DNA of 64,000 nucleotides, taken from the NCBI GenBank assembly GCA_965116875.1, contig OZ220733.1, positions 1,504,001-1,568,000 on the forward strand, in the 5' to 3' direction. The DNA is from Candidatus Latescibacterota bacterium (GTDB taxonomy: Bacteria > Latescibacterota > UBA2968 > GCA-2709665). This document shows positions 1-64,000 of the stretch, one piece after another. Positions within the stretch are counted from its first letter, which is position 1, and each line of letters opens with the position of its first letter. The notes below the pieces were generated by a model that was given only the letters and a program-made list of their open reading frames with translations, searched no databases and was not told where the DNA came from. Position numbers and translations under genes: made by a program.

Positions 1-10
1 TAGCCCGGAT

Positions 11-30
11 GGACTTTTTCAACGGGCTGT
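11..30. mobile_element. possible terminal inverted repeat of an IS/MITE extending left of the window
   Basis: GGACTTTTTCAACGGGCTGT resembles ...ACTTTTTCAACAGCCTG ends I recall for IS5/IS1182-like elements; the partner end is not visible. Confidence 0.2.
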
Positions 31-32
31 CA

Positions 33-353
33 GGAGAGCGGAAAACCGGCGGCGTTTCCTTGTAAATCGGAGAGTCTATCAATGACCGGCACGCGAAACC
101 TGGCCTTTCCCCCTCTTTCCTTTAGGAGAGAGGGTCGGGGAGAGAGGTCGATAAAAGGCGGTGAGAGGGTAGAGGTGAGACGGGAGAAGAAGCCCTTGCC
201 CGGTATGTTATTCCTTCTTGCTTCGGGCACGAAGAAAATCCTAACAAGGCAGGAAATCTCTACCGTCTACCGGCTTGCGTCTACCCGCTTTTACCTGACG
301 GCTGATAGCTGATGACTGACAACTTGTTTCCTGACGGCTGATTGCTGATGGCT
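33..353 (+). repeat. composite intergenic repeat mosaic
   Basis: 33-96 matches 21476-21539 and 63383-63406; palindrome CCCTCTTTCC-TTTA-GGAGAGAGGG+GGGGAGAGAGGTC at 111-149; ~130-bp armed element at 158-288; 7-nt periodic CTGAYRG run at 294-353. Confidence 0.8.
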
Positions 354-394
354 TCTCGTAAACCGCGGCACTCGTCACGGAGGATCTGCCTGAA

Positions 395-976
395 ATGAAC
401 CTTCGAATCACCCCGTATTCCATTTCACTGCCTTTCGCGCCTGTTGCCGCGATGGTGATACTCCTGGCTTCCGTTCCGGCGTCTGCCGGTACTTTCAAGG
501 TCGGCGGCGGGATGTTCTTAAACAAGAATGAACCGGGCGGCGGCGTTTCCGTTGACCTTGGCGATAACGGAATGACGCTTTCGCCGTTTGTAGACTATTT
601 CGGCAAGTCCGGCTCCCGCTTTTTCGGTGGCGGGCTCAATCTCGTATTCAAACGCACAGGAGGCGAAGAGTCGCAACTCTATATGGGCCTGGGAGGGGGG
701 ATCGCCTCCGTTAACGTTGAAGAAAGTTCGGCGGGCATCACCGGTTCGGCGTCAAAGACGCAGGCGATGGCGGACCTCGTGCTGGGCGTGGAATTCGACC
801 TGCACGAAAAAATCGGCGGGTTCATCCAGGTAAAATGGCTGGGGACCTTCGGCGGCGGCCGTGTGGACATCACGGGTTCAGTTGAAGGAAGGACGGTAAC
901 GATTCCGAATGCGATCAACCTGGAATTCAGAAACTTCGCGGTCCAGACCGGAGTCACGGTGGGTTTCTGGCGCTGA
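395..976 (+). CDS. outer-membrane beta-barrel protein (small OmpA-like barrel), paralog 1
   Basis: signal-peptide-like N-terminus, alternating hydrophobic strands, Gly-rich turns, LYMGLGGG, C-terminal strand GVTVGFW; start may be 452. Confidence 0.7.
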   Translation: MNLRITPYSISLPFAPVAAMVILLASVPASAGTFKVGGGMFLNKNEPGGGVSVDLGDNGMTLSPFVDYFGKSGSRFFGGGLNLVFKRTGGEESQLYMGLGGGIASVNVEESSAGITGSASKTQAMADLVLGVEFDLHEKIGGFIQVKWLGTFGGGRVDITGSVEGRTVTIPNAINLEFRNFAVQTGVTVGFWR

Positions 977-1161
977 TCGTGCCTCCGGCGGCCAGAGAAT
1001 ACAAATGGATGTCTGGATCGCATCGGTTGACCTGTACCGGCGCGTCCGGCGGTTTTTGGGTTGATTTTCAGCGGCATTTTGGCGATTATTGTTGGGATTG
1101 AACACTTCTTGTATCCTGGAGAGTCACCCATCCAGGCCGGACCGGTACAGGGGAGGAATGA

Positions 1162-1764
1162 ATGCAGGCGCTTATCCGCGTTCTCATTGCTGTTTGTTTC
1201 GCTGTAATGTTCACCGCTTCTGACGCGTGGGCGCAGCACGCGCTAAAGTTGGGCGCGGGCATACACTTCGATGAACAGACGCCAGGCATCGGACTCGCGT
1301 ATGACATCAGCGCCTCGGAGGGACTGGTGGCATTTTCGCCATTTATCGATTTCTTTTCGAAATCCGAAAGCACCGTCTTCGGCGGCGGCCTGAATCTTAT
1401 CGTGAAACGTCCCGCGGGCGAAAATGGAATCATCTACTTCGGAGGCGGGGGTGGAATCGGCAGCGTGACATCCAAGAGGGAATTTGACGTTGACATCGGT
1501 GATACCACCGATCAGTCGCTTGAAACGGTCGAAGCTTCAAGAACCCAGGCCATGGTCACTGTGCTGGCCGGCCTGGAGTTCGCCACAACCGAAAGGGCGT
1601 CTGTCTTCCTGCAGGGGAAGTGGATTGGCATGTACAGCGGAGACCCGGAAGTCATCCGTCTCTCCAGCGGCCAGGACGTGGCGCCCGAACTGGACATTAA
1701 GAGTTTTGCATTTCAGATTGGCCTCTCTCTCAATATCGGCCAATCGGAATATGAAGATTATTAG
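1162..1764 (+). CDS. outer-membrane beta-barrel protein, paralog 2
   Basis: RBS GGAGG, signal peptide AWA-Q; shares SPFxDxFxKS..FGGGLNLxxKR and SxTQAM with paralog 1. Confidence 0.75.
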   Translation: MQALIRVLIAVCFAVMFTASDAWAQHALKLGAGIHFDEQTPGIGLAYDISASEGLVAFSPFIDFFSKSESTVFGGGLNLIVKRPAGENGIIYFGGGGGIGSVTSKREFDVDIGDTTDQSLETVEASRTQAMVTVLAGLEFATTERASVFLQGKWIGMYSGDPEVIRLSSGQDVAPELDIKSFAFQIGLSLNIGQSEYEDY

Positions 1765-1815
1765 CAACGCATGTCACGCATGAAACAGGACTCGACCGCG
1801 CGTATTGGAGGCATA

Positions 1816-2319
1816 ATGAGAATTCGTATTATGGTTTTGCTGTCCGGCCTTGCGTTACTGGCGGCCACACCTGCCTACGCAAGAGATTTCGGGATGAATC
1901 TGGGAGGCGGTACTCTCTTCGACCCCACCAGGCCGGGCGGTCACTTTTCGTTCGAGATGTCGCTTAGCGACGAGTATCCCACTCACCTGGCGCCTTTTTT
2001 TGAATTCTACAGCAAGTCGGGGACAAAGATCATACCGATCGGTATCTCACTGCTGTACAAACCGCCGCTTTCCGAATACGGAGGCACGATCTATTTCGGC
2101 GCAGGCGGAGGCGCGTTGCTGATCCGGGGGCAACCCACGGCGGGCCTGACAACCGGCACCGACGGGATGATCACCGTGGCGGGCGGGTTGTCGTTTGGCG
2201 TGGGGCCCAGTGCCGGAGTGTTCGTTCAGGTACGCTGGTTCAGGTCTTTTGAAGACCAGACGGCAGAAAACGAAATCGGTGTTCAGGCCGGGATACGATT
2301 CTTCCTCCCGGGAGATTGA
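1816..2319 (+). CDS. outer-membrane beta-barrel protein, paralog 3
   Basis: GGAGG before ATG 1816, signal peptide AYA-R, IYFGAGGG and FVQVRW strands as in paralogs 1-2. Confidence 0.7.
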   Translation: MRIRIMVLLSGLALLAATPAYARDFGMNLGGGTLFDPTRPGGHFSFEMSLSDEYPTHLAPFFEFYSKSGTKIIPIGISLLYKPPLSEYGGTIYFGAGGGALLIRGQPTAGLTTGTDGMITVAGGLSFGVGPSAGVFVQVRWFRSFEDQTAENEIGVQAGIRFFLPGD

Positions 2320-2355
2320 TTGACGTACAACTGACGGGTTGAATGCTGAAATCCC

Positions 2356-2393
2356 AAAGCGCCGGCGCCCCTCTTCGGGGCCCCGGCGCTTTT
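2356..2393. terminator. bidirectional intrinsic terminator
   Basis: AAAGCGCCGG...CCGGCGCTTTT hairpin between convergent genes. Confidence 0.7.
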
Positions 2394-2468
2394 CCTCTGG
2401 TTCCTGGAAACCGTTTTTAAAACTCCCAGCGGTCTTCGAGCGGCTGCCGGGAATCCGCCCCGGCCCTG

Positions 2469-3968
2469 TCAACTCCTGTTTCGCAGCAGGTCAACCAGAA
2501 GGCGCACACCCACGCCCGTGCCGCCCCTGGGAACGTACGGCAGGTCCTTGTTCGCCCAGGCCGTGCCGGCAATGTCCAGGTGAGCCCAGGGAAAGTCCTG
2601 CACGAAGGCTTCGATGAACGCCGCGCCCGTGATGGCGCCACCCGCGCGGCCGCCGGTGTTCTTCAGATCGGCAACGTCGCTCTTCATCTCCTCCCGATGG
2701 CCGTCCAGAACGGGAAGGCGCCACGCGATTTCATCCGTCCTTTCTCCTGCAGCCGCAATTTCAGCCGCCAGTGCGTCGTCGTTTGAGAAGAGCCCGCTGG
2801 CCTCGTGTCCCAGGGCGATGACGCATGCGCCGGTGAGGGTGGCAAGATCGATCGCCGCGGAGGGTTTGTAGCGGGCGGCATAGGCCACGGCGTCGGCCAG
2901 GACCAGGCGGCCTTCGGCGTCCGTAGACCGGATTTCGATGGTTTTTCCCAGCATGGAGCGGACAATGTCGCCCGGCTTGAGCGCGCGACTGCCGGGCATG
3001 TTTTCCGAGGCGGCCACAAGGCCGATCGTGCGTACCGGCAAATCCAGCCGCGCCACAGCCTGCATCGCGCCGATGACGGCGGCGGCGCCTCCCATGTCGA
3101 ACTTCATATCCCACATGCCCTCGGAGCCCTTGATGGAAATGCCGCCGGAATCGAATGTAATCCCCTTTCCAATCAGCACCGCCGGCGCCGCTTCCGGATC
3201 ATCGCCCTCGTGTTCAAGAACAATGAACCTGGGGGGTTGCGCGCTGCCCTGCGCCACCGCCTGGATGGTGCGCATGCCTTCGCCTGCAATCCGCTCCTCG
3301 TCGAAGATCTCGCACCGCAGACCCGTTTCATGGGCCATGGTTTCGGCCCGTCCGGCGAGTATGGCGGGTGTCATTTCGTTTCCCGGATGGCTTCCCAGGT
3401 CCCGGGCCAGGCACGCGGCTTCGGCGATGATTCGCCCCGCATCCGAACCGTTTTCAACATCGGTCTTTTTGCCCGCATCGAATTCGACCAGTGTAAGTCC
3501 TTCCAATTCGTTATTGTCGTCGTCGTCCGCGGTCTTGTACGGCGTAAAGCGGTACGTCCCGAGAACGGCGCCCTCGACAACGGCCTGGGCCGCGGCTGAG
3601 ACGTCCAGACCACCCACCCCGCCGCCGTGAACCAACGTGGCCAGCTGTTCCGCGCCCAGGCCGCGGGCGTGACGCGCCGCGGCGGCGGAGACCTGCCGTA
3701 CCCGGTCGAGGGTGAATTCCTCGCGTTTGCCAAGACCAACAAGAAGGAGACGCTTCGCGGAAATGCCATCCCGCGGATAGAGTACGGCAATCTGTTTGAA
3801 CTTTCCCGTGAAATCGCCGGTTTCAATCAGCTCCCGGACCTGGCCGTTCAGTGCGGCGTCCACCGCGCCGGTGGCGCCGCCGGGTACCGTGACGCCCTCG
3901 AACAGATTCAGCACAATCGCGTCCGTTTCCCACTCTACGATGTTTTCAATCGCTACGGATATGTCCAC
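2469..3968 (-). CDS. pepA: leucyl aminopeptidase (M17)
   Basis: GKGITFDSGG, MKFDMGG, STDAEGRL, DLATLTGA, HLDIAG motifs; GTG start at 3968 after AGGAGG. Confidence 0.95.
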   Translation of the reverse strand: MDISVAIENIVEWETDAIVLNLFEGVTVPGGATGAVDAALNGQVRELIETGDFTGKFKQIAVLYPRDGISAKRLLLVGLGKREEFTLDRVRQVSAAAARHARGLGAEQLATLVHGGGVGGLDVSAAAQAVVEGAVLGTYRFTPYKTADDDDNNELEGLTLVEFDAGKKTDVENGSDAGRIIAEAACLARDLGSHPGNEMTPAILAGRAETMAHETGLRCEIFDEERIAGEGMRTIQAVAQGSAQPPRFIVLEHEGDDPEAAPAVLIGKGITFDSGGISIKGSEGMWDMKFDMGGAAAVIGAMQAVARLDLPVRTIGLVAASENMPGSRALKPGDIVRSMLGKTIEIRSTDAEGRLVLADAVAYAARYKPSAAIDLATLTGACVIALGHEASGLFSNDDALAAEIAAAGERTDEIAWRLPVLDGHREEMKSDVADLKNTGGRAGGAITGAAFIEAFVQDFPWAHLDIAGTAWANKDLPYVPRGGTGVGVRLLVDLLRNRS

Positions 3969-4109
3969 AAAACCTCCTGTTGGTGACGGTTGGCGCTGTC
4001 CCGGTTTCCGCATTTCCCCCCGCGTAACCGCCTGTTCGAATTGCTCTCATCGCATTGCGCAAGAATCGCCGGCACATGGGGGGCCGGCAAATGCGCTGTG
4101 TATCCGGCG

Positions 4110-4748
4110 CTACCACGGGTCAGAACGCCCCGAAAAAAAGGGATTGCTCGATTTCTCAAGGCCCACGGTGGTGAAGGGTCCATGACCGGGATAGATTTTC
4201 GTTTCGTCGTCCAGAGTCAGAATCTTCTCCCGTATAGACCTGAGCAATAGGTCCGCATCGCCGCCCGGCAGGTCGGTGCGGCCGATGGAGCCGGCAAAGA
4301 GACTGTCCCCGACGATCGCGTGCCCCGGCCACTTGAGGGTGATATTGCCCCGTGCGTGGCCCGGCGTGTGGACAATCTCAAGGGTTTCCTCACCCATGCT
4401 GACGACGTCGCCCTCGCGAAGGAAACGATCGATGCGCGGCGGCGGCTCCGCGTCCATACCGACGGATCCGGCGATTTCGACGAGGTTTTCCACCTGGTAG
4501 CGGTCGGCGGGATGTATTGCAAACGGGGCGCCGGTTTCGCGGACCGCCGAGGCCGCGTGCGCGATGTGGTCGTAATGTCCGTGGGTGGCTATGACTTCCA
4601 CGACGCGGATGTCGTCTTCCAGGACGAGTTCCATGACCTCCGGGACGTTGTCGCCAGGATCGACGATAATGCCCTCGAGGGTTTTTTCGCAGGCCAGGAC
4701 GAAGCAGTTCACCTGCAACGGACCGACTATGATTGATTTGAAGATCAA
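4110..4748 (-). CDS. MBL-fold metallo-hydrolase (glyoxalase II-like)
   Basis: THGHYDH, HTPGH, GDSLFAGSIGRTD, PGHG motifs; TTG start at 4748 after GAGGTG. Confidence 0.9.
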   Translation of the reverse strand: MIFKSIIVGPLQVNCFVLACEKTLEGIIVDPGDNVPEVMELVLEDDIRVVEVIATHGHYDHIAHAASAVRETGAPFAIHPADRYQVENLVEIAGSVGMDAEPPPRIDRFLREGDVVSMGEETLEIVHTPGHARGNITLKWPGHAIVGDSLFAGSIGRTDLPGGDADLLLRSIREKILTLDDETKIYPGHGPFTTVGLEKSSNPFFSGRSDPW

Positions 4749-4760
4749 GAAACACCTCGC

Positions 4761-4864
4761 GGGCGCCCACAAGGGACGCCCCTACCAATGCAACGTCGGC
4801 GCCGAACCCGGAGCGTTAAATTCGTGGATGTCTGGTATTGTAGGGGCGTCCCTTGTGGGCGCCC
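4761..4864. repeat. inverted pair of GTAG-type REP sequences
   Basis: GGGCGCCCACAAGGGACGCCCCTAC (4761-4785) and its exact reverse complement (4840-4864); another copy at 41070-41094. Confidence 0.85.
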
Positions 4865-4916
4865 GGAAAATAGCACCGGCGACGCATGATCATGTACCGC
4901 AAATTGCCAATTTGAA

Positions 4917-6245
4917 CTACGATTCCAGGCCTTCCTCACCGGCGTGGATGGACGCGAGGACCCAGGGATCGCGGGTTTCCACGCGGAACGCCCTGACCTT
5001 CCGCCGCATCGTCTCCGCGACCTCGGCAACCTCCGGATCGTCGATCAGATTGGTGGACTCCTGCGGATCGGCTTCAATGTCGAACAGCGCTTCTCCATCC
5101 TGATGCAGAAACCGTTCCGTGGGCCGCCTCCCCATCATCCCGATCCCCTCATCCAGGACCGTCTGCCAGGTGGGAGACGCCCACAGATCTCCCGGAATCG
5201 GCGTTGTCAGCTCAGGATAGAGATTGCGGACGTATTTATACTTTCTTCCCCTCAACACACGGTACGGATAGTAGTTCGTCACCTCGTGGAACGAGTGTGA
5301 AAAGAACGTCTCTTCCCATCCCTCCGGTTGGGCTTCGTCCAGAATCGGGACCAGGGAACGCTCCGGAAGCCCGTCCGGTGGTTCCACTCCGCACCAATCC
5401 AGGACCGTCGGCGCAATATTGCACCAGTTCACAAGCGCGTCGGACCTGACTGACGGCGCATCGGGCCGTACCAGAATCAGCGGACAGCGATGCCCGGAGT
5501 CGAACGAGGACCCCTTTGCGCCGGGAAACGGCATCCCATGGTCGCTCATCACAACGATCAGCGTGTCGTCCGCCCTCCCGGCGGCTTCCAGCGTATCCAC
5601 CGCCATCCCGATCCCCTGATCCAGCCTGGATATCGACTGGTAATATTCCGCCAGTTCTCTCCGCACGGCGGGACGGTCGGGCAGGAAATCGGGCACAACC
5701 ACCTCGTCGGGCGAATAACGCACCTCTTCCACGTCAGGATAGGTCTCCCGATTTCCGAAATTTCGATGCGGATCTCCGAAACCCATGTGCAGATAAAAGG
5801 GCCGGTCACCCGTCTGAGAAAGGAACTCACCGGCCTGCCGGGCCATCTCGGCCACGTTGCGGGTCCCGCCGCGCACCTGCTGCCCGTCGCACGTCCATGG
5901 ATATACCTCTTCCGGCTGTACGTGCAGCTTGCCCACAATCCCGGTGGAAAAACCCGCCGGGCCCAGTGTCCTGGGGATGGAGGGCATAGACAGTTGCGTG
6001 TGAAAATTGTGGATCCCGTGCGTGTGCCCGTACTGCCCGTGGGTGTGGCTGTAGTGCCCCGTCAACACGCACGCCCGGCTGGCCGCGCAGGAAGGCGTTG
6101 TACAGAAGGCCTGGGTAAACACCGTTCCACGCGACGCCAGTGCGTCCACATGAGGCGTCCGGATCGCCGGATTTCCGTAGCATCCGGCAATCGGGCTCCA
6201 GTCGTCGGCAATCAGCAGGAGTACGCTGCGATGATCTGTTGCCAT
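4917..6245 (-). CDS. formylglycine-dependent sulfatase (sulfamidase-like)
   Basis: LIADD, CAASRACVLTG signature, GKLH, SDHG. Confidence 0.9.
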   Translation of the reverse strand: MATDHRSVLLLIADDWSPIAGCYGNPAIRTPHVDALASRGTVFTQAFCTTPSCAASRACVLTGHYSHTHGQYGHTHGIHNFHTQLSMPSIPRTLGPAGFSTGIVGKLHVQPEEVYPWTCDGQQVRGGTRNVAEMARQAGEFLSQTGDRPFYLHMGFGDPHRNFGNRETYPDVEEVRYSPDEVVVPDFLPDRPAVRRELAEYYQSISRLDQGIGMAVDTLEAAGRADDTLIVVMSDHGMPFPGAKGSSFDSGHRCPLILVRPDAPSVRSDALVNWCNIAPTVLDWCGVEPPDGLPERSLVPILDEAQPEGWEETFFSHSFHEVTNYYPYRVLRGRKYKYVRNLYPELTTPIPGDLWASPTWQTVLDEGIGMMGRRPTERFLHQDGEALFDIEADPQESTNLIDDPEVAEVAETMRRKVRAFRVETRDPWVLASIHAGEEGLES

Positions 6246-6309
6246 AGCATTCCTTTATCGAGGGTCACAGGGGTGAATCGGCTTGTCAGGCCGGGCGGGA
6301 TCATTTATT

Positions 6310-6753
6310 TTATGCGCGGTCCGCCGCACGATCGGATAACCCGAGCATCCGGCGTTTCAATGCCGCGTTTTCCCCGTTCCTGATCTTCCATAACAGAAAA
6401 ACCATCAGCAGGGCGCCGGCGGCGTCGTACAAGACGTCTGTCCAGGTTCCCAGTCGCCCCGGAACGGAAGCCTGATGGAACTCGTCGGTCGCGGCGAAAC
6501 ATACGGACAGAACCGCGCTCCATGCCAGACATGGTCCAAAACGGCGGGTCTCAATCCGGATTGACCGCAGCCAGAGATACGTGAGGACCGCATATTCAGT
6601 CAAATGGGCAAGCTTGCGAACCGCGTAATTCAAAATGCCGAACCAGGCCTCCGTCGCATCCGCGGACATGCCGAAAGCGAACCATCTGCTCGATAACAGA
6701 AAAATCAGTCCCATCCACCCCGCCAGCGCGATACGCCATTTTCTGACCGTCAA
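6310..6753 (-). CDS. VanZ family membrane protein
   Basis: RKLAHLTEY, DEFHQASVPGR, DVLYD motifs; start uncertain (TTG 6753 chosen). Confidence 0.85.
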   Translation of the reverse strand: MTVRKWRIALAGWMGLIFLLSSRWFAFGMSADATEAWFGILNYAVRKLAHLTEYAVLTYLWLRSIRIETRRFGPCLAWSAVLSVCFAATDEFHQASVPGRLGTWTDVLYDAAGALLMVFLLWKIRNGENAALKRRMLGLSDRAADRA

Positions 6754-6889
6754 TCCAACCTCGATTCGCCGTATAACCGTTTCGTCTCCAGAGTCCTTTA
6801 AGATCGTCTCTCGACGAATTCGCGTCAAGCACAAACCCGGCTGTACACCGTTTTTGCGGTCCGGGCACCATTCATCAGGAGTATCCGCG

Positions 6890-7564
6890 ATGCAAGGCTA
6901 TCAGCAGGAATTCATCGACTTTCTGATTGAGACCGGCGCCCTCCGTTTCGGCGAATTCACGCTCAAGAGCGGCAGAAGGTCCCCGTATTTCTTCAACGCC
7001 GGACAATTCAACACCGGCGCGGAAATCGAGCGTCTCGGCTATTTCTACGCCTGCGCCATCCGGGAGTTTGACGTTGAACCGACGCTGGTTTTCGGTCCGG
7101 CATATAAGGGTATCCCGCTCTGCATCGCCGCAGCCATCGCACTGCGCCAGCGCTTCGACGTGGACACCTGCTATGGCTTTGACCGGAAAGAGATCAAGGA
7201 ACACGGCGAGGGAGGCTGGCTCGTTGGCAAGGCGCCCGACCCGCAGGACCGCGTGGTGCTGGTAGACGACGTGGTCACCGACGGCGCCACCAAGATTCAG
7301 ATGATCCGCAGACTGAAAGCGGCGTGCAGCGCGCGGATATCGGGTCTGGTCATCGCTCTGGACCGCAAGGAGAAGAACGCCGATGGAGAAGACGCTGTGG
7401 CGGCTCTTCAGACCGCCGCCGGCGTACCCGTACGTTCCATAATCACCATCCATGACATTCTTGAATACCTGCCCGGCCGCAGCATCAACGGACGGATTGC
7501 CCTTACCTCCGACGTCAGAGGGCGAATCGAATGTTACCTGGACGAACACGGAATTACCGGGTGA
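6890..7564 (+). CDS. pyrE: orotate phosphoribosyltransferase
   Basis: FTLKSGRRSPYFFN, FGPAYKGIP, RKEIKEHGEGG, PRPP motif VLVDDVVTDG; ATG 6890 after AGGAG. Confidence 0.95.
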   Translation: MQGYQQEFIDFLIETGALRFGEFTLKSGRRSPYFFNAGQFNTGAEIERLGYFYACAIREFDVEPTLVFGPAYKGIPLCIAAAIALRQRFDVDTCYGFDRKEIKEHGEGGWLVGKAPDPQDRVVLVDDVVTDGATKIQMIRRLKAACSARISGLVIALDRKEKNADGEDAVAALQTAAGVPVRSIITIHDILEYLPGRSINGRIALTSDVRGRIECYLDEHGITG

Positions 7565-7661
7565 CCGGTTCCAGCGTCGGTTGAAGAGAACGACGAAACT
7601 ACCCCACAACACCGGACGCACGCTTCCCGTCCCCATCCCTGAGAAGAACCGGCGGGATCGC

Positions 7662-8864
7662 TTATTCAGGTGCGTGCGCCACCCCTCCACAGTATGCCGC
7701 GGCCGTCATCGCATATACCCGGGCAACCCGAACCAGTTCGTCCACGGCGACGGCCTCGGACAGCGTATGCGCTCCTTTCGCATCCGGCCCATGCGTCAGC
7801 GCCGGAATACCGGCAAGCGCCGCGTAGGTATTGCCGTCGTCCACGAACGGCTTGCCGCCGGGGGGCAGTTCTCTGCCCGAAACCGCCGCGTACGCCGTCT
7901 GAAACGCGCTGACAATCGCGTCTTCGCGCGAGACCCGGAACGCGTCTCCCTGAACCTGGAAGTCGACCGTCGCCGAGGTTCCCGATTCCGCTGCGAGTTC
8001 CTCGACCAGCGCACGAAACCCGGCTTCGACAGCTTCGGCACGGCCGGGGGTGACCCATCGTCTCGTACCCCTGACCCCGCACCCTACCGGCGCCTGATTG
8101 TAGATCTCGCCCGACTCGATGAGCCCCACGAATACCGAATCACAACCCGACCAGGGGTCCGTAATCCTCGCCAGCGACTTATCCAGGTTCCGGAGACGGC
8201 AGACAAGCTCGGCGCCGGCTCCAGGAACGTCGGGCGTCTCCGGTGGCCGCAGGACCTCGTGAACCGGATCCCCCTCTCTGCTGAGCGAAACCTCGAAGAT
8301 TGCCATTCCCCGTCCGGCCAGAGGCAGACGGTCCGCCAGGTACTCCGGAAGCATCACGGCGTCGCCCACAAAACCCTCCGCAACCAGCGCTCTCACCTGG
8401 CGCCGGTCTCCCCATGGACCTTCGTGATGGTCGTGCGCCGTAAGCAGCACGCTCCCACCAGAAAGCGCTTCGGTTTCGCGCAGCGCCCGGAGCGCCTCGA
8501 CGGCCGCGGCGATTCCACCCTTCATGTCCGAGGCGCCGGAACCGTACAGGATGCCTTCTTCCATCCTCGGCGGAACAAACGGCAGGTGAACCGTATCCAG
8601 GTGCCCGTCGAACTGCAGCGTTCGTCCCCGCCGCCCCGTATCCAGCCGGACGACAACGGCGGGCGCTTCGGGCCAGTCTGCTTCCGGCCGTTTCACCTCG
8701 AATCCGTCGTCGGCCAGTATCTCCGCGAGACGGTCCGCCACGGCGCCGGCGCTCCGCGTGGGGCTGGGCACCGAAATCAGCGCCATCGCGGTTTCAACAA
8801 GCCGTTCCCGATTCACCGCGGACCGGATTTTTTCCAATTGTTCCCCATCTGAAGCGCTGGCCAC
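7662..8864 (-). CDS. M20 family metallopeptidase/deacylase (ArgE/DapE-like)
   Basis: DGHLDTV, GASDMKGG, C-terminal GAHTLSE. Confidence 0.85.
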   Translation of the reverse strand: MASASDGEQLEKIRSAVNRERLVETAMALISVPSPTRSAGAVADRLAEILADDGFEVKRPEADWPEAPAVVVRLDTGRRGRTLQFDGHLDTVHLPFVPPRMEEGILYGSGASDMKGGIAAAVEALRALRETEALSGGSVLLTAHDHHEGPWGDRRQVRALVAEGFVGDAVMLPEYLADRLPLAGRGMAIFEVSLSREGDPVHEVLRPPETPDVPGAGAELVCRLRNLDKSLARITDPWSGCDSVFVGLIESGEIYNQAPVGCGVRGTRRWVTPGRAEAVEAGFRALVEELAAESGTSATVDFQVQGDAFRVSREDAIVSAFQTAYAAVSGRELPPGGKPFVDDGNTYAALAGIPALTHGPDAKGAHTLSEAVAVDELVRVARVYAMTAAAYCGGVAHAPE

Positions 8865-9059
8865 AATGCCCTCCCGGGAGCGATGTCCCTGAAACCGGTT
8901 CCGTGCGAAAAAATCAGACGTTCAGTGATGGTGATCATTCACTGCTTTCAAGGACAGTCTGAAAGGACGATCTTGGATGCGTGAGTACCTGGTTTTCCTG
9001 ATAGTCGTTTCGTAGTGCCAATGCAGGTCACCTTCTCCTTGCCACGGATGTCGATAACA

Positions 9060-9131
9060 GGAACCGTTTTGGGACCGGTGCGGTTGGCGTTTCCGGGAGC
9101 GAGGGCATCCTGCCCTCGACGTCGGATAGCT
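9060..9131 (+). repeat. REP-like palindrome GGAGCGAGGGCATCCTGCCCTCG with conserved flanks
   Basis: core at 9096-9118; flanks similar to 29850-29921. Confidence 0.8.
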
Positions 9132-9347
9132 GTTGGAAAAAGACGACTCTGGACGGCAGCGGAAAAAATGAAAAACAGTTGCGTTGCAAGAGGCAAATGT
9201 GGTATAAATATACCGGGTCGGCAGTGAGAAATATAGAGCGGCTCCGGTACACTTCAAGTACACAAACGAGTGCCGCCGTAACGATCGCGGGGCCGGCGCC
9301 GGAATTTATATGCTGTTCTGAAATCCCCAGCGGTTCGAGGAGGCAAA

Positions 9348-10514
9348 GTGGCGCAGGGCAAAAACGATGACCCCCTTGCAATGACACTCGGGGTCGAAGA
9401 AGAATTCTTCCTTGTCGATCCGGGTACCCGCGATCTGCTGCCCGATCCGGACCCTCGAATTTTCGAGGATTGCGAGAACAACCGCGGACCCCACAAGATT
9501 GTAGCGGAATTCCTCCGATCCCAGATCGAAGCCACCACCCGAGTCTGCCATTCCGTGGGGGAGGTCCGCGAGGCCCTGGTGGAGACTCGACGTCTGGTTA
9601 TCGATGCGGCGGCAAATCACGGAGCCGCGGTCATGGCCGCCTCCACGCATCCCTTTGCGGCCTGGCGCAACCAGGTCGTGACCGCCGGACGGCGGTACGA
9701 ACAATTCGCCACGACCTATCAGCAGGCGGTCCGGGAATTGCTTGTCGGCGGAATGCACATTCACGCCGGATTCGGAGACTCGGACAACCGGGTGAGGGTG
9801 ATGACGGCACTGCGGCAGCACCTTCCTCTGCTCCACGCGCTTTCGGCCTCATCTCCGTTCAGCAGCGGCGGGGAAACGGGTTTCAAGTCCTACCGGATCA
9901 CGCTCTTCAGCAGTCTGCCGCGCACGGGCCTCCCCGCGCCTCTCGGGACGTGGGACGAATTCGACCGTCTCGTAACCAATTACCAGCGCATGGATTTCAT
10001 CCAGGACAGCACCGAACTGTGGTGGCACATCCGACCCTCGCGCGCCTTTCCAACGGTGGAGCTGCGCATCTGCGACGTGTGCCACACCATTGAAGAAGCG
10101 GTCTGCGTGGTTGCGTTATATGCTTCTCTTGTGCGTTACCTGCTCCGGCTGGATATGGAGGGCAGGCTTCCCGCCGAGCCGCCCACCGAGTTGATCGCCG
10201 AAAACTGCTGGCTCGCACAGCGCTACGGCGTGCTTGCCTTCCTGGGCGATACCGGTGGAAAGGGACGCATGGACATTGACGAACTCGCGCACTCACTCGT
10301 AGACGATCTTGCCGAAGACGCGCGGGCGCTGAATTGCGAGCCTGAATTGCGCTTTGCGCTGAACGTCATACGAAACGGTACCGGCGCGGACCGGCAGATC
10401 GACCATTTCCGCCTGCGGCGCCTGGAAGGCGATTCGGAACCGGAAGCGCTGCGGGAAGTGGTCGACCTCGTGGTGGAGGACACCGGGCGCGGAATTTCAG
10501 GCCTGGCGAAGTGA
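9348..10514 (+). CDS. ybdK: carboxylate-amine ligase (glutamate-cysteine ligase 2 family)
   Basis: TLGVEEEF, STHPF, GMHIH, LSASSPF, IRPS, TVELRICD. Confidence 0.9.
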   Translation: MAQGKNDDPLAMTLGVEEEFFLVDPGTRDLLPDPDPRIFEDCENNRGPHKIVAEFLRSQIEATTRVCHSVGEVREALVETRRLVIDAAANHGAAVMAASTHPFAAWRNQVVTAGRRYEQFATTYQQAVRELLVGGMHIHAGFGDSDNRVRVMTALRQHLPLLHALSASSPFSSGGETGFKSYRITLFSSLPRTGLPAPLGTWDEFDRLVTNYQRMDFIQDSTELWWHIRPSRAFPTVELRICDVCHTIEEAVCVVALYASLVRYLLRLDMEGRLPAEPPTELIAENCWLAQRYGVLAFLGDTGGKGRMDIDELAHSLVDDLAEDARALNCEPELRFALNVIRNGTGADRQIDHFRLRRLEGDSEPEALREVVDLVVEDTGRGISGLAK

Positions 10515-10579
10515 GCGGCGGAGAAAACAGCTTCTAAAACTGCTTCATCAGAATTCCCAGATAAGAAAGGTCCAGCGAA

Positions 10580-11392
10580 TTGTCTTACCAGGAAGTGATC
10601 GCTCAACTCAAGGCGCAGGTCCAGCAGATCGCCCACCAGGTGATCGATGCCGCGCCCCGGATTGCGGGGGCCCTCGCCCTGGCGTTACTTGGTCTGGCGC
10701 TGGCGTATCTGGTCCGCGCCCTGAGCCGCAGGTTGATCGCCGGTCTTGATCGGCTGGTTCCGCGCCTCAGGCTTCAGCAGGGGCGGGGAGCGGAATTCCG
10801 GACCGCCGCCGGATGGGCGGTCGGTCGTGTGCTCTTCTGGCTGGTTCTACTCTTCTTTGTCACCCTGGCTACCGAAATATTGGGGCTGCCGGTGGTGTCC
10901 GTCTGGCTCAACGGCATTGTCGTCTATCTGCCGCGGTTCCTCGCGGCCGTCCTGATCCTGTTCGCCGGACTGATCGGCGGTCAGTTTCTCCGCGACGTTA
11001 TCCTGTCCACGGGAATTGCCTACGCGCCTGCTCTGGCGCGCCTGGGCCAGATGGCTGTCGTGGTCGCGAGTGCCCTGATCGCCGTGAACCAGGCGGGGCT
11101 GAACGTCGACCTTCTGACCAGCGGACTTCTACTCGTCCTGGGTATCGCCCTGCTGGGCAGCGTACTGACCTTCGCTCTCGGCGCCCGTACGACCGTGGCA
11201 AATATACTGGCCTCGTACTATCTGCAGAAGATCTACAGGGTCGGCCATCGGGTCAGCGTTGGGGACCACCAGGGAGAGATCGTCCAGATCACCGCCACCG
11301 CGGTGGTACTGGATGCCGAGGAGGGGCGAGTCTCGGTGCCCGCGTCGGTTTTTGCAGAGCAGGCGTCGATTCTGCTCGTAGAAAGGAATTGA
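10580..11392 (+). CDS. small-conductance mechanosensitive channel family protein
   Basis: multiple TM helices, YLPRFLAA repeat, C-terminal VGHRVSVGDHQGEI beta domain. Confidence 0.8.
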   Translation: MSYQEVIAQLKAQVQQIAHQVIDAAPRIAGALALALLGLALAYLVRALSRRLIAGLDRLVPRLRLQQGRGAEFRTAAGWAVGRVLFWLVLLFFVTLATEILGLPVVSVWLNGIVVYLPRFLAAVLILFAGLIGGQFLRDVILSTGIAYAPALARLGQMAVVVASALIAVNQAGLNVDLLTSGLLLVLGIALLGSVLTFALGARTTVANILASYYLQKIYRVGHRVSVGDHQGEIVQITATAVVLDAEEGRVSVPASVFAEQASILLVERN

Positions 11393-11396
11393 AACG

Positions 11397-12245
11397 ATGC
11401 ACGGGGCATCAACTATGATCCATCACTTTATTCGCGCCCACGCCGCGGAAGCCGCGCGCGAACTGGAAAACTGTTCGCTGGACGACCTGGCGCCCTTCTT
11501 CTCCCAGGTCCCGACCGAACTGGCCACCCCCCTTCTCAACACGATGGAATCGAGTACGGCCGTGGCCTGCCTTGATCACATGCCGGCCGAGGTTGCGGCG
11601 GGCGCCCTGGAAGGGCTGGCGGCGGATCGGGCGGCGCACCTCGTTCGAGGAATGGCGCAGGAGTCAAGAGAGGAGATCCTTGAAGCGTTGCCCGACGAAT
11701 TCGCCAGGCAACTGAAACGCCTGCTGCGTTACAGGGAGGATACGGCGGGCGGCTTGATGGATTCTCTGGTATTCACCGTCCCGCCCGAAATCTCCTCCGG
11801 CGAGGCGTTATCCAGATTGCAGGCCAGCAGGGCCCGTGTGCTGGGTTACGTTTACGTTGTGGATCGCGACCAGACACTGGCGGGCGTACTGAGTCTCGGC
11901 GGGCTTGTGGTTGCCGGCGACGGGATATCCGTTGCCTCGCTGATGCGCCGGGAGGTGATGTTCCTGCGAACGGACGATTCCGTGGCTTCAGTGCTCGTCC
12001 ATCCCTCCTGGACGGATTTTCACACCCTTCCCGTTCTCGACGAACAGAGCCTGTTCGCAGGGGCGTTACGCCACAAGAACCTCTGTCATATGGCCGGGCA
12101 GACGGAGCGACTCCTGCACGCCGGCCAGGCGGGGACGGCGCTGGGGGAATTGTATCGCATCGGTCTGTCGGCCCTGGCCAGCAGCGCCCTCGGGGTTGAA
12201 AACCAGCAGCCGCCCACGCACGATCGCTCCCTACGCCGGCCGTGA
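11397..12245 (+). CDS. MgtE N-domain/CBS-pair protein without TM domain
   Basis: helical N-repeats, YREDTAGGLM, YVYVVD, LPVLD; no transmembrane region. Confidence 0.8.
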   Translation: MHGASTMIHHFIRAHAAEAARELENCSLDDLAPFFSQVPTELATPLLNTMESSTAVACLDHMPAEVAAGALEGLAADRAAHLVRGMAQESREEILEALPDEFARQLKRLLRYREDTAGGLMDSLVFTVPPEISSGEALSRLQASRARVLGYVYVVDRDQTLAGVLSLGGLVVAGDGISVASLMRREVMFLRTDDSVASVLVHPSWTDFHTLPVLDEQSLFAGALRHKNLCHMAGQTERLLHAGQAGTALGELYRIGLSALASSALGVENQQPPTHDRSLRRP

Positions 12246-12356
12246 TCATTTACGGTAAGGACCGTTTCGTCATTCAAAGGCGTCAAATCACCGGCACCGG
12301 TTCGCAAGTCATTCCGGAAGAATGCGAAGCAGTTGATCGAAGGCAAGGAGTCAGGT

Positions 12357-13676
12357 ATGACAGAAAACACGAAAGCCTCTCAGGCCCTGATCCGGGCCTT
12401 TTTTCGTCTCCATCCGGGTGAGGCCGCGCGCGCGCTGGCCTCCACGCCCGTACCCGAGGCACTCGAACTGCTCGAGACGCAGGCCGGCGACCGGGCAGCG
12501 CAGGTCCTGGAGCGCATCGATCCGGACCGGGCCGTCGTACTCGTGGAGAACATGGAGGAGGCACTGTTCCGGCGTCTGTGGACGGCGATGGACGAGGGGG
12601 TCGCCGCCTCACTCCTGGCCCGTCTGTCGCCGGAGAGCCGTACCGAGCGGCTCGCCGCCCTGCCAGTCAGACTGGCTGCCGAAATGGAGGAACTGATGCG
12701 CTATCCGGCCGGATCGGCCGGTCAGATCATGGATAGCTCGGTGACCGTATTCAGCGTCGAGGAGACGGCTGAGGATGCGCTCAGCCGGATCCGTTCATTA
12801 CCGGAGAGGCGCATTTTCGATCTGTGCGTGGTGGACGATGACGGGGCGCTGACCGCGGTGCTTACGCTTCAGGAGGTGGCGGTAGCCCAGCCTGGCGACC
12901 GGCTCGGTCAACTGGCGCAGGGTCCGCCCGTTTGCGTGCAGGCCATGTCGTCCAGAGAGGAAGTGGTAGAACTGCTCGAGGCTCACAAACTGGCGTCTCT
13001 GCCCGTTGTCGGCGGGGTTGACGGCCGGCTCTGCGGAATCATCCGCCACGATGCGCTCGTGGAGGCCGCCAGGCACGAGGCCAGCGGGAACGTACAGGCC
13101 ATGTTCGGCGCGGGAAGGGAAGAACGGGCCCTCTCAGGTCCAATGCTGGCGGTGCGCAAGCGGCTGCCCTGGCTGCAGGTCAATCTGGGCACGGCCTTTC
13201 TGGCCGCTGCTGCCGTCGCCCTGTTCGAGGATACCATCGCCAGGTTTACCGCCCTGGCGATCTTTCTGCCCGTGGTCGCCGGACAGGCGGGCAATACCGG
13301 CGCACAGGCGCTGGCGGTCGCCTCTCGAGGCCTGGCGCTGCGAGAGTTCAGGCCTCGCCGCTGGTTTCGCGTTGCCCGCAAGGAACTGTTGGCCGGGTTT
13401 GTCAACGGGGTGGCCATAGCGCTTGTCGCGGCTCTCGCGGCTTATTTGTGGTCCGGCACGACCGGCCTTCCATTGGTGCTGGGCGTGTCCATGGTGTTTT
13501 CCATGTCCATGGCCAGTCTCACGGGAGCGCTCATCCCGATTGTTCTTACTGCCCTGGGAAAGGACCCGGCGCAGTCGGCGTCAATTTTCCTGACAACCGT
13601 AACCGACGTCATCGGGTTCGTGAGCTTTCTGGGCCTGGCCACTCTGATGGCCCAATCTTTGGGTATGGCACTTTAG
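12357..13676 (+). CDS. mgtE: magnesium transporter MgtE
   Basis: YPAGSAGQIM, RLPWLQVNL, AGNTGAQ, DPAQSA, TTVTDVIG; ATG 12357 after AAGGAG. Confidence 0.85.
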   Translation: MTENTKASQALIRAFFRLHPGEAARALASTPVPEALELLETQAGDRAAQVLERIDPDRAVVLVENMEEALFRRLWTAMDEGVAASLLARLSPESRTERLAALPVRLAAEMEELMRYPAGSAGQIMDSSVTVFSVEETAEDALSRIRSLPERRIFDLCVVDDDGALTAVLTLQEVAVAQPGDRLGQLAQGPPVCVQAMSSREEVVELLEAHKLASLPVVGGVDGRLCGIIRHDALVEAARHEASGNVQAMFGAGREERALSGPMLAVRKRLPWLQVNLGTAFLAAAAVALFEDTIARFTALAIFLPVVAGQAGNTGAQALAVASRGLALREFRPRRWFRVARKELLAGFVNGVAIALVAALAAYLWSGTTGLPLVLGVSMVFSMSMASLTGALIPIVLTALGKDPAQSASIFLTTVTDVIGFVSFLGLATLMAQSLGMAL

Positions 13677-13712
13677 AAACGTATTGCGGGACTGGGTTCT
13701 CGGCGGTGGGCC

Positions 13713-14018
13713 TGACCTACCCCCTGACCCCCTTCCTGAAGGAAGGGGGAACGGTGACGGGTCGCCAAAAGGCGGTTAGACGGGAGACGGAAGACGGTAG
13801 AAGAAATCCTCGCCGATCTCTTGTTCCTCATTGCCTTCGGCATAAGAAGAAACCTTACACGGCATGCGATTTCTTCCCTCTTGCGTCTCCCCTCTACCCT
13901 GATGTTTCTTGAGTCTTCGGGCCTCCGTGTGAGGCCGGTCTTCCGGGTCTTGCTCCCTCTCTCCCGGTGGGAGAGAGGGCCGGGGAGAGAGGTCGCTGAC
14001 GGCTGATCGCTGAGAGCT
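13713..14018 (+). repeat. composite intergenic repeat mosaic
   Basis: ACCTACCCCCTGACCCCCTTCCTGAAGGAAGGGG hairpin; armed element 13771-13900; palindrome 13955-13994; CTGAYRG tail. Confidence 0.8.
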
Positions 14019-14790
14019 ATTCTTTCGGCTGCCCCGATTCCGTCGTCCTGATCAGGTCGATCATATCGTCCGTCACGTCCATCACGTGAACCCCCGCCGG
14101 CACGACGAAATCGAACCGTTCTTCGTCCACCTTCACGTTCGTTTTGAAAGTTTCAAACTGCCGTGACAGCAACTCCCCGCCCCCGGCGTTGAAGTACCGC
14201 ATCTCCCTCACCAGTCCATCCTCAGGGTGAACCGTGAAACGGACCCTGGCAGGCGGATCCGGGAGTTCGGCATTCAACAGCGTAACCTCCGGTGCGGCCT
14301 CGAACACCCGAACGATCTCACCCTTCAGCGTGTCCGTCCCGGTATACCGGATCGACTTCCACTCAAGGGCGCGGAATGGACGCATGGGATTCGGCTGGTC
14401 GGCATCCGCTTCCACCTGCGTCGCCCGGTAGACCCTTGCCATGTTGATCCGGTAGACGATCTTCTCCTCGGGGTCGTAACGCCACATCAGGCTGCCGTCA
14501 GACACAATCGTCTGACGGATCCGGCCGGCAAGCACACGGGCCACGTGCATCCTTGCCGGAGTTTGAGCGGTGACGTCATCCAGGATTTCATATTGCTCGC
14601 CTTCTACCGTCAACAGGGTCCTGACGCGGAATTCACACGTTTTGATTGACTTCAGCTTTTCCTGAATTGCGACCATCAGACCATCGGTCTTCACATCCCC
14701 GGTTGACATCTTGTCCGCGCCTGCCCGCCCCCCATCTGCCAACGTACACAGCCAGAGGCAGAACGCCAACGTCGTCCGAACACGAAACAT
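14017..14790 (-). CDS. LolA-like periplasmic lipoprotein carrier-fold protein
   Basis: IVSDGSLMWRYDP and FDFVVPAGVHVMD motifs typical of the LolA fold; signal-like N-terminus. Confidence 0.75.
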   Translation of the reverse strand: MFRVRTTLAFCLWLCTLADGGRAGADKMSTGDVKTDGLMVAIQEKLKSIKTCEFRVRTLLTVEGEQYEILDDVTAQTPARMHVARVLAGRIRQTIVSDGSLMWRYDPEEKIVYRINMARVYRATQVEADADQPNPMRPFRALEWKSIRYTGTDTLKGEIVRVFEAAPEVTLLNAELPDPPARVRFTVHPEDGLVREMRYFNAGGGELLSRQFETFKTNVKVDEERFDFVVPAGVHVMDVTDDMIDLIRTTESGQPKE

Positions 14791-14939
14791 GCCGCAACTC
14801 CTTTCGCGGGCGGCGGGCCCAGGACTCCACACGCAGACGGACAGGAGCCGTTTTCGCGCCGGACGGCCCCGCCGCGCCGTTGATCCGGTCTGAATGCACC
14901 GCGTTTGTCCCCGCCCGGATATCCATCGCGATGCACCCA

Positions 14940-15680
14940 TTACAATTTACGGAATATCATCCCAACAACCAACCCGGCGGCCAGCGCCACGAGTACCGAG
15001 ACGACGCCGTAAAGCCCCCCATGTTGGAAGGCGACGTTGGAAAGCATCCGTACAAACCCGGTTTTTTCGACAGAAATCGACTGTACGGTTTCCGAAACCA
15101 GCGTGAGTTCGTTGAAACAATACAGCGTTGCGCGATAGGTTCCGGGCCGAACAGCGGGCGGCACCCGGAATTCCGCACGGAAACCGGCGAATGCGCCGTC
15201 GCGGTCGGACAATGCCACCGAACCCGGCCGGACCGCGTAGAATCCCCGCTGAATTTTCAGGCGCAGAAATTCGTCGAACACGAACCCGTCATCGCCCGGA
15301 GGCGACTGCTCGATGGCAGCGCTTCGTCGGAGCGCGTCGAACCCCTCCCCGGCGGCTTCCAGCTGCCGAACGAGGTCCGCGGAATCGCTTGAAGCGGCGA
15401 CCATATAGAGCCCCGGCAGCGCGTTGAACACGACGCTGCCCGTACTCACCCACAGGGGGCCGCGCTTGTCCTTTCTGCGATACGCGGAGGCACGCCGTTC
15501 CCCTTCCAGCTTCAGGACGATCCGGCAGTCCCTCTGAACCGTCCCGGTCGCAACCAGTCCCGCGCCCCTGAAAAAGAGGTCGACCTCAACGCGCGAGGGA
15601 GACAGCTGGAGCGTCGGCTCCGCCGCGCAGGGCACGGCAAAAAGCATTGTCAACACACCGGCGCAGGCCCGGAAGATCAT
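14940..15680 (-). CDS. TIGR02186-like membrane-anchored partner of TauE
   Basis: RKDKRGPLWV, PGLY, C-terminal LYGVVSV TM helix; ATGA-type overlap with TauE stop. Confidence 0.7.
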   Translation of the reverse strand: MIFRACAGVLTMLFAVPCAAEPTLQLSPSRVEVDLFFRGAGLVATGTVQRDCRIVLKLEGERRASAYRRKDKRGPLWVSTGSVVFNALPGLYMVAASSDSADLVRQLEAAGEGFDALRRSAAIEQSPPGDDGFVFDEFLRLKIQRGFYAVRPGSVALSDRDGAFAGFRAEFRVPPAVRPGTYRATLYCFNELTLVSETVQSISVEKTGFVRMLSNVAFQHGGLYGVVSVLVALAAGLVVGMIFRKL

Positions 15681-16669
15681 CCGTGCGCTCCCCAGTCTGC
15701 GAGCAGTATCGCCGGCGCCGACAAGAGATCCGACAGCATCTTTCCCATCACCAGGAGTACAATCGCAGCGAGAAGTATCTTGAACTGCTCCGCCCCCAGG
15801 CGCCTGCCGATCCGGACGCCCGCCTGGGTGCCCAGCGTGGACCCTGCAAGCAGCGTCAATGCCAGCACGAAATCCACCGTATGATTGGTATAGGCGTGCA
15901 TCAGGGTGACGTTGATACACGTAAACATCACCTGCAACAGGCTGGTTCCTACCACCACGGCCATGGGCATCTTCAGCAGGTACAACATGGTCGGCACCAT
16001 GATGAAGCCGCCGCCCACGCCCATAATCGCGGCGAGCATGCCCACCAGGATTCCCAGCCCCAACGGAACCAGCAGGGACATCGTGGTTCCGGCCGTCTCG
16101 AACCGGATTTTCCACGGCAGCGCACGGTTGAGCCGGACGAACCAGGACACCACACCGCCAATTTTGTTCACCCAGGCCAGCGGGCGCTCCGCCCAGGTGA
16201 TCCGCAATTCCCGCCTCGCCCGGTCCCCCGCCTTGACGACTGTTTCCGCGCGCAGCCCCAGGAGCCCGTCCACGAACATGATGCCGCCCACGGTCGCCAG
16301 CATGAAGACGTAGCAGATATGTATGGCGAGGTCCGCATTGCCGAGCGCGCGCAACACCTTGATGAGCTGCACGCCGGCAGTGCCGCCAGCAAACCCCCCG
16401 ACGATCAACAAAGAGGCCATCCGAAGATCGACGTTTTTCAACCTCCAGTGGGCATAGACCCCGGATGCCGAAGCCGCCACGATCTGATTGGCATCGGATG
16501 CCGCTGCAATCGTGGGAGGTATCCCGATCATGATCAACAGAGGCGTCAGCAGAAACCCGCCGCCCACGCCGAACAGACCCGAAAGCAGCCCGACGCCGGC
16601 GCCCAGCGTGAGCAGCAACCACAGGTTGACGCTCGTGCCCGCTATGGGCAGATACAGAGAAAAATCCAA
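15677..16669 (-). CDS. sulfite exporter TauE/SafE family protein
   Basis: LYLPIA, GLFGVGGGFLLTP, MGVGGGFIMVP, VGTSL; TTG start after AGGAGG. Confidence 0.9.
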   Translation of the reverse strand: MDFSLYLPIAGTSVNLWLLLTLGAGVGLLSGLFGVGGGFLLTPLLIMIGIPPTIAAASDANQIVAASASGVYAHWRLKNVDLRMASLLIVGGFAGGTAGVQLIKVLRALGNADLAIHICYVFMLATVGGIMFVDGLLGLRAETVVKAGDRARRELRITWAERPLAWVNKIGGVVSWFVRLNRALPWKIRFETAGTTMSLLVPLGLGILVGMLAAIMGVGGGFIMVPTMLYLLKMPMAVVVGTSLLQVMFTCINVTLMHAYTNHTVDFVLALTLLAGSTLGTQAGVRIGRRLGAEQFKILLAAIVLLVMGKMLSDLLSAPAILLADWGAHG

Positions 16670-16985
16670 ACCGGCCTCCTGTAAGTTGCACCGCACACAC
16701 CAGCCCTCATAATCTCCCTCACACGGTGAAAAGTCAAGCGGAAACGCCCGCTTCAGCGCCCGGTCAAGAGGCGGGAAACCCGGGGGAACGGGAAAAAGCC
16801 GGCGCAGGGGAGAAGCAATCGCCCGACCCAATGTGCCCTGCCCGTGCCGTTTTCACTTTCAAATTCAATCGGTACGGTTTAGATTTCCACTCGGGAACCC
16901 ATCGGCTGGCTCGGGGAGCGGCTCACGGATGACGAGCCGGGTCCCGAACCTGTCGAAGCACGTTTACCAGCAGAGGAGAGTATAT

Positions 16986-18662
16986 ATGCCCCGCCTGACC
17001 GGCGGCCGGTTCATCGCCGAGACGGTCCACGGATACGGGATCACCCACGTGTTTTTCATGCCCGTGATCGCGCCCCGTGCCCTGATGGAAATGGAACGGC
17101 TGGGAATCCGGCGCATCATGACCCATGGCGAGAAGAGCGCGGCCTATATGGCCGATGCCTATGCGCGGGTCCGCCGGAGCGCCGGCATCTGCATGGCGCA
17201 ATCCGTGGGGGCCGCAAACCTCGCCGCCGGGCTTCAGGACGCGTATCTCGCGTGTTCCCCCGTGATTGCCATCACCGGCCGGCAAACCCAGATCAACCGT
17301 CACCGCCACGCCTATCAGGAAGTGGACCACGTGGCGCCGTTCGACGCGGTTACCAAGTACAACGTTCTGGTGGACCGGCCCGAGCAACTCCCCTACTTCC
17401 TGAGGCAGGCCTTCCGTGAAGCCACCACGGCAACGCCCGGGCCCGTTCATCTCGACGTGGCGGGATTCATTGGAGACGTGGTGGCGAACGCCGAAGCCGA
17501 TCTGGACGTGGTGACCGAAGAACCCTTCGCCCAACTGCCTCCCTTCCGGCCCGAGCCCGACCCGGAGGCCGTCCGCAGGGCGATCGATCTGCTGACCGCC
17601 GCGGAACGCCCGATTGTCGTCGCCGGCGGTGGGATCGTCTCTTCCGGCGCCGGCGCAGCGCTACGGGTATTCGCGGAAAAGCTCTCCATTCCAGTGGCCA
17701 CGTCGCTGAACGCCAAGGAGGCCTTCCCTTACGACCATCCCCTCGCCGTGGGTGTCTGCGGATTGTATTCCCGCGAATGCGCAAACCGCGCCGTCTGCGA
17801 GGCGGATCTGGTCTTCTTTGTCGGAAGCCATACCGGCGGTCAGGTCACGAACGACTGGACCGTTCCTCCGGCCGGCACCCATGTCATTCAACTCGACATC
17901 AACCCGTCCGAGATCGGACGCTCCTATCCGATCCGGCTCGGTATTCAGGCCGACGCGAATGCCGGACTTTCCAGGCTGATCGATGCCGCGCCGGCTTCCG
18001 TCACGCGCGACGCCTGGACGTCGCGCGTCCGGAAACTCGCCTCCCGGTGGCGCGAGAGCGTGGCCCCGTTCGTCAATTCGGACGAGGTCCCCATTCGACC
18101 CGAGCGCCTGTGCAGGGAACTGACCCGGCATCTGCCCTCCGACGCCATCCTCGTTTCCGATACCGGCCACTCCGGAATCTGGACCGGAACCCTGATCGAT
18201 CTCATCCATCCGGGTCAGTCCTATATCAGATGTTCCGGATCCCTCGGCTGGGGCATTCCCGCGGCCGTCGGCGCACGGTGCGCCGCTCCGGACCGGCCGG
18301 TCGTGTGCTTCACCGGCGACGGCGGCATCTGGTATCACGTCACGGAACTGGACACCGCCGTTCGAAACGACATACCCGTTGTCGTGGTGGTCAACAACAA
18401 CCACTCCCTCAACCAGGAGAAGGAACTCAACGAAGATATCTACGGAGGCCCGGAACCGGGGTCCGACGAACTCTGGCACATGACGGACGGCGATTTTGCG
18501 AAAATGGCGGAATCGATGGACTGCATGGGCATCACGGTACGAAGGGCGGAGGCGTTTGGAAGCGCCCTCGACGAGGCGATCACATCCGGGAAACCGGCTG
18601 TGATCGACGTCAAGACCCACATCGACGGGATCGCGCCGCCGGCGTGGTCTCCGCCGGTATGA
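16986..18662 (+). CDS. thiamine pyrophosphate-dependent enzyme (acetolactate synthase large-subunit-like)
   Basis: HGEKSAAYMADAYAR, PGPVHLD, TPP motif GDGG...NN; ATG 16986 after GAGGAG. Confidence 0.9.
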   Translation: MPRLTGGRFIAETVHGYGITHVFFMPVIAPRALMEMERLGIRRIMTHGEKSAAYMADAYARVRRSAGICMAQSVGAANLAAGLQDAYLACSPVIAITGRQTQINRHRHAYQEVDHVAPFDAVTKYNVLVDRPEQLPYFLRQAFREATTATPGPVHLDVAGFIGDVVANAEADLDVVTEEPFAQLPPFRPEPDPEAVRRAIDLLTAAERPIVVAGGGIVSSGAGAALRVFAEKLSIPVATSLNAKEAFPYDHPLAVGVCGLYSRECANRAVCEADLVFFVGSHTGGQVTNDWTVPPAGTHVIQLDINPSEIGRSYPIRLGIQADANAGLSRLIDAAPASVTRDAWTSRVRKLASRWRESVAPFVNSDEVPIRPERLCRELTRHLPSDAILVSDTGHSGIWTGTLIDLIHPGQSYIRCSGSLGWGIPAAVGARCAAPDRPVVCFTGDGGIWYHVTELDTAVRNDIPVVVVVNNNHSLNQEKELNEDIYGGPEPGSDELWHMTDGDFAKMAESMDCMGITVRRAEAFGSALDEAITSGKPAVIDVKTHIDGIAPPAWSPPV

Positions 18663-19576
18663 ATCCGGAAGGGAACAAACCCATCATGCTGCCTCCTGGA
18701 GATGAGAACCTCAAGATCCTCGTCGTGGTGGCCCATCCGCACGATGTGTGCCACATGGGGGGCACGTGCGCCCACCACGTCGATCGTGGCGACAGCGTCT
18801 CCGTGGTGGCCATAACCGGAGGACAGCGTACCCATAACGAAGAACTGGCGGACGAACTCCGCAAGCCGTCCGAACGGCAGGACATGGACGTCATTCACGG
18901 TTCGCAGGAAGACTACGCGAAACGCAAAACGGAGGAATTCGCGAGAGCGTGCGCAGTATTCGGCATCACCGACGTAACCGTGCTGCCGTTCTCCGATCAT
19001 CCCCTCGAAGTCACTGAAGACGTGGTGTCGGCGCTGGCCGATATTCTGTACGTCGTCCGCCCTCAAATGATCCTGACCCATGCGCCGTACACCCTTCCCG
19101 ACCGCCGCTTTCACTACGCGTGGGTGAACGACCATACCGCAGCCGGCATCGCGGTTCAAAAGGCGCTCAACCACGTTTCCATCCCGGACACGAAACTGGG
19201 CCGCGCGCCTCACAGAGCGGCCGCCATTTATTATACGGGCATTGATTACGGGTTCCACGAGGTCGACGTCTGTATCGATATCTCCGATCAGGTTGAGAAC
19301 CGGATCAGGGCAGAGGAATTATTCGAATCCCAGGGGCACACGTCCGAGTTCGCAATAAAGCGGATCGAGTCCAGCGCGGGATTTCAGGGGTGGAAGGCCG
19401 GCACCGGTTACGCCGAGACCTTCATCCGCGGGTACCGGGAGATCTCGCGGTGTCTGTCCGTCACGAAGGAAAATCTCCTGCTTGCCGGGAGTTCGCATGA
19501 GGATCGGCTGCGCTGGATCACCGGCGAGAGCCCGCACGGCGGCGAGCAGGACGTGCGTCAACGGCGGCGCGAATAA
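18659..19576 (+). CDS. PIG-L/LmbE family deacetylase-like protein
   Basis: VVVAHPHD, ILTHAP, NDH, YAETF; ATGA overlap with upstream stop. Confidence 0.8.
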   Translation: MNPEGNKPIMLPPGDENLKILVVVAHPHDVCHMGGTCAHHVDRGDSVSVVAITGGQRTHNEELADELRKPSERQDMDVIHGSQEDYAKRKTEEFARACAVFGITDVTVLPFSDHPLEVTEDVVSALADILYVVRPQMILTHAPYTLPDRRFHYAWVNDHTAAGIAVQKALNHVSIPDTKLGRAPHRAAAIYYTGIDYGFHEVDVCIDISDQVENRIRAEELFESQGHTSEFAIKRIESSAGFQGWKAGTGYAETFIRGYREISRCLSVTKENLLLAGSSHEDRLRWITGESPHGGEQDVRQRRRE

Positions 19577-19724
19577 GCCGAACGGCCTGAAGAGCGCGTA
19601 TCGTTCGAACGGTCCGGGCGCACGGGATTGCTGTTGCCTGTACTCACGGGATTCCGCATATTCACGCACGTAATCTGCGTTCGTGACCGGCGCATCCCAC
19701 AACCCGATGGCAAGGAAGGTCTCT

Positions 19725-21289
19725 ATGCATAGAGTCAATCGTCGCTCCGTTGTATCTTTCGGTTCAATCCTGCTCCTGGCGCTCGTCTTTCCCGTCATGG
19801 CCTGCGCAGGGGAAACCGCCACCGGTGATTCGGCAAACAGCTGGATACAGAGCAACCTTGCCGACCTGGACCGGCTCTTCGGAAACACGGTCGAACTTCT
19901 GGCGACGGTCCTCTTCGCATCGTTCGGCACCGGGATTCCGCTCATCGTCCTTGTGCTTCTGCTGGGCGGCATCTATTATTCGTTCTTCTTCGGATGGATT
20001 TCCCTGAAGGGGCTCCGCCATTCCATCGACGTCATCCGCGGCCGCTACGACAATCCGGACGATCCCGGAGAAATCTCGCACTTCCAGGCCCTCACCAGCG
20101 CGCTCTCGGCCACGGTCGGGCTCGGAAACATCGCCGGAGTCGCCATCGCCGTAAGTCTCGGCGGACCGGGCGCGATTTTCTGGATGCTCGTCACCGCGGT
20201 CTTCGGCATGTCATCCAAGCTCGCCTCCTGCACCCTGGCAGTCATGTACAGGAAGATACACCCCGACGGCCGCGTGTCGGGCGGGCCCATGTATTACCTT
20301 GAAAACGGCCTCAAATTGAAAGGCATGGGGGAGTTCGGACGCACACTGGCGGTCATGTTCGCCTTTCTGACCGTGGGGGGAAGCCTGGGCGGCGGCAATA
20401 TGTTCCAGGCCAATCAGACGCTGGAAATACTGGGCACCGTTTCGCCGGTCTTCAAGGACTACAACTGGCTGGTCGGCATCGTGCTGGCGGCCATGGTCGC
20501 CGTCGTGATTATCGGCGGAATCAGGCGGATCGGGCGCGTTCCTCCCGCGTGGTGCCCACCATGTGCCTGTTGTACGTCGCCACCTGCCTTCTGATCATCC
20601 TTGCCAACTTTACCCGAATTCCTGAAATGTTGGCTACCATCTTCAGCCAGGCCTTTTCGCCCCAGGCGCTCTACGGCGGCTTCATCGGCGTGCTGGTAAC
20701 CGGCATCCGGCGCGCCGCCTTCTCCAACGAAGCCGGCCTTGGATCCGCGGCGTTCGCGCACGCTGCGGCCAAAACCGACGAACCCGCCCGGGAGGGCATG
20801 GTCGCGATGATCGGGCCATTCATCGACACGATCATCATCTGTCTGATGACGGGGCTCGTCTGCCTGATCACGGGCGTCTACGCGGACCCGCAGTTCCTGG
20901 GCCAGGCCCAGCAGGGACAGCCGGTCGGCGCCGCGATGACGGCCGCTGCATTCGAAACCTTCATCCCGGGCGCCCGGCACGTGCTCGCCATCGCCGTCGT
21001 CCTTTTCGCCTATTCCACCATGATCTCCTGGTCCTACTACGGTGAGCGGGCATGGGAGTATCTCTTCGGTACGGGCACCATCCTCGTGTACCGCGTCATC
21101 TTCGTCGTGTTCGTCTTCCTCGGCGCCGTCACCGCACTCACGAACGTACTCAACTTCACCGACATGATGATCCTCGGAATGGCCTTCCCCAACATCATCG
21201 GCGGCGTGATCCTCAGCCCGCACATCAAGGCCACCCTCAATGAGTACTGGGGCCGGCTGAAATCCGGGCAGATGAAAGTGTATAAATAG
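19725..21289 (+). pseudogene. alanine/glycine:cation symporter (AGCS), split by a 1-nt frameshift at ~20541
   Basis: 5' ORF has ATVGLGNIAGVA, GGPGAIFWM, GGPMYY; 3' ORF has RAAFSNEAGLGS, PFIDT, WSYYGE; the two frames join at GTT^CCTCCCGC. Confidence 0.85.
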
Positions 21290-21304
21290 GAATGTCAGAC
21301 GTAT

Positions 21305-21342
21305 AAAAGAGGGGCGCTGCAAAACCGCAGCGCCCCTCTTTT
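21305..21342. terminator. bidirectional intrinsic terminator
   Basis: AAAAGAGGGGCGCTGC-AAAACC-GCAGCGCCCCTCTTTT perfect hairpin. Confidence 0.85.
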
Positions 21343-21351
21343 ATTGTTCGT

Positions 21352-21603
21352 GACCTACCTACCCCCTTCCTGAAGGAAGAAGGAAAAAGGAAGAAGGAAA
21401 AAGTAGCGGTAACTTTGACGTCTGTCACTTCTGCAATCGGACTCTCGCAAGAATCGAATGGAAGCGGATTGCTGAGGAGAGCGGAAAACCGGCGGCGCTT
21501 CCTTGTATATCAGAATGTCTATCAATGACCGGCACGCGACGTGTGCCTTTCCTCCCTCTCTCCCGGTGGGAGAGAGGGCCGGGGAGAGAGGTCGCTGACA
21601 GCT
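21352..21603 (+). repeat. ~250-bp composite repeat, longest copy
   Basis: left 150 nt match 59549-59698; right part matches 33-149 and 63383-63460. Confidence 0.85.
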
Positions 21604-21604
21604 C

Positions 21605-22579
21605 TTACACGTCGTCAATCGATACGGGTTCGCCGGTTTCGAGCGACCGGTTTACCGCCACCACAACCTCCTGGGTCTTCACGGCGTCGGAGTACGGGCA
21701 TCGGAGCTTCGATCCGTCGCCGGTGCGGACCGCCTCGATGAAGGCATTGTCCATTTCCTGCCAGAACGGGTTGCCGACCTCGAAATGCTCGGACCGGTCC
21801 CCCTGCACAACCGTAATGGATTTTCTCTCTTTGTATTCGATGACCATATCTTTCGTGAAGATGTCCAACCCGCCGCGATGGCCGCACGACATGAAACAGG
21901 CCGAAAAAAGCGTCGCCAGCGTTCCGTTCTCGAAGATCAACGTCGCCGCGCTCGCGTCCTCGATATCGTAGTCTTCCACGTCCGTCATCAACCCCGTACG
22001 GCCCCCCGCGAACACGGTTTTCACGTCACCGAATAGATAGCGCGCCATGTCCGTGACGTGAACCGTCTGCTCCACGGCCTGCCCGCCGGACAAATGCTTC
22101 CGGCGCCACCAGTAGGCGCCCGGCAGCCCCCCCATCCAGTACCCGATCGCCAGTCCGACCTGCCGGTCCGCAAGCAGGTCCCGCGTTCTGTCGATAATGT
22201 CCAGGTAGCGACCCTGAAAGCCCACGCAGGAGATCACCCCGTTCTCACGGATGGCCGCGTCCGCCTCCCGCGCCGTATCCATGCCCAGGCCGATCGGTTT
22301 CTCCACAAAAAGCGCGATCCCCTTCTCCGCGGCCAGGATTTCCTGCGTCTCGTGCGCAAACGGTGGGACGCAGACGTAGACCGCATCCAGCTCCACCTCG
22401 TTCAGCATGGACCTGTAGTCCGTGAACACGCCGGCGTTCCATTCCGCCGCGGCCTCGACGGCCTTCACCCGGTCCACGTCGCATACGGCCACGACCCTGA
22501 CGCCGTCAATTTGCTTCAAGTGCCGGCGATGCGCGCGTGAGATGTTCCCGGCGCCGATAAAGCCAACCTTCACCGTCAT
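21605..22579 (-). CDS. Gfo/Idh/MocA family oxidoreductase
   Basis: GFIGAGNI Rossmann motif, FVEKP, SGGQAVEQTVH. Confidence 0.9.
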   Translation of the reverse strand: MTVKVGFIGAGNISRAHRRHLKQIDGVRVVAVCDVDRVKAVEAAAEWNAGVFTDYRSMLNEVELDAVYVCVPPFAHETQEILAAEKGIALFVEKPIGLGMDTAREADAAIRENGVISCVGFQGRYLDIIDRTRDLLADRQVGLAIGYWMGGLPGAYWWRRKHLSGGQAVEQTVHVTDMARYLFGDVKTVFAGGRTGLMTDVEDYDIEDASAATLIFENGTLATLFSACFMSCGHRGGLDIFTKDMVIEYKERKSITVVQGDRSEHFEVGNPFWQEMDNAFIEAVRTGDGSKLRCPYSDAVKTQEVVVAVNRSLETGEPVSIDDV

Positions 22580-22617
22580 CGCAGATCCTTTACAGAATTG
22601 AAAGCGTCATCGGGTTG

Positions 22618-25392
22618 CTATTTCAACTCTTCCTTCAGCGCCCGGATCGTCTCCTCCAGCGCCTTCATCTCCCTGCCCGCCTGTTCCCAGTCCCACTGCT
22701 GCATCGCCGATCGCACGCGTGAGTAGTGCGCGTCCGCCTTTGCAGCCAGTTCGGCCGCGGAACGCCCTGTCCCCACTGCAACTTGCGTCGCCTGCCTCTC
22801 CTCTTCACTTTCCGCCAGGGTGGCGCCGACACCTTCTCCGAACAGGACCGTCAGCGCCTCCTCGAACGTTTTTCGCATCACCACCTGCCCGCCGAAGGCC
22901 ACGATCACCTGCTTCAGCTCAGGAATGGCCGTACTGCGTTCCTGCTGCCGCCTCTGCGGAGGCTGCCCCCCGGGTATCCCCTCCTCCTGCCCGTACGCCG
23001 GCTGGTCGGGCTCCTGCCTGGCCTGCAGATAGATGGGTTCGACGTAGATAAATGAGCTCTCCACCGGAATCGCCAGCAGGTTCCCGCGGATCACCTCCGA
23101 TCCGCGCTGCCCCCACAGTGTCAACTGGCTGGAGATGTCCGGCTGCTGGTCCACCCTCGCTTCGATCTGCATCGGACCGTAGATGAGCTTGTCCTTGGGA
23201 AGCTTGTACACCAGCAGGTGTCCGTAGTTATCACCGTCGGACCGCGCCGCGAGCCAGGCGATCATATTGTCTCTCTTTGCGGGCGTGAACGGCACCATCA
23301 GCAGGAATTCCTCCTGGCTCTCGCCCGGCAGCTTGACGATGATATAGTAAGGCAGCATCGGCTGCGGCTGGTCGCTGTAAATCTCGTTCGGGATCTCCCA
23401 GAGATCTTCCTGGTTGAAGAAGACGTTGACGTCTTCCATGTGATAATTCCGGTACATGGAGGCCTGCGCGTAAAACAGGTCGATTGGATACCTCACGTGC
23501 GCTCTCAATTTTTCCGGCATGGCGGACATCGGCTGGAACACGCCCGGGAACATCTCGCCATAGGATCGAATCAGCGGGTCTTCCCCATCCACCTGATAGA
23601 ACGTCACCGTGCCGTTGTAGGCATCGACCACCACTTTAACGGAGTTTCTGATATAGTTGATCCTCATGCGCCCCGATCGGGTGGAGTACGGATACATATC
23701 GGAAATCGTGTACGCATCCTGTATCCAGTAGAGCCGCCCTTCGGACGCCACGATATAGGGATCGGTGTCGTACATGAGAAAGGGAACCAGCGTCTGCACC
23801 CGTTCCCGGATCTGCCTGCGGAACATGATGCGGCTTTCGGGCAACATGTAACCGCTCAGCAGGAGGCTTACGTCCCAGAATCGAATGGCGAACGCCAGCC
23901 GATTGATGAAGCCGCCCGTGGGCACGCCCCCTGACCCCTCATAGGTGGAGTACTGGTTCTCATCGCCCTTCGGGTAGTCGAACTCCTGGATCCCGGTCTT
24001 CACCGCCACGTACGCGTAGGTTCTTTCGCCGTAATAGATCTCGGGTCGTTCCACCTCCAGCCCCGGATCCGAAATCGGCGGAATATCCTTGACCATGAAC
24101 GCCGGCAGGCCCTCCGGAGTGACGTGGTTGACCGGGCTGATGGTCACCCCGTATCCGTGGGTGTACTGCAGACGCTCGTTGACCCAGTTCCTCGCCTGGG
24201 ACGGCAGGCGGTTGGTATCCAGTTCCCTGGCGGACAGCATCACCTGACGGTATACGCCATCCACTGTATACCGGTCCACGTCCACGTTCGGGAATACGTA
24301 ATAGGGACGGATTTCCTGCACCTGCTGGTAGGTCTGCTTCAGGGGGCGTTCGTCCCAGATCCGGATATTTCGCATTGTCAGCGGGTTTGCCTGAATATCC
24401 GCCAGCGTCAGGTCCTCCGAGGCCTCGAACGGCTGCTCGACGATCCGGTCCAGCCCGTATGCCCGGTTGGTCGCTTCGATGTTGTACTTGATATAGGGTC
24501 CTTCACGGCGGAGTTCGCTCGGCTCCACCACAAGCTTCTGCACGACCGTGGCGGGCACGGCCCCCACGACGATCGTGCCGATGACCAGCACGCCGACACC
24601 CCTGAGCGGCAACCGGGAATTGGGCGATCTGACGTTCAGAAACAGGAAGACCGCCGCAGCCAGGAAGACGATCACCATCACCCAGAATGCCCAGATCTGA
24701 ACGTTGACGTCCACGTAACCGGCCCCGAAAAAACGCCCCTGCGAATACAGAAGGCCGTAGATCTTCAACCGGTACTTCCAGGCCAGCGCCAGGAGGAATA
24801 CCCCGCCCAATCCCGACAGGTGGGCCATGGGCCGTTCCTCCACCTCAAGCCCCTCCCGGATCCCGATGCCGCCCGCAGTTACATACATCACCACGACCAC
24901 GAGCGCCGACAACACCAGCGCCGCAATCAGATACCCGGACAGAAAGTCGTAAAACGGAAGCAGGAACACATAGAATCCCACCTCCTTATTGAAAATCGGA
25001 TCGACGGCGCCGAACGGCTGTTCATAGAGGTACCGCAGAAGAACCGGCCATTGGCTGGCGCCGATGTTGCCCAGGACGAACACCAGCACGACGCCGATGA
25101 GAATCCGGGCCTTTCCGGACTGCAGAACGCCTCCGGTTTCGCCCTCCACGCGCACCGCCCGCTGCGTTATCCTTCCGGCAATCCACAGGTTCACCCCCAC
25201 CACGACGGCCGCAATCGCGCCGAATAACATGCCCGATCCGAAGCGGGCGCGAATGATACGCCAGAAAACCGAATCGAATTCCAGGCTCCTGAACCAGAGC
25301 CAGTCCGTATAGTATGACACCAGAAAACTGATACCGAAGAACCCGCCAACCAGCACGCCAAGAACGATCCATCCCCTCGGACGACGATCCAT
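22618..25392 (-). CDS. UPF0182 family membrane protein
   Basis: DWLWF, DPIFNKEVGFY, NIRIWD, YTHGYG, NYIRNSVK, GNLLAIP. Confidence 0.93.
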   Translation of the reverse strand: MDRRPRGWIVLGVLVGGFFGISFLVSYYTDWLWFRSLEFDSVFWRIIRARFGSGMLFGAIAAVVVGVNLWIAGRITQRAVRVEGETGGVLQSGKARILIGVVLVFVLGNIGASQWPVLLRYLYEQPFGAVDPIFNKEVGFYVFLLPFYDFLSGYLIAALVLSALVVVVMYVTAGGIGIREGLEVEERPMAHLSGLGGVFLLALAWKYRLKIYGLLYSQGRFFGAGYVDVNVQIWAFWVMVIVFLAAAVFLFLNVRSPNSRLPLRGVGVLVIGTIVVGAVPATVVQKLVVEPSELRREGPYIKYNIEATNRAYGLDRIVEQPFEASEDLTLADIQANPLTMRNIRIWDERPLKQTYQQVQEIRPYYVFPNVDVDRYTVDGVYRQVMLSARELDTNRLPSQARNWVNERLQYTHGYGVTISPVNHVTPEGLPAFMVKDIPPISDPGLEVERPEIYYGERTYAYVAVKTGIQEFDYPKGDENQYSTYEGSGGVPTGGFINRLAFAIRFWDVSLLLSGYMLPESRIMFRRQIRERVQTLVPFLMYDTDPYIVASEGRLYWIQDAYTISDMYPYSTRSGRMRINYIRNSVKVVVDAYNGTVTFYQVDGEDPLIRSYGEMFPGVFQPMSAMPEKLRAHVRYPIDLFYAQASMYRNYHMEDVNVFFNQEDLWEIPNEIYSDQPQPMLPYYIIVKLPGESQEEFLLMVPFTPAKRDNMIAWLAARSDGDNYGHLLVYKLPKDKLIYGPMQIEARVDQQPDISSQLTLWGQRGSEVIRGNLLAIPVESSFIYVEPIYLQARQEPDQPAYGQEEGIPGGQPPQRRQQERSTAIPELKQVIVAFGGQVVMRKTFEEALTVLFGEGVGATLAESEEERQATQVAVGTGRSAAELAAKADAHYSRVRSAMQQWDWEQAGREMKALEETIRALKEELK

Positions 25393-25650
25393 ACTTGCTC
25401 CTTTTCCAATAACATGACGAAGTGATGATTTCCATCACAAGTAAACAAAAAAACCGCTTTCTGTCAGTAAAAACATTTTACGGCGGTGAGACGTAATCGG
25501 AAATAAGGAAAAAGGAAGAAGGGAGAAGGTAGAAAAGCGGGGAGAGGTCCGCGAGACGGAAACCTATTAATTGACATCCGGCGCCGGCTTTATCTTATTG
25601 TCCGTGTCGTTCATCTGCTTCAGCGGCCTGAGCTATACCAGGAGTGCGCC

Positions 25651-26439
25651 ATGTCTGAATTTCAGGAGAAAGTGGTTATCGTCACCGGCGGCGCCAAGGG
25701 CATCGGCAGCGGGATCTGCCTGGCATTCGCCCGCGAAGGCGCCCGCGTACTCTGCGCCGACGTGGACGTGGAGGCCGGGGAACGCCTGGCCGTCGAGAGC
25801 GGTTCTCTCCCCGGGCCTATCCGGTTTCAGGCGGCCGACGTGGCGCGGGACGACGCCTGCCGGGCGCTGGCGCGGACCGCTGTTTCCGAATGGGGCGGCG
25901 TGGACGTCCTCTGCAACAACGTTGGCGTCCAGCCCGTCAGCAGCTACCTGCCCGCCCATGAACTGCCGGAAGAGACGTGGGACCACATCCTCAATGTCAA
26001 CCTGAAGAGCGCTTTCCTGATGACCCGGCACTGCGTACCCGAAATGATCAAACGCGGAGGGGGCGTGATCATCAACACCGCCAGCGTCCAGGGGCTGCAA
26101 TCCACCAAAGGCGTCTGCGCCTACGCCGCCAGCAAAGGCGGCATCCTCTCCCTGACGCGGCAACTCGCCCTGGAATACGCGGAACACAACGTGCGCGTGC
26201 TGGCCGTCAACCCCGGCACCATCGACACACCGCTGGTGGATGAAGCCCTTCAGGCCATGGGCGGCGACGAAACGGAACATCGGGAACGCATGGGCCGGTC
26301 CCATCCCGTCGGCCGGATCGGCACGCCCGACGACGTCGCGAATGCCGTCCTGTTCCTGGCCAGCGAAAAAGCGTCCTTCATGACCGGCGAAAACGTCTGC
26401 GTAGACGGCGGGATGATGGCCAAAGGCGCATGGAGCTGA
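25651..26439 (+). CDS. SDR family oxidoreductase
   Basis: TGGAKGIG, YAASK, PGTIDT, VDGG. Confidence 0.93.
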   Translation: MSEFQEKVVIVTGGAKGIGSGICLAFAREGARVLCADVDVEAGERLAVESGSLPGPIRFQAADVARDDACRALARTAVSEWGGVDVLCNNVGVQPVSSYLPAHELPEETWDHILNVNLKSAFLMTRHCVPEMIKRGGGVIINTASVQGLQSTKGVCAYAASKGGILSLTRQLALEYAEHNVRVLAVNPGTIDTPLVDEALQAMGGDETEHRERMGRSHPVGRIGTPDDVANAVLFLASEKASFMTGENVCVDGGMMAKGAWS

Positions 26440-26469
26440 TCGCCCGGGTCCCGGTTCACAACCCCATCT

Positions 26470-26979
26470 ATGGATTTCCATCCGTTTATCGTCCACTTCC
26501 CCGTCGCGCTGCTCACCGTGGGCTTCTTCTGCGACGCCGCCGGCGTTCTGTTTCGCAGGGACCAGCTTCTCCGCACCGGATACTTCCTCCTGGTCCTGGG
26601 CGCCGTTTCGGCGATTGCCGCGTCGCTGACCGGAAACGCGGCTGAAGACGCGGCCGCGGAGATCCCCGGCATCGCCTCCGCGCTCGAACAACACGAATCC
26701 ATTTCCACCGCCGCCACGTGGCTCGCCATCGTGCTGGCCCTCCTCCGCACCCACCTCATCCTCAAGCGAAAGTTCGCGGGAACCGTTCGTTTCGTGTATC
26801 TCGCGGGGGCGGCGTCAACGGCTGTCCTCGTGGCCCTGAGCGGATATACGGGTGGCCGGATGACGTACGAATACGGTCCTGGCATCCGGCCCGTGATGGA
26901 ATCGCTCACGCGACCTAAAGACGAAGAAAAGGTAGAAGGAAAAAGGAAGAAGGAAAAAGGAAAATTCGAGAAGCGTTGA
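26470..26979 (+). CDS. DUF2231-like membrane protein
   Basis: HPFIVHFPVAL, HE, GYTGG motifs, 4 TM helices. Confidence 0.8.
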   Translation: MDFHPFIVHFPVALLTVGFFCDAAGVLFRRDQLLRTGYFLLVLGAVSAIAASLTGNAAEDAAAEIPGIASALEQHESISTAATWLAIVLALLRTHLILKRKFAGTVRFVYLAGAASTAVLVALSGYTGGRMTYEYGPGIRPVMESLTRPKDEEKVEGKRKKEKGKFEKR

Positions 26980-27019
26980 AAACTTTGAACGATGACACTC
27001 CCGCGCCGTCACTGAGACT

Positions 27020-27273
27020 GTAGGGGCGACCGGCCGGTCGCCCGCCCGCCTTGTCATTTTTTCTGGTTTTCCCTTTGTGTACCTTGGCGTCTTCGTGTTT
27101 CTGTATGAGGCCGGTTTCTTGCCTTTCCTCCCTCTTTCCTTTAGGAGAGAGGGCCGGGGAGAGAGGTCTGCGGGGCTGGGTAAGGCTTTTGATCTTGCCT
27201 TTCGTTTTTGATCCTGGCTTTGGTTTTCGCTCCTTGCCTTTAGCTGATGGCTGACGGCTGATAGCTGATCGCT
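27020..27273 (+). repeat. repeat mosaic (GTAG REP, CCCTCT palindrome, CTGAYRG run)
   Basis: GTAGGGGCGACCGGCCGGTCGCCC at 27020-27043; palindrome 27130-27168; periodic run 27242-27273. Confidence 0.75.
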
Positions 27274-27399
27274 GCTTCTGATGTACAGGATCATGCGTTT
27301 CGTTCTTGATCGGGCAACGGTTGTACCCTACCTTTCGGGACAGGCCTGCAGAGCGACTTTCTCAACGGACTGTGAACCCTCCCGGAAAGGTGAGCCCGA

Positions 27400-29754
27400 A
27401 TGCGCCACGCCGCACATCCCCCGTTCCGTACCGCCGTCGTTCTGGGCGCGGGCGTCATGGGATCGCAGATTGCCGCTCACCTGGCGAACGCCGGCCTGTC
27501 CGTCCATCTGATGGACCTTCCCGGCGAAGGGACGAACCGAAACGGGATTGCAGAAGGCGCGCTGAAGGGCCTCGAGCGCGTCAGCCCGGCCCCCCTCTTT
27601 ACGGAGGATACCGTCCGGCGCATTCGCCCCGGCAACATCGAAGACGACTTCAGCCGCGTGTCCGATGCGGACTGGATCATCGAGGCCGTCGTTGAGAAAC
27701 CCGACGTCAAACAACAGATGATGGCGCGCGTGGAAGCCGCCGCGAACAGCCGTGCCGTTATCTCCACCAACACCAGCGGCATTCCGATCCACCTGATCGC
27801 TCAGGGCCGGTCTCCGGAATTCAGGAGCCGGTTCCTGGGAACCCACTTCTTCAACCCTCCGCGCTACCTCAAGCTCCTCGAACTCATTCCCCTTCCTGAA
27901 ACCGATCCGGCCGCTGTGGAACGCGTCTCCCTGTTCGGCCGCGTACGGCTTGGCAAGGGTATCGTGGTCGCAAACGACACGCCCGGCTTCATTGGCAACC
28001 GCATCGGCGTGTACGCCATGATGCAGTGTATCCGGGCCTTTACGGAGGGCGGATACACGATCGAGGAGATAGACGCCCTCACGGGCCCCCTCCTGGGGCG
28101 CCCCAGGTCGGCCACGTTCAGAACCGCCGACGTTGTCGGGCTGGACACCCTCGTACACGTCGCCGAATACCTGTACAATGCCCTGCCGGAGGACGAAAGC
28201 CGCGACCGGTTCCAGATTCCCGGAGCGGTAACGCATCTTGTCGAAGACGGCGCCACCGGGGCCAAGGCGGGCAGGGGCTTCTACAGGAAAGAAGGCCGGG
28301 ACATCCTCTCGTTCAATCCCGTTACCCGCGCCTGGGAACCTCCCACGGAACAGAAACTGGGCGATCTCGAACCCATACGCAGCCAGCGGGAACTCTCCCC
28401 GCGCCTGCGCGACCTCTACGCGCACGAAGGGCGGGCGGGCGATTTCTTCCGGGGACATCTCCTGGAAACGCTGGGTTACGCCGCACGCCGCATCCCCGAA
28501 ATCACCGCGAATCCGGCAGACATTGACCGGGCCCTTCGCTGGGGATTCGGCTGGGAGGCCGGACCCTTTGAAACGTGGGATATCATCGGTTACGATACCG
28601 TCCTCGAAGATATGGCGGCCGAGAACATCCCCCTGCCCGCCTGGGTCGAGACCATGTCCGCGGCGGGGGCAAAGGGATTCCGCGACCGCTCACGGATCTA
28701 TCTGCCCGACCGCGGATACGCGCCGGATCCCGGAACGACGGATGACTTCGCTACGCCGGCGGTCCGCCCGGAGAAACAGCACGTCCGCTGGCAGAACGAG
28801 GAAGCCGCCCTGCTGGACCTGGGTGAGGATATCGCCCTCTTCGAATACCGCTCGAAGGCGAATTCCATGGGGGAATCGCTCGTACGCGGCCTTGTGGACG
28901 CGGTCGACATCGTCGAAGCGGGGAATTACCGGGGAATGGTCATCTGCAACAGGGGGAAAAACTTCTCCGTTGGCGCGAATCTGGGAGAAATGGTCGCGCA
29001 CGCGGAACAGAATCGCTTCGATCTGATGGACCGCCTCCTGGTCAACTTTCAAGGGATGATCCAGCGCGTCCACTACGCCGCCAAACCCGTCGTTGTCGCC
29101 ACCCACGGCCGCGTACTCGGCGGAGGTTGCGAACTCACGCTGGCCTGCGCCAGCCCGGTGGCCGCGGCGGAGTCCTACATCGGTCTTGTGGAACTCGCCG
29201 TGGGACTCATTCCCGGCGGCTGCGGCACCATGCGAATGGCGGCGATCTCGCACGAGTGCGCTCCGTCCGAACAGGACAGCCACATCCAGCCCTTTCTGAC
29301 GAGGGCCTTCGAAACGGTTGCGATGGCGAAGGTGTCCAACAGCGCCTGGCAGGCGCGGGAATACGGATTTCTGCCGCCCGGTTCGCCCATTGTCATGAAC
29401 CAGGACCACCGGCTCCAGGCCGCCCGCCAGGAGGTCCTGCGCCTTTCCGGCCAGGGGTACGCCCCGCCCCCGGTCCGCAACGCCATCCGGGTTCTCGGGC
29501 AACCGGCCCGGGCGCGGTTCGAGGTGACAACCTGGAATATGCTCCGGTCCGGATTCATCAGCGAATACGACCGATTTCTGGCCAACCGGTTCGCGTACGT
29601 GCTGACCGGCGGAGACCTTTCAGGCCCTGCCAACGTACACGAGGACTACCTTCTCGAACTGGAACGCGAAGTCTTCGTCGCCCTTACCGGCGAAGAGAAG
29701 ACGCGGGAACGGATCCACAGCATTCTGCGAACCAACAGACCCCTGCGAAATTGA
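27400..29754 (+). CDS. fadN: 3-hydroxyacyl-CoA dehydrogenase / enoyl-CoA hydratase fusion
   Basis: GAGVMG, TNTSGI, HFFNPPRY, PGFIGNR, C-terminal crotonase GANL and LGGGCE, ends PLRN. Confidence 0.9.
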   Translation: MRHAAHPPFRTAVVLGAGVMGSQIAAHLANAGLSVHLMDLPGEGTNRNGIAEGALKGLERVSPAPLFTEDTVRRIRPGNIEDDFSRVSDADWIIEAVVEKPDVKQQMMARVEAAANSRAVISTNTSGIPIHLIAQGRSPEFRSRFLGTHFFNPPRYLKLLELIPLPETDPAAVERVSLFGRVRLGKGIVVANDTPGFIGNRIGVYAMMQCIRAFTEGGYTIEEIDALTGPLLGRPRSATFRTADVVGLDTLVHVAEYLYNALPEDESRDRFQIPGAVTHLVEDGATGAKAGRGFYRKEGRDILSFNPVTRAWEPPTEQKLGDLEPIRSQRELSPRLRDLYAHEGRAGDFFRGHLLETLGYAARRIPEITANPADIDRALRWGFGWEAGPFETWDIIGYDTVLEDMAAENIPLPAWVETMSAAGAKGFRDRSRIYLPDRGYAPDPGTTDDFATPAVRPEKQHVRWQNEEAALLDLGEDIALFEYRSKANSMGESLVRGLVDAVDIVEAGNYRGMVICNRGKNFSVGANLGEMVAHAEQNRFDLMDRLLVNFQGMIQRVHYAAKPVVVATHGRVLGGGCELTLACASPVAAAESYIGLVELAVGLIPGGCGTMRMAAISHECAPSEQDSHIQPFLTRAFETVAMAKVSNSAWQAREYGFLPPGSPIVMNQDHRLQAARQEVLRLSGQGYAPPPVRNAIRVLGQPARARFEVTTWNMLRSGFISEYDRFLANRFAYVLTGGDLSGPANVHEDYLLELEREVFVALTGEEKTRERIHSILRTNRPLRN

Positions 29755-29885
29755 CTGTGATTCGTCATTCTTCGGGGACGCAGAACCGATTATTCGCAAG
29801 TAGATTCAGGCGATTTGACTTCGGATTTCCAGCACTGCCGTCCAGGAAAGGAACCGATTCGGGACCAGTGTGACTGGCGTTCCCG

Positions 29886-30033
29886 GGAGCGAGGGCATCC
29901 TGCCCTCGACGTCGGATAACTCGTCGCTCACGGTGTTTTCCGCGAACCGGCATCGGGTATAATGGACGCGTCAGTCCCTCGACGCGAATCGAAGTAGGCG
30001 ACGCGAAGTTCGAGGGCAGGATGCCCTCGCTCC
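29886..30033. repeat. REPIN-like inverted REP doublet
   Basis: GGAGCGAGGGCATCCTGCCCTCG (29886-29908) and exact reverse complement (30011-30033). Confidence 0.85.
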
Positions 30034-30139
30034 GGTTACAGGTGGATCGTGTCGTGCTAGCGGTTGGAAAGGACGATATTGGGAAGGTGTAGTTGACCAG
30101 GAACCTTCCGTTCACCGGACGTGAGAGGTGCAGCCCCCC

Positions 30140-31324
30140 ATGAACAACGAGACATACATCGTGAGCAGCGTTCGCACGGCCGTGGCCAAAGCCAAACGAG
30201 GGGTCCTGCGGAACGTGCGGCCCGAAACCATGGGCGCGGCCGCCGTCAACGGCGCGATCGACCGCGTGGAAGGCCTTCAGCCCGAACGTATCGGCGACGT
30301 GATCATGGGCTGCGCGTTTCCGGAAGCGCAGCAGGGCATGGTTCTCGGTCGCGTCGTCGCACAGAAGGCCGGCCTGCCCGATACGGTCCCCGGCGTAACC
30401 ATCAACCGCTTCTGCGCTTCGGGTCTTCAATCCATCGCGATGGCTCACCAGGCGGTCTCCGCGGGCCAGACCGACGTGATTGTGGCCGGCGGCGCCGAGT
30501 CCATGAGCCTTGTTCCCATGGGCGGCAACAACTTCATGCCCGACCCGGACATCACGCGGGAAGACCCGGACCTGTACATCGACATGGGAAACACCGCTGA
30601 AAACCTGGTGGAAAGCGAGAACATCTCCCGGGAGGAACAGGACAGCTTCGCCCTGCGTTCCCATCAACGCGCGCTCGCCGCCGACGCCGACGGCCGCTTC
30701 GATGACGAGATCGTGCCCCTCCACGTGGTGGAGACGGTGTACGATGGCGGCAGGACCGCGTCCACCGAGAAAACGTTCAGGACGGACGAGGGACCTCGCG
30801 CCGATACCAGTGCGGGCGCGCTTGCCCGGCTCAGGCCGGTCTTTCGCGCCGGCGGCACCGTCACCGCGGGGAATGCCTCGCAGGTCTCGGACGGCGCCGC
30901 CGCAACGGTGGTCATGAGCGGACGGGCGGTCAGGGAACTCCGGGTGAAACCCATGGCGCGGCTCGCGGGCTATGCCGTGGCCGGCGTCGCGCCGGAAATC
31001 ATGGGCATCGGCCCGGCCGAAGCCGTGCCGAAGGCGCTACGTCAGGCAGGTCTCTCCCTGGAAGATATCGGCCTGATCGAACTGAACGAGGCCTTCGCGG
31101 CACAGGCTCTCGCCGTAATCGGCAGGCTCGACATGGACCCGGAACTCGTCAACGTCAACGGCGGGGCCATCGCACTCGGCCATCCCCTGGGCTGCACCGG
31201 CGCCAAACTCACCGCCACCCTCCTGCACGAGATGGCGCGTCGCAACGTCCGCTACGGCATCTGCACCATGTGTATCGGCAGCGGTATGGGCGCGGCGGGG
31301 GTTTTCGAAAACCTCATGGCGTAA
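30140..31324 (+). CDS. fadA: acetyl-CoA C-acyltransferase (thiolase)
   Basis: [28 protein letters not shown]. Confidence 0.95.
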
Positions 31325-31329
31325 CGTGC

Positions 31330-33762
31330 ATGGACGTTCTGACTTCAACCTGCGGTGTCCTGTCCCTTACCCGCGTGGAAGCCCTCGGCATCGCGGTCCT
31401 CGTGTGCGTCCTGGGCTTCACCGGCGCGCCGCTGTGGCTCTGGACGGTTTTCTCGGCCGTGGGGCTTTGGACATTCGGCGCGCCCGTCGGCCTCTGGTGG
31501 GGGTTTGGCGCCCTCGCGCTGCTTCTTAACCTGCGGCCGCTGCGCCGCATCCTGGTTTCCTTCTGGATCCTCAAGATCCTCAGGGTTCTCAAACTCCTTC
31601 CCGCCATCTCTCCTACCGAACAGGCCGCCATCGAAGCCGGCAGCGTATGGATCGACGCCGACCTCTTCTCCGGCAAACCCGATTTCAGGCGGCTGAGCAG
31701 AGAACCCTACCCGGACCTGAATGAAAGGGAGCGCGCGTTCCTCAACGGCCCCGTGGAAGCCGCGTGCCGTCTGGCCGACGACTGGCAGATTCACCGGGCC
31801 CGGGACCTCCCGCGGGAACTCTGGAAGTACCTCAGGGAACAACGATTCTACGGGATCATCATCCCCGAGGAATTCGGCGGTCTTGGATTCTCGGCATCCG
31901 CGCACAGCGCCATTGTCGGCAAGCTGGCCTCCCGCTCCATGCCGCTTGCCGTGACGGTAATGGTGCCCAATTCCCTCGGGCCGGCGGAACTGCTGATCCA
32001 TTACGGCACCCGGGACCAGAAAGACCGCTTCCTGCCGCGCCTGGCGCGCGGCGAAGAGATTCCCTGCTTTGCCCTCACCGAGCCGAACGCCGGGTCCGAC
32101 GCAGGCAGCATCCGGTCCAGCGGGGTCGTCTTCAAGGGCGAGGACGGGCGGCCGCATCTGCGATTGAACTGGAACAAGCGATATATCACGCTCGCTTCCA
32201 TCTCCACACTGATCGGCCTGGCCTTCAAACTCAGGGATCCGGACAATCTGCTGGGCAGGGGCAACAACCCCGGTATCACCTGCGCCCTCGTACCCCGCGA
32301 CACGCCGGGCGTTGTGGTGGACAGACGGCACGATCCGATGGGCGTGCCCTTCCACAATGCGCCCACCGAGGGCCGGGACGTTGTCGTTCCGGCAGGCGCC
32401 ATCATCGGCGGTCCGGACGGCGCCGGCCAGGGGTGGCGCATGCTGATGGAATCCCTCGCCGCGGGACGCGGCATCTCGCTGCCGGCAACCGCGGCTTTCG
32501 GCGCCAAGCTGACCGCGCGGGTGGCGGGCGCCCACGCCACCGTACGCAAACAGTTCGGCCTCTCCATCGGCCGTTTCCAGGGTGTGGAGGAGCCGCTCGC
32601 GCGTATCGGCGCCTTTACCTACCTGATGGAAGCCGCGAGGCGTTTTACCTGCGGCGGCCTGGACAGCGGCGAGAAATCGGCCGTGGTCTCCGCGATCGTC
32701 AAGTTCAATCTCACGGAGCTGCACCGGCGCGCCATACTGGACGGTATGGACATTCTGGCGGGGAACGCCATCGCCCAGGGCCCCAGAAACCTGCTCGCAC
32801 GGTCGTATCTCTGGGCGCCCATCGCCATCACGGTGGAAGGCGCGAATATCCTCACGCGAACGTTCATCACGTTCGGACAGGGCGCAATCCGGTGCCATCC
32901 GTACATCTACGAGGAAATACAGGCACTCAAGACGGGCAACCTGCGCGACTTCGACCGCGCTTTCTGGGCCCACTCGGGCCACGTCATCCGCAATGCATTC
33001 CGGGCCGCGCTCCTGAGCCTGTCGCGCGGTTACCTGGCCGCCTCGCCCGTGCGGGGGCCCGCGTCCCGATACTATCGAAAACTGGCCTGGACGTCCGCAT
33101 CGTTCGCCTTTCTGGCCGACGTTGCCCTGATCACAATGGGCGGCGCCCTGAAAAAAGAAGAGAAACTTGCCGGCCGTTTCGCCGACGTCCTTTCATGGAT
33201 GTACCTGGGCACGGCCGTCTTGCGCCGGTTCGAAGCGGAAGGGCGCAGACCGGGCCACCTGCCCTATCTGCACTGGGCGATGCAATACGCGTTTGCGCAG
33301 ATTCAGCTTGGATTCAGCGGCCTGTTCCGGAACCTGCGCGGTTTCCCCGGCCTGGGTCTGTTGTTCCGCCATCCGGTCGCGCTGTGGTCTCGCCTCAACC
33401 CGATCGGCCGGATGCCATCGGACGCCCTCGGCGGCGACGTGGCCCGCGCGATACGGACGCCCGGCTCCGACAGGGATGCGCTGACCTCGGACCTCTATTT
33501 GCCGGACTCTGCCGATGAACCCCTGGCCCGGCTCGAAGCCGCATTCGAGCTTTCCTGCAAGGCCGAGCCCGTCTCCCGTGTCATCAAAGAGGCCGCGCGC
33601 GCGGGCCGGCTATCGGGACGGGACCCTCAGCGGCTGGTCGAACAGGCCATCGAAAAAGAGCTGATCACACAGGAAGACGCGGCACTCTACCGGCGCGCGG
33701 AGACCGCCAGGGACGAGGCGGTCCGTGTGGACGCGTTCACCCCTGAAGAGTACCTCCCGTAA
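31330..33762 (+). CDS. fadE: membrane-anchored long-type acyl-CoA dehydrogenase
   Basis: N-terminal TM, MVPNSLGPAEL, FALTEPNAGSDA, ITVEGANILTR, C-terminal DUF1974-like region. Confidence 0.92.
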   Translation: MDVLTSTCGVLSLTRVEALGIAVLVCVLGFTGAPLWLWTVFSAVGLWTFGAPVGLWWGFGALALLLNLRPLRRILVSFWILKILRVLKLLPAISPTEQAAIEAGSVWIDADLFSGKPDFRRLSREPYPDLNERERAFLNGPVEAACRLADDWQIHRARDLPRELWKYLREQRFYGIIIPEEFGGLGFSASAHSAIVGKLASRSMPLAVTVMVPNSLGPAELLIHYGTRDQKDRFLPRLARGEEIPCFALTEPNAGSDAGSIRSSGVVFKGEDGRPHLRLNWNKRYITLASISTLIGLAFKLRDPDNLLGRGNNPGITCALVPRDTPGVVVDRRHDPMGVPFHNAPTEGRDVVVPAGAIIGGPDGAGQGWRMLMESLAAGRGISLPATAAFGAKLTARVAGAHATVRKQFGLSIGRFQGVEEPLARIGAFTYLMEAARRFTCGGLDSGEKSAVVSAIVKFNLTELHRRAILDGMDILAGNAIAQGPRNLLARSYLWAPIAITVEGANILTRTFITFGQGAIRCHPYIYEEIQALKTGNLRDFDRAFWAHSGHVIRNAFRAALLSLSRGYLAASPVRGPASRYYRKLAWTSASFAFLADVALITMGGALKKEEKLAGRFADVLSWMYLGTAVLRRFEAEGRRPGHLPYLHWAMQYAFAQIQLGFSGLFRNLRGFPGLGLLFRHPVALWSRLNPIGRMPSDALGGDVARAIRTPGSDRDALTSDLYLPDSADEPLARLEAAFELSCKAEPVSRVIKEAARAGRLSGRDPQRLVEQAIEKELITQEDAALYRRAETARDEAVRVDAFTPEEYLP

Positions 33763-33841
33763 CCCGGCAGATGGTAGCGGACCGAGCCGCCACTGAAGCG
33801 GCTCTCAGACGTTGGCGACGATTTCCCGAGGAGCGCAATCC

Positions 33842-35467
33842 ATGCAAGGCCTGATGATGGACTACCCCCTCACCATGGAGCGGATCCTCGAGCACGCGAA
33901 CCGTCTGTACCCCCGAAAACGCATCTCTACTGTACTGCCCGACGGAACCGTCCACCGGTACACCTGGGCGGACCTGCACGGCCGGTCGAAGCGACTCGCC
34001 AGCGCGCTTGCCGGCCTGGGTATCGAACCGGGCGACCGGGTGGGCACCTTCGCGTGGAACAACTACCAGCACCTGGAACTGTATTTCGCCGTACCCTGCA
34101 GCGGCGCCGTCTGCCATACGCTGAATATCCGCCTCTCTCCGGATCAACTGGCGTATATCATCCGCCACGCGGAAGACAAGGCCATCTTTGTGGATGCGGC
34201 CCTGCTGCCCCGCTTCGAAGCCGTGATTGCCAGACTCGACCGCTGCCCGCGCATCGTCCTGTTCAATGTCAATCCGGAGTTCCGGATCGATCTTTCCAAC
34301 GCCATCGGCTATGAAGCCCTGATCGCCGGCGGCAGCGACTCGTTCGAGTGGCCCGATTTGGAAGAAGACAGGGCCATGGGCCTCTGCTACACCAGCGGCA
34401 CCACCGGAGAGCCCCGCGGAGCGCTGTACTCGCACCGTTCGATGGTTCTGCACACCCTCGGCGTGAACCAGTCCAACGCCGTGGGCCTCGTTGAATCGGA
34501 CGTCGTCTTGCCCGTCGTGCCCCAATTTCACGCCATGGCCTGGGGGCTGCCGTACGCCTGCGCCGCGGCCGGCGCGGAACTGGTCCTGCCGGGGCCCCAC
34601 CTGAATCCCGCCGCCCTGGCGAGGACGATCGCGGACGAAGGCGTCACGGTTGCCGCCGGCGTCCCCACCATCTGGACCGGGCTGTACGAAGCGTTGAAAG
34701 TCAATCCACGCGACGTCTCCAGCATTCGCGCCCTGATCGTGGGCGGGGCTGCCATGCCGCGCGGCCTGATCGAAGCCTACGAAACCGAACTCGGCGTACC
34801 GGTCGTACACGCCTGGGGAATGACCGAGCTCTCGCCCCTGGGCACCGTCTCCAGGCTGCAACGGCATCACCGCGCCCTTCCGGACGCGGACAGGTGGGGC
34901 GTGAAAGCCAGGCAGGGGTACCCCATTTGCGGTGTCGACATGAGGATTGTGGACGACTCCGGAAACGAAGCGCCCTGGGACGGCAGCAGCATGGGAGAGG
35001 TGCAGGTGAGGGGCCCGTGGGTGATCGGGAGCTATTACAGGCAGGACGCCGCGCCCGATCACTTCACCGCCGACGGGTGGTTCCGGACCGGCGACGTCGG
35101 CTCGATGAGTCCGGACGGCTTCCTTACCATCACGGACCGGACGAGGGACCTCATCAAGAGCGGCGGCGAGTGGATATCGAGCGTGGCGCTGGAAAACATG
35201 CTTATGGGCCACCCGGCCGTCACCGAGGCCGCCGTCATCGCCGTTCCCGACGCAAAATGGACGGAACGTCCCTTCGCCATCGCCGTTCGTTCGCCCTCCG
35301 CGGACCCGGTCACGGCAGAGGCGCTCCGGGCGCACCTCGGGTCCGCATATCCGAAATACTGGGTGCCCGACAGAATCGTCTTCGTGGAGCAGATCCCCAA
35401 GACCAGCGTTGGAAAGCTGGACAAGAAAGTCATCCGCCGGCAGTATGCGGAGGGAACGTTCGGATAA
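33842..35467 (+). CDS. fatty-acid--CoA ligase (AMP-binding)
   Basis: [33 protein letters not shown]. Confidence 0.93.
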
Positions 35468-35498
35468 CCGGCCGCCTCCCGGGAAAACAGGAGTTGCA

Positions 35499-36230
35499 AT
35501 GCCTCTCCACCTGAAGAACCCTCACAGCATCCTGGCCGTCCTGCAAACCCGGCCCCAGGACGTCTACGAAATCCGTCTGCCGGAGCCCGTGGCCGGCCCA
35601 TGGAGCCGTGTCCGGTCGGCCGCCGCTGAAATCGGCGTCAAATTCGCGGGCGGGACCCGCGGCTCCCGGAGGCAGGGCCGGACGGGACGGGCCGGAGGCG
35701 CCGAGGCCGTTGTCAGAGAACGTCGCGCGGTCCCTGTCGAGGAGATGTTCGCGAACGTGCCCGGGACCGGACTCTGGCTTGCGCTCGACCGTGTGCAGGA
35801 CCCGCACAACGCGGGGGCGATCTTTCGGACCGCCGCCTTCTTCGGCGTTCGCGGCATCCTGATCACGCGGGACCGCTCGGTCCCGCTCACGGATACCGTG
35901 TACGACGTCGCATCCGGCGGTGTCGAACACGTGCCCTTCTGCTTCCCGGCCAATCTCGGCAGAGCGCTCGACCTGGCGCGGAATGCGAACCTCTGGATCC
36001 TGGGCGCGTCCGAACACGCCGACGCCGGCCTGGACCGGATCGCGGCCGACCGTCCCTGGCTGATCGTCCTGGGCAACGAGGAACGCGGGCTCCGCCGTCT
36101 CACGCTGGACAAATGCGACGCCACATGCAGAATCCCATCCACGGGACACGTCGCCTCGCTGAACGTCTCCGTGGCCGCGGGCATAATCATGCAGAAACTC
36201 GCCGCGCCGCCGGATACGACGACCGGATAG
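35499..36230 (+). CDS. SPOUT RNA 2'-O-methyltransferase (TrmH/RlmB-like)
   Basis: LDRVQDPHNAGAIFR, LGNEERG, SLNVSVA. Confidence 0.9.
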   Translation: MPLHLKNPHSILAVLQTRPQDVYEIRLPEPVAGPWSRVRSAAAEIGVKFAGGTRGSRRQGRTGRAGGAEAVVRERRAVPVEEMFANVPGTGLWLALDRVQDPHNAGAIFRTAAFFGVRGILITRDRSVPLTDTVYDVASGGVEHVPFCFPANLGRALDLARNANLWILGASEHADAGLDRIAADRPWLIVLGNEERGLRRLTLDKCDATCRIPSTGHVASLNVSVAAGIIMQKLAAPPDTTTG

Positions 36231-36316
36231 ACTGCCGACTGTCGCGCGAACGGCGGCGCTCTTGTCATCAAATCCGATTTGCCGTATCTTTTTCGACAAA
36301 TTCGGGGGAAAAGCCG

Positions 36317-36943
36317 ATGTCCGAGACCATCTTCTGGGACGTGGACACCCAGTACGACTTCATCATGCCGGACGGCAAACTCTACATCCGGGAGGCAGAG
36401 AAGATCCTGCCCAATCTGGAGCGGCTCACGGCCTGCGCCCGGCAGCGGAAGATCCCCATCTTCGGGTCCGTAGACTACCACAACCCCGACGACGGCGAGA
36501 TTTCGGACTCGCCCGACTTCCGGAACACCTTTCCGCCGCACTGTCTCAAGGATACCCCGGGCCAGCGAAAAGTCACGGAAACACGCCCGGTGAATCCGCT
36601 GTGGATCGACAGCGCCCCGGAGGACACCGCCACGCTCGGCGAACGGGTCCGGAACCACACGGGTGAGGTCATCTTCCGCAAACAGCGCTTCGACGTATTC
36701 ACCAACCGGAACGTGGATCCCGTTCTGAACGCCGTCAGGCCCGGGCGCATCGTACTGTACGGCGTTGCCCTGGACGTCTGCAATGCCTACGCAATCGACG
36801 GCTTTCTGGAGAGAAACACCGCGCCCGTCCAACTGGTGCTGGACGCCACGCAGGCCATCTTCCCCGAACGGGGAGAAACGCTCGTGGAAGGCTGGAAGGC
36901 CCGCGGCGTCACCGTTGTTTCCACCGACGAGATCACCGAATAG
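36317..36943 (+). CDS. pncA: nicotinamidase/isochorismatase-family cysteine hydrolase
   Basis: DVDTQYDF, DYH, FPPHC, GVALDVC. Confidence 0.8.
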   Translation: MSETIFWDVDTQYDFIMPDGKLYIREAEKILPNLERLTACARQRKIPIFGSVDYHNPDDGEISDSPDFRNTFPPHCLKDTPGQRKVTETRPVNPLWIDSAPEDTATLGERVRNHTGEVIFRKQRFDVFTNRNVDPVLNAVRPGRIVLYGVALDVCNAYAIDGFLERNTAPVQLVLDATQAIFPERGETLVEGWKARGVTVVSTDEITE

Positions 36944-36958
36944 AGTGATTCAAAGCCG

Positions 36959-37000
36959 AAAAAGCGCATCGCCCTGAGCCTCGGGACGATGCGCTTTTTT
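36959..37000. terminator. bidirectional intrinsic terminator
   Basis: AAAAAGCGCATCG...CGATGCGCTTTTTT between convergent genes. Confidence 0.8.
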
Positions 37001-37182
37001 GTACCCGCGAGTAACCTGTATCACTGCCCGGCCGCTGCCGCACAAAGGCAGGTCAAGTGCCAGAATCAGTGTTGTTTGGATATATGTGAGCAGACAGGAA
37101 TGTCCGCTCCACCCTCCAGGCGTCGTTCGCGCCGACCAACATCCGCCAAGCTCGGCGCTACCTGTCGCTGACGCGGGATGTG

Positions 37183-38289
37183 CTACTCAGACGGCTTTCC
37201 CGCGGACACCGCCAGATCTTTGAACAGGGTCTGGTACTTGCCGTACCCGGCCGCCTTGAGCTCATCCGCGGGAATGAACCTCAGCGCGGCCGAATTGATG
37301 CAATAGCGCAGTCCGGTCGGCGCGGGGCCGTCGTTGAATACGTGGCCGAGGTGCGAATCCCCGTACTTGCTGCGCACCTCGGTTCGGGTCATGAAGAGAC
37401 TGTTGTCCACGCGCTCAACCACGTGATCCGGCGCGAGGGGCTGCGTGAAGCTCGGCCATCCCGTGCCCGACCGGTATTTGTGCGTTGAGCTGAAGAGGGG
37501 CTCGCCCGATACGACGTCCACGTAGATGCCCGGCTTCTTGTTGTCCCAGTACTCGTTTCGGAACGGCCGCTCGGTACCGTCTTCCTGGGTCACGTTCCAC
37601 TGAAGCGGCGTCAGTTTCCCGCGCAGTTCCGCGTCCGGGGGTTTCATCCAGGCCCCGCCGGAGGGTTTGGCCGGCTTGTCCCGCCCCCAGGTCTTTTCGA
37701 TAAACCGGTCGCGTCCGGAGCCCTTCCGGTAGCGGTTGTAGTGAGCCGGCTTCTTCCTGTAGTAGTCCTGGTGATATTCCTCCGCCGGATAGAAGGTCTC
37801 CGCGGGCCGGATGGGCGTGACGATGTGGGCGTTGAAGCGGCCGGATTTCTCAAGGGCCTCTTTCGAAGCTTCCGCAAGTTGTTTCTGCTTTTCGTCGTGA
37901 TAGAAGATGGCGGACGAGTATTGATGGCCCCGGTCATAGAACGACCCTCCGGCATCGGTGGGGTCGAACTGCATCCAGTATACGTCGAGCAACTGCGCGT
38001 AGGTCACCACGGCCGGGTCGTACGTGACCAACACCGACTCGATGTGGCGGGTACTGCCCGAACTGACCTGGCCGTAGGTTGGATTCCGGATCTCCCCGCC
38101 GGTATAGCCGGATACCGCGGAAACAACGCCCTCGAGCTTGTCGAATGGCGCCTCGATGCACCAGAAGCAGCCGCCGGCGAAAGTGGCCTGCTCCACGTTT
38201 TTCGTTTCGGAACGGCCGTCCCCGGGGCCCAGGGCCAACGCGACAATGACAACGGTAGCGGCCAGCAACAGCACGAGTGTGGTTTTCAT
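37183..38289 (-). CDS. msrAB: exported bifunctional methionine sulfoxide reductase MsrA/MsrB
   Basis: signal peptide, [31 protein letters not shown]. Confidence 0.95.
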
Positions 38290-38452
38290 CCGGGTTCCTC
38301 CTCACGTTTACGGCGCTCGGGCCGAACGCGTCGCATCGGATACAGGCGACAAAAAAGCTGATTTGGCCTCGGGACGGTATCCCGGAAGCCGCGAGAGGGA
38401 ATCGATAGCCTTCATGTATGGGACGCCGGCAGACGGCGTTGGGTTGCATGAA

Positions 38453-38590
38453 ACGGGAAGAGGGTAGAGGGAAGACGGGAGAAGAAACCCTTGCACGGTA
38501 TGCTTTTGCTCCTTGCCTTCGGCACGAAAAGAATCCTCACGAGGCAGGCAATCTCTCCCCTCTTCCGTCTCCCCGCTTTTAGCTGACCGC
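38453..38590 (+). repeat. ~130-bp armed element with central mini-hairpin
   Basis: homologous to 158-288, 13771-13900, 44662-44820, 62884-63000. Confidence 0.8.
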
Positions 38591-38635
38591 TCTTTCTTTC
38601 TTGATATCTGAACGTTTGTGCAGTATATTCAGCAT

Positions 38636-39433
38636 ATGGCGCATACGCACCTTGCCATTGAAGAGACCGCGGCGCGTTCCGTGCTGATGCCTCAGGACGG
38701 TCCTCCCGTCACGCGATACACCCTGAATCCGTACGTGGGTTGCGGGATGGGGTGCGCATATTGCTACGTCATGAAATACCACTACGCCGTGGAACACCCC
38801 CTGCCGTGGGGGGCATGGGTGCAGCCCAAGACAAACGCGCCGTTTCTTCTGGGCAGGGCGCGAGACAAGATCTGGGGCCGGCGTATTTTCGTGGGCTCCG
38901 CCACGGACCCCTATCAATACGTGGAACGTCAGTACCGGCTGACCCGCCGCTGCCTGGGCGTGCTGCAGGACAGCAACCCGAAAGACGTTGTGGTGCATAC
39001 GCGGAGTCACCTGGTTCTGGATGACGCGGAACTGCTGCGGACGTTCAGGTCCCCTCTGCGCGTGTGTTTTTCCGTACCCACGGACGACGACCGCGTGCGG
39101 AGAAAGCTGGAGCCGCACGCCCCTCGCATCGACGTCCGGCTGAAAACCATGCGCCGCCTGAGGGCCGCGGGCATTCACGTCACGGCGGCGCTCGCGCCCC
39201 TGCTCCACTGCGAGCCGGCCCGCTTCGTCCGGCTGCTGAAAGACGCCGCTGACGACGTCTACATCGGTTCGATGCGCTATACCGACAAGACGGGCCTCCG
39301 GACCACGGACAGAGCCAGGGCGTATTTCGAGAGCGCCCGTTACAAGGACCTGGTCGCGGAGATGGACCGCTGCCTCGACACGTCCGGCCTGAAGACGAAC
39401 CGGGACGACGAGCGGGATTTCGCGTCGCGATGA
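38636..39433 (+). CDS. radical SAM protein, spore-photoproduct-lyase/Rv2578c-like
   Basis: LNPYVGCGMGCAYCY (CxxxCxxC), SATDPYQ, LEPHAP. Confidence 0.85.
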   Translation: MAHTHLAIEETAARSVLMPQDGPPVTRYTLNPYVGCGMGCAYCYVMKYHYAVEHPLPWGAWVQPKTNAPFLLGRARDKIWGRRIFVGSATDPYQYVERQYRLTRRCLGVLQDSNPKDVVVHTRSHLVLDDAELLRTFRSPLRVCFSVPTDDDRVRRKLEPHAPRIDVRLKTMRRLRAAGIHVTAALAPLLHCEPARFVRLLKDAADDVYIGSMRYTDKTGLRTTDRARAYFESARYKDLVAEMDRCLDTSGLKTNRDDERDFASR

Positions 39434-39436
39434 GCC

Positions 39437-39480
39437 AAAAAAAAGGGATGCGCGAAGGTGTGGGTTCCTTCGGACATCCC
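39437..39480 (-). terminator. intrinsic terminator of the proteasome operon
   Basis: GGGATG..CGAAGG/CCTTCG..CATCCC hairpin followed by T8 on the minus strand. Confidence 0.65.
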
Positions 39481-39533
39481 GTGTTCATCCCGCTTGGCGC
39501 GGCATGGCGATACCGATTACGGTCCCAGCACTG

Positions 39534-41000
39534 TCATTTCAACCTGCGGCGCATGGGGCGGCGGGGCGAGGGCGCCGCGGAACGGATTTCCCGGATGAAT
39601 GCTGCCGCGGCGTCGCGGTAGGTCTCGAACGGATCCAGGAGACTCAGATGGCTTTCGTTCTCCAGATAGACCGAGTCCCAGTCCACGATATACCGCATCC
39701 GGTTTTCGGACAGGGCCCTGATCACGTCGGACCGGCCCCGGGCCCTCGTATCCGCAGGCGGCTCGTCTCCCGCGCGGGCGATCTGCTCCTCGGACAGAAT
39801 GCGGTGCGTCATCCCCTTGTGTTCGAGGTCCAGGAAAAACCCCCGGTTGGGATCGATATTGTGATACTCCAGGTCCAGGCTCTGGAGCCAGGGATCGTTC
39901 CATTCCAGGCCCTCCGACTGCACGAACATCTCCAGCATCCACTTTTTCGCCACCCAGTCCAGCCGGTCCTTCAGGGCCATCGGATCCCGCTCAAGGGCGT
40001 CCAGCGTGTTCTCCCATTCCACCAGCACCCAGTCCGACTCGTCATCCATCCCGCGCAGATGCCGTTTCGCCAGATCCAGGTACTGGCGCTGGATGTCCAC
40101 GGCGGAAACCGGCCTGCCGTTCTTGCGTTCCAGAATCCACTTATGGGTGGGGTCACGGGAAATCTCCTTCAACGCCCACACCGGGTCGCCAAGGCCCACG
40201 TCCTGCGGGAAGATCTTCTGCTCGAGCAGATTCAACACCATCGCCGTGGTTCCGACCTTCAGCGCGGTGGCGTACTCCGACATATTCGAGTCGCCCATCA
40301 GCAGGTGCAGCCTGCGGTACTTGTTGTAGTCGGCCAGCGGTTCGTCGCGCGTGTTGATGATCGCGCGGCTGAACTGGATCCACTGATAGATCTCCGTGAC
40401 GATGTGGTCCGCGCGCTGCGAAATCTGAAAGGCGACGGGATCCTCATGCCCGCCGTCGTCGACGTCGTCCCTGCCATAATAGTAGAAGCTGTCGTCGTAG
40501 CTGCCCACCCTCCCGGCGCCGCTGTAGATCTGCCGCGTAACCAGAAAAGGAAGCAGCGCCGGTATCACAACCATCGAGAACGGTACGTTTCGCCGAATCA
40601 GGTAATTCTCGTGGCAGCCGAACGTGGCGCCTGTATAATGATCGATATTGTTCTTGAGGAACGAAGCCTCTTTCGCCAGCCCCAGCGAACGAAGCGCCCG
40701 CTGCAGAAGCCGTTCCCCCGCCCGGTCGGAGGCCACCAGATCGAACAGGCTCTTGCACTCCGGCGTGGTGTATTCGATATGCCCCATATCGATATATACC
40801 CTGCCGGAATTGAACAAAAAACCGCCGTTTCCCGGCGGTTCGTCCCGGCCCCGATAGTGGATATCGACAATACCCTTGCGCTCGGTGTGAAAGACGTGGT
40901 CCTTCACCTTCACCGTAATCGCATCCGGGCTGACGAACCCCTCATGCTCCGGCGCCATGCATCCGAATTCGGTTTCCAGACCGAAAATGCGACGTTCCAT
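39534..41000 (-). CDS. pafA: Pup/UBact-protein ligase
   Basis: RRIFGLETEFG, GCHENY, SQRADH, INTRDEP, RRLHLLMGDSN, DLEYHNI; last gene of the operon. Confidence 0.9.
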   Translation of the reverse strand: MERRIFGLETEFGCMAPEHEGFVSPDAITVKVKDHVFHTERKGIVDIHYRGRDEPPGNGGFLFNSGRVYIDMGHIEYTTPECKSLFDLVASDRAGERLLQRALRSLGLAKEASFLKNNIDHYTGATFGCHENYLIRRNVPFSMVVIPALLPFLVTRQIYSGAGRVGSYDDSFYYYGRDDVDDGGHEDPVAFQISQRADHIVTEIYQWIQFSRAIINTRDEPLADYNKYRRLHLLMGDSNMSEYATALKVGTTAMVLNLLEQKIFPQDVGLGDPVWALKEISRDPTHKWILERKNGRPVSAVDIQRQYLDLAKRHLRGMDDESDWVLVEWENTLDALERDPMALKDRLDWVAKKWMLEMFVQSEGLEWNDPWLQSLDLEYHNIDPNRGFFLDLEHKGMTHRILSEEQIARAGDEPPADTRARGRSDVIRALSENRMRYIVDWDSVYLENESHLSLLDPFETYRDAAAAFIREIRSAAPSPRRPMRRRLK

Positions 41001-41069
41001 TTCGCATCCTTATATGGACGTCTGCTCGTCGATGCCGGTGGGGACAGCCTCCAACCTCGGCGACAGGCC

Positions 41070-41198
41070 GGGCGCCCACAAGGGACGCCCCTACACGGGC
41101 GGGGCGAGGGTCTGGTGTTCGATACGATGATCGCCAACCCTTCGACCCTTCGACCCTTCGACAGGCTCAGGGACCGCAGACTCAGGGAGCGGCTCAGT
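41070..41198. repeat. REP cluster between prcA and pafA
   Basis: GTAG REP at 41070-41094; (CCTTCGAC)x3-AGGCTCAGGGA at 41139-41173. Confidence 0.7.
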
Positions 41199-41210
41199 CT
41201 TCAGACGCAA

Positions 41211-42002
41211 TTACGTCGCCTCTGAGCGATACGGCCTGATCACGGGCCGAATCTCCCGATCGCCAAGGACGCGAAACCGGCGTTTGCCAGGCCCGGACCG
41301 GTCCAAAACCACGGCCTCAACCGTGGCCGATTCCAGCGCCTCCTTCAGGATCGCCTGCAGATCCGCTTCTTCGGCCGCCCGTTCCAGCTCCGACGCATCC
41401 CGTGGAATCTCGTCCAGGGTTCCCACATACCGTCCCGCCGCCCACGCCTCCAGCGCGGCCTTCAAGGCGTTCCGCAGGCTGAGCCGGTCCGTATCCGGCA
41501 GGCGGCTCCGCATCAACCCGTCCGCTTCCGGAACCTCGCCCACAACGCCTCGGCCTTCGTGCTTCTGAAACGTGCCGTCGTAGTCCACGGTATAAAAGAC
41601 GGCGCCTTCCTCCGATACATCCAGCTCCAGCATCAGGACACGCACGATAAACGGCGACCGGAACACCTCGTCGAACGCCGTCTTGACCGCGGGACCCAGG
41701 CCGAAGTGCACGATCTGCTGCAGGTTCACGTCCTGCTCGGAATAATTGAACCCGATCACCGACGCCAGGTCCACGGCGGACTGCCGCAGCTTTTCGATGT
41801 CGGCCGGGTGCCCGAGCGCCGCCATACCGATGCGGTCGTACACTTCGAAGATTTTCTGTTGTCCCCGACCCAGCGTCAGGAGAAGGGCGCCGTCCCGATA
41901 CGCCAGACCCACAACCGGGCTCCCGCCCCGGAGCTGGTCCTCTATATATTCGCGCCGGTTGGCGACCGCCTCCGCCCATCGATAGGGTTCGTCCAGCATC
42001 AT
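41211..42002 (-). CDS. prcA: proteasome alpha subunit
   Basis: GSPVVG, KIFEVYDRI, VDYDG, VEAVVLDR; follows the beta subunit. Confidence 0.88.
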   Translation of the reverse strand: MMLDEPYRWAEAVANRREYIEDQLRGGSPVVGLAYRDGALLLTLGRGQQKIFEVYDRIGMAALGHPADIEKLRQSAVDLASVIGFNYSEQDVNLQQIVHFGLGPAVKTAFDEVFRSPFIVRVLMLELDVSEEGAVFYTVDYDGTFQKHEGRGVVGEVPEADGLMRSRLPDTDRLSLRNALKAALEAWAAGRYVGTLDEIPRDASELERAAEEADLQAILKEALESATVEAVVLDRSGPGKRRFRVLGDREIRPVIRPYRSEAT

Positions 42003-42817
42003 CCCTCAGCGCCTCCAGGTCCCTCAACCCCGGCAATATACCGCTCGTAGGACGCCCGCAGGTCCTCCTCGGACACGGCGCGGAGTCCGTCGGCCGAGAT
42101 GGTCTTCACCGTGGGCAATACGCCGGTGTCCCGCTCGTACCTCCCGGTGGCGGCATCGTATTCCGCGGCCGTGTGCAACAGGCGCAGGGCCATTCCGAGG
42201 CTCTCGCTCCGGTCCAGTTCCGCAAACGGACGCTCGCCCCACTGGTTATTGTAGAACATCGCGCCCCGGATGGCCGCCGCGCCCGATCCCGTGGTGGAAA
42301 AATCGGCGCTTTCGAACTGCGCGCCCAGCACGTCGTAGAAATAAATCTTGCCGCGGCTGTCCTGCCGGTCGAACGTGGCGAAAATGGGGATCACCGGCCC
42401 GATGCCCTGCATGGCCATGGGCAGGTTGTCGCGGATCAGGAGGGAAAGGCGCCGCAGTTTGGCCGCCAGGCTCATTTCCTGCAACTGCCGTCGCCGGTGA
42501 TATTGAAAGGTGTGTTCGAGGATGCGGGCGATTTCGTACGCCATGGCCGGCGAGCCGGAAATGGCCATTACCGAAAACGCGTCGATATCGATCACCTTGT
42601 CGGCGCGGTCGTAAAGCACGGTGTGACCGGCGGTGGCCCGGCGGTCCCCCGCAATGAGGACGCCATCCCGGTAGCGGAGGGCCAGGATGGTCGTGCCCTC
42701 GGTGGGCTGAAACGGAAGGGACGCCGCGCCGGCCGGCGTGTTTTCCTTCAGGTCGGCGCCGGGCAGCCGGTATCCCTCCGCCTTGAGCAGATCCAGAAAA
42801 TCCCCACCCGCGCCCAT
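41999..42817 (-). CDS. prcB: proteasome beta subunit
   Basis: propeptide then EG-TTILAL (N-terminal Thr nucleophile), AGDRRAT, TGSG, DAATG; ATG 42817. Confidence 0.93.
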   Translation of the reverse strand: MGAGGDFLDLLKAEGYRLPGADLKENTPAGAASLPFQPTEGTTILALRYRDGVLIAGDRRATAGHTVLYDRADKVIDIDAFSVMAISGSPAMAYEIARILEHTFQYHRRRQLQEMSLAAKLRRLSLLIRDNLPMAMQGIGPVIPIFATFDRQDSRGKIYFYDVLGAQFESADFSTTGSGAAAIRGAMFYNNQWGERPFAELDRSESLGMALRLLHTAAEYDAATGRYERDTGVLPTVKTISADGLRAVSEEDLRASYERYIAGVEGPGGAEG

Positions 42818-42821
42818 AGGC

Positions 42822-43013
42822 TTACTCGCCCGTTCGCTGGCGGTAGCGTCGCGCCTGATTCGGGTCCACGCGGCGCATCCGGCGCAGCAAATCGCGGGTA
42901 TCGGGCCGGTCAACGTCCGGACGGGAAGGCCCGTCGTCTCCGTCGTTCGGCCCCCCGTCGGGCGCTTCAGGCCGCCGGGTCCGCCGTTCAAAACCTGCCA
43001 GATCTCTCTTCAT
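42822..43013 (-). CDS. ubact: ubiquitin-like modifier UBact (Pup analogue), 63 aa
   Basis: AAGGAGG RBS; disordered N-terminus, LLRRMRRVDP, C-terminus RYRQRTGE; lies between dop and prcB. Confidence 0.9.
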   Translation of the reverse strand: MKRDLAGFERRTRRPEAPDGGPNDGDDGPSRPDVDRPDTRDLLRRMRRVDPNQARRYRQRTGE

Positions 43014-43078
43014 AGCCACTTCCTCCTTGTGTCCGTTCAGGGGCGCCGGAGCGATCCCCCGAACGGCTGCCATACAGA

Positions 43079-44614
43079 TTACGTGACCCGCGGTCCATCC
43101 TCGAGCGCGTTCAGGAATTCCTCCAGTTCATCCGAGCGATCCAACGCCCTATTATAATACGCGACCTTCTCCCCATCAACCAGATCCTTCATATCCACGG
43201 AACGCTGTTCGCCGTTCCGGAGGAAGACGATCCGGTCCCAGTTGACCGATTTGACGTCGTGGCCGAATTTCTCCAGGCATCGCCCCCGGAACCAGGCGCG
43301 TGTGTCGGCAGGCGGAACGGACATCGCCTCCTCGATCCGTTCGTCGTCAATGAGACGGACCATCTTCCCCTGCTCCTCCAGCAGAAAATACAGCCCGGCC
43401 TCCCTGTCCACGTTGTGGTATTCCAGGTCCTGGCTCTGGAGCCAGGCCAGGTCGTCCGGTTTTTCCCATGAAAGCCCCTCCGCCTCGCGAAAACAGTCCA
43501 GCAGCCACTTCTTGCTGACCCAGTCGCAGACGCCCACCATCGCCATGGGGTCCCGTTCGAGGCCGTCCAGCATCTCCTCCCACGCATTGAGCACCCAGTC
43601 CGTTTCCACGTCCCGGCCGCCGAACCGCTCCCCGGCCAGCGCCAGGTACATCCGCTGCACCTCAACGGCCGGAACCAGGCGGCCGGCCTTGCGGTCCAGC
43701 TCCACCAGCCACTGATAACTCTGGTCGCGCGACACGTCCTTGAGCGCCGCAACCGGGTCCTTCAGGACCACGTCGGGAAGATCGTCCCGTTCAACCAGCG
43801 CGACCACGAGCGCGGTGACGCCAACCTTCAGCGCCGTGACGTACTCGGACATATTCGCGTCGCCAAGGATCACGTGGAGCCTGCGGTACCTGCCGGCGTC
43901 CGCGTGCGGTTCGTCACGCGTGTTGATCAGCGGGCGTTTGTGCATGGTGTCCACGCTGGCGATCACCTCGAAGAATTCGGACCGCTGCGAGAGCTGATAG
44001 ACGGGCGCCCTGTCGCCGCGTTCCACGCCCATCTTGCCCGCGCCCGCGTAAATCTGCCGCGTAACCAGGAAGGGAAGCAGGCCCTTCACGATCCGGTCGA
44101 ACGGCGTCGCGCGGTCCATCAGGAAATTCTCGTGACACCCGTAGCTGTGGCCTTCGAAATCCGTATTGTTCTTGTAGATCCGCACCACGCCCTCGGACAG
44201 CATCTCCGTGCGCCGCCGCGCGCAGATGTCCACGATCCGCTCGCCCGCCCTGTCCTGGGCCACCAGCTCGAAGAGGCTGAGGCACTCGCCCGTGGAATAT
44301 TCCGGATGGGTATGGTCATTGTAAAAGCGGGCGCCGTTGCGGATAATCAGGTCGCTCTTCAACTCCTCGAGCGGCACCTTTCGCTGACGGTCTTTCTGGA
44401 GATGGACCTTCTCGTCCGTATCGTTCAACAGGGATTTCACTTCAAAGCCCCGCACGTCCCTGCGGGGGTTCTCAAGCTGATAGTCCCACAGCGCCGTAAA
44501 CTCACCCGTGAGGTAGCACCGGATCAGCTGCATCGACTCCTCCACCACGTCGATCCTGTCCACCCCGTCGATCGTGATCCCGTACTCCGTTTCAAGGCCG
44601 AAGAGTCGGTTCAT
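43079..44614 (-). CDS. dop: Dop/PafA2 depupylase-deamidase homologue
   Basis: GLETEYGI, NGARFYNDHTHPEYS, SYGCHEN, INTRDEPHAD, RLHVILGDAN. Confidence 0.92.
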   Translation of the reverse strand: MNRLFGLETEYGITIDGVDRIDVVEESMQLIRCYLTGEFTALWDYQLENPRRDVRGFEVKSLLNDTDEKVHLQKDRQRKVPLEELKSDLIIRNGARFYNDHTHPEYSTGECLSLFELVAQDRAGERIVDICARRRTEMLSEGVVRIYKNNTDFEGHSYGCHENFLMDRATPFDRIVKGLLPFLVTRQIYAGAGKMGVERGDRAPVYQLSQRSEFFEVIASVDTMHKRPLINTRDEPHADAGRYRRLHVILGDANMSEYVTALKVGVTALVVALVERDDLPDVVLKDPVAALKDVSRDQSYQWLVELDRKAGRLVPAVEVQRMYLALAGERFGGRDVETDWVLNAWEEMLDGLERDPMAMVGVCDWVSKKWLLDCFREAEGLSWEKPDDLAWLQSQDLEYHNVDREAGLYFLLEEQGKMVRLIDDERIEEAMSVPPADTRAWFRGRCLEKFGHDVKSVNWDRIVFLRNGEQRSVDMKDLVDGEKVAYYNRALDRSDELEEFLNALEDGPRVT

Positions 44615-44661
44615 GGACTGCGCTCAATATCCTGATTTATGACGAAAATCGCGGCTATAAA

Positions 44662-44820
44662 TGGGGGAGAGGGAAGACGGGAGAAGAAATGCGGGGAGAC
44701 GGAAGAGGGTAGACGGTAGAAGAAATCCTTGCCAATATGTTCCCCCGACTCGCCTGCGGCATGAGAAGAAACCTTACACGGCATTCAATCTCTCCCCTCT
44801 CCCGTCTAACGTCTCCCGGC
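44662..44820 (+). repeat. armed element inserted between arc and dop
   Basis: AGACGGG-periodic left arm, GCC-TGC-GGC centre, TCTCCCG-periodic right arm. Confidence 0.8.
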
Positions 44821-44826
44821 TTTTCG

Positions 44827-46548
44827 CTATACAATCCGTTGTCCCCGGCGGCCGGTTTCCCGCCCGGGGCGAATGGGGGAAGCGCGCACGACGTTTTCGG
44901 GATCGTAATCGAGGAGCTTGAGCCAGTCTTCCGTGTTATCGGTGGGCGGGAAGATCTCGTTCTCCGTGTATTCGGTCTCCACCGCCTGGAGCAGATCGTC
45001 CTGGGAGATGCCCTCTTCCTGTCCGGACGCGATGGAGCGGCGGATGGCCATCTCTTTCGCGCGTCTTACGATGGATTCCATGATCGCCCCGCTGGCCAGG
45101 TCCCCCCGGCGGAGGACGTCCTTCCGGCCGCTTCTGAGGGTCACTTCGAGAAATCTCGTATGGTCCCGTTTCGAGAAGATCTCTTCCGCCGTACGCGCGA
45201 CGAGCGTGTCCACGGCCGCGGCGCTGTCCCCGCCGTGTTCCTCCAGCGTCCTGCCGTCGATGGGTAGATTGGGCGTCAGATAGATCTTGAGGATGTCGAG
45301 CGCGCCATAGCGGTCCGGACGCTTCACCTTGATCTTCCGGTCGATCCTTCCCGGCCGCAAAATCGCGGGGTCGATCAGGTCGGGCCGGTTGGACGCCAGT
45401 ATGATCACCACGTCCTGCAGCGACTCGATGCCGTCCATCTCCGAACAGAACATCGGCACGACGGTATTCGAAATGCTGTGCGACCGCATGGCACGGCGCG
45501 TGCCAAGAACGGACTCCGCCTCGTCGATGAATACCACGGGCAGGTACCCCTCCTTGCGCTTTTCCCGCGCCCTGGAGAAGATTTCCCGGATCTGGCGTTC
45601 GGACTCGCCCAGCCACATGTTGAGGATTTCCGGCCCCTTGATGTTCATGAAACATTCCTTCAGGTCCAGACCGGCCTCCTGCTGGGCCTGCTTGACGAGG
45701 TTGTAGGCGGTTGCCTTGCCGATCAGCGTCTTGCCGCAGCCCGGCGGACCGTAGAGCAGAAAGCCCTTGGGAACGCTGTACTGGAACCTGGAGAACAGGT
45801 CCGGATGCAACGCCGGCATTTCGATCGTATCCTGGATGGCCCGGATGGCCTCGTCCTGCCCGCCGATTTTCTCCCAGGGCAGATTCGGAATCTCTTCGAG
45901 GAAGTAGTCTTTCGCCTCTTTTTCGGGCATGCGTTCCAGCGCCACGCGGAAGTTCGGGTCCACGCGAACCTCGTCGCCCGTCTTCAGGGACGCCTGTACG
46001 AGGTCGCTCGATCGCGACAGCACGTTGACCTGGCCGCCCGGTTCCTGTCCGACCCGCAGCCGCCCGTCTTCGAGGACGTCGGATATCTTCGCGACCTGGC
46101 CGGAACTCGTAAAGCCCAGGTCGCCAACGATGGCGAACGCGTCGTTGACGAGCACCCGCGTGCCCACCTTCAACGCCTCCTGTTCCAGGCGCGAATCGAC
46201 GTTGGCGAAGTATTCCGAGCCGCCCACGCTGATGTACGCCACGCCGTCGCGGGGAGATTCCAGGAGCGTACCCACGCGGTTGGCCGGCGCCGTTACCTTC
46301 TCCAGCGCGGCCTCCATCTCCACGATGGTCCGCCTGGCCTCCTCGAACGTGATCTCGTCCTCCTGAAGCTGCCGGCGGAGATGGTAGAGCATTGGACGCC
46401 GTTTGTCCTTTTCGTCCATCGACATCAGGATCTGGTCGATAATGGACAGGGACCGGAACGTGTGCTGCATATCCACGTAGTCCTGCAGAAAGTCATCCGG
46501 CGACTTTCGCTGGCGAGATCCTTCGTTCGGGCCGTTAATGGGACTCAC
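44827..46548 (-). CDS. arc: proteasome AAA+ ATPase (ARC/Mpa)
   Basis: N-terminal coiled coil, OB region, GPPGCGKT, IKGPEIL, VFIDE, DPAILRPGR, ENEIFPPT; start approximate. Confidence 0.93.
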   Translation of the reverse strand: MSPINGPNEGSRQRKSPDDFLQDYVDMQHTFRSLSIIDQILMSMDEKDKRRPMLYHLRRQLQEDEITFEEARRTIVEMEAALEKVTAPANRVGTLLESPRDGVAYISVGGSEYFANVDSRLEQEALKVGTRVLVNDAFAIVGDLGFTSSGQVAKISDVLEDGRLRVGQEPGGQVNVLSRSSDLVQASLKTGDEVRVDPNFRVALERMPEKEAKDYFLEEIPNLPWEKIGGQDEAIRAIQDTIEMPALHPDLFSRFQYSVPKGFLLYGPPGCGKTLIGKATAYNLVKQAQQEAGLDLKECFMNIKGPEILNMWLGESERQIREIFSRAREKRKEGYLPVVFIDEAESVLGTRRAMRSHSISNTVVPMFCSEMDGIESLQDVVIILASNRPDLIDPAILRPGRIDRKIKVKRPDRYGALDILKIYLTPNLPIDGRTLEEHGGDSAAAVDTLVARTAEEIFSKRDHTRFLEVTLRSGRKDVLRRGDLASGAIMESIVRRAKEMAIRRSIASGQEEGISQDDLLQAVETEYTENEIFPPTDNTEDWLKLLDYDPENVVRASPIRPGRETGRRGQRIV

Positions 46549-46574
46549 CTCCGGGATCCAGGGGTTTGCGAACC

Positions 46575-47477
46575 CTAATCGTCCATTTCACGTTTGAAAG
46601 ACAGCTTCATCTTGGCGCCGGCGTTCTCCACTTTGACATTGCCACGGATCACGGTGACGTCCACGTCCTTGAACGACATCTTGATTTCATGCCCGATGAC
46701 GATTCCCCGGTTCACGTCAATGGTCCACTTGCCCTTTCCCTCGCCCGTGCCTTCCACCATGATCGACACCGCGTTGGAGAATACCCACCCCCGGTACCGC
46801 ATCTGCCGGGTCTCGTCTATCAGCGCGACCCGGCGGCCCTTCTTCTTTGCCAGCCGCTTCAGAACGTAGACGCTGTTGATCTCCACCGAGCCTTTGTCCT
46901 GCAGGGCCGCGATGGGAATCTCATGGCGCCGAATTCCGTTCCACGAATCTCCCGATCCGACCTCCCTTTTGGGCAGGACGGGATGGATCTCCGGCACCCA
47001 GAGCTGCTGCAAATCGGTGATCGCGGCTTCGCGGCGCACCTCGTACGGCTTGAAACCGGGTTTGAACCCCGTCACGTCGCCCGTTGCGGTTACGTTCCAC
47101 GAAAACGTCCGGCCGTTGAACATGCCGAGCAGATACGGAAAGTTGGTTTCGCTGATCTGAACGCGGTCCTCCATGACCGTACTTTCGGCATTCCGGACCG
47201 TTGCCGTAACCGTCGCGGCGGTTGCGTCAATCGCGGTGACGGCTTCCCTGCTCTTCCACTTTCCGTAGGTCCGGACGTCAACCGTGCCGGACGTCTTGTC
47301 GTCGTCGATCAGGTCGGCGCGGCCGCTGTAGTATTCCAGCGTCCAGGAATTCTTGTAAAGATTCGATTGCCCTGCTTTATACACGAAATTGAGCGCCACC
47401 TTCTCGCCGTACACCGTGCCCGCGGGAACAGCCAGGGCGAATGGAATTATCAGGCAGAGAAAACGATACCGGACCAT
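46575..47477 (-). CDS. secreted beta-rich hypothetical protein
   Basis: signal peptide MVRYRFLCLIIPFALAVPA; LPKREVGSGDSW motif; ATG 47477 after GGAGGG. Confidence 0.65.
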   Translation of the reverse strand: MVRYRFLCLIIPFALAVPAGTVYGEKVALNFVYKAGQSNLYKNSWTLEYYSGRADLIDDDKTSGTVDVRTYGKWKSREAVTAIDATAATVTATVRNAESTVMEDRVQISETNFPYLLGMFNGRTFSWNVTATGDVTGFKPGFKPYEVRREAAITDLQQLWVPEIHPVLPKREVGSGDSWNGIRRHEIPIAALQDKGSVEINSVYVLKRLAKKKGRRVALIDETRQMRYRGWVFSNAVSIMVEGTGEGKGKWTIDVNRGIVIGHEIKMSFKDVDVTVIRGNVKVENAGAKMKLSFKREMDD

Positions 47478-47570
47478 GGTTCCCTCCGTAGACGATGGTG
47501 GAAAACGGTTTGGATAGAAAATGTAATGGCGACCATGTTGCATAAGTATAGCCCGGTGTTTTTGGAATGT

Positions 47571-49100
47571 CAACCCGTACCGTGATTCGTGTGATTACTA
47601 TGATAAGGGCTGATTAAAACCATGGAGGGACTTTGGGGGAGTGTTTGTGCTCGTTATTATCATACCCCACAATCACGCAAATCACAGGCCAACCCGTACT
47701 GTGATTTGTGTGATTACTATGATAAGAGCTGATTAAAACCACGGAGAGACTTTGGAGGATTGACAATGATTAACGGGATTTGCGGAATGCACCGTCATCG
47801 CGCAACCGACCCCCCGTGATTCGTGTGATTACTATGATAAGAGCTGATTAAAACCAATTCAAAAAACTGCGACGCGACGAGAACACGTGAAACGGGGCGC
47901 AAAGGTCGTACAGGAGGACGTTCTTTCAGTTCACGTCCAGTTGACCTGGTTTGTCCTGTTCATCCGCAGCTGAATCGCCCTTATTCGAATTAACGTACCC
48001 GAAAAAATACGAATCATGGTTAAAACGATGGAGGGACTTTGGGGGATTGACAATGATTAACGGGATTTGCGGGAGGATGGGATGGCGGGGTTGCCCTGGG
48101 CGCGTTGTTTGAAACTCTGGTTGGTAACTCTTTTGAATTCCAGGCTTTTTGCGCCGAAATTGACGAGTAGACCAACCTCCAGATCGTACGCCTCGAGGTA
48201 GTTGATGGCCTGTGCCAGGTGGACGTCCTGTAGTTCGATCACCGCCTTCAATTCAACACAGACGACGCCTTCCACCAGGAAATCGGCCCTTCTCGTGCCT
48301 ATCTGCCTTCCTTTGAAAAAAATGGGCATTTTATGCTCGCGGCTGAAGGAAAACCCTTGACATTCCATTTCGATCTCCAACGCTTTCTGATAAATGAACT
48401 CCTGGAACCCGTTGCCCAGCGCGGAATGCACCGTCATGGCGCAGCCGATGATCTTCGCCGTAAGCGCAGAATGTTTGTGCTCCTCATTAATCATACCCGA
48501 CATTCATGCAAATCACAGGCCAACCCGTACTGTGATTCGTGTGATTATTGTGATAAAAGCTGATTAACCCAAATTCGAAAAGACGGCAACCGGGTGTCGT
48601 GTTAAAACCCTCCGAAACGGGGCGTAAACGTCGTTAGGAAGGACATTTTTCCGTTTACGTCCAGTGACCAGATGTATCCTGGTAATCCGCAGTTGAATCG
48701 CCTTTATTCGAATTAACGTACCCGAAAAAATACGAACCATGGTTAAAACGATGGAGGGACTTTGGGGGAGTGATTGTGCTCGTTATTAATCATACCCAAC
48801 ATTCGGGGAAATCACAGGCCAACCCGTACTGTGATTTGTGTGATTATTATGATAAGAGCTGATTAAAACCAATTCGAAAAGACGGCAACCGGGTGTCGTG
48901 TTAAAACCCTCCGAAACGGGGCGCAAAGGTCGTCCAGGAGGACGTTCTTTCAGTTCACGTCCAAGGGACCTGGTTTGTCCTGTTCATCCGCAGTTGAATC
49001 GCCCTTTTTCGAATTAACGTACCCGAAAAAATACGAGTCATGGTTAAAACGATGGAGGGACTTTGGAGGAATGACAATGATTAACGGGATCTGCGGGGAT
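47571..49100. repeat. five-unit modular tandem repeat array containing the GxxExxY gene
   Basis: anchor GTGATTYGTGTGATTAYTRTGATAA starts at 47582, 47701, 47816, 48532, 48831; ~180-bp module at 47856, 48571, 48871; GGACTTTGGRGGA-like module five times. Confidence 0.92.
48057..48494 (-). CDS. GxxExxY family PD-(D/E)XK nuclease
   Basis: GFQEFIY motif, ADFLV, VELKA, QAINYL, GLLVNFG; start 48494 or 48503. Confidence 0.92.
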   Translation of the reverse strand: MINEEHKHSALTAKIIGCAMTVHSALGNGFQEFIYQKALEIEMECQGFSFSREHKMPIFFKGRQIGTRRADFLVEGVVCVELKAVIELQDVHLAQAINYLEAYDLEVGLLVNFGAKSLEFKRVTNQSFKQRAQGNPAIPSSRKSR

Positions 49101-49337
49101 TTAGAAGATTTCCTGCTATGACTGAACAATATTACTTGACAACAACGCGTCATTTGCCGGTATTCGGGGTACCGCAGCAACATGCTTTCGCATTTTGTGC
49201 CATTTCCGGTTTCGGGTTTCCGATTCCGATCGCGTTTCTCAGGTATAGAATGCGGCTGCATCGGCACCCGTCAGCCTCACGTCCATAGCCGTTTCAGGCG
49301 ACCTTTGTACCGTCCGGATCATGAAAAGGGCCGAAAG

Positions 49338-51338
49338 ATGAGACTTCTCGCCCCCCTGTTCTTATTGTTGTCGGTCTGTATTCAGAAGCTTCCCGCCCAG
49401 GAAATCGGCGAGCCGATACCGGTCGAAATCGCCGAGAATTCAACGACACTGACCCTTGATTTCTCAAACCACGACTACCAGTTGATCCTCTATTCCATTG
49501 ATACGCATCTGGAAAACAGCAGTGTCGGGCTCAAGAGTCCGTTGGGCTACTCAGTGACCGCCGCTTTCGGCGCTTCGAATCCCGTTTTGGATGGCGGATT
49601 GGACCCCAGTCCGCAAGCGCCCGTTTCCAACCGTGCCAGTTTCGAAAGTATGTTGCGAGCACAGGAACGGAAACTTGCGAGCCGCCTGCAGGAATCCGGC
49701 GGCTACCGCCCGCCCGCGGCCAAGGTCTCCCCACAACAAATCGGCAGCACCCGGCAGTTCGTCTTTCCCGCATTCCGAGGTGTCTCGAAAACTACAGTTA
49801 CAGCGTCTCTTGTCGCCTCCGGCGAACGCGCGAATGCCTATGTGGACGTGACCGACGTCAACAAAATGAATGCTGACTCGCTCCAGGCGCAGGTCGACCG
49901 CTTCAGCGAAACAATCTATCCCATTGTCACGTCAGCATTCGGACCGGCTTCGGACGTGGATAACGATGGCAGGATCCACTTTCTCTATACCAATCTCGTA
50001 AACCCGGATGAATCCATTTTCGGCGCGGCCGGGTTCTTTCATGCCCCGTCGTTGCTAACCGTGAGTCAGGGAGGCAATGGTAATCTTTCCGATATGTTTT
50101 ATATCGACCCGGACTCCGATCCACGGAAAGTCGATGCCGTACTCGCACACGAATTTCAACATCTCATCAATTTCAATCAGCGCGTACTCGTTCGCAACGG
50201 ACAACCGGAAGTTCTCTGGCTCAATGAGGGGCTATCACACTACTGTGAAAACCTTATTGGCGAGAACTTCTTCAATGAATCGAATGCCGATTTCTTCCTC
50301 GATTATACCGGCAGCGGTCCATTGGTTACAAACGGGTCTTGTGTACGGAGGAGTCGTGGAGCCCTTTATCTTTTCGTACAAAGCCTTGTTGAGGAGTTTG
50401 GCTCAGGAATCGTGTCACGGCTGGTGCAAACCGACAAGACGGGTATTGAAAATCTAGAGGCCGCAACGGGCCGTCGATTTGGCGACATTTTCGACAGGCA
50501 CGTTTCGAGGCTGTTTTTGAGTGGATTGGGCCTCAACGCAAAACTCAACTATACGTCCGCGCCTCTTGCAGACGAAATCTCGCACGCTCGGGCATTTCCC
50601 CTCCCCACTCAGCCTGTAATCTGGCCGAAAGGCGGGTACCAGATCTATGACGGCGGCGGGTTCGATCCTGTCTTTCGGAGCGATGCGCACACGGTCACGG
50701 TCAAAGGGCTTTTGCATCAACTCTCACCCATGTACATTCGTTTGACGGGAAACCGGAAGCCCACGACGATTACCATTCAAACTGATCCGGATGGCGAATT
50801 CCGGGCCCAACTCATTCCCATACCCATCAATTATCAGCCGCGCATCGCGATACCCTCGAAATATTCGCCCCGCGCGACCTTCGATCCGCCCCTGCCGTTT
50901 CGGTTCCGGACAGGGCAGGCCATCTCCATAAGCGGGACCACATCCGATGCGGCGCCGTCCGGAATGGTTGATTTCCACTTTGAAAACGCCTTGAGAGAGA
51001 TCCGATTCCGTGCACCCGTTGCCGAGGGTCGGTTCAACAAACGGCTCTTTTTCTATCCGGATGAAGCAGGAAGATACACGCTTCGCATTGGCGTAAATAG
51101 GTACTTTTCAACGACATACAACGCGATGGTCGTATTACGGGGGGAACCCCCTTCTCCGGACTTCGACCGTGACGGAACTGTCGGATTCGCGGATTTCATC
51201 GTGTTTGCGCGAGCATTCGGCAAGTCCTGGGCCGACGAGGATTTCGAACCCTGGTTCGACCTGGACCTGGACGGCGAAGTTGGATTCTCCGACTTTCTGA
51301 TATTCGGGGAGGCTTTTGGTACGAACGGACTGCAATGA
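49338..51338 (+). CDS. secreted Zn metallopeptidase (M30/hyicolysin-like) with one Ig-like module and dockerin-like C-terminus
   Basis: signal peptide, SDVDNDG, LAHEFQHL, WLNEGLS, C-terminal DFDRDGTVGFADF...DLDLDGEVGFSDF. Confidence 0.82.
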   Translation: MRLLAPLFLLLSVCIQKLPAQEIGEPIPVEIAENSTTLTLDFSNHDYQLILYSIDTHLENSSVGLKSPLGYSVTAAFGASNPVLDGGLDPSPQAPVSNRASFESMLRAQERKLASRLQESGGYRPPAAKVSPQQIGSTRQFVFPAFRGVSKTTVTASLVASGERANAYVDVTDVNKMNADSLQAQVDRFSETIYPIVTSAFGPASDVDNDGRIHFLYTNLVNPDESIFGAAGFFHAPSLLTVSQGGNGNLSDMFYIDPDSDPRKVDAVLAHEFQHLINFNQRVLVRNGQPEVLWLNEGLSHYCENLIGENFFNESNADFFLDYTGSGPLVTNGSCVRRSRGALYLFVQSLVEEFGSGIVSRLVQTDKTGIENLEAATGRRFGDIFDRHVSRLFLSGLGLNAKLNYTSAPLADEISHARAFPLPTQPVIWPKGGYQIYDGGGFDPVFRSDAHTVTVKGLLHQLSPMYIRLTGNRKPTTITIQTDPDGEFRAQLIPIPINYQPRIAIPSKYSPRATFDPPLPFRFRTGQAISISGTTSDAAPSGMVDFHFENALREIRFRAPVAEGRFNKRLFFYPDEAGRYTLRIGVNRYFSTTYNAMVVLRGEPPSPDFDRDGTVGFADFIVFARAFGKSWADEDFEPWFDLDLDGEVGFSDFLIFGEAFGTNGLQ

Positions 51339-51446
51339 TGCGAAGGATCCATTCCTGATTTCAACCGTGGCAGATCGCCTCAGCATTCGCAGCATATCAG
51401 TCTCCAGCGGTGCGCGATCAGTCTCAAACGTTCAAGGAGGCTGGAG

Positions 51447-52712
51447 ATGAGAATTTTGGCAAGTGCGTTCCTCCTGACATCACTCTGTCTGCAACCGCTG
51501 ACTTCGAACGGTCAATCCAACAGTACGATACCAAGAGATTTTTTCTCAGGGATCACGTTGGATGCGTCCGTGTCCGGCCCATTCCTGTCGTACATGCCGA
51601 TTCAAATTTCCGGTACCGTATCCGATCCTCTGATATCCGAGATCCAGTTTCGATTCCTGTACAACGACCATGAGGAAATAAACCAGTGTGGGGCGGCATA
51701 TTGGTACATGGTTCCGGTCCGTGACCAGGAATTCAAACATACGTTATTCTTCAATCACGAACAGGCAGATGAATACGTTCTGCAGTTGAACCTCAAACGG
51801 TGGAAGCCGCCATACTCCTCAGCAGGTGCGTTCCGTCCCTTCGCTGTTCAGAAAGGCCCTGAGATATCGCCGATTCCTGTCGGCTTCTTTTCCGACATCG
51901 AACTGGACTCACCGATCCCCGTTGAAATGATTACCGGTCAGGTTGTTCGTGTTTCCGCAACGGTATTCGACCCGGCGTTATACATGGTCAAGCTGCATTT
52001 CTACAATGAAGCCGGTGATTTTCCGATGTCGCACATAGTCCCGGTGATCGACGGTCGACTTAAAAAACCGATATTCCTGCCGCACAAAACAGCTGGTGTT
52101 TACACACTGGCACTGGAAAGGTTTCACTCCGGGAACACCGTACAAATAAGACGTGACGTCTTCGGCCCCATAAACGTGAAAGAAGGCGAGGGCGCCGCGT
52201 TCTTTCCTTTCGACTACTTCGAGGAAATCGAACTTACGTCGCCGATGCCAGTCGTCTTCGCGCTTGGACGAAAGGTTCGAGTTACCGGTATCGTTTCCGA
52301 TCCACTCGTGCGTCAAGTCGATTTTGAGTTCTTTATTCGCAAATCGGGCCAAAATTTCCCGGGCCTTGTCGTCTTCAGTTCACCTGTGACCAACGGCGAA
52401 TTCAGCATAGATACCGATTTTTCACTCGAACACGGCCACCGACCTGGCGATGGTTCGTTGAATGTATTTCTGTGGAGACGGGGTAACCGCTCGCTCGGCC
52501 CAAGAATATTCAGGCCAATTGCCCTCGAAGCACCCCCCAAGCCGGACTTCGACGGAGACGGGACGGTTGGGTTTCCGGATTTCATCCTGTTTGCAGGAGC
52601 GTTCGGCACGTCTTCAGAAGATCAGAATTTCGAATCCCGGTTCGACCTGAATGGCGATGGAACCGTTGATTTCGGCGACTTTCTAATCTTCGCGCAAGCA
52701 TTTGGACAGTGA
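51447..52712 (+). CDS. secreted protein with three Ig-like repeats and dockerin-like C-terminus
   Basis: AAGGAGG RBS, signal peptide, 3x FFxxIxLxxP..SDP repeat, DFDGDG/DLNGDG tail. Confidence 0.8.
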   Translation: MRILASAFLLTSLCLQPLTSNGQSNSTIPRDFFSGITLDASVSGPFLSYMPIQISGTVSDPLISEIQFRFLYNDHEEINQCGAAYWYMVPVRDQEFKHTLFFNHEQADEYVLQLNLKRWKPPYSSAGAFRPFAVQKGPEISPIPVGFFSDIELDSPIPVEMITGQVVRVSATVFDPALYMVKLHFYNEAGDFPMSHIVPVIDGRLKKPIFLPHKTAGVYTLALERFHSGNTVQIRRDVFGPINVKEGEGAAFFPFDYFEEIELTSPMPVVFALGRKVRVTGIVSDPLVRQVDFEFFIRKSGQNFPGLVVFSSPVTNGEFSIDTDFSLEHGHRPGDGSLNVFLWRRGNRSLGPRIFRPIALEAPPKPDFDGDGTVGFPDFILFAGAFGTSSEDQNFESRFDLNGDGTVDFGDFLIFAQAFGQ

Positions 52713-52722
52713 TAAGGGGCGA

Positions 52723-52900
52723 CTAAGACAGGCGGGAGGGCGGGAAGGTAAGGTTTCTCTGGGCGTGTTGTTTGTGCTTTCTGTTGTATACTCTCCTGAA
52801 TTCCAGGCCTTTTGCACCGAAGCTGATGAGCAGACCGACGTTGAGATCAGGTGTCTCGGGGTAGTTTTTGGCCCGCGACAGGTGGGCGTCCGACGTCGAT
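52723..52900 (-). pseudogene. GxxExxY nuclease remnant (C-terminal third)
   Basis: DAHLSRAKNYPETPDLNVGLLISFGAKGLEFRRV aligns with DVHLAQAINYLEAYDLEVGLLVNFGAKSLEFKRV; N-terminal motifs absent. Confidence 0.8.
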
Positions 52901-53201
52901 GCAAGTCTCAGGACAATCTCGAGATTGACTATAGTTGACCGCGATAGATCAGGAAGCTTGTCGAATTCAGTAGAGTTTCTGCTACGATTGGACAAAGTTA
53001 ATTGACAACAAACAGCGACTCACCGACCATTGTGCAATCGTGGCAACAGGATTGCACGCCCTGTGCCAATTCAGCTTAACGCTTACAGTGCCAAAGGCGT
53101 TTTTCGATGGCAGAACACAAGAAAAGTCATAAGAATCGCACCGAGAATGGGTCGGTTTCCACCGGCATGTGTACCTTAGAGGTCCTGAAAGGAGACGAGA
53201 G

Positions 53202-55190
53202 ATGAGACTTCTCACCTCCGTTTTCATATTGTTGTCGATCTGGATTCAGAAGCTGCCCGCCCAGGAAATTGGTGAGCCGATACCGGTCGAAATCGCCGAG
53301 ACTTCAACGACTCTGACCCTTGATTTCTCGAAATGCGATTACGAGTTGATCCTCTATTCCATTGACACCCATTTGGAAAACGGTGGATTCGGTCACCAAA
53401 GTTCGTTGGGTTACTCCGTGACCGCCGCTTTCGGCGCTTCGGATCCCGTTTCGGATGGCGGTTTGAAGGTCAGTCCACAAGCGCCCGTTCCGGACAGCGT
53501 CAGCCTTGAAAGCCTGCTTCGCGCGCGGGAACGGGAACTTGCGAGCCGCCTGCAGGAAACCGGCGGCTATCGCCCGGGCGCGGCGAAGATCGTCCCGGAA
53601 GAATCAGACAGAATCCGCAAGTTTATCTTTCCCTCGCTTCAAGGCCTGCCAAGGGTCACGATTACTGCGCTTCTGGTAGCGAGCGGCGAGCGTGCGAATG
53701 CCTACGTGGACCTGCTCGACGTCGGCCGGATGAGCAATGAGTCGATCAAAGCGCAGGTCGCCCGCTTCAGCGAGACAACGTATCCCATTGTCACGTCCGC
53801 AATCGGGTCGGCTTCGGACGTGGATAACGATGGCAAGATCCACTTTCTATACACCAATCGCGTGAACCCGGATGATTCCATCTTCGGCGCGGGGGCGTTC
53901 TTCCATGCCCCGTCGTTGCTATCGGTGGATCAGGGAGGCGACGGTAATCTATCCGATATGTTCTATATCGACCCGGACACGGATTCATGGAGAATGGATG
54001 CCGTGCTGGCACACGAGTTTCAACATCTCATCAGCTTCAACCAGCGCGTACTCCTTCGGAACGGACAACCGGAGGATCTCTGGCTTAATGAGGGGTTATC
54101 GCACTTCTGCGAAGACCTTATAGGCGAGAACCGCGCGCACAATGACTGGCATGTCGATATCTTGCTGAGATATACCGGTGGCGGACCGTTGATCACCAGG
54201 CGCGCAAGCCAAAAAAATCGGGGAGCCGCGTATCTTTTTGTGCGCAGCCTTGTTGAGGAATTCGGCCCAGGCGTCCTGGCACGGTTGGTACAATCCGATA
54301 AGGCGGGTCTCGAAAATGTAGAATCCGCAACGGGCGACCGATTTGACCGGATTTTCGACAGGCACGTTGCGAGGCTGCTGTTGAGTGGATTGGGCCTCAA
54401 TACCGAACTCAACTATACAACAGCGCCACTTGCAGACGACGTTTCGCGCGCTCGGGCATTTCCGCTCCCTCATCAAGCATTGATCTGGCCGGGAGGTGGG
54501 TACCAGATCGACGACCGGGGATTTGCGCCGATCCGCAGGGATGATACGCAAGCCGTCACGATCCAGGGAGAAATACTCCAACTCTCGCCGGTGTATATTC
54601 GTCTGATCGGAAATCGGCAACCGACGAAGATTGCCATACGTACAGATCCAAAAGGTGATTTTCGAGCACAACTCGTTTCTGTCCCCGTGAACTATCAGCC
54701 TCAAATCTCGATATCCGGGAATTATTGGCCCCGTGTTGCTCTTGACACGCCGTTGCCCGTGCAGTTCTGGGTAGGCGAGGCCATTCCTGTCAGCGGAAGA
54801 ATCTCCAATGCGTCATTGACCGGAACTGTCGAGTTCTGGTTCGAAAGCGGCTTTCGAGTGATCCGCTTGCAAACGCCAATTACAGATGGAAAATTCAGCA
54901 AGACACTCTTCTTTTCTCCAGATGAAGTCGGGAGATATTCGTTCTCCATCACGGTGGCGGAATGGCACGGGTCAGCGGTCTTTTACCCAATGGACGTGGC
55001 ACACAGGGAACCCCCTTCTCCGGACTTTGACCACGACGGGACGGTTGGGTTCCCGGATTTCATCCTCTTTGCGCGCGCGTTCGGCAAGTCCAGGGGCGAC
55101 GAGGACTGGGAATCCCGGTTCGATCTTGATCTCGACGGCGAGGTGGGATTCTCGGACTATTTGATGTTCGCGGACGCGTTCGGTCAATAG
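53202..55190 (+). CDS. secreted Zn metallopeptidase, paralog of 49338-51338
   Basis: near-identical N-terminus IQKLPAQEIGEPIPVEIAE, LAHEFQHL, WLNEGLS, dockerin-like tail. Confidence 0.82.
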   Translation: MRLLTSVFILLSIWIQKLPAQEIGEPIPVEIAETSTTLTLDFSKCDYELILYSIDTHLENGGFGHQSSLGYSVTAAFGASDPVSDGGLKVSPQAPVPDSVSLESLLRARERELASRLQETGGYRPGAAKIVPEESDRIRKFIFPSLQGLPRVTITALLVASGERANAYVDLLDVGRMSNESIKAQVARFSETTYPIVTSAIGSASDVDNDGKIHFLYTNRVNPDDSIFGAGAFFHAPSLLSVDQGGDGNLSDMFYIDPDTDSWRMDAVLAHEFQHLISFNQRVLLRNGQPEDLWLNEGLSHFCEDLIGENRAHNDWHVDILLRYTGGGPLITRRASQKNRGAAYLFVRSLVEEFGPGVLARLVQSDKAGLENVESATGDRFDRIFDRHVARLLLSGLGLNTELNYTTAPLADDVSRARAFPLPHQALIWPGGGYQIDDRGFAPIRRDDTQAVTIQGEILQLSPVYIRLIGNRQPTKIAIRTDPKGDFRAQLVSVPVNYQPQISISGNYWPRVALDTPLPVQFWVGEAIPVSGRISNASLTGTVEFWFESGFRVIRLQTPITDGKFSKTLFFSPDEVGRYSFSITVAEWHGSAVFYPMDVAHREPPSPDFDHDGTVGFPDFILFARAFGKSRGDEDWESRFDLDLDGEVGFSDYLMFADAFGQ

Positions 55191-55284
55191 CTCGCTCTGG
55201 TTGCAGCGATTGAACCCCACGGCACTCAATCCAAACCATTCTCTTTCGGTATTTATTCCGTCTCAAACACAGCTGGAGGCCGGA

Positions 55285-56541
55285 ATGAGGTCCTTTGCAA
55301 GCGCTTTCCTTCTGTCGGTATTCTGCTTGCATCCGCTATTCGCAAACAACCAATCCAACATCCATATTTCAACCGATTATTTCACAGGCATTACGCTTGA
55401 CAAGCCGGTAAGCGGTCCGTTCTATTCGTACACGCCGATCCATTTTTCCGGCACGGTGTCCGATCCCACCGTGTCCCTGGTCAGATTTGAAGTCTATTTC
55501 AACGAGGCTGAAGACATAGTTAACTGTAATACGTTCAATTACTATAAGGTCCCCGTGCGCGACCGGAGATTCAGCCATACGTTGTTCTTTTCAAATGAAC
55601 AGGCGGATTGGTACCATCTACAGCTTCTTACAAAACTGGGTAAACAGCCGTACTCTTCGGCAGGTGTAGTCCATTCGATCGAAATACAGGAAAACACGAA
55701 AACCTCGCCGATTCCTACCGGTTACTTTCCCGACATTGAATTTGATGCAGGGATACCTGTAGAAATCACGACCGGGCAGACAGTTCGAGTTTCCGGCGCA
55801 TTATTCGACCCGTCTATATCGATGATCGCATTGACCTTCTTTCGGAAGAATGTGGACCTTCCGTTGATACACCGCGCGCCGGTGATAGACGGTAAATTCA
55901 GCAAGATGATTTTCTTTGCTCACAAGACAGCAGGCGTATACGAACTTGAGCTCTGGAGATACCAGGGCAGCGGACAAGGTGCTGCCCCTCAGGATGTATT
56001 CGGGCCCATCCATGTCATGAAAGGCTCGGGAATCGCGTACCTCCCTTACGACTACTTTGAGGAAGTCGTCATTACTTCGCGTACGCCAGTTGTATTTGCG
56101 CCGGGTCAGAAACTGCGGATTACCGGCGCAGTATCCGATCCTTCGGTGTCCAATGTCGAATTCCGGTTCTGGATGCCTGGAGGGTATTTGGGGCAGTCAC
56201 CCGGGACCACGGACGCAGAATTCAAAGCAGCAACCAGCTTTAGACAATTTACCTTGATGGTCGATTTTCCATCCCAACAGCAACCTGGAGATTATCGGCT
56301 CGATGTATTCTTGCATAGACGAGACAATCGTTCCCAGGGCCCCAGAACATTCTGGCCGATTACCATACTCCCCTCCGCTGACTTCGACGGCAATGGCACG
56401 GTCGATCTCGCGGATTTCAGAGTATTTGTACGAGCATTTGGCAGCCCTGCAGTTGGCGAAGGATTCAGGTTCGATCTGAATGGCGATGGGACCGTTGATT
56501 TCGACGATTTCCTGATCTTTGCGAAAGCCTTTGGACAATGA
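55285..56541 (+). CDS. secreted Ig-like-repeat protein, paralog of 51447-52712
   Basis: GGAGG RBS; shares PVSGPF, HTLFF, PYSSAG, HKTAGVY and the dockerin-like tail. Confidence 0.8.
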   Translation: MRSFASAFLLSVFCLHPLFANNQSNIHISTDYFTGITLDKPVSGPFYSYTPIHFSGTVSDPTVSLVRFEVYFNEAEDIVNCNTFNYYKVPVRDRRFSHTLFFSNEQADWYHLQLLTKLGKQPYSSAGVVHSIEIQENTKTSPIPTGYFPDIEFDAGIPVEITTGQTVRVSGALFDPSISMIALTFFRKNVDLPLIHRAPVIDGKFSKMIFFAHKTAGVYELELWRYQGSGQGAAPQDVFGPIHVMKGSGIAYLPYDYFEEVVITSRTPVVFAPGQKLRITGAVSDPSVSNVEFRFWMPGGYLGQSPGTTDAEFKAATSFRQFTLMVDFPSQQQPGDYRLDVFLHRRDNRSQGPRTFWPITILPSADFDGNGTVDLADFRVFVRAFGSPAVGEGFRFDLNGDGTVDFDDFLIFAKAFGQ

Positions 56542-56932
56542 TTGACGTTGATCCGGAGCATATAAAGACTCGGAATCTTCTTCTCCTGCCCCTTCGCCTG
56601 CCACAATGAGCGCCACGTTGTGTTTCCCCTATCGGCCCCACCCGCGATGTGCCGTCGTCGTGACGTGTTGCCGGTATTCCTTTCGCAACAGCCTTCCTGA
56701 AGCGTTTTCCCGATGAAGTCCGGTGAAATGGCTTGACAATGCCCCCGGGTTGCCTGATGTTTTGCAATGGGGCGAGGGGGCGATCCTCTGCGCCCTCCGG
56801 TTGATCCGACGAGTCGACATAGACGTGCGTCTCCATCCCGCCGGCGCCCGCGGGTCCGCATCCCCGGCGACCGGGACGTCGGTTGTTCTGGCGGCGTGTA
56901 TTCCGTACCCGATATTTACTGGACGGCCAACA

Positions 56933-59548
56933 ATGACACGTTTTTCCGTTTCCATTCTCCTGTTGTTATTCTCCTTTCAGCCGGTTTCCGCGCAGAAGAT
57001 CGGGGAACCCCAGGCGGTCCGACTTCTGGGGACGCAAACGCATCTGAACCTCGATTTTACCGACAGGGACTACATGATGTTCCTGTATTCCCTGAATACG
57101 GAAGCGCCACCCGATCTCAAGGAGAGTCCGGAGTACGCGTTCGCTGTATTCGGCGTCTCCAGCGGCGCCAAATCCGCGGGCGTCTCCATTCCCGGCCCCG
57201 GCGCGACGGTCCATTCGGGGGGCGGCCTGGAAGCGCAGCTTCGAAAAAGGGAGCACGACCTTGCCCGCCGCGTACGTCTGACCGGCGGATACCGTCCCCC
57301 GGCGACGAGAATCGCGCCGCATCAGGCGGCCTCCCGCCTCTTCGGATTTCCGGCATACGGCAACGTACCCGACACGACCGTGACCGCGATGCTCATCGAG
57401 GCCGGCCACCGGGCGATTGCCTACGTGGACGTGGCCGACACCGCGCGCATCAGCAGGACGCGGATCCAGTCGGACGTCCACCAGTTTGGCGTCAAGATCC
57501 ATCCCGTTGTGACGTCCGCGCTCTTGCGCGATCCGGGCAGGGGAGACGTGGGACGGGTGTACCTGCTCTACACCCACCTGGTTGACGAAGTGGGTAACGA
57601 TACCACCATGGTACGCGGATTCTTCAGCGCCGCATCGCTCCTGCCCGAGAACCAGGGCGGCAACGGCGACCAGATCAACCTGCTCTTTATCAACCCGTTC
57701 AACGATCCAGGCGTCTCCGATGCCGTACTTGCCCATGAATTCCAACACCTCTTCAGCTTCCACCAGCACGTGCTCATTCGCAACGGCCGGCCGGAAGAAA
57801 ACTGGCTCAATGAAGGACTTTCGCACCTCTGCGAGGACCTGGTTGGCGGACACGAGGCGCACAATCGACAGAATATCGAGCGCTTCCTCGCCAACCCGCG
57901 TGGTACGCCGCTGCGTGGATCGGTGGATGACCCGGGAGTCCGCGGCGCCGCCTATCTGTTTGTCCGGAGTCTCATCGAAGACTTCGGCATGGAAGTCCTC
58001 CCGCGCCTGGTCCAGACGAACAACGTCGGACTCCGCAACGTGAGAGAAGCCGCCGGAGACCGCATCACCGCCGTTTACGAGAGATTTCTGTCGCGGCTGT
58101 ATCTGACCGGGTCGGGAATCAACCCGTCGCTCGAATTCACCACGCCCCTTCTGGCGGACTCTACGAACGGCGCCCGGCTCTTCCCCCTTCCGGACGTCAT
58201 TCCCGTCACATCGGAATCTCCCCCCGCACAGGGCAGCGTCCAGCCCCTGTCCGCGGCCTTTATGCGACTGTCGTATGAAGAGAACCCCACAATATGGATC
58301 CAGACCGACGTCGAGGGTTCTCCGAGCGTGTTCCTTATCCCCGTTCCGCCTCGCGGCCGGACCGATATCACAATTCCCGCCGATTTCTTCAGAGGAATTA
58401 CGCTGGATGCGCCGGTTTCCGGACCCTTTGTTTCCTACAAACCGATTCGATTTTCCGGCGCGGTATCCGATCCTTCAATATCCGAGATCGAGTTTGTGCT
58501 CCTTCTCGAAGATTTCAGCACGAGAAACCGGTTCGTCGTCCCTGTCCGCGACGGAAAATTCACCCATACGTTCTTCTTTTCACACGAGCAGGCGGGCGAC
58601 TACCGGTTGCAGGTCAGAACCAGAACGCAGGCTCAGCAGGACTCCGATCCGGCGGGCACTTTCGGCGCCTTCACGATCGCAGAAGGGCAGGAGACGGCCC
58701 CAATCCCGGCCGGATACTTTGCCGACATTCTCCTCTCCTCGCCGTTCCCCGTGGAATTTCGCACGGGACAGCCGATCCGGATTTCCGGCGCGGTATCCGA
58801 TCCGTCGCTGACTGCAATCACCTTCAGCTTCTGGCACGAGGACATCGACCGGTCCGTGCACTTCGAGGCGCCCGTGATCGATGGGCAATTCAGCAAAACG
58901 GTCCTCTTCACGCACGCTCAATCCGGCGTTCATCAGCTGGCGATCAACAGACAACGGGGAGATACGAACTACGCGCTTCCGCAGGACTCATTCAGTCCCC
59001 TCGTTGTGACGCAGGGAGAAGGCCCGATCCTGATTCCCGAGGATTTCTTCGAAGGAATCCGGCTGGACGCGCCGATGCCCATTGAATACCGGATCGGCCA
59101 ACCGGTGCGGGTGGACGGGGCCATATCCGATCCATCGGTATCGCAGATCGAATTCAGTTTCTCCACGTTTGGGGGGGATTCCGAAGCGCCCTGGGGATGG
59201 TCGGACACGCGTTTCGTCGCGCAGGTCGTGGACGGGCGATTCAGCACGGACATCGAGTTTTCACGCCAGCAGCAGGTCTCGGCTGACTATAGGCTGGACG
59301 TGTGGCTGTGGAGAAGCGGGGAACGTTCGGCGGGATTCAGGAGGTTTGAGCCGGTTTCCATCGGATCGGCGCCATCTCCCGACTTCAACGGCGACGGAAC
59401 GGTGGGATTTGCGGACTTTGTCGCGTTTGCGGAAGCGTTCGGCAGTACGTCCGCGGATCCGGACTTCGATCCGAAGTTCGATCTGGACGGCAATGGGACC
59501 GTTGGATTGGGGGATTTTGTGATCTTTGCCAGGGCGTTCGGGGGGTGA
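56933..59548 (+). CDS. fused metallopeptidase + three Ig-like repeats + dockerin-like domain
   Basis: signal peptide VSA-Q, LAHEFQHL, WLNEGLS, then IPADFFRGITLDAPVSGPF repeats, DFNGDG/DLDGNG tail. Confidence 0.82.
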   Translation: MTRFSVSILLLLFSFQPVSAQKIGEPQAVRLLGTQTHLNLDFTDRDYMMFLYSLNTEAPPDLKESPEYAFAVFGVSSGAKSAGVSIPGPGATVHSGGGLEAQLRKREHDLARRVRLTGGYRPPATRIAPHQAASRLFGFPAYGNVPDTTVTAMLIEAGHRAIAYVDVADTARISRTRIQSDVHQFGVKIHPVVTSALLRDPGRGDVGRVYLLYTHLVDEVGNDTTMVRGFFSAASLLPENQGGNGDQINLLFINPFNDPGVSDAVLAHEFQHLFSFHQHVLIRNGRPEENWLNEGLSHLCEDLVGGHEAHNRQNIERFLANPRGTPLRGSVDDPGVRGAAYLFVRSLIEDFGMEVLPRLVQTNNVGLRNVREAAGDRITAVYERFLSRLYLTGSGINPSLEFTTPLLADSTNGARLFPLPDVIPVTSESPPAQGSVQPLSAAFMRLSYEENPTIWIQTDVEGSPSVFLIPVPPRGRTDITIPADFFRGITLDAPVSGPFVSYKPIRFSGAVSDPSISEIEFVLLLEDFSTRNRFVVPVRDGKFTHTFFFSHEQAGDYRLQVRTRTQAQQDSDPAGTFGAFTIAEGQETAPIPAGYFADILLSSPFPVEFRTGQPIRISGAVSDPSLTAITFSFWHEDIDRSVHFEAPVIDGQFSKTVLFTHAQSGVHQLAINRQRGDTNYALPQDSFSPLVVTQGEGPILIPEDFFEGIRLDAPMPIEYRIGQPVRVDGAISDPSVSQIEFSFSTFGGDSEAPWGWSDTRFVAQVVDGRFSTDIEFSRQQQVSADYRLDVWLWRSGERSAGFRRFEPVSIGSAPSPDFNGDGTVGFADFVAFAEAFGSTSADPDFDPKFDLDGNGTVGLGDFVIFARAFGG

Positions 59549-60008
59549 GACCTACCCCCTGACCCCCTTCCGGAAGGAACAAGGAAAAAGGAAGAAGGAA
59601 AAACAGCGGTAACTTTGACTTCTGTCACTTCTGCGATAGTACTCTCACATGATTCGAATGGAAGAGGGTTGCTGAGGAGAGCGGAATACCGTCGGCGTAC
59701 GGTGCTGTCGTGCCCCAGGGAGCGAGGGCATCCTGCCCTCGGCGTCGAATTCGCGAGGCCCTGACGCCGTTAATTCAGATGTGGTTTCGGATGCAAGGGA
59801 AGCAATAGGATGTCGATGCGGTTATCGACGGGGCACCTGCGATTCGAGGGCAGGATGCCCTCGCTCCGGTAACTGGTAAACCACGTTGCGGCTTCATTGT
59901 TTTTCCTCCCTCTTTCTTTTAGGAGAGAGGGCCGGGGAGAGAGGTCTGGGTGGTAGGGAGAAGGGGGTTTTTGGTTTTGTTCTTGATCTTGGCTGATAGC
60001 TGACGGCT
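59549..60008. repeat. repeat mosaic including a REPIN-like doublet
   Basis: 59549-59698 matches 21352-21500; inverted REP pair 59719-59741/59845-59867; palindrome 59908-59946; CTGAYRG tail. Confidence 0.85.
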
Positions 60009-60020
60009 TTTTCCGAGAGG

Positions 60021-60779
60021 TCAGCGGAGCATGGTGTCCGCGTTGCGCCAGGCGATGGCTTCCCTGACCTCTTCGGGCGCGTCCAGGATCCGCAGTTTCT
60101 GCAACGCGGGCGCGGGGGTGTTGAACGGCATGCCCGAGCCGAAGGCCAGGCGCTCGATGCCCCAGGCCCGCGTAAGCCCCTGGATGCTGCGCTCCAATAC
60201 CGCGGTGAGGCGGGAGACGTCCACCAGGAAGCGGACGTCCGGTGGTAATATGCGCCCGGTGAAGCCGGCGCCGTTCAGAATCATCCAGCGGACGTGGGGC
60301 CGCAAATGAAAAAGCCGGCGAAACGTCGCCGGCTTCAGGTCATCGGCCAGGTCCCAGGGATGCCGCTGTCGACGGTCCACAATTCGCATGGGCACCTGAA
60401 CGCACCACCGCAGGTCCGCAACGGCATCCATCAAATCCAGCACTGCTTCGGAATCCGGTTCATACCCGTGGTATTGCGGAACCAGGCGAATTCCGCAAAG
60501 CTCCAGGTCTTCGGCGCACCGGCGCAGGTCTTCCTTCCATCCCGCGTAGGCCGGATTCAGCGTGGCGAACGGGATCAGCCGGTCGCGGTGGCGCAGGACC
60601 TGTCCGGCCAGTTCCTCGTTGGCCGCATGGGGGTTCCTGTAGAACACGCCGTGGACAGACGCCACCACCGCCCGGTCGATCCCGCTACGGTCCATGAGCC
60701 TCAGCAGACCCTGCACCGTATTGTGACGCAACTGACGGAACGGCCAGTGCCCCACCCATGCGTTGACATCTATGATCAT
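60021..60779 (-). CDS. amidohydrolase-fold (TIM barrel) protein
   Basis: MDRSGIDRAVV, ANEEL, LIPFATLNP, LAFGSGMP, AWRNA; canonical HxH not seen. Confidence 0.75.
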   Translation of the reverse strand: MIIDVNAWVGHWPFRQLRHNTVQGLLRLMDRSGIDRAVVASVHGVFYRNPHAANEELAGQVLRHRDRLIPFATLNPAYAGWKEDLRRCAEDLELCGIRLVPQYHGYEPDSEAVLDLMDAVADLRWCVQVPMRIVDRRQRHPWDLADDLKPATFRRLFHLRPHVRWMILNGAGFTGRILPPDVRFLVDVSRLTAVLERSIQGLTRAWGIERLAFGSGMPFNTPAPALQKLRILDAPEEVREAIAWRNADTMLR

Positions 60780-60806
60780 TACAACTCCCGCAGCCTGAAC
60801 CGCGCC

Positions 60807-61868
<1,062 letters not shown>

Positions 61869-61913
61869 CGATAAAATCCTCCTCCCTTTATCAACAATCC
61901 TCAATTACGGGCA

Positions 61914-62741
61914 TTAACGCTTCAGGGCCACACCGAAGAAAAACGTATTCCCGGCCGTGGTGTTGCATCCGGACGCGACGTGGATCAGGTCCAGACTCAG
62001 CTCCACCGTCGAGTTCAGCCTATAGATGATTCCCGGGGCAATCTTCAGGATGTTCTGATCGCCGATGAGGTCCACTTCATCCCCGGGCTCGCAGTTGCCG
62101 AAGGTCCGGATGCCCGAAATGAATCCCTTGATCAGAATCCGATCGTAGGTAAGGCCGGCCTCGAGGGCGTAGAACATCTCGTTGCTGAACGTCCCCCCGC
62201 GTACCCGATAGCCCAATTCACCCGTGACGTACCCCGGCAGCGGGTAGAGGGACTTTCCAAGGAGAAGCCGCGCGTCTCCGTCCATCTTCTTCGTGCTCAA
62301 CGGCACCCGCGTGCTCTCGTCGTCCTCGTACCAGGTGGGGATCTTCCCGCCGGCGGCCACGGAAGCCACGAAGTCCCTGTTCCACAGCAGGCGGCGCATC
62401 CGGACCTCCACGTCGCCAAACCCCCACCGCCTCTCCAGGGCGGTCCCCGTCTGGAACGTGCGGGTATCCTTCATGTTCTTGTACGGGCCGGTGGCCACCA
62501 GGGTGAGTTCATCGGAGATCCCGTACTCCAGATACCCCGTGAAATTGATGTCCCGCAATCTGCCCTCGCCGTCCTTCGGCACCTTGTCCCCCGCGGCGTT
62601 GATATCCTGGGTGGTATTCAGATACCCACCCGAGAGTTTCAGGTAGTAGCCGCCTTTCTTCTGGGTCCAGGCGCCGGCGAACGCGTGGGATGCGATCAGA
62701 AACGGCAGAATTGCGGTAAGAAATGTACTTTTTCCTCTCAT
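61914..62741 (-). CDS. putative outer-membrane beta-barrel protein
   Basis: signal peptide AFA-GAWTQ, YLEYG, GFGD, alternating strands. Confidence 0.65.
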   Translation of the reverse strand: MRGKSTFLTAILPFLIASHAFAGAWTQKKGGYYLKLSGGYLNTTQDINAAGDKVPKDGEGRLRDINFTGYLEYGISDELTLVATGPYKNMKDTRTFQTGTALERRWGFGDVEVRMRRLLWNRDFVASVAAGGKIPTWYEDDESTRVPLSTKKMDGDARLLLGKSLYPLPGYVTGELGYRVRGGTFSNEMFYALEAGLTYDRILIKGFISGIRTFGNCEPGDEVDLIGDQNILKIAPGIIYRLNSTVELSLDLIHVASGCNTTAGNTFFFGVALKR

Positions 62742-62837
62742 ATGGTTCTCCTGTTTGCCTTTTCTCCGTCTGTTCTTGTGAAAACCGAACCCTGCTAATC
62801 TCTTTAACGAATATGGCGGAATTCCGTTCCGTAGAAA

Positions 62838-63493
62838 CCGGGAGACGGGAGACTGACCTACCCCCTAACCCCCTTCATGAAGGAAGAAGGAAAAAGGAAG
62901 AAGGAAGAAGGAAAGGTTTGCGCGATATCCTGTACTTACTTGCCTACGGCAGGAGCAGAAACCTGACAAGGCAGGCGATCTCTCCAGTCTGACGTCTTTT
63001 ACACCCATGAACTGCGTTCGGCGGTAGCGACAGACCTTTCCTTTCCATTCCACCTTTTTTCTTCGTCGTCCTTTTTCTTATGCGCGGAAGAAAAAGGACC
63101 AAAAAGAAGCGCGCCCTTCGGCAGGGGGCCGGTTTTTCCGTGAATCACTCCGGAGGCACAAATGAGAATTGGGTGGCCTGCAAACTCTTCAGCAATACCA
63201 GTGCAGATGCGCTGGACGGAACAGCACGGAAAAACCCCCCTTACCCCCGTGCGCCCGATGTGAAATCAATTGCAGGGGCGAGACCTACCCCCTAACCCCC
63301 TTCCTAAAGGAAGGGGGAACGGCGATGGGTTGATGTCCTGGGCATACAAATGTGCCGGGTGGCAATTTCCTTTCAATCAGAGTGTCTATCAATGACCGGC
63401 ACGCGACGTGTGCCTTTCCTCCCTCTCTCCCGGTGGGAGAGAGGGCCGGGGAGAGAGGTCTGCGGGGGGAGGGGACGCTGACGGCTGAGAGCT
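62838..63493 (+). repeat. large intergenic repeat mosaic
   Basis: two ACCTACCCCC..CCCCTTC hairpins (62854, 63282), GGAAGAA run, armed element, GTCCTTTTTCTT/AAGAAAAAGGAC hairpin (63068-63099), palindrome 63421-63460. Confidence 0.75.
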
Positions 63494-63635
63494 TTGCCTG
63501 AGAGGTCTGGTTTTCAAAAAAAACCGGCGCGCCGATCGCCCCGGTTTCCTGCGTCCCTCAACGGGTTGCTCTCGTCATTCTACCGACCGTCCCCACGTCG
63601 GCTGCCTGAAAAAAAACGGGACGTGATACCGCCTC

Positions 63636-64000
63636 TCAAAACACATCGTCGATATTCAACCTGAAACCCCGCAAAGCAGCCGAAGTCAACCTCTCTCCTG
63701 CACCGCAGACTTCCGCAACCTCCAATCCACGCTTGCCTGGCAGCAGGACCGTGATGGTTTCTTCCTCTGTGTCCACGATCCAGTATTCTCTTACGCCGTG
63801 CCTGGAATACAGTACTCGCTTGAATGTCGTGTCGCGTGTGGCCGTAGTGGGAGAGAGGATTTCGACGACCAGGTCCGGGGCGCCCTGCACATTCTCGGGG
63901 GTGATGATGCGGCTGCGTTGGTTGGAGACAAAGAGCAGATCCGGTTGCACCACGTCCAGGTCCGACAACACCACGTCGAAGGGAGCGACATAGACCCGCC
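63636..64000 (-). CDS. Uma2/DUF820 family endonuclease, 5' end outside the window
   Basis: APFDVVL, VQPDL, GAPDLVVEILSP, GVREYWIVD. Confidence 0.9.
   Translation of the reverse strand, partial: RVYVAPFDVVLSDLDVVQPDLLFVSNQRSRIITPENVQGAPDLVVEILSPTTATRDTTFKRVLYSRHGVREYWIVDTEEETITVLLPGKRGLEVAEVCGAGERLTSAALRGFRLNIDDVF

Follow-up and report, generated by a model that had tools for sequence, protein, structure and literature searches.

RAYTs belong to the HUH class of enzymes, and the REPIN repeats are scattered in hundreds of copies. Free-standing homing endonuclease genes, for example the seg and mob genes of phage T4, form another class of comparison, to which the I-Ssp6803I-type enzymes may be added, and GxxExxY proteins have themselves been linked to ORF-bearing 23S rRNA intervening sequences. 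The GxxExxY family (PF13366) comprises 14,726 representatives when clustered at 50% identity. The table of a 2012 superfamily survey gives the family no known function and records multiple transfers (PMC3424549). In the accessible parts of the texts that we retrieved under the names GxxExxY, PDDEXK_3 or PF13366, the family receives passing mentions only (e.g. 10.1101/2021.01.26.428298), and nothing relevant emerged from titles and abstracts concerning small ORFs that have inverted repeats and lie in type I restriction-modification (R-M) operons.

Here we describe a locus in the window (the whole 64-kb stretch of DNA analysed) in which five head-to-tail units, each assembled from some of four modules (A, B, C and D), surround one intact GxxExxY gene. 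As in a RAYT/REPIN system, inverted palindromic repeats stand on either side of a nuclease gene that is present in one copy. The analogy, drawn in the first-pass annotation, nevertheless breaks down because all BLAST matches of the cassette modules in the organism's own genome (all five for A and all nine for A-C-D) are local to this locus; the enzyme does not belong to the HUH transposases, and the one repeat that is dispersed, module B, is a MITE unrelated to the cassette. With homing endonuclease genes the cassette shares a small nuclease ORF placed precisely between conserved genes, a patchy presence among homologous operons with no target duplication, and occurrence across phyla at 64-86% identity. 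Unlike them, the cassette is bounded by long inverted ends that contain TGATT repeats, encodes a PD-(D/E)XK GxxExxY protein and resides in cellular R-M operons, its subfamily having no match in 50,697 phage records. Insertion sequences with MITE-like derivatives resemble it in their terminal inverted repeats (here TGT...ACA, with subterminal repeats) and in internally deleted copies that retain both ends (units U1 and U4), whereas the cassette carries no known transposase class, totals only ~520 bp, occurs in one or two copies per genome (five genomes checked) and has matching flanking 4-mers at 2 of 49 loci, against a permutation mean of 1.0. Type III toxin-antitoxin (ToxIN) loci likewise have tandem repeats beside a nuclease gene, but differ in repeat size, content, position and toxin fold. 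Finally, as in the ORF-bearing 23S rRNA intervening sequences, inverted repeats enclose a small ORF and, within a larger transcript, could pair into a long stem, although the cassette is not in rRNA.

A repeat search of the window returned a five-copy direct-repeat family starting at 47582, 47701, 47816, 48532 and 48831, which reproduces exactly the five units and the anchor spacings (119, 115, 716 and 299 bp) given in the first-pass annotation; the unit compositions given there were all correct. The same search found a 185-nt block (module B plus C) in three copies and a block of C with the gene's 3' end in four. The A modules are 71-98% identical to one another over 52 nt, and their mutual BLAST matches, with E values of 1e-13 to 1e-21 against a database of the whole 5.45-Mb genome, are therefore not due to chance.

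Apart from the B copies, which lie on the plus strand, all features of the array are on the minus strand. U1 (A-C-D) is a gene-less mini-cassette consisting of A1 (47571..47622), a right-end-like inverted repeat with TGATT repeats that matches the left-end profile described below (E 0.0068), C1 (47622..47640), an inner right-end segment, and D1 (47641..47689), which holds a left end and the first ~8 codons. U2 (A-C plus two gene fragments) is formed by A2 (47690..47741; end-profile E 0.0053), C2 with the final ~25 nt of the gene (47741..47781, from the direct-repeat search), and a gene-internal fragment of 28 nt (47782..47809) that is 93% identical to 48421-48448 and whose deletion form recurs in the congeners G008 and G005. 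U3 (A-B-C-gene-D) begins with A3 (47814..47855), which is without its outer 10 nt, and continues through the MITE copy B3 (47854..48022; nhmmer E 5.5e-34) and C3 (48026..48056), the inner right-end segment directly 3' of the stop codon, to the intact gene (48057..48503) and D3 (48469..48520), where a left end with TGATT repeats runs into the start codon (minus-strand profile match at 48518-48482). U4 (A-B-C-D) is a second mini-cassette, composed of A4 (48521..48567), B4 (48564..48745, with TTAA on either side), C4 (48749..48769) and D4 (48770..48819). U5 (A-B-C plus the gene's 3' end) contains A5 (48820..48871), B5 (48869..49046) and C5 with the gene's 3' end (49050..49100), and there the array stops at a deletion junction into the spacer ahead of a gene for a 718-aa protein.

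The gene in U3 is the only long ORF in the array, and its start codon is likely to be the second ATG, at 48494. The product, of 145 aa, matches PF13366 (E 5.4e-38, 130.4 bits, cut-off 22) and the TIGR04256 GxxExxY profile (E 1.6e-39, 134.9 bits, cut-off 35). Residues G29, E32, Y35, D71, E81 and K83 are invariant in 22 sequences, and conservation of E32, Y35, D71 and K83 reaches 90% or more across 69 diverse ones. An AF2 model made with a shallow alignment had a pLDDT of 50; repeated with the 69 diverse sequences, it reached 90.3. The best Foldseek neighbour of this model is the Cas4 protein SSO0001 (E 2.7e-4, TM 0.52), followed by nucleases of the lambda-exonuclease/RecE type, all of them weak matches at the level of the fold. 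Family profiles, catalytic residues and a restriction-endonuclease-like fold place the protein in the GxxExxY/PDDEXK_3 family. Searches of PADLOC, PHROGs and the PDB by sequence gave no match to the protein. Because dN/dS between the intact gene and its counterparts in seven congeners is 0.08-0.18, we conclude that the intact copy is kept by purifying selection.

Module B is a MITE with a 4-bp target duplication and is separate from the nuclease system, of which it had been taken to be a component. A profile built from 25 dispersed full-length copies (199-nt model) gave 132 nhmmer matches genome-wide, 61 of them full length; 129 fall outside the locus, in a genome with only two GxxExxY genes. 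A search of the whole region against its own 5.45-Mb genome gave 42 matches, which, besides the region itself, all fall on B except for two short ones, and the B-type matches listed come from 13 of 14 congeners. The element is short and non-coding and has terminal inverted repeats, with CCTCAATYCG at its start and CGAATCAAGG at its finish. Its assignment as a MITE follows from the identical 4-mers found outside both ends in 37 of 60 full copies: TTAA in 23, TTAG in 10, and TCAG, TTTA, TTGA and TCAA in one each, so flanks other than TTAA also agree at both ends. The array itself preserves both states of one target, which reads GCTGA-TTAA-AACCATGG in U1 and U2, where the MITE is missing, and GCTGA-TTAA-[MITE]-TTAA-AACGATGG in U4, where it is present, the pattern expected of an insertion. 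The three local copies have in common a 14-nt deletion that is absent from the 25 aligned dispersed copies, and they therefore derive from one insertion that was then copied with the unit. A crude scan with the B end motifs for an autonomous partner found no longer element.

The other three modules, A, C and D, constitute the inverted ends of a GxxExxY cassette. Read along the minus strand, each unit follows the order D (upstream region and start codon), ORF, C and A; D and A are mutually inverted, and both carry TGTGATT-type repeats ~9 nt apart. Homologous proteins 71-88% identical to the product come from sources named as Bacteroidota, Cyanobacteria and others. We fetched 80 homologue loci at 64-86% identity, 75 of which were usable, with at least 150 nt on either side of the gene. 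Allowing one mismatch, GTCTGAAC lies within 150 nt upstream of the gene in 55 of these 75, and 35-38 nt before the ATG in 31 of the 55; GTTCAGAC lies near the stop codon in 58 of 75, at +6 or +7 in 22. Both motifs are present at 49 of the 75 loci, which thus have terminal inverted repeats, compared with a motif background of 0.048 per 150 nt in the rest of the loci. The two motifs adjoin TGATT repeats. In alignments, similarity starts exactly at (T)GTCTGAAC and runs through three or four TGATT repeats into an ATG ATT start, and at the right end AATC repeats share bases with the conserved C-terminal codons (NQGNPxI) and terminate in ACAGTTCAGACA. The family cassette can accordingly be written as TGTCTGAAC plus three to four TGATT repeats at ~9-nt spacing, with the mirror image at the opposite end.

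Profiles of these ends, built from other phyla with no sequence of the window's genus included, place the five A modules as the top five matches in the 64-kb window (E 0.005-0.07) and also match the D modules on the minus strand. Against the whole genome, the top three matches are A modules, each A module then having an E value of ~0.5. The terminal 9-mer TGTCTGAAC is not recognisable in the window's genus, and loci L049-L051 are without the motif; the end match in the window consequently rests on the subterminal repeats, with profile matches beginning at model position 8-9 and degenerate ends. Left and right ends of the same locus are slightly more similar than pairs drawn between loci, an excess reached by 55 of 2000 permutations; without the terminal 9 nt it is not significant (189 of 2000). 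In other subfamilies the inverted repeats are different: the second, broken GxxExxY gene of this genome has inverted repeats of 20-28 nt of the AACTACGAA type, and in a Bacteroidota genome an identical tandem pair, 458 bp apart, is flanked by CGAATT-type repeats. Taken together, these features give the cassette family the appearance of a discrete insertion that has spread horizontally.

The positions of the cassettes are precise, and members of the family usually sit exactly between type I R-M genes. At 29 of 60 loci with the right-end motif, an ORF of 80 aa or more starts from an ATG at -4 to +15 nt. By Pfam, 19 of these 29 downstream ORFs belong to type I R-M systems (6 HsdS, 5 HsdM, 2 HsdM-S fusions and 6 HsdR); RhuM, Fic, YhcG, Schlafen-type, PLD-helicase and MoeA occur once each, and four have no family. 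On the other side, a long upstream ORF ends within the left end in 30 loci, 18 of them at the motif's GTC TGA. Filled and empty sites could be compared at 20 loci with HsdR homologues, all from one order and carried by 19 of the 301 genomes that we searched. At 15 of the 20 hsdR junctions there is no cassette, HsdR terminates in ...AYE*, and an overlapping TATGAATAA contains, or immediately precedes, the start of the next gene; at the other five a cassette begins exactly at TGTCTGAAC. On the HsdR tree the filled state needs four gains or losses, and well-supported branches compel at least three of them. The right flank in L151 and L152 contains a diverged repeat of ~18 nt from the hsdR end (LAAYE*). 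No regular target duplication accompanies the cassettes, which do not behave like a classical transposon. The subfamily is also rare on plasmids (8 of 72,556 records).

From these observations we propose, tentatively and as a possibility that we rate at somewhat below even, that the cassettes are a hitherto unrecognised class of autonomous selfish elements of ~520 bp, whose nuclease recognises its own TGATT ends and which insert at R-M gene junctions, leaving tandem arrays of full and deleted copies, like that in the window, as footprints. Such an element would insert exactly at the junctions of type I R-M genes, supplying the upstream stop codon (GTC TGA, within the left end) and adjoining the downstream ATG, so that the operon of the host would continue to function, and its PD-(D/E)XK nuclease may bind or cut the TGATT ends.

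Within the genus, the locus is syntenic, lying between a gene for a 332-aa protein and the gene for the 718-aa secreted protein. The promoter of the 332-aa gene (TTGACA-17-TATACT) abuts A1, the first bases of which overlap the -35 of this up332 promoter. Comparison of 15 genus genomes revealed presence, absence and differing arrays: eight have an intact gene, one (G008) a remnant only, four have none, and in two the locus runs into a contig end. The remnant in G008 is a deleted copy 96% identical to U2 of the window, and G005 has an array of its own, with at least four units, a different insert and slightly different deletion junctions. Congeners with a single copy have no array. A second cassette remnant in the window (52731..52925, minus strand), consisting of the C-terminal ~55 codons followed by a D-like end, lies upstream of a second paralogue of the 718-aa type. 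Gene-less A-C pieces, one-ended and with no D partner, occur in 12 of 15 congeners as well, where 1-13 copies precede paralogous genes for secreted proteins. They fit a regulatory role as well as they fit remnants, and may either have been carried along by duplication of the gene family or have turned regulatory.

How did the array arise? In our judgement it is probably the product of passive duplication and decay of a repeat-rich GxxExxY cassette, now in five copies and bearing a MITE. The history that we infer would begin with a single illegitimate tandem duplication of the cassette and a few flanking bases at a CAA(C) microhomology, and would continue with unequal crossover among the end repeats. 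Deletions inside the units, at short microhomologies of the GCGG type such as are observed at the deletion joints, would have removed most or all of the ORF from four copies, and the MITE would have entered once, at a TTAA inside the right end, to be copied later along with the unit. The three complete junctions all read ...CACAGGC|CAACCCGTAC..., which combines the right flank of single-copy cassettes (GGCC...) with their left flank (CAACCCGTAC; …GTCAACCCGTAC). That three junctions contain the same flank bases argues for a single segmental duplication with later unequal crossover, and against repeated insertion, although the shared bases could be degenerate termini of the element and not host flank. 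There has been no recent burst, since the A modules of the units have diverged by 2-29% and U2 is 96% identical to a copy in another species.

The first reading of this locus was that of an autonomous nuclease-coding unit amplifying in tandem with non-autonomous derivatives; in such a scheme the GxxExxY nuclease would act on its own TGATT ends and place new copies beside or inside old ones. The description of the units survives our analysis, in that they are copies of the cassette to which the gene belongs, with one of them intact and internal deletions in all the others; the nuclease-driven amplification is less likely. Arrays with truncated or internally deleted copies do recur at homologue loci L054, L060 and L093, and head-to-tail arrays with right-end/left-end junctions come from unrelated lineages, G005 having an array as well. 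L060 comprises three units, joined through 7 nt, and L054 four to five, one internally deleted and some cut at one position in the gene. The identical tandem pair in a different subfamily, the two-domain fusions among 18 of the top 150 family representatives, the retention of both ends in U1 and U4 and the strongly palindromic U1/U2 junction (DNA fold z -6.8) would also sit well with self-amplification. Yet the three complete junctions are identical down to the flank-like bases, junction spacers vary by lineage (7, 11 and 21 nt), the divergence among the units and the 96% identity of U2 with a copy in another species speak against a recent burst, and target duplications and dispersed copies in the genome are lacking. 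Nor is there a significant excess over control DNA: local self-copies of the gene are not significantly commoner than those of random neighbouring DNA (11 of 80 versus 48 of 320), and a strict version of the test is likewise without significant enrichment (3 of 80 versus 12 of 480). Given this divergence and the lack of significant self-copy enrichment, we favour the passive origin and regard nuclease-driven amplification as unlikely. An integron-cassette arrangement was also considered and set aside; the units carry the cassette's own ends, and inspection by eye found no attC-like core at the junctions.

The gene-less A-C pieces raise a different reading, in which A-C is mainly a promoter or operator whose TGATT sites serve some DNA-binding protein and which the GxxExxY gene has in common with the secreted-protein genes, and the array is an expanded regulatory repeat with gene debris. 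Their ~2-3 kb periodicity upstream of the paralogous genes would agree with this, as would one locus at which A-C ends ~25 nt before a signal-peptide ORF and the TGATT-like repeats at 9-12 nt spacing that occupy the corresponding intergenic region of G004 and G005. In distant phyla, however, these motifs stand on both sides of the gene, inverted relative to each other, and appear and disappear with it, and the right-end repeats overlap conserved C-terminal codons, which leaves a mainly regulatory role quite improbable. The pairing of a nuclease with repeat-encoded RNAs in the manner of type III toxin-antitoxin systems, offered in the first-pass annotation as an alternative, has in its favour that repeats adjoin the nuclease gene, but is very hard to reconcile with units of 115-716 nt in place of ~36 nt that include a MITE as well as gene fragments, occur to either side of the gene and accompany a PD-(D/E)XK protein that is not ToxN-like; single-copy congeners have the gene with no array, and Rfam scans of window positions 46500-50000 and of the canonical cassette from L060 gave no meaningful match (E up to 1). 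An assembly artefact would be compatible with the contigs of G003 and G004 that end here and with the fact that no unitig or contig spans the array, so that the order of the units rests on the assembly itself. Every unit-specific junction is nonetheless covered by unitigs with 0 mismatches and at even, single-copy depth (~4x and ~17x) in two public runs from two studies, one of which is possibly the source sample. As the units also differ in sequence and related arrays exist in G005 and in other phyla, we consider misassembly very unlikely. Passive duplication and decay of the cassette remains our preferred account of the array.

Importantly, these comparisons give a testable frame to the very large GxxExxY (PF13366) family, which is without established function. 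One widespread subfamily forms a discrete cassette bounded by inverted repeats, with conserved ends, precise insertion points in type I R-M operons, and both filled and empty sites. The TGATT-repeat ends suggest themselves as candidate DNA substrates of the nuclease, and the data suggest a candidate lifestyle, that of a little-known selfish insertion cassette. Annotation gains as well, since a genus-wide MITE can now be set apart from the nuclease system. Viewing the gene as part of a cassette would account both for protein identities of 65-86% across phyla and for the conservation of the C-terminal tail, which is encoded by codons that also serve as end repeats.

The GxxExxY cassette lies ahead of a tandem family of secreted-protein genes (window 49339-51338, 51447-52712 and 53203 onward), and a cassette or its remnant precedes each of two paralogues of this family. 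From this arrangement, the duplication covered a segment larger than the cassette. The family's proteins carry D-x-D-G-D-G-type repeats at the C-terminal end, and weak matches to EF-hand and peptidase M1 domains were found.

On the other side of the array, the 332-aa gene has a near-consensus promoter on the minus strand (window 47541-47575; TTGACA, 17 nt, TATACT), which is kept in congeners. Its -35 element overlaps the outer bases of the first unit's A module, and at the internal junctions between units TTGGCC replaces TTGACA. The minus strand also encodes an Mpa/ARC-like AAA ATPase of the proteasome type, which contains Prot_ATP_ID_OB domains (window 44827-46548). In two congener genomes, G004 and G005, the orthologous intergenic region is filled by arrays of GGATTA-type repeats of 9-12 nt (loci L040 and L037, the latter at 3240-3450), which look like stretched versions of the cassette's TGATT end repeats; L037 holds a 49-nt repeat family in 11 copies.

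Module B, the 199-nt MITE, is present throughout the genus, with a 4-bp target duplication (TTAA/TTAG). The copy at window 48564-48745 has 129 additional sites in the same genome, and shorter variants of ~110 and ~150 nt occur. Because the MITE's 5'-end motif has a further ~100 matches there beyond the profile hits, related subfamilies may also exist. A crude end-motif scan of this genome found no autonomous element.

Inverted arrays of short repeats also flank other GxxExxY subfamilies, with motifs that differ from TGATT: AACTACGAA-type at this genome's second, broken GxxExxY gene (L022, C1:4721948-4722271), and CGAATT-type at a Bacteroidota locus (L129), where two identical gene copies lie 458 bp apart beside a third, partial copy. 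Proteins of 250-568 aa that contain a pair of GxxExxY domains make up 18 of the best 150 family representatives and are fused tandem duplicates.

At L097, the HsdR 3' of the cassette has a DUF559 (Vsr-like endonuclease) domain inserted between its N-terminal and motor domains. At two cassette-filled hsdR loci (L151 and L152), the final ~18 nt of hsdR (LAAYE plus stop) recur right of the cassette with synonymous differences, and this diverged repeat suggests that flanking R-M sequence was co-transferred with the cassette.
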